Below, in pieces: positions 1 to 11,181 of a stretch of 11,181 bases of DNA. The stretch lies in NCBI GenBank assembly GCA_019058015.1, contig JAHLWH010000171.1:1-11181 (forward strand), written 5' to 3'. Position numbers and translations under genes: made by a program. This stretch comes from Promethearchaeota archaeon. GTDB lineage: Archaea > Asgardarchaeota > Lokiarchaeia > Sigyniarchaeales > SOKP01. The notes beneath the pieces were generated by a model. That model was given only the letters and a program-made list of their open reading frames with translations. It was not told the origin of the DNA and searched no databases. The stretch's first letter is position 1. Every line of letters begins with the position of its first letter.

Positions 1-102
1 CGGTTATGTGTTTAATAGACTGGTTATTTCTCGTACCAATTTCCTACATTTTCGTTTTTGAAATCAAGGGGTTCAAGTTAAAGACAATAGAATAAATTTT
101 AA

Positions 103-120
103 TTTTTTTTTTTTTTTTTT
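103..120 (+). repeat. poly-T tract (T18)
   Basis: 18 consecutive T read directly from the sequence. Possible archaeal-type terminator. Confidence 0.8.
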
Positions 121-392
121 CCATATTTTTTGCCTATTTTTTATTCAATACTGAGTTTATCACTCAATCCACCAAAGAACGGTCCTAAAAAGGCCCAATA
201 TACATACTGCATATTTTAAGATAAATCCTGAAAGTAAAACAGAAATTATGGTATAACCTAAAATTGCAACCGAATAAAACAACATTTGTTTCGTTGACAG
301 AATACTTTCTTTTGCATAAATGCACACATCTGTGTTTGGGTTTCAATATTCTTAATGCAAGCGCCACGACCCCGGGAAATTTCATGGAAATA

Positions 393-429
393 TAACACTA
401 AGCTAACGCTAATAACGCTACTAACGCTA
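393..429 (+). repeat. short direct repeats TAACGCTA (9-bp period)
   Basis: TAACGCTA at 404, 413 and 422, plus the variant TAACACTA at 393. Confidence 0.8.
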
Positions 430-499
430 ATTAGCTTACCAGCCTAATATTAAGTATTAGTGCCGTGTTGTTAATTTTTGGATGTATCGTATTTCACAA

Positions 500-522
500 T
501 TTTTTTTTTTTCTTTTTTTTTT
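500..522 (+). repeat. interrupted poly-T tract (T12-C-T10)
   Basis: Read directly from the sequence. Confidence 0.8.
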
Positions 523-685
523 AAGTTCTTGTTATCATTTTATTAAGGTAGGTAATTTTATTAGAAAACTTCCGAAATTAGAAGATATTAAGGATTGGAT
601 AGCTCAAGCTAAAAAGATGTAAATTCAATCCATCCTAAATTTTATTTTTCCTCTTATTTTTAAATTTTCTCTATTGAAATAGAAA

Positions 686-727
686 GGTAAATTCAGAGTC
701 TCGTTTTCATGAAAATTCCTTTGAAAA
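686..727 (+). repeat. 42-bp cassette-boundary repeat, copy 1
   Basis: ggtaaattcagagtctcgttttcatgaaaattcctttgaaaa; aligns without gaps to the other copies. Confidence 0.93.
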
Positions 728-877
728 GACGAAATAGAAAGTAAAAAGATTGGGATTTTCTCTGTTAATACACATTTTTTATAGTAAAATCATATAAGCT
801 AATATATTATCCAGATTCTTAGTGAAATTATTTGGATATTTATTTTCATTTAAATTACACCTTACACAGGATAAACC

Positions 878-1843
878 TTAAGTGCCAAGTCTCACCGTGG
901 AACGCGCCACCCAATCCCTAAGCCTATTGCCCGAGCGATGTACAGACAAGTACAGCCGCTTATGATACCAGTAACCGACCGGGACTAGCCTTTTCAAGCG
1001 ATTTTCTCCCGAATTTGGCATATAGGAACCAAGCAACCACAAAGCATTGCTGTCATACCGGTCATGACTTACTTGATTGGTTGTTTCAAGCCGAGTTATA
1101 AAGTGGGTGAGAAAATCTTCTGGTGTCCATCCCGTTTCTCCCTGATAGGTCGACGTACTTAAGGTTCGTAAATAATCATGGGGGGTAGAATATTCCTCTA
1201 GTTGTTTTCTTCCTCCTATGACCTTACCCTGTCCTTGCTGAGGCATAATAAGTATAGGCTCAATTAGTCCCACACTCCAGCCGGGTACAGCACATAAGCT
1301 GGTTTCCTGCATTACATCTTCTTTAGTTAATCCTTGATGGTTATGATCGGTATAGACTTGAGGGAAATAAACAAGATTAGGAGTATCCACTGCTTGACGC
1401 ACCCTATCCCATATCCAGATCGGTTCAGCAGTATTTACACGAACCGGTATATCAATGTCAGTAGAATTTTTTTTAGTCTGGATAATTTTTCCCGCCACGG
1501 CATGTTTAAGAACGGCAGTTTTTACTCGTTCAATAAGTTGTGAAATAGGCATTGCGATCGGCGTTAACTGAAGCTGAGTAAATCCTTGTTGCATTTTCCT
1601 GTCAACCAATTCCTTATTGTGTGTAAATACTTCTTGCAGCTGTTCTTGAGTTGGTACAGGGTACTCTTTTCCGTCAATTCCAATCACCCCTAAATTTTCC
1701 GATCGTGGAAGAAAGGTTAAAATTCCTGTTCGGTTCAATGCAGTAATGGTGCGAGCATATTCCTTCTGAAGAGGTAATAATCCTTCGGCAGTTCTAGCTG
1801 TTTTAGAAGGTTTCAAGCCATTAATCTCTTCGTGCTTGTCCAT
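878..1843 (-). CDS. hypothetical protein, C-terminus resembling CLec/FGE-like (DGR-target-type) domain
   Basis: 321-aa ORF, visibly more GC-rich than its neighbours. The C-terminal pattern GETGWTPEDF...LWLLGSY...VPVGYW...ARSTVRL recalls CLec-fold proteins ending in RxxxR. Fold call is from recognition only. Confidence 0.75.
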   Translation of the reverse strand: MDKHEEINGLKPSKTARTAEGLLPLQKEYARTITALNRTGILTFLPRSENLGVIGIDGKEYPVPTQEQLQEVFTHNKELVDRKMQQGFTQLQLTPIAMPISQLIERVKTAVLKHAVAGKIIQTKKNSTDIDIPVRVNTAEPIWIWDRVRQAVDTPNLVYFPQVYTDHNHQGLTKEDVMQETSLCAVPGWSVGLIEPILIMPQQGQGKVIGGRKQLEEYSTPHDYLRTLSTSTYQGETGWTPEDFLTHFITRLETTNQVSHDRYDSNALWLLGSYMPNSGENRLKRLVPVGYWYHKRLYLSVHRSGNRLRDWVARSTVRLGT

Positions 1844-2016
1844 AATAACCTAATAAAACGGGAATATTTAGGATTTACTATTTAGAAATTAAATTAGGTT
1901 ATTGAAGATTAATAACTCGTTCTTTAAAGCGAGCTTTAGTGCCGAAAACGGCTTTCCCGTGCAGGTGCCATTCTCGGATCTTGGAGATCTCGAGGTGGAT
2001 GCTGGAGCGAGGGAAT

Positions 2017-2040
2017 TTTCAATGAAAATTCCTTTGAAAA
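2017..2040 (+). repeat. 42-bp cassette-boundary repeat, copy 2 (right half only)
   Basis: tttcaatgaaaattcctttgaaaa matches the consensus right 24 nt exactly. It is followed by gaagaaa, like gacgaaa after copy 1. The left half is missing. Confidence 0.85.
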
Positions 2041-2224
2041 GAAGAAACTATTAGAATTGTACTCAATTCTAATATTTGAAGGTTTGTTTTTTTACCCAAA
2101 AAGCCATTCTTTTCATTATCCAAGAACTCGCGCTCATAAATTTGTAAATATATTGTTTCTTAATTACTTGTTTTTTAAATTTAAAGATTTTTATATTCTG
2201 CAGCAATATTATATTAGAATTCTT

Positions 2225-3220
2225 ATGAAAATTTTATTCATTGGTGGAACGGGAAATATTAGTAGCTATGTAAGTAAATTACTATTAGAAAAAGGAAAAG
2301 ACCTTTATTTATTAAATCGAGGTAATATCAAAGTAGATTTACCTGGAGCCAATCATATTAAAGCTGATATAAGAAATAAAGAAGAAATTATTAAAATTCT
2401 TTCTGATCAGAAATTTGATGTTGTAGTAGATTGGATTGCTTTTACAGTAGATCATGTAGAGTTCGATTATGAATTGTTTAAAGATAAAGTTAAGCAATAT
2501 ATTTTTATTAGCAGTGCTTCTGTTTATCAAAAACCCCCTTCAACTCCATATATTACTGAATCTACACCATTAAAGAACCCTTATTGGCAATATAGCCGAG
2601 ATAAAATTGCTTGTGAAGAATTTTTAAGGAAAAAATATCGTGAGAACGATTTTTCTATTACAATTGTTCGTCCTTCTCATACTTATAATACTATTTATCC
2701 CATAATTTCTCCTGGAGATAATAATTACACTTTTATTGATAGAATTAAAAAGGGAAAAGAAGTCTATCTCCATGGAGATGGGACAACACTCTGGACATTA
2801 ACTCATTCAGAAGATTTTGCGAAAGGTTTTTGTGGGTTAATTGGAAATATCCATTCAATCGGTCATGCGTTTCATATTACGTCTGATGAAATTCTAACTT
2901 GGAATCAAATATATGAGATTATGGCTGATACTCTGGGAGTAAAATTAAATCTTGTGTATATTCCTTCAGAATTTCTTAATAAATGTGATAATCAAGTAGG
3001 TTCTTCCTTGTTAGGAGATAAATCCTATAGTATGATTTTTGATAATTCAAAAATTAAACAATTCGTTCCTGAATTCAAAGCGACTATCCCCTTTTCAGAG
3101 GGAATAAAGCGTGTTTTTAAATGGTTTGAAGCAGATCCTAAAAGAAAGATTATCGATAAATCTATAAATGAGGGAATGGATAGAATAATTTCATTATATA
3201 AGAACAATAGAAATCTCTAA
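2225..3220 (+). CDS. NAD-dependent epimerase/dehydratase (extended/atypical SDR)
   Basis: MKILFIGGTGNIS Rossmann motif, FISSASVY, YSRDK (YxxxK) and IVRPSHTY. True start taken as ATG 2225, with TTTATA at 2190-2195 upstream, rather than 2057. Confidence 0.92.
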   Translation: MKILFIGGTGNISSYVSKLLLEKGKDLYLLNRGNIKVDLPGANHIKADIRNKEEIIKILSDQKFDVVVDWIAFTVDHVEFDYELFKDKVKQYIFISSASVYQKPPSTPYITESTPLKNPYWQYSRDKIACEEFLRKKYRENDFSITIVRPSHTYNTIYPIISPGDNNYTFIDRIKKGKEVYLHGDGTTLWTLTHSEDFAKGFCGLIGNIHSIGHAFHITSDEILTWNQIYEIMADTLGVKLNLVYIPSEFLNKCDNQVGSSLLGDKSYSMIFDNSKIKQFVPEFKATIPFSEGIKRVFKWFEADPKRKIIDKSINEGMDRIISLYKNNRNL

Positions 3221-3281
3221 AGAAAGAAATTTAATCTCTTTTACTTATTAATTCTAGAATCTCTATTGATATGTATGAAAT

Positions 3282-3323
3282 GGTAAATTCAGAGTCTGAT
3301 TTATTTTAAAATTCCTCTTTATT
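3282..3323 (+). repeat. 42-bp cassette-boundary repeat, copy 3 (degenerate right half)
   Basis: ggtaaattcagagtctgatttattttaaaattcctctttatt; first 21 nt are identical to the consensus. Confidence 0.9.
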
Positions 3324-3461
3324 ATGCGGATTTACGGCACCGGGGATATATGTCCCTTTATATGAGAGAGGGGGATAAGTGGTGGATTCGGATTTATTTT
3401 TCCATAAGATTTTTATAAAGCGTTATATAACATTATTATCAAAAAAGAACCTTGTATTTAA

Positions 3462-4127
3462 ATGAAAGATCTTGTAAAGAAGCTATTACTTTTCTTTTTT
3501 GTTTATATTCTTTATCAGAACATATTCTACATAATTCTTGTACCAGAGATATACTCGATTCCTATTTATGTTGTCTATTTACTTACCGCATATTTGTTTA
3601 CTCTTGCAGATACGTTAATTCGTTCCCTTCCAGAGGAAAAACGAGCTTCAAAAATTTTTGATATTCTAATTTTATCTATGCTTTTATTATCTCCTTTCTT
3701 CCTAATAGGGGCATATCTTGAAAATTTGTTACTTATATCCCAAATATTCCCTTTCTGGGATAATATTATAATCAGTTATATAGGATTCACTCTCTATCTT
3801 GTTGGTGCCTTGCTTACACTTGTAGCGCGAGCGCAGTTAGGACGATTTGGAACTGCGGAATTAACTACCGAAGATGATCATCAACTTTTTACTCAGGGAG
3901 TATATAAATATATTCGAAATCCCATGTATTCTGGTGGTTTAATTGCGACTATTGGATTTTGCCTTGTGTTCAGATGTATCATTATGCTTATCATTATGTT
4001 TATATATACTTTCTTAGTTTATAGAATGCGTATTATTGAAGAAGAAAGAATTTTACTAGAGAAATTTGGTAACGAATTTGAAGAATATAAAAAGAAAACT
4101 AAAAATCTATTTCCATTTCTTTATTAA
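3462..4127 (+). CDS. isoprenylcysteine carboxyl methyltransferase (ICMT/PEMT) family membrane protein
   Basis: Multi-TM protein with HQLFTQGVYKYIRNPMYSG and RIIEEERILLEKFGNEFEEYKKKT motifs. Confidence 0.9.
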   Translation: MKDLVKKLLLFFFVYILYQNIFYIILVPEIYSIPIYVVYLLTAYLFTLADTLIRSLPEEKRASKIFDILILSMLLLSPFFLIGAYLENLLLISQIFPFWDNIIISYIGFTLYLVGALLTLVARAQLGRFGTAELTTEDDHQLFTQGVYKYIRNPMYSGGLIATIGFCLVFRCIIMLIIMFIYTFLVYRMRIIEEERILLEKFGNEFEEYKKKTKNLFPFLY

Positions 4128-4147
4128 AAAATCATTTCTTCAGAACA

Positions 4148-4189
4148 AGTTAATTCAAAGTCTGATTTCAATGAAAATTCCTTTGAAAT
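4148..4189 (+). repeat. 42-bp cassette-boundary repeat, copy 4
   Basis: agttaattcaaagtctgatttcaatgaaaattcctttgaaat, starting 21 nt after the ICMT stop. Confidence 0.9.
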
Positions 4190-4345
4190 TTTCGTAGCAA
4201 CTGCTGAGCAAGTCGACCATTGCTAAGATTAAAAAACAGAGAAATTTGATATTATTTTTGCTATTCAAGCTCTAACTCTAATGCAAAAATAAATAAAAAT
4301 AATGCAGGTTTTAATACTATTAAAAAAAAAAATTTGCGATTTTAA

Positions 4346-5017
4346 ATGGTAAATAATAAATTAAAATTCTATATTAAGAATTGGTATTATTTTGGTGCTG
4401 TTCTATTCGTAGTATTAGCTTATATCGTTGGATTTTTTGGAGAAGCAATAAATCCGCTTCAAAAAATATTGATACTGAGCTTTATGGCTTTGCTTGTGCA
4501 TCAATTCGAGGAATATGGACTCCCAGGAGGATTTCCTGCGATAATGAATTCTATAATTAGGGGAGAGACGGAAGTCCCAGATAGATTTCCATTGAACCAA
4601 AAAAGCGTCGCAGTTGTAAATGTAATCGGAGCATATACCTTCTATATCGCAGCCATTTTCTTGTCAAATCTGATTTGGCTCGGACTCGCGCAGATATTGT
4701 TTGGCATGGTGCAGTTCCTGATGCATGGTATCATTATTAACGTTAAAATGAAGACTTTTTACAACCCAGGAATGGGGGCGGTCGTATTTCTTCACTGGCC
4801 AATTGGGATCTATTACATATGGTACATACATGCAAACGGGCTCGTGCAGGCACTGGATTGGATTGTGGCAATCGCGTGCGTAGTTGCGGTTGTAATATTT
4901 ATTGTCGCACTACCAGGTAGGCTGCTTCAAGACAAGAACTCTGAACATCCGTTTTCAAAGGAAGAAATGGAACGCTTTAACATGAAAGAAAAGCTGGCAA
5001 AGTTGCAAGGAAAATAA
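4346..5017 (+). CDS. HXXEE domain-containing membrane protein
   Basis: LLVHQFEEYGLPGGF (HxxEE) and YNPG motifs, several hydrophobic helices. Confidence 0.88.
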   Translation: MVNNKLKFYIKNWYYFGAVLFVVLAYIVGFFGEAINPLQKILILSFMALLVHQFEEYGLPGGFPAIMNSIIRGETEVPDRFPLNQKSVAVVNVIGAYTFYIAAIFLSNLIWLGLAQILFGMVQFLMHGIIINVKMKTFYNPGMGAVVFLHWPIGIYYIWYIHANGLVQALDWIVAIACVVAVVIFIVALPGRLLQDKNSEHPFSKEEMERFNMKEKLAKLQGK

Positions 5018-5093
5018 AAGGCTTTCACGCTCAGCACTTCCGAATCATTTAGCGCGTGTTCTACTTCCTCTTTTAAACCAAAATCATCGCCGA

Positions 5094-5178
5094 ATTTGCA
5101 TTTTCCTCCGTTTTAAGAGACACAAGGTTCGAGCCTTTTTAAATGTTGTCCCAATTTTCTGTGAAAACTGGATGGAAA
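5094..5178 (+). repeat. 85-bp left-flank duplication shared with 7841-7925
   Basis: atttgcattttcctccgttttaagagacacaaggttcgagcc...gatggaaa aligns without gaps to 7841-7925 with few substitutions. Confidence 0.92.
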
Positions 5179-5220
5179 GGTAAATTCAGAGTCTGATTTC
5201 AATGAAAATTTAGTGAAAAA
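5179..5220 (+). repeat. 42-bp cassette-boundary repeat, copy 5
   Basis: ggtaaattcagagtctgatttcaatgaaaatttagtgaaaaa. Confidence 0.93.
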
Positions 5221-5269
5221 TTCCCATCAATTAAAGTAGTGAGATATAAAAAAATACAGAAAAAATTGA

Positions 5270-6448
5270 TTATTCTATTCTTTTCCTTTTGCGTCTGATT
5301 AAAAGTATGGCTACTACACCTACCACTGCTCCTCCACTAATAACTGATATTAAAATAATCAATTCGAGGGGAATTCCTCCACCTTCTTGAATTGGACATT
5401 TCATTAATGGAAAGTTATCTTGGCTTCCCGCTTGGCCAGTAATAGTATATGGAACATCACCAATTCCATCGCCACCCGCATCGGAACCTGTATAATCACT
5501 CCAATAATTCCCCTTTATACCATTATCCCAGTTGTTATTCAAACCTTCATCATGAGCATTCTTACTGTTATTAATAAAACAATTAAGAAATATAGAATTC
5601 CCCGATGAACTATCGCCTGTTGCTGGAATTCCCAAACCAGCCCCCCCCGTAAATGAATTGTATTTCATCATATTTTGCGTAACTGTGTTATAATGACTGC
5701 CATGTAAATATATCCCATTATAGTTATTACTATTTGCGATATTTTCCGAAAGAATGTTATTATCACTATAAAAAAGAACTATCCCATTAAGGTTGCTAGT
5801 CGCGTTATTTCCTGAAAGGGTGTTATTATCACTAGAATAAAGATCTATCCCATACCAGTTATAATTGTTATTTGCGATATTTCCCGAAAGGGTGTTATTA
5901 TCACTATAAGAAAGAACTATCCCATTATCATTGCTATTCGCAGTATTTCCTGAAATTGTATTATTATTACAATAATTAGATAAAAATATTCCAAAATTCC
6001 TATTATTCGAACAGTCATTATCAATTATTTGCCCATTACTAACCTTTATTAATCTGATTCCCGCATCACCATAGTTTGCTCCCGAATTATAGAGGGTGCA
6101 GTTTTCAATCCTAAAGTATACATCAGAATTTCTTATCCAAATACAATTTCCCGAATATCCGCCATCTATTACCAAATCCTCTATAACATATGGCTCGGAA
6201 TAAGTGCCATTTCCCGTACAAATTCCCGCATTCTTAGCAGCAGTCCAATTAGTGTCAATATGAATTTTTCCCGATAGTGCTGAGATTTTCAAATTTTCGT
6301 TATCGAAATTAATATCATCGCTATACTCCGAACTTTTATCGCTATTTCCCGCATTAAAATTGAGATTATTGTTAATTATAAGTGATAAAGCGAAAATGAT
6401 TCCTAAAATCATAAAAAATACTGTTTTTGTTTTTAGATTGTATTGCAT
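5270..6448 (-). CDS. secreted, membrane-anchored NosD-like right-handed parallel beta-helix protein
   Basis: N-terminal hydrophobic signal/TM segment, CTGNGTYSEPYVIEDLVIDGG, repeated GIxLxxSDNNTLSGN coils, GNYWSDY...DGIGDVPY, and a C-terminal TM with basic tail RRKRKR. This architecture is common in Lokiarchaeia. Confidence 0.9.
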   Translation of the reverse strand: MQYNLKTKTVFFMILGIIFALSLIINNNLNFNAGNSDKSSEYSDDINFDNENLKISALSGKIHIDTNWTAAKNAGICTGNGTYSEPYVIEDLVIDGGYSGNCIWIRNSDVYFRIENCTLYNSGANYGDAGIRLIKVSNGQIIDNDCSNNRNFGIFLSNYCNNNTISGNTANSNDNGIVLSYSDNNTLSGNIANNNYNWYGIDLYSSDNNTLSGNNATSNLNGIVLFYSDNNILSENIANSNNYNGIYLHGSHYNTVTQNMMKYNSFTGGAGLGIPATGDSSSGNSIFLNCFINNSKNAHDEGLNNNWDNGIKGNYWSDYTGSDAGGDGIGDVPYTITGQAGSQDNFPLMKCPIQEGGGIPLELIILISVISGGAVVGVVAILLIRRKRKRIE

Positions 6449-6928
6449 TTTATTTTCGCCAAGAATGTATAGACTATTATGTAAAAAAGATGATAAATAA
6501 ATATTTAATATTTTTGTCGATAATTATTTTTTTCTCAATCCTTACCCCTTTCTCTTTTCGAATTCTCTTTCTAAATCAACTTAAGACAAAAATAAATATG
6601 AGTTAAATCTTTAACTATTAGATAAACAAATTCTGAAATATATTGGAAATTTTTTAAGGAATCAAGGTCATCTCCTCAAAAACCGCAAATATAGGAGTAT
6701 TATAAGACCGGGCTCAATATTTTTTAAAGAAGGTAATTACGCAAGTAATTTTGCCTCGTGGGATGCAGAATTAACCGAAAGGATACTCAGTGGTAATTCG
6801 TTTAAAGTTCTAGGGAATTGAAAAGAGAATAACTTGTTCATCTTATAGAAAGACAATTAACATACTTAGAAAAAAAAGGGATGCATTGTGGAAAATTGGA
6901 AAACTTTATTCAACAACAAGACTGGAGA

Positions 6929-6970
6929 GGTAAATTCAGAGTCTGATTTCCATGAAAATTTCTTTGAAAA
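6929..6970 (+). repeat. 42-bp cassette-boundary repeat, copy 6
   Basis: ggtaaattcagagtctgatttccatgaaaatttctttgaaaa. Confidence 0.93.
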
Positions 6971-7139
6971 TGTTAAGATATGACAATTTATTCTAATAAG
7001 ATTTCTTATAATGCCTTTCTATAATGAGTGTAATACCAAATTAGAGGATAGCTGGATCTAATTGAATAAAGAAATTATAGGATCTTGATAAATACTGGTC
7101 TACAAATTTTTTATATTAGAATTTTCTTTAAATTCTAAT

Positions 7140-7766
7140 ATGAATCATGATTTAGACAATCTTTTTAAATTAACACCAGAGTATGTTAAAGAAGCATGTA
7201 AAGTGGCAGGTAATGCTTTTCAAGATGATCCTATTATGGTATTTGTATATCCTGATGAGAAAGAAAGAAAACAAAAGTCAAAATATGGATTTTATACGCT
7301 CTATAACTACGGAATAAAATATGGACTAGCTTATGCTACATCTAAGAACTTAGAAGGAATTATAATATGGCTTCCCGCCAATAAGGTGTATCCATCTACT
7401 TGGACTATGATGAGACATGGTGGTTTTTATACAATGCGTAAAGTAGGTTTAAAACTAAAAGCAATGAAAAGAACTATGACAGTTTTTAAGTATGAGGAAG
7501 AGAGACATAAAGAACTTGCACCCTATGACCATTGGTATTTTCAAAATATTGCCGTTAAACCAGAAGAACAAGGAAAAGGATATGGGGGATTACTGATAAG
7601 TACTATGTTAAAAACAATTGAGAGCGATGGGTTACCGATTTATGTGGAAACTAACACTGAAAAAAGTGTGTCCATTTACCAGAAATATGGATTCGAAATT
7701 CTTGAATATGGAATAATCCCTGAAACCGATATAGCTCTTTGGTGTATGTTAAGAAAACCACGTTAA
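7140..7766 (+). CDS. GNAT family N-acetyltransferase
   Basis: AFQDDP, HWYFQNIAVKPEEQGKGYGG (acetyl-CoA motif A), IYVET and YQKYGF. TTTATA at 7110-7115 upstream. Confidence 0.92.
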   Translation: MNHDLDNLFKLTPEYVKEACKVAGNAFQDDPIMVFVYPDEKERKQKSKYGFYTLYNYGIKYGLAYATSKNLEGIIIWLPANKVYPSTWTMMRHGGFYTMRKVGLKLKAMKRTMTVFKYEEERHKELAPYDHWYFQNIAVKPEEQGKGYGGLLISTMLKTIESDGLPIYVETNTEKSVSIYQKYGFEILEYGIIPETDIALWCMLRKPR

Positions 7767-7925
7767 GCTTGATAAATGAGTTTAGTGAACTCTTCTTATG
7801 AAAACCTACGAAATTTTTGTTTGGGTTCGATTTTTCGCTCATTTGTATTTTCCTCCGTTTTAAGAGACACATGGTTCGAGCCCTTTTAAATATTGTCTCA
7901 ATTTTCTGTGAAAATTGAATGGAAA

Positions 7926-7967
7926 GGTAAATTCCGAGTCTGATTTTCATGAAAATTTCATTGAAAA
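7926..7967 (+). repeat. 42-bp cassette-boundary repeat, copy 7
   Basis: ggtaaattccgagtctgattttcatgaaaatttcattgaaaa. Confidence 0.93.
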
Positions 7968-8029
7968 ACGAAATAGAAAGTAAAAAGATTGGGCTAATAT
8001 ATTATCTAGATTCTTAGTGAAATATTTGG
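7968..8029 (+). repeat. right-flank duplication shared with 729-835
   Basis: acgaaatagaaagtaaaaagattggg plus ctaatatattatctagattcttagtgaaatatttgg match 729-754 and 799-835. The copy-1 flank has 44 extra nt between the two blocks. Confidence 0.88.
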
Positions 8030-8076
8030 CTCCGAAAAAAGCTAAGAGTTTTAAATCTAAAAAAATCATCTTATCT

Positions 8077-9321
8077 ATGTTAGAAGAAGGAACAACGAAT
8101 TCAGAACTAAAGAAACAACGGCTTATCTTCCTTGATAATCTAAAACTCTTATTTGCTATTCTCGTGATTTTTACACATGTTAGGGTCACCTATGGAGGGG
8201 AAGGATGGTGGTACTATATTTCCACGTTAAATGAGTCTAATCCAACTGATACTTTCACCCTTATATTCTTTTACATGACAGCCGGATTTGCGGGTATTTT
8301 TCAAGCCTCACTCATGGGATTATTCTTTTTAATGGGTGGTTATTTTACTCCTAAGAGTTATGATCGAAAGGGAGTCTCGGCATTCTGGAAAGAACGATTT
8401 CTTCGTCTTGGCATTCCAGTCCTTTTATATGTTGTGTTAATTAATCCCATTATTTTTTATCTCCTAAGCGCTGGAGGAATTCAACCCTGGAGTTCCTACC
8501 CAAGAATGCAAGGATCTTTTCTAGACTATTATTTAAGCAATTTTCAATCCTTAGAAAATTTTGTAGATTTTATAACAGAATTTGTTATTATGTGGTTTAT
8601 CGTTGTTTTATTAATTTTTATTGCTGTTTATACAATTTGGCGTCCGATATCGAAAATTGACTCGATACAGAAACGCATCCCAAAAGAATTCCCCATCCCA
8701 AAATTCATCTATTTATTCCTTTTAGCTGTTTGCTTAGGATTTCTTTCTTTTCTAGTTCGCATAACCTTTTCCATAATCGATGTTCCGCTGGGATTACCAT
8801 TAGCTTATATGATTCAGTATTTTATGATGTTTAGCGTTGGTGTAATCGCTTATCGATATGGATGGTTCGAACAGATGACTAGACATCATGTCAAAGTCTG
8901 GGTTATTACAATATTTGCTGCGGTTATGTTATTTTTTACGTATTTCTTTGTTTTTGTAGGAGTAGATTCAGATTATAGTGCTTTTTTTGGAGGACCCAAT
9001 TTGAATGCTCTTATATTTGCACTGTTAGATAATATCGCTTGTATGGGGATGATTTTTATTTTAATTAAGATTTTTTACGCAAAATTCAACAAGCAAGGAA
9101 AAATACTAAAGAATCTAGCATCTAGCTCATATCATATGTACCTTATTCATCCATTCGTCGTTATTCCAGTATCTCTTGGATTTGCATTTATACCTGTTTC
9201 TCCTTTAATAAAACTAGCTATAGTCTTTCCTGTATCAGTCCTCCTTTGCTATCTTATAAGTCATTTTATCCTCCAAAAAATACATTTGATAAAACGCACA
9301 AGAGTTACTCAGAATAATTAG
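8077..9321 (+). CDS. acyltransferase family 3 membrane protein (OpgC/MdoC-like)
   Basis: RLIFLDNLK...LVIFTH, MGLFFLMGGYF, ERFLRLGIP, MWFI and SSYHMYLIHP motifs, about 10 TM segments. ATG 8077 is preferred because GTG 8017 lies inside the duplicated flank. Confidence 0.9.
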   Translation: MLEEGTTNSELKKQRLIFLDNLKLLFAILVIFTHVRVTYGGEGWWYYISTLNESNPTDTFTLIFFYMTAGFAGIFQASLMGLFFLMGGYFTPKSYDRKGVSAFWKERFLRLGIPVLLYVVLINPIIFYLLSAGGIQPWSSYPRMQGSFLDYYLSNFQSLENFVDFITEFVIMWFIVVLLIFIAVYTIWRPISKIDSIQKRIPKEFPIPKFIYLFLLAVCLGFLSFLVRITFSIIDVPLGLPLAYMIQYFMMFSVGVIAYRYGWFEQMTRHHVKVWVITIFAAVMLFFTYFFVFVGVDSDYSAFFGGPNLNALIFALLDNIACMGMIFILIKIFYAKFNKQGKILKNLASSSYHMYLIHPFVVIPVSLGFAFIPVSPLIKLAIVFPVSVLLCYLISHFILQKIHLIKRTRVTQNN

Positions 9322-9461
9322 AAAATCTATATTGATTCAAAAGAAAATTGGGACAAAATTTTTTATTTATTTTGAATACAGCATAAGGACGTATCAATAC
9401 TTTTATTTGTTACTTTACTATTATAATTATAGGGAAAAATCAAAAATAAGTTGAGTTTGAA

Positions 9462-10193
9462 TTGACAGAAAGAAATTTTCAAGAAAAATTTCCAAAAAAT
9501 TATTTAACATCCGTAGCGTGCGAAATTCGATTTGATCCTCTATTGATGATTCAAAACAAAATTCCCGAATTTCAAGAAAAAATACGTGGAGAACTTCCTT
9601 CGTATGGGTTTGAATCCACAATTCCTGTAGTAGAACCATCACTTATAAGTCAATTTAGCGGAGTTAAACAATGGATGTTTACATCAAAAGATAAAATTAA
9701 AACATTAAAAATATTGATTAATAGGATTGGATTTATCGTCTCAAAGTATTCCAAATTTGAAGAATTTTATGAAGAGATGGTAAAATACTTCAACGATTTT
9801 TTTAAAATCTGCGACATTGATGAATTTTCCAGAATTGGTTTACGGTATGTAAATGTATTTATACTAAATGAATTAGAAGATTCACAGCAGATTTCTTTAA
9901 CAAAATTTTTTAATGTGGTATTAGATAAGGCAATACTGGAAGAATATAGCCCTTTTCAATTTGAGACAGCAATTAGGTGTGAAAAGGATGACAATACCCT
10001 TTTTCTTAAGAATGCATTAAGGGATGATGTTCGTGGTGAACCAAATTATATCATTGATATTGATGCGTTTAAGTCAGGGAATCTACAAAAAAAAGACATG
10101 GGAGATATTATTAAAGATTTACATAAATTAGAAATACAAGAGTTTCATAATCATATCACCAATGAGATTATAAATATATTGAGGAGTGATTAA
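9462..10193 (+). CDS. TIGR04255 family protein
   Basis: FPKNYLTSVACEIRF, YSKFEEF, SRIGLRYVN and YIIDID motifs. TTG start. Confidence 0.82.
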   Translation: MTERNFQEKFPKNYLTSVACEIRFDPLLMIQNKIPEFQEKIRGELPSYGFESTIPVVEPSLISQFSGVKQWMFTSKDKIKTLKILINRIGFIVSKYSKFEEFYEEMVKYFNDFFKICDIDEFSRIGLRYVNVFILNELEDSQQISLTKFFNVVLDKAILEEYSPFQFETAIRCEKDDNTLFLKNALRDDVRGEPNYIIDIDAFKSGNLQKKDMGDIIKDLHKLEIQEFHNHITNEIINILRSD

Positions 10194-10196
10194 AAA

Positions 10197-10751
10197 GTGA
10201 GTGATCGAACTAAGAATGATGAACTAAGACGTAAAATATTGGAAACGCTTAGAAGAAGAAACGACTTAGCACACACCATTGATGAAAGAACAGATATCTC
10301 AAAAGAAAGTTCTGATATTGAAGATAAGGAATTGGAAGAAACTGAATATACTGAATCTGCTGTAATTCCATCATTGCATACAATAGGTACTCCAGTTTCA
10401 ATATTAGATAAAGAGGTGGCTTCCTTATTAACGAGAGAAGCTAAAATTTGGCACATATCTACTCCTAGTACCTCAGAATTGGATGAAATTAAGAGATATA
10501 GAGAAGACATAATTCATTTACAACAACAAAATAGAGTTCTTAGTCGAACAAACGACACTTTAACTAATGAATTAGCCGAATTAACTCATAAATATGCAAA
10601 GTTAGAAGAAGAAGCAATTTCAGAGATGAAGAAGTTACGGGAGGAAATTACAAAGTTAAGAGAAGAAATTAAGTATAATAATGAAATTAGAACATTGACG
10701 TTTAGTGTACCTGAATCATGGTTAGAAGAGGAAGGTAATGAAGAAGAATAA
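10197..10751 (+). CDS. hypothetical acidic coiled-coil protein
   Basis: 184-aa ORF with GTG start 3 nt after the upstream stop and SD-like GGAGTGA upstream. Heptad-like C-terminal half. Confidence 0.75.
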   Translation: MSDRTKNDELRRKILETLRRRNDLAHTIDERTDISKESSDIEDKELEETEYTESAVIPSLHTIGTPVSILDKEVASLLTREAKIWHISTPSTSELDEIKRYREDIIHLQQQNRVLSRTNDTLTNELAELTHKYAKLEEEAISEMKKLREEITKLREEIKYNNEIRTLTFSVPESWLEEEGNEEE

Positions 10752-10777
10752 TATTTTTTTTTAAAGAGGTTTAGAAA

Positions 10778-11181
10778 TTGGAATGTACTAATATCTATGA
10801 TTCTGAGATTGATACGGCTCACCTATATCAAGGAGATATATTTAAGAGATTTGACGCAGAATATGAGAAAAATGTTTTACCAATTGTAAACACACCAGAA
10901 CTAGCATTTATGGTTTTAAACTACACATGTGACTTAATAAATACAAAAGATTTAAGCAATATATTTATTTGTCCAATTTGCAAACTAAATGTACTTATAG
11001 AGGAAACACTCAAGGGTTTGATATTAAAATACCCTAATAAGCGATAACAGAATATAGTTAAGGAGTTTAGTAAAATTATTACAAGAATTCTGAATTATGA
11101 TCAAAAATTTCTTTTTTTTCTGACAAATACTTCAGAATTTGAAGGATCTCATGCATTTGCTGATTTATTACGAATAACCAC
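10778..11181 (+). pseudogene. QGDI...TCD-motif hypothetical protein interrupted by in-frame TAA at 11045-11047, running off the window
   Basis: LYQGDIF and MVLNYTCDL motifs. After the TAA the same frame stays open for 44 codons to the window end (QNIVKEFSKIITRILNYDQKFLFFL...AFADLLRIT). SD-like GAGGT at 10766-10770. Confidence 0.65.

Follow-up and report, generated by a model that had tools for sequence, protein, structure and literature searches.

A conserved 42-nt repeat separates single-gene cassettes in an integron-like array of a Lokiarchaeial genome

The Asgard archaea stand nearer to eukaryotes than any other known lineage, and how foreign genes enter their genomes is not settled. The window analyzed here, the whole 11,181-nt stretch of contig JAHLWH010000171.1, narrows it to one locus: what is the short repeat, termed R, that recurs between unrelated accessory genes, and does it take part in their movement? 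The layout is integron-like, but the site is of a different kind and comes without its own integrase. If R is a cassette junction, as argued below, it would represent a concrete, sequence-testable route of gene flow into Asgard genomes and would extend the logic of cassette arrays past attC and IntI to a duplex-read site lacking an integrase of its own.

Array Anatomy

A repeat search of the window returns a single family of direct repeats (677-727, 3273-3323, 4139-4189, 5170-5220, 6920-6970, and 7917-7967), which places the starts of the 42-nt R core at 686, 3282, 4148, 5179, 6929, and 7926. All six copies in the window are on the + strand, with spacings of 2596, 866, 1031, 1750, and 997 nt, while a half copy at 2017-2040 aligns with nothing but the 3′ portion of the six-copy profile (E 2.6e-5). 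Repeat search and profile agree on the co-oriented copies and the half copy of the original prediction, ORF calls across the window give a single ORF in each R interval as it had stated, and Pfam bears out the unrelated accessory types that it had named. The array in this contig is thus confirmed and consists of the following features:

24..420 (24-225 and 336-420), + strand: fragments of the 3′-end region of a gene for a 353-aa membrane protein
686..727, + strand: R copy 1 (repeat search and profile match)
728-835: second version of the acyltransferase leader and initial codons, directly after R copy 1
836..2016, − strand: GC-richer unit (about 41% versus 29%) containing a 321-aa gene at 878-1843
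2017..2047, + strand: half copy of R (R19-R42 plus a GAAGAA tail) that retains the second dyad alone
2225..3220, + strand: NAD-dependent epimerase/SDR cassette gene (Pfam); likely start ATG at 2225, ORF opening at 2057
3282..3323, + strand: R copy 2, degenerate in its 3′ half
3462..4127, + strand: PEMT/ICMT-type membrane methyltransferase cassette gene (Pfam)
4148..4189, + strand: R copy 3
4346..5017, + strand: HXXEE membrane protein cassette gene (Pfam), GC up to 43%
5094..5178, + strand: long-form upstream extension of R, with the hairpin CCCAATTTTC-TGTG-GAAAA(C)TGG
5179..5220, + strand: R copy 4
5270..6448, − strand: NosD/beta-helix surface protein cassette gene with a C-terminal anchor (Pfam)
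6929..6970, + strand: R copy 5
7140..7766, + strand: GNAT acetyltransferase cassette gene (Pfam)
7815..7925, + strand: long-form upstream extension of R
7926..7967, + strand: R copy 6
8017..9321, + strand: Acyl_transf_3 membrane acyltransferase cassette gene (Pfam), the final array unit in the contig
9342..9361, − strand: inverted fragment of the long-form flank, marking where the array stops on the right

The left part of the array partly duplicates the right: 663-754 resembles 7900-7993 and 798-835 resembles 7993-8029, at 86-95% identity, and 24-835 is 97% identical to contig C514 of genome G002. The GC-richer unit cuts short the acyltransferase remnant on its left and an R copy on its right, and its 321-aa gene matches no Pfam family. 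The 353-aa membrane-protein gene is intact in contig C31, downstream of an R. Where the array ends in this contig, a long-form R follows in other strains (contig C47 of G072; a loose end at 9330 in X3).

Distribution and Polarity

Searching the whole 3.84-Mb assembly with the six-copy profile yields 10 strong matches (E 1e-8 or better): 6 in this 11-kb contig, 2 in C90, and 1 each in C31 and C92. Among 135 genomes searched from this Lokiarchaeial family, 101 carry R, whereas none of 16 sister-family genomes does; a reversed-32-mer control gives 0 matches in the same 135. The platform, with one accessory gene per conserved site and turnover across strains and genera, is family-wide. R occurs in tens of copies and several arrays per genome, and many assembly contigs end at it. 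As a probe, its 32-mer recovers more than 127 R-bearing metagenome contigs in one scan, a practical means of retrieving cassette junctions from sediment metagenomes.

Across 183 copies at 92 loci, with one set of array loci picked for having several R copies, neighbors within 10 kb are co-oriented in 89 of 91 pairs, and the median R-to-R spacing is 1.27 kb. In G099, another copy lies within 10 kb of 30 of the 34. Exactly one ORF falls in 63 of 89 R intervals, as judged by a rough ORF definition (minimum 80 aa; starts ATG, GTG, or TTG) applied to a lineage in which ATT is said to serve as a start. R is intergenic in 181 of the 183 copies, and its cargo comprises accessory, detoxification, and surface genes, including GNAT, GrpB, esterases, and a beta-lactamase fold.

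Polarity is independent of gene direction. Genes in single-ORF intervals run with R in 31 cases and against it in 32, and all four intergenic configurations are found around it (30, 29, 29, and 21). Because gene direction is random relative to R, and neither its orientation nor its distance is fixed to a gene, a promoter or terminator module is rejected, which upholds the argument first made from the minus-strand gene. The even genome-wide scatter that the original prediction named as its counter-case is not what the scan finds: copies are clustered, and a REP or MITE is rejected on the grounds that this genome has just 10 strong copies, that 6 of these share a single contig, and that neighbors are co-oriented. 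A CRISPR array is likewise rejected, the smallest R spacing being 277 nt versus spacers of 25-50 nt; the two CRISPR-like arrays of G000 have repeats that differ from R.

R as a Sequence

The 42-nt extent first given needs one correction: in 80 copies from several genera, the nearly invariant columns form a block of about 37 nt, from five bases before R1 through R32, and R33-38 are variable. Conserved columns are kept at 90% or more across genera whose core genes are about 70% identical. R ends sharply at its 3′ boundary but raggedly at its 5′ one, with about 110 further upstream bases common to a subset of copies (the long form). This genome has two long-form copies, neither with a terminal inverted repeat partner, and a search of the genome with the long form plus R matched nothing except other R copies. 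Alleles are homogenized within genomes: R12 is C in 23/34 copies in G099, 2/15 in G116, 0/7 in G014, and 0/9 in G000.

The best dyads are 8-7-8 (7/8 matches) and 8-1-8; an 11-7-11 reading gives 8/11. Covariation analysis finds 0 compensatory pairs in dyad 1 and a dyad 2 no better than shuffles. Three copies folded on both strands form no stable single-strand hairpin (−2.5 to −5.3 kcal/mol, z 0 to +0.9). R is most likely read as double-stranded sequence. RYYYAAC...GTTRRRY pairs 40-130 nt apart number 0 on either strand of the window, whereas shuffles average 2.7. With conservation as sequence, no covariation, no stable hairpin, and no cores, attC identity is rejected, as had been proposed. One supporting argument, that attC sites vary in length and sequence, is not decisive: those of sedentary chromosomal integrons are also uniform, so a uniform repeat could by itself still belong to an integron. 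The exclusion here comes from the missing hairpin, cores, and IntI. A tRNA-seeded island is also rejected, since ARAGORN finds no tRNA gene in the window, Rfam (E up to 1) places no family at R, and the long form plus R retrieves only other R copies from the genome.

Two observations bear on where one unit ends and the next begins. R33-42 identity is 0.925 in pairs sharing only the downstream flank, compared with a baseline of 0.634 and 0.578 in pairs sharing only the upstream flank, a statistic drawn from 8 non-independent pairs. The crossover between G004 and G000 is located between R26 and R43.

Cassette Turnover and Exchange

Cassette content turns over at the strain and genus levels, with breakpoints at R. 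Contig C31 of G000 and its counterpart in G004 are 96-97% identical up to a replacement (7.3 kb versus 2 kb), and homology resumes exactly at R1. Positions 6527-6970 of the window match G004 to the end of R copy 5 and then diverge, G004 having a different gene after R. G002 carries an intact acyltransferase directly after R; in this contig, 7.1 kb lies between the duplicated R-plus-leader segments. Logan contigs from three studies (X3, X5, and X6) contain a joint from 803 to 7997 with sides of 40-117, and contigs from two studies have a PEMT-R-acyltransferase order that is missing from this contig. Several R-to-R joints in the Logan contigs are ambiguous because their sides of 20-31 nt fall inside the repeat, and no excised circle or empty-site junction was seen among the assembled contigs. 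Arrays beside the orthologous thermosome gene of G099 and G101 have only that gene (79%) and R in common.

Cassettes are also exchanged between genera, at 79-90% identity overall versus 66-74% for core genes. GNAT and PEMT are 87-90% and 83-88% identical, respectively, to those of genomes that share only 66-74% identity with this one in dnaK, xerA, and orc1. Among the matches listed, the GNAT gene reaches five other genera (79-90%) and none of the four other same-genus genomes, the PEMT/ICMT gene reaches genera g11, g2, and g6 (81-88%), the acyltransferase gene G002 (91%) and contig C45 of G014 (87%), and the epimerase/SDR gene only genomes of genus g4 (73-75% nucleotide identity). The acyltransferase, found in 5 contexts, and GNAT cassettes have differing neighbors in different genomes. 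Gene order differs between relatives, with the R-GNAT-R-acyltransferase order kept in one other genus. With copies clustered, gene order varying, and attC hallmarks missing, none of the three counter-cases listed in the original prediction occurred.

Some unit boundaries lie away from R, namely 835/836, a strain polymorphism at 3388/3390 upstream of the PEMT/ICMT gene (Logan contigs), the left-hand limit of the replacement between C31 and G004, and the array edge that faces the thermosome gene. X5 and X6 carry the PEMT gene at about 97% identity and, starting at R1, switch to another R allele after it.

Recombinases Near and Far

The arrays lack a linked recombinase. Among 11 + 48 + 141 + 150 ORFs near R, about 350 in all, no Phage_integrase, Resolvase, or transposase family is reported, consistent with the earlier placement of the enzyme outside the window or in trans. 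G000 has a single full PF00589 gene, which NCBIfam assigns to XerA at 238 bits (cut-off 220); with the integron-integrase model it reaches 99 bits, where 265 is the cut-off. G000, G099, G111, and G086 each encode one XerA-type recombinase. No serine recombinase is found in G099, G086, or G014, and no IS110 in G099, G111, G101, G086, or G014. TnpB-type genes are absent from G086, and G099 has one match, below the family cut-off; both genomes are R-rich. A dif-like site was sought in the host for comparison with R, and none was identified.

A Probable Trans-Acting Site and Its Alternatives

R is most likely a trans-acting recombination or boundary site, with XerA and homologous recombination both candidates for the activity. 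More specifically, R is probably the junction of independently mobile, mostly single-gene cassettes that recombine between R copies by means of a protein acting in trans. Arrays would grow, shrink, and reshuffle via R × R recombination, with R-bearing DNA, most simply excised circles, entering at a resident R and later leaving; such entry and exit would make all copies direct repeats whichever way the cargo points. The unit boundary may lie inside R, near R27-R33, where the spacer AAAATTC (7 nt) separates the dyad arms TTTCAATG and CWTTGAAA; R1-32 would then close one unit and R33-42 open the next. Site-specific strand exchange would occur in this spacer, on an R recognized by the trans-acting protein as duplex sequence. 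The best candidate enzyme is the host XerA, proposed because it is the only tyrosine recombinase in R-rich genomes and by analogy to bacterial elements that borrow Xer.

Some results count against this reading. A single fixed crossover would not predict the R-allele change after PEMT in X5 and X6, some boundaries lie off R, and the R-GNAT-R-acyltransferase order is constant in another genus. The imperfect 8-7-8 dyad also departs from the 11-6-11 of archaeal dif, and the assembled contigs show no excised circle or empty site. The breakpoints at R would fit homologous recombination in the 37-nt block as well as site-specific exchange. The strongest form of the proposal, an undescribed integron analogue in which XerA or an unrecognized enzyme acts in trans at the 7-nt spacer of a duplex 42-bp site to capture, stack, and exchange single genes, including bacterial-type genes, between Asgard genera, is somewhat less likely than not. 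The gene capture and shuffling platform originally envisaged stands as regards the one-gene array, non-attC site, breakpoints at R, and inter-genus exchange; its site-specific part is a proposal.

The most serious alternative, though an unlikely one, is that R is a homology anchor at which general recombination machinery swaps R-flanked DNA from relatives through 37-50 nt of near-identity, with no site-specific enzyme; conservation of R would then follow from the need of an incoming cassette to match a resident R in order to integrate. Such exchange would account for breakpoints at the edges of the conserved block rather than at one demonstrable nucleotide, for the same PEMT gene preceding different R alleles in other samples, for homogenized alleles (R12=C in G099 versus G000), and for arrays without a linked recombinase, and the 100-nt duplication past R (686-835 / 7926-8029) resembles a Campbell-type homologous event. 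It leaves unexplained the two-dyad block, whose columns are each at least 90% conserved among genera about 70% identical in core genes, the half copy that keeps exactly the second dyad, and the TGAAA retained in the right dyad arm although R33-42 travels with the next unit. Moreover, 37 nt would be short for efficient homologous exchange.

An improbable reading takes R primarily as a binding site, set between genes of horizontal origin, for a regulatory, insulator, or chromatin protein; recombination there would be incidental. The conserved duplex dyads, the strictly intergenic position, and the accessory, detoxification, and surface genes alongside are in its favor, yet a dyad operator needs no fixed polarity, R shows no preference for one gene direction or for either the 5′ or the 3′ end of genes, and homology breakpoints at R between strains are not predicted. 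Still less credible is a transposable-element remnant (a MITE, an IS200/IS605-type right end, or the att of an integrase-carrying virus or plasmid). The sharp 3′ and ragged 5′ boundaries, the long form, and frequent contig breaks at R are suggestive of one, but no copy examined has a transposase or integrase beside it, R is found in none of 2.9 million viral contigs, the TnpB-type gene is missing from R-rich G086 and sub-cut-off in R-rich G099, the two long-form copies of this genome are unpaired, and independent insertions would be randomly oriented. Least probable by far is an ordinary integron or CALIN with unusually uniform attC sites, which would share the one-gene units, co-oriented sites, and cassette-type cargo, and of which canonical-attC examples are reported in Asgard metagenome-assembled genomes (PMC9668308), but which is contradicted by the missing cores and hairpin, conservation without covariation, random gene orientation, and a sole tyrosine recombinase that passes the XerA rather than the integron-integrase cut-off.

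Comparison with Known Systems

R itself was not found when looked up by its sequence. Like REP/BIME and MITE sequences, it is a short conserved intergenic repeat with dyad symmetry. It differs from them in numbering tens rather than hundreds per genome, in being strongly clustered and strictly co-oriented within clusters, in lacking a stable hairpin, and in coinciding with gene-content breakpoints. Prochlorococcus islands and tycheposons are bounded by tRNA fragments and built by serial integration. R arrays resemble these tRNA-bounded islands in having direct repeats of one conserved sequence between successively acquired cargo at a hotspot, but R is not tRNA-derived and no element with an integrase accompanies it.

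Integron cassette arrays and CALINs, attC clusters without an integrase, have been reported in Asgard metagenome-assembled genomes (Ghaly et al. 2022, PMC9668308). As in that account, R arrays are composed mostly of single-gene units with a co-oriented site between each, carry accessory and often foreign cargo, and in many cases have no adjacent integrase. Unlike those systems, R is a 42-nt duplex-conserved site with no R″/R′ cores and no folded bottom-strand hairpin, the genomes tested have no IntI, and several R arrays occur per genome. R cargo points either way at about 50:50 rather than being mostly co-oriented and is thus not driven by a common promoter.

IMEX arrays occur at dif. The pdif modules of Acinetobacter plasmids and other elements are described as borrowing the host Xer recombinase (PMC6449649, PMC13141974, PMC7399989). 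In the accounts cited, pdif modules are small gene modules with short conserved boundary sites and no recombinase of their own, all of which R cassettes share; their movement is ascribed to the host chromosome-dimer resolvase, and they shuffle between replicons. As with Xer-dependent modules, recombinase searches of R-rich genomes find a host Xer and no element-encoded recombinase. The pdif sites are 11-6-11 Xer sites in alternating orientation on plasmids, and archaeal dif is also described as 11-6-11; R, in contrast, combines an imperfect 8-7-8 dyad with a second one, lies on the chromosome, and occurs always as direct repeats, with XerA binding putative. Should XerA be the enzyme, R arrays would give archaea their first example of cassettes that rely on a borrowed chromosome-dimer resolvase.

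Anatomy of the array

R, the 42-nt repeat that delimits the cassettes (positions R1–R42, copies named by their start coordinate), is the single repeat family returned by a repeat finder for the window, which makes up all of contig C171 (11,181 bp) in a 3.84-Mb source assembly of 283 contigs and 29% GC. The original prediction placed six R copies and a half copy here with one gene per interval, and the repeat finder, the profile, and the ORF calls all recover this arrangement:

686, 3282, 4148, 5179, 6929, and 7926; co-oriented; 42-nt core of R
2017; half copy of R, matching the 3′ half only and retaining exactly dyad 2
Intervals between R copies, one ORF each, in array order; 321-aa protein of no family (minus strand), epimerase/SDR, PEMT/ICMT methyltransferase, HXXEE, NosD/beta-helix surface protein (minus strand), GNAT, Acyl_transf_3
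9462–11047; plus strand; genes beyond the array: TIGR04255-family protein (100 bits), 184-aa coiled-coil protein, 89-aa ORF

Copies 5179 and 7926 are of a long form, with ~110 extra upstream bases in common that are 91% identical and include a small hairpin. The second R copy (3282) is directly followed by a GC-rich 65-nt stretch (3324–3390), whose end coincides with a strain polymorphism and with the onset of PEMT homology to other genera (3388/3390), giving a unit boundary away from R. The NosD/beta-helix gene has numerous paralogs in the family and contains internal tandem repeats of ~69–138 nt (5670–5976, 73–84% identical).

The unit of the 321-aa gene (878–1843, minus strand) is GC-richer (~41%) and truncates an R copy. 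Hypothetical proteins under the labels Methanoregula, Thorarchaeota, Acidobacteriota, and Anaerolineaceae share 65–93% identity with the protein, which is unusually well conserved and widely transferred despite having no known family. Its candidacy as a hidden recombinase was rejected, as Pfam, NCBIfam, and PADLOC give it no family, its Atlas neighbours are unnamed, and tblastn finds no copy of it in the collected loci.

The layout was further surveyed in 92 loci, comprising the window, other contigs of its genome, 11 array regions of relatives picked for several R copies, and 76 short metagenome contigs obtained via a single exact match. Together these loci contain 183 R copies by the profile, 181 of them intergenic. 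Neighbouring copies within 10 kb are co-oriented in 89 of 91 pairs, and their spacing has a median of 1271 bp (quartiles 795 and 1959). With ORFs of at least 80 aa crudely called on MAGs, related ones being non-independent, exactly one ORF occupies 63 of the 89 co-oriented intervals, none 7, and two to five 19. In single-ORF intervals the gene has the direction of R in 31 cases and the opposite direction in 32, and the configurations around R are convergent (30), tandem (29 and 29), and divergent (21). A promoter, leader, or terminator would follow gene direction, which R does not; R is therefore none of these, as had been argued from the window for a simple promoter or terminator role. What stays constant is how R copies point with respect to one another. 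Arrays beside an orthologous thermosome gene were compared between two relatives (G099 and G101), and at this single orthologous locus the direction of R relative to the conserved flank is also fixed.

The cargo near R includes GNATs, acyltransferases, esterases and beta-lactamase-fold hydrolases, methyltransferases, HAD, GrpB, EcKL kinases, NosD and beta-propeller surface proteins, TPR proteins, immunity proteins, and TIR/SAVED/AAA_15 defence-type genes.

Sequence and distribution of R

When 80 distinct copies are aligned, conservation is at least 90% per column from some five bases ahead of R1 through R32 (GGAAAGGTAAATTCAGAGTCTGATTTCAATGAAAATT), R33–38 are variable, and R39–41 (AAA) are conserved again. 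Dyad 1 reads AATTCAGA-G-TCTGATTT and dyad 2 TTTCAATG-AAAATTC-CWTTGAAA, with AAAATTC as the spacer. Compensatory change amounts to no double changes in dyad 1 and is no better than in shuffles in dyad 2, and single-strand folds of R are weak and again no better than shuffles; R is thus conserved as duplex sequence.

A profile of the six copies gives 10 strong matches in the whole assembly, with six in the window's contig, two in contig C90, and one each in C31 and C92. The 32-mer pattern of R (up to three mismatches) is present in 13 of 41 relatives, every one in the window's own family, and in none of 16 genomes from three sister families. Within the family it occurs in 101 of 135 genomes (51 of 54 and 37 of 42 in the two richest genera), where a reversed-32-mer control has no match, and copy number reaches 34 (G099). 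The exact form is found in more than 127 sediment metagenome contigs and more than 135 genome contigs; the 80 matches listed for the latter all come from archaeal MAGs, labelled as Asgard-type or as “uncultured archaeon”. Scanning of contig, genome, and relatives, the check proposed with the original prediction, thus finds R clustered and, among the relatives searched, restricted to the family; its occurrence exceeds chance and is not that of a REP-type repeat. In three genomes of one genus, R12 is C in 23 of 34 copies (G099), 2 of 15 (G116), and 0 of 7 (G014), and such genome-specific alleles suggest concerted evolution of the sites.

Two further placements of R were observed. In two genomes of the window's genus (L003, contig C92 328–1941, and L028, from G004), R lies at an orthologous position, at the 3′ end of a gene pair encoding an AbiLi/AriA/GajA-like AAA ATPase and a 214-aa partner. 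A named 4335-nt genome contig (L216/L217) carries R at both ends in the same orientation and is either a collapsed inter-repeat segment or a circular form.

Turnover at R between strains and genera

Contig C31 of the window's genome is collinear with same-genus G004 at 96–97% identity, apart from a 7.3-kb versus 2-kb replacement. The right end of the replacement lies exactly at R1 and is followed by a 353-aa membrane-protein gene common to both; at the left edge, the profile finds no R at E up to 50. In the window, 6527–6928 together with copy 6929 is 89% identical to the sequence before the R at this right end in G004. The identity (6527–6970) ends at the end of R, after which G004 has the membrane-protein gene and the window a GNAT, and the R alleles place the crossover between R26 and R43. 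In same-genus G002, the left flank of the window (24–835, 97%) passes through R directly into an intact acyltransferase. After copy 686 the window keeps only ~100 nt of the acyltransferase leader and start. Other units then take up ~7.1 kb before a second R-plus-leader, whose acyltransferase is 91% identical to that of G002.

Public sediment runs were compared as assembled contigs, among which the run with the best match may be the source sample. The joint 803->7997, the short form without the 7.1 kb, is present, with 40–117 nt on its sides, in contigs of three runs, each from a different study; R-to-R joints with 20–31-nt sides inside the repeat were left out of joint counts. A PEMT-R-acyltransferase order absent from the window is found in two runs, along with a 345-nt insertion at 3388/3390. 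Run X3 has no coverage of 5223–6714 (the NosD unit), and the sole contig spanning this gap (5221->6449, run X6), with a 30-nt side and unknown letters between, was not counted. Comparison of gene order between strains, likewise proposed at the outset, hence reveals differing content, with breakpoints at R in four comparisons.

Units are also found across genera. Between the window's genome and G074, G017, G071, G051, and G045, dnaK is 71–74%, xerA 68–70%, and orc1 66–68% identical. Among the matches listed of a family-wide DNA search of window units, which has 192 further matches, the GNAT unit is 90, 87, 79, 88, and 79% identical to these genomes, respectively, and the PEMT unit 88, 84, 83, and 83% in the four of them that have it. 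The window units differ in affinity: among the same listed matches, SDR matches genus g4 only, and neither the HXXEE gene nor the three genes at 9462–11047 are covered. The closest named relatives of the HXXEE protein are bacterial (54–60% identity), with unnamed metagenome proteins closer still. G014, of another genus, has the block R-GNAT-R-acyltransferase at 83.5% identity, with homology setting in within 10 nt of R; gene order is therefore not always shuffled. Five different contexts are seen for the acyltransferase unit across the collected loci and four for the GNAT unit, and most units are singletons in the sampled loci.

R is probably the junction where single-gene units enter and leave arrays, as this reading best fits (i) the layout, (ii) the polarity, (iii) the indifference to gene direction, (iv) the breakpoints, and (v) the exchange between genera. 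The constant polarity is the outcome expected if R-bearing circles insert one after another into a resident R.

Unit boundary and candidate recombinases

The position of the boundary can be narrowed within R. When pairs among 153 distinct R copies are sorted by the flank in common, identity over R33–42 is 0.925 for the 8 downstream-flank-only pairs, 0.634 for unrelated pairs, and 0.578 for the 207 upstream-flank-only pairs, and identity over R1–26 is 0.92–0.97 in all classes. R33–42 therefore belongs to the following unit, which places the boundary near R27–33, in the spacer of dyad 2. Core sites of tyrosine recombinases are built in this way. Homologous recombination inside the conserved 37-nt block, the alternative to a site-specific enzyme, would produce the same boundary pattern equally well. 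Site-specific exchange, by XerA or another enzyme, is given somewhat less than an even chance.

The original prediction held that the recombinase is not in the window, and the Pfam scans agree. These covered 11 ORFs of the window, 48 beside single copies in relatives, 141 in the 11 array regions, and 150 of 196 ORFs of at least 110 aa in metagenome contigs; none was assigned to an integrase, resolvase, or transposase family, and the only DNA-enzyme matches are one HNH, one DprA-like, and one HerA-like protein. The window's genome encodes one full tyrosine recombinase, XerA (NCBIfam, 238 bits against a cut-off of 220), beside orc1/cdc6. The two genes are tail to tail (L044, contig C188, 1147–3279), and of five further family genomes searched, four have the same pair and the fifth has the two genes 1.6 kb apart. 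One XerA-type recombinase each is also present in G099, with its 34 R copies, G111, and single-contig G086. Serine recombinases are absent from G099, G086, and G014, IS110-type genes from all five genomes tested, and a TnpB-type gene from G086.

Two published accounts describe archaeal XerA as recombining dif without an FtsK-like partner and tolerating variant sites (PMC2958812, PMC8371274), which makes borrowing of the host XerA at R plausible; against this, R is built as 8-7-8 and not as 11-6-11. Profile comparison of R with dif-like or ORB-like sequences gives only weak, partial, chance-like matches, and no R-like sequence lies upstream of the orc1 beside xerA.

Other origins of R

Several other origins were rejected. 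For a tRNA, the GGTTCGA motifs of the long form are T-loop-like, yet ARAGORN finds no tRNA gene in the window, and the long form has no match elsewhere in the genome beyond R copies. For a coding repeat, one copy lies in an open 1031-aa frame (G014, contig C47), but other copies have stops in that frame. An RNA or small-RNA gene is opposed by the lack of covariation, by the absence of any Rfam hit at R (E up to 1), and by z of only -0.7 and -1.4 when the long form is folded as RNA. The long form carries no RNA-family, tRNA, or coding signal. A viral or plasmid attP finds no match to the exact form of R in the viral contigs searched, and CRISPR-derived solo repeats are dismissed because R does not occur in the CRISPR-like arrays of the window's genome.

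The 1031-aa frame (L029, 4761–7856) passes through an R copy, and its C-terminal part resembles S24/S26 peptidase; it is either a chance fusion of two genes across R or a real read-through.

Relation to known systems

No description of R or of repeat-bounded cassettes in Lokiarchaeia was found in the open-access articles searched. The R arrays work like an integron but are not one, because R is not attC and IntI is absent. attC sites conserve structure while their sequence drifts, the opposite mode to R, which keeps its duplex sequence; the window also contains no RYYYAAC...GTTRRRY pair, and the repeat indeed lacks attC cores, as had been claimed. Xer-dependent dif modules may be the nearest mechanistic analogue.
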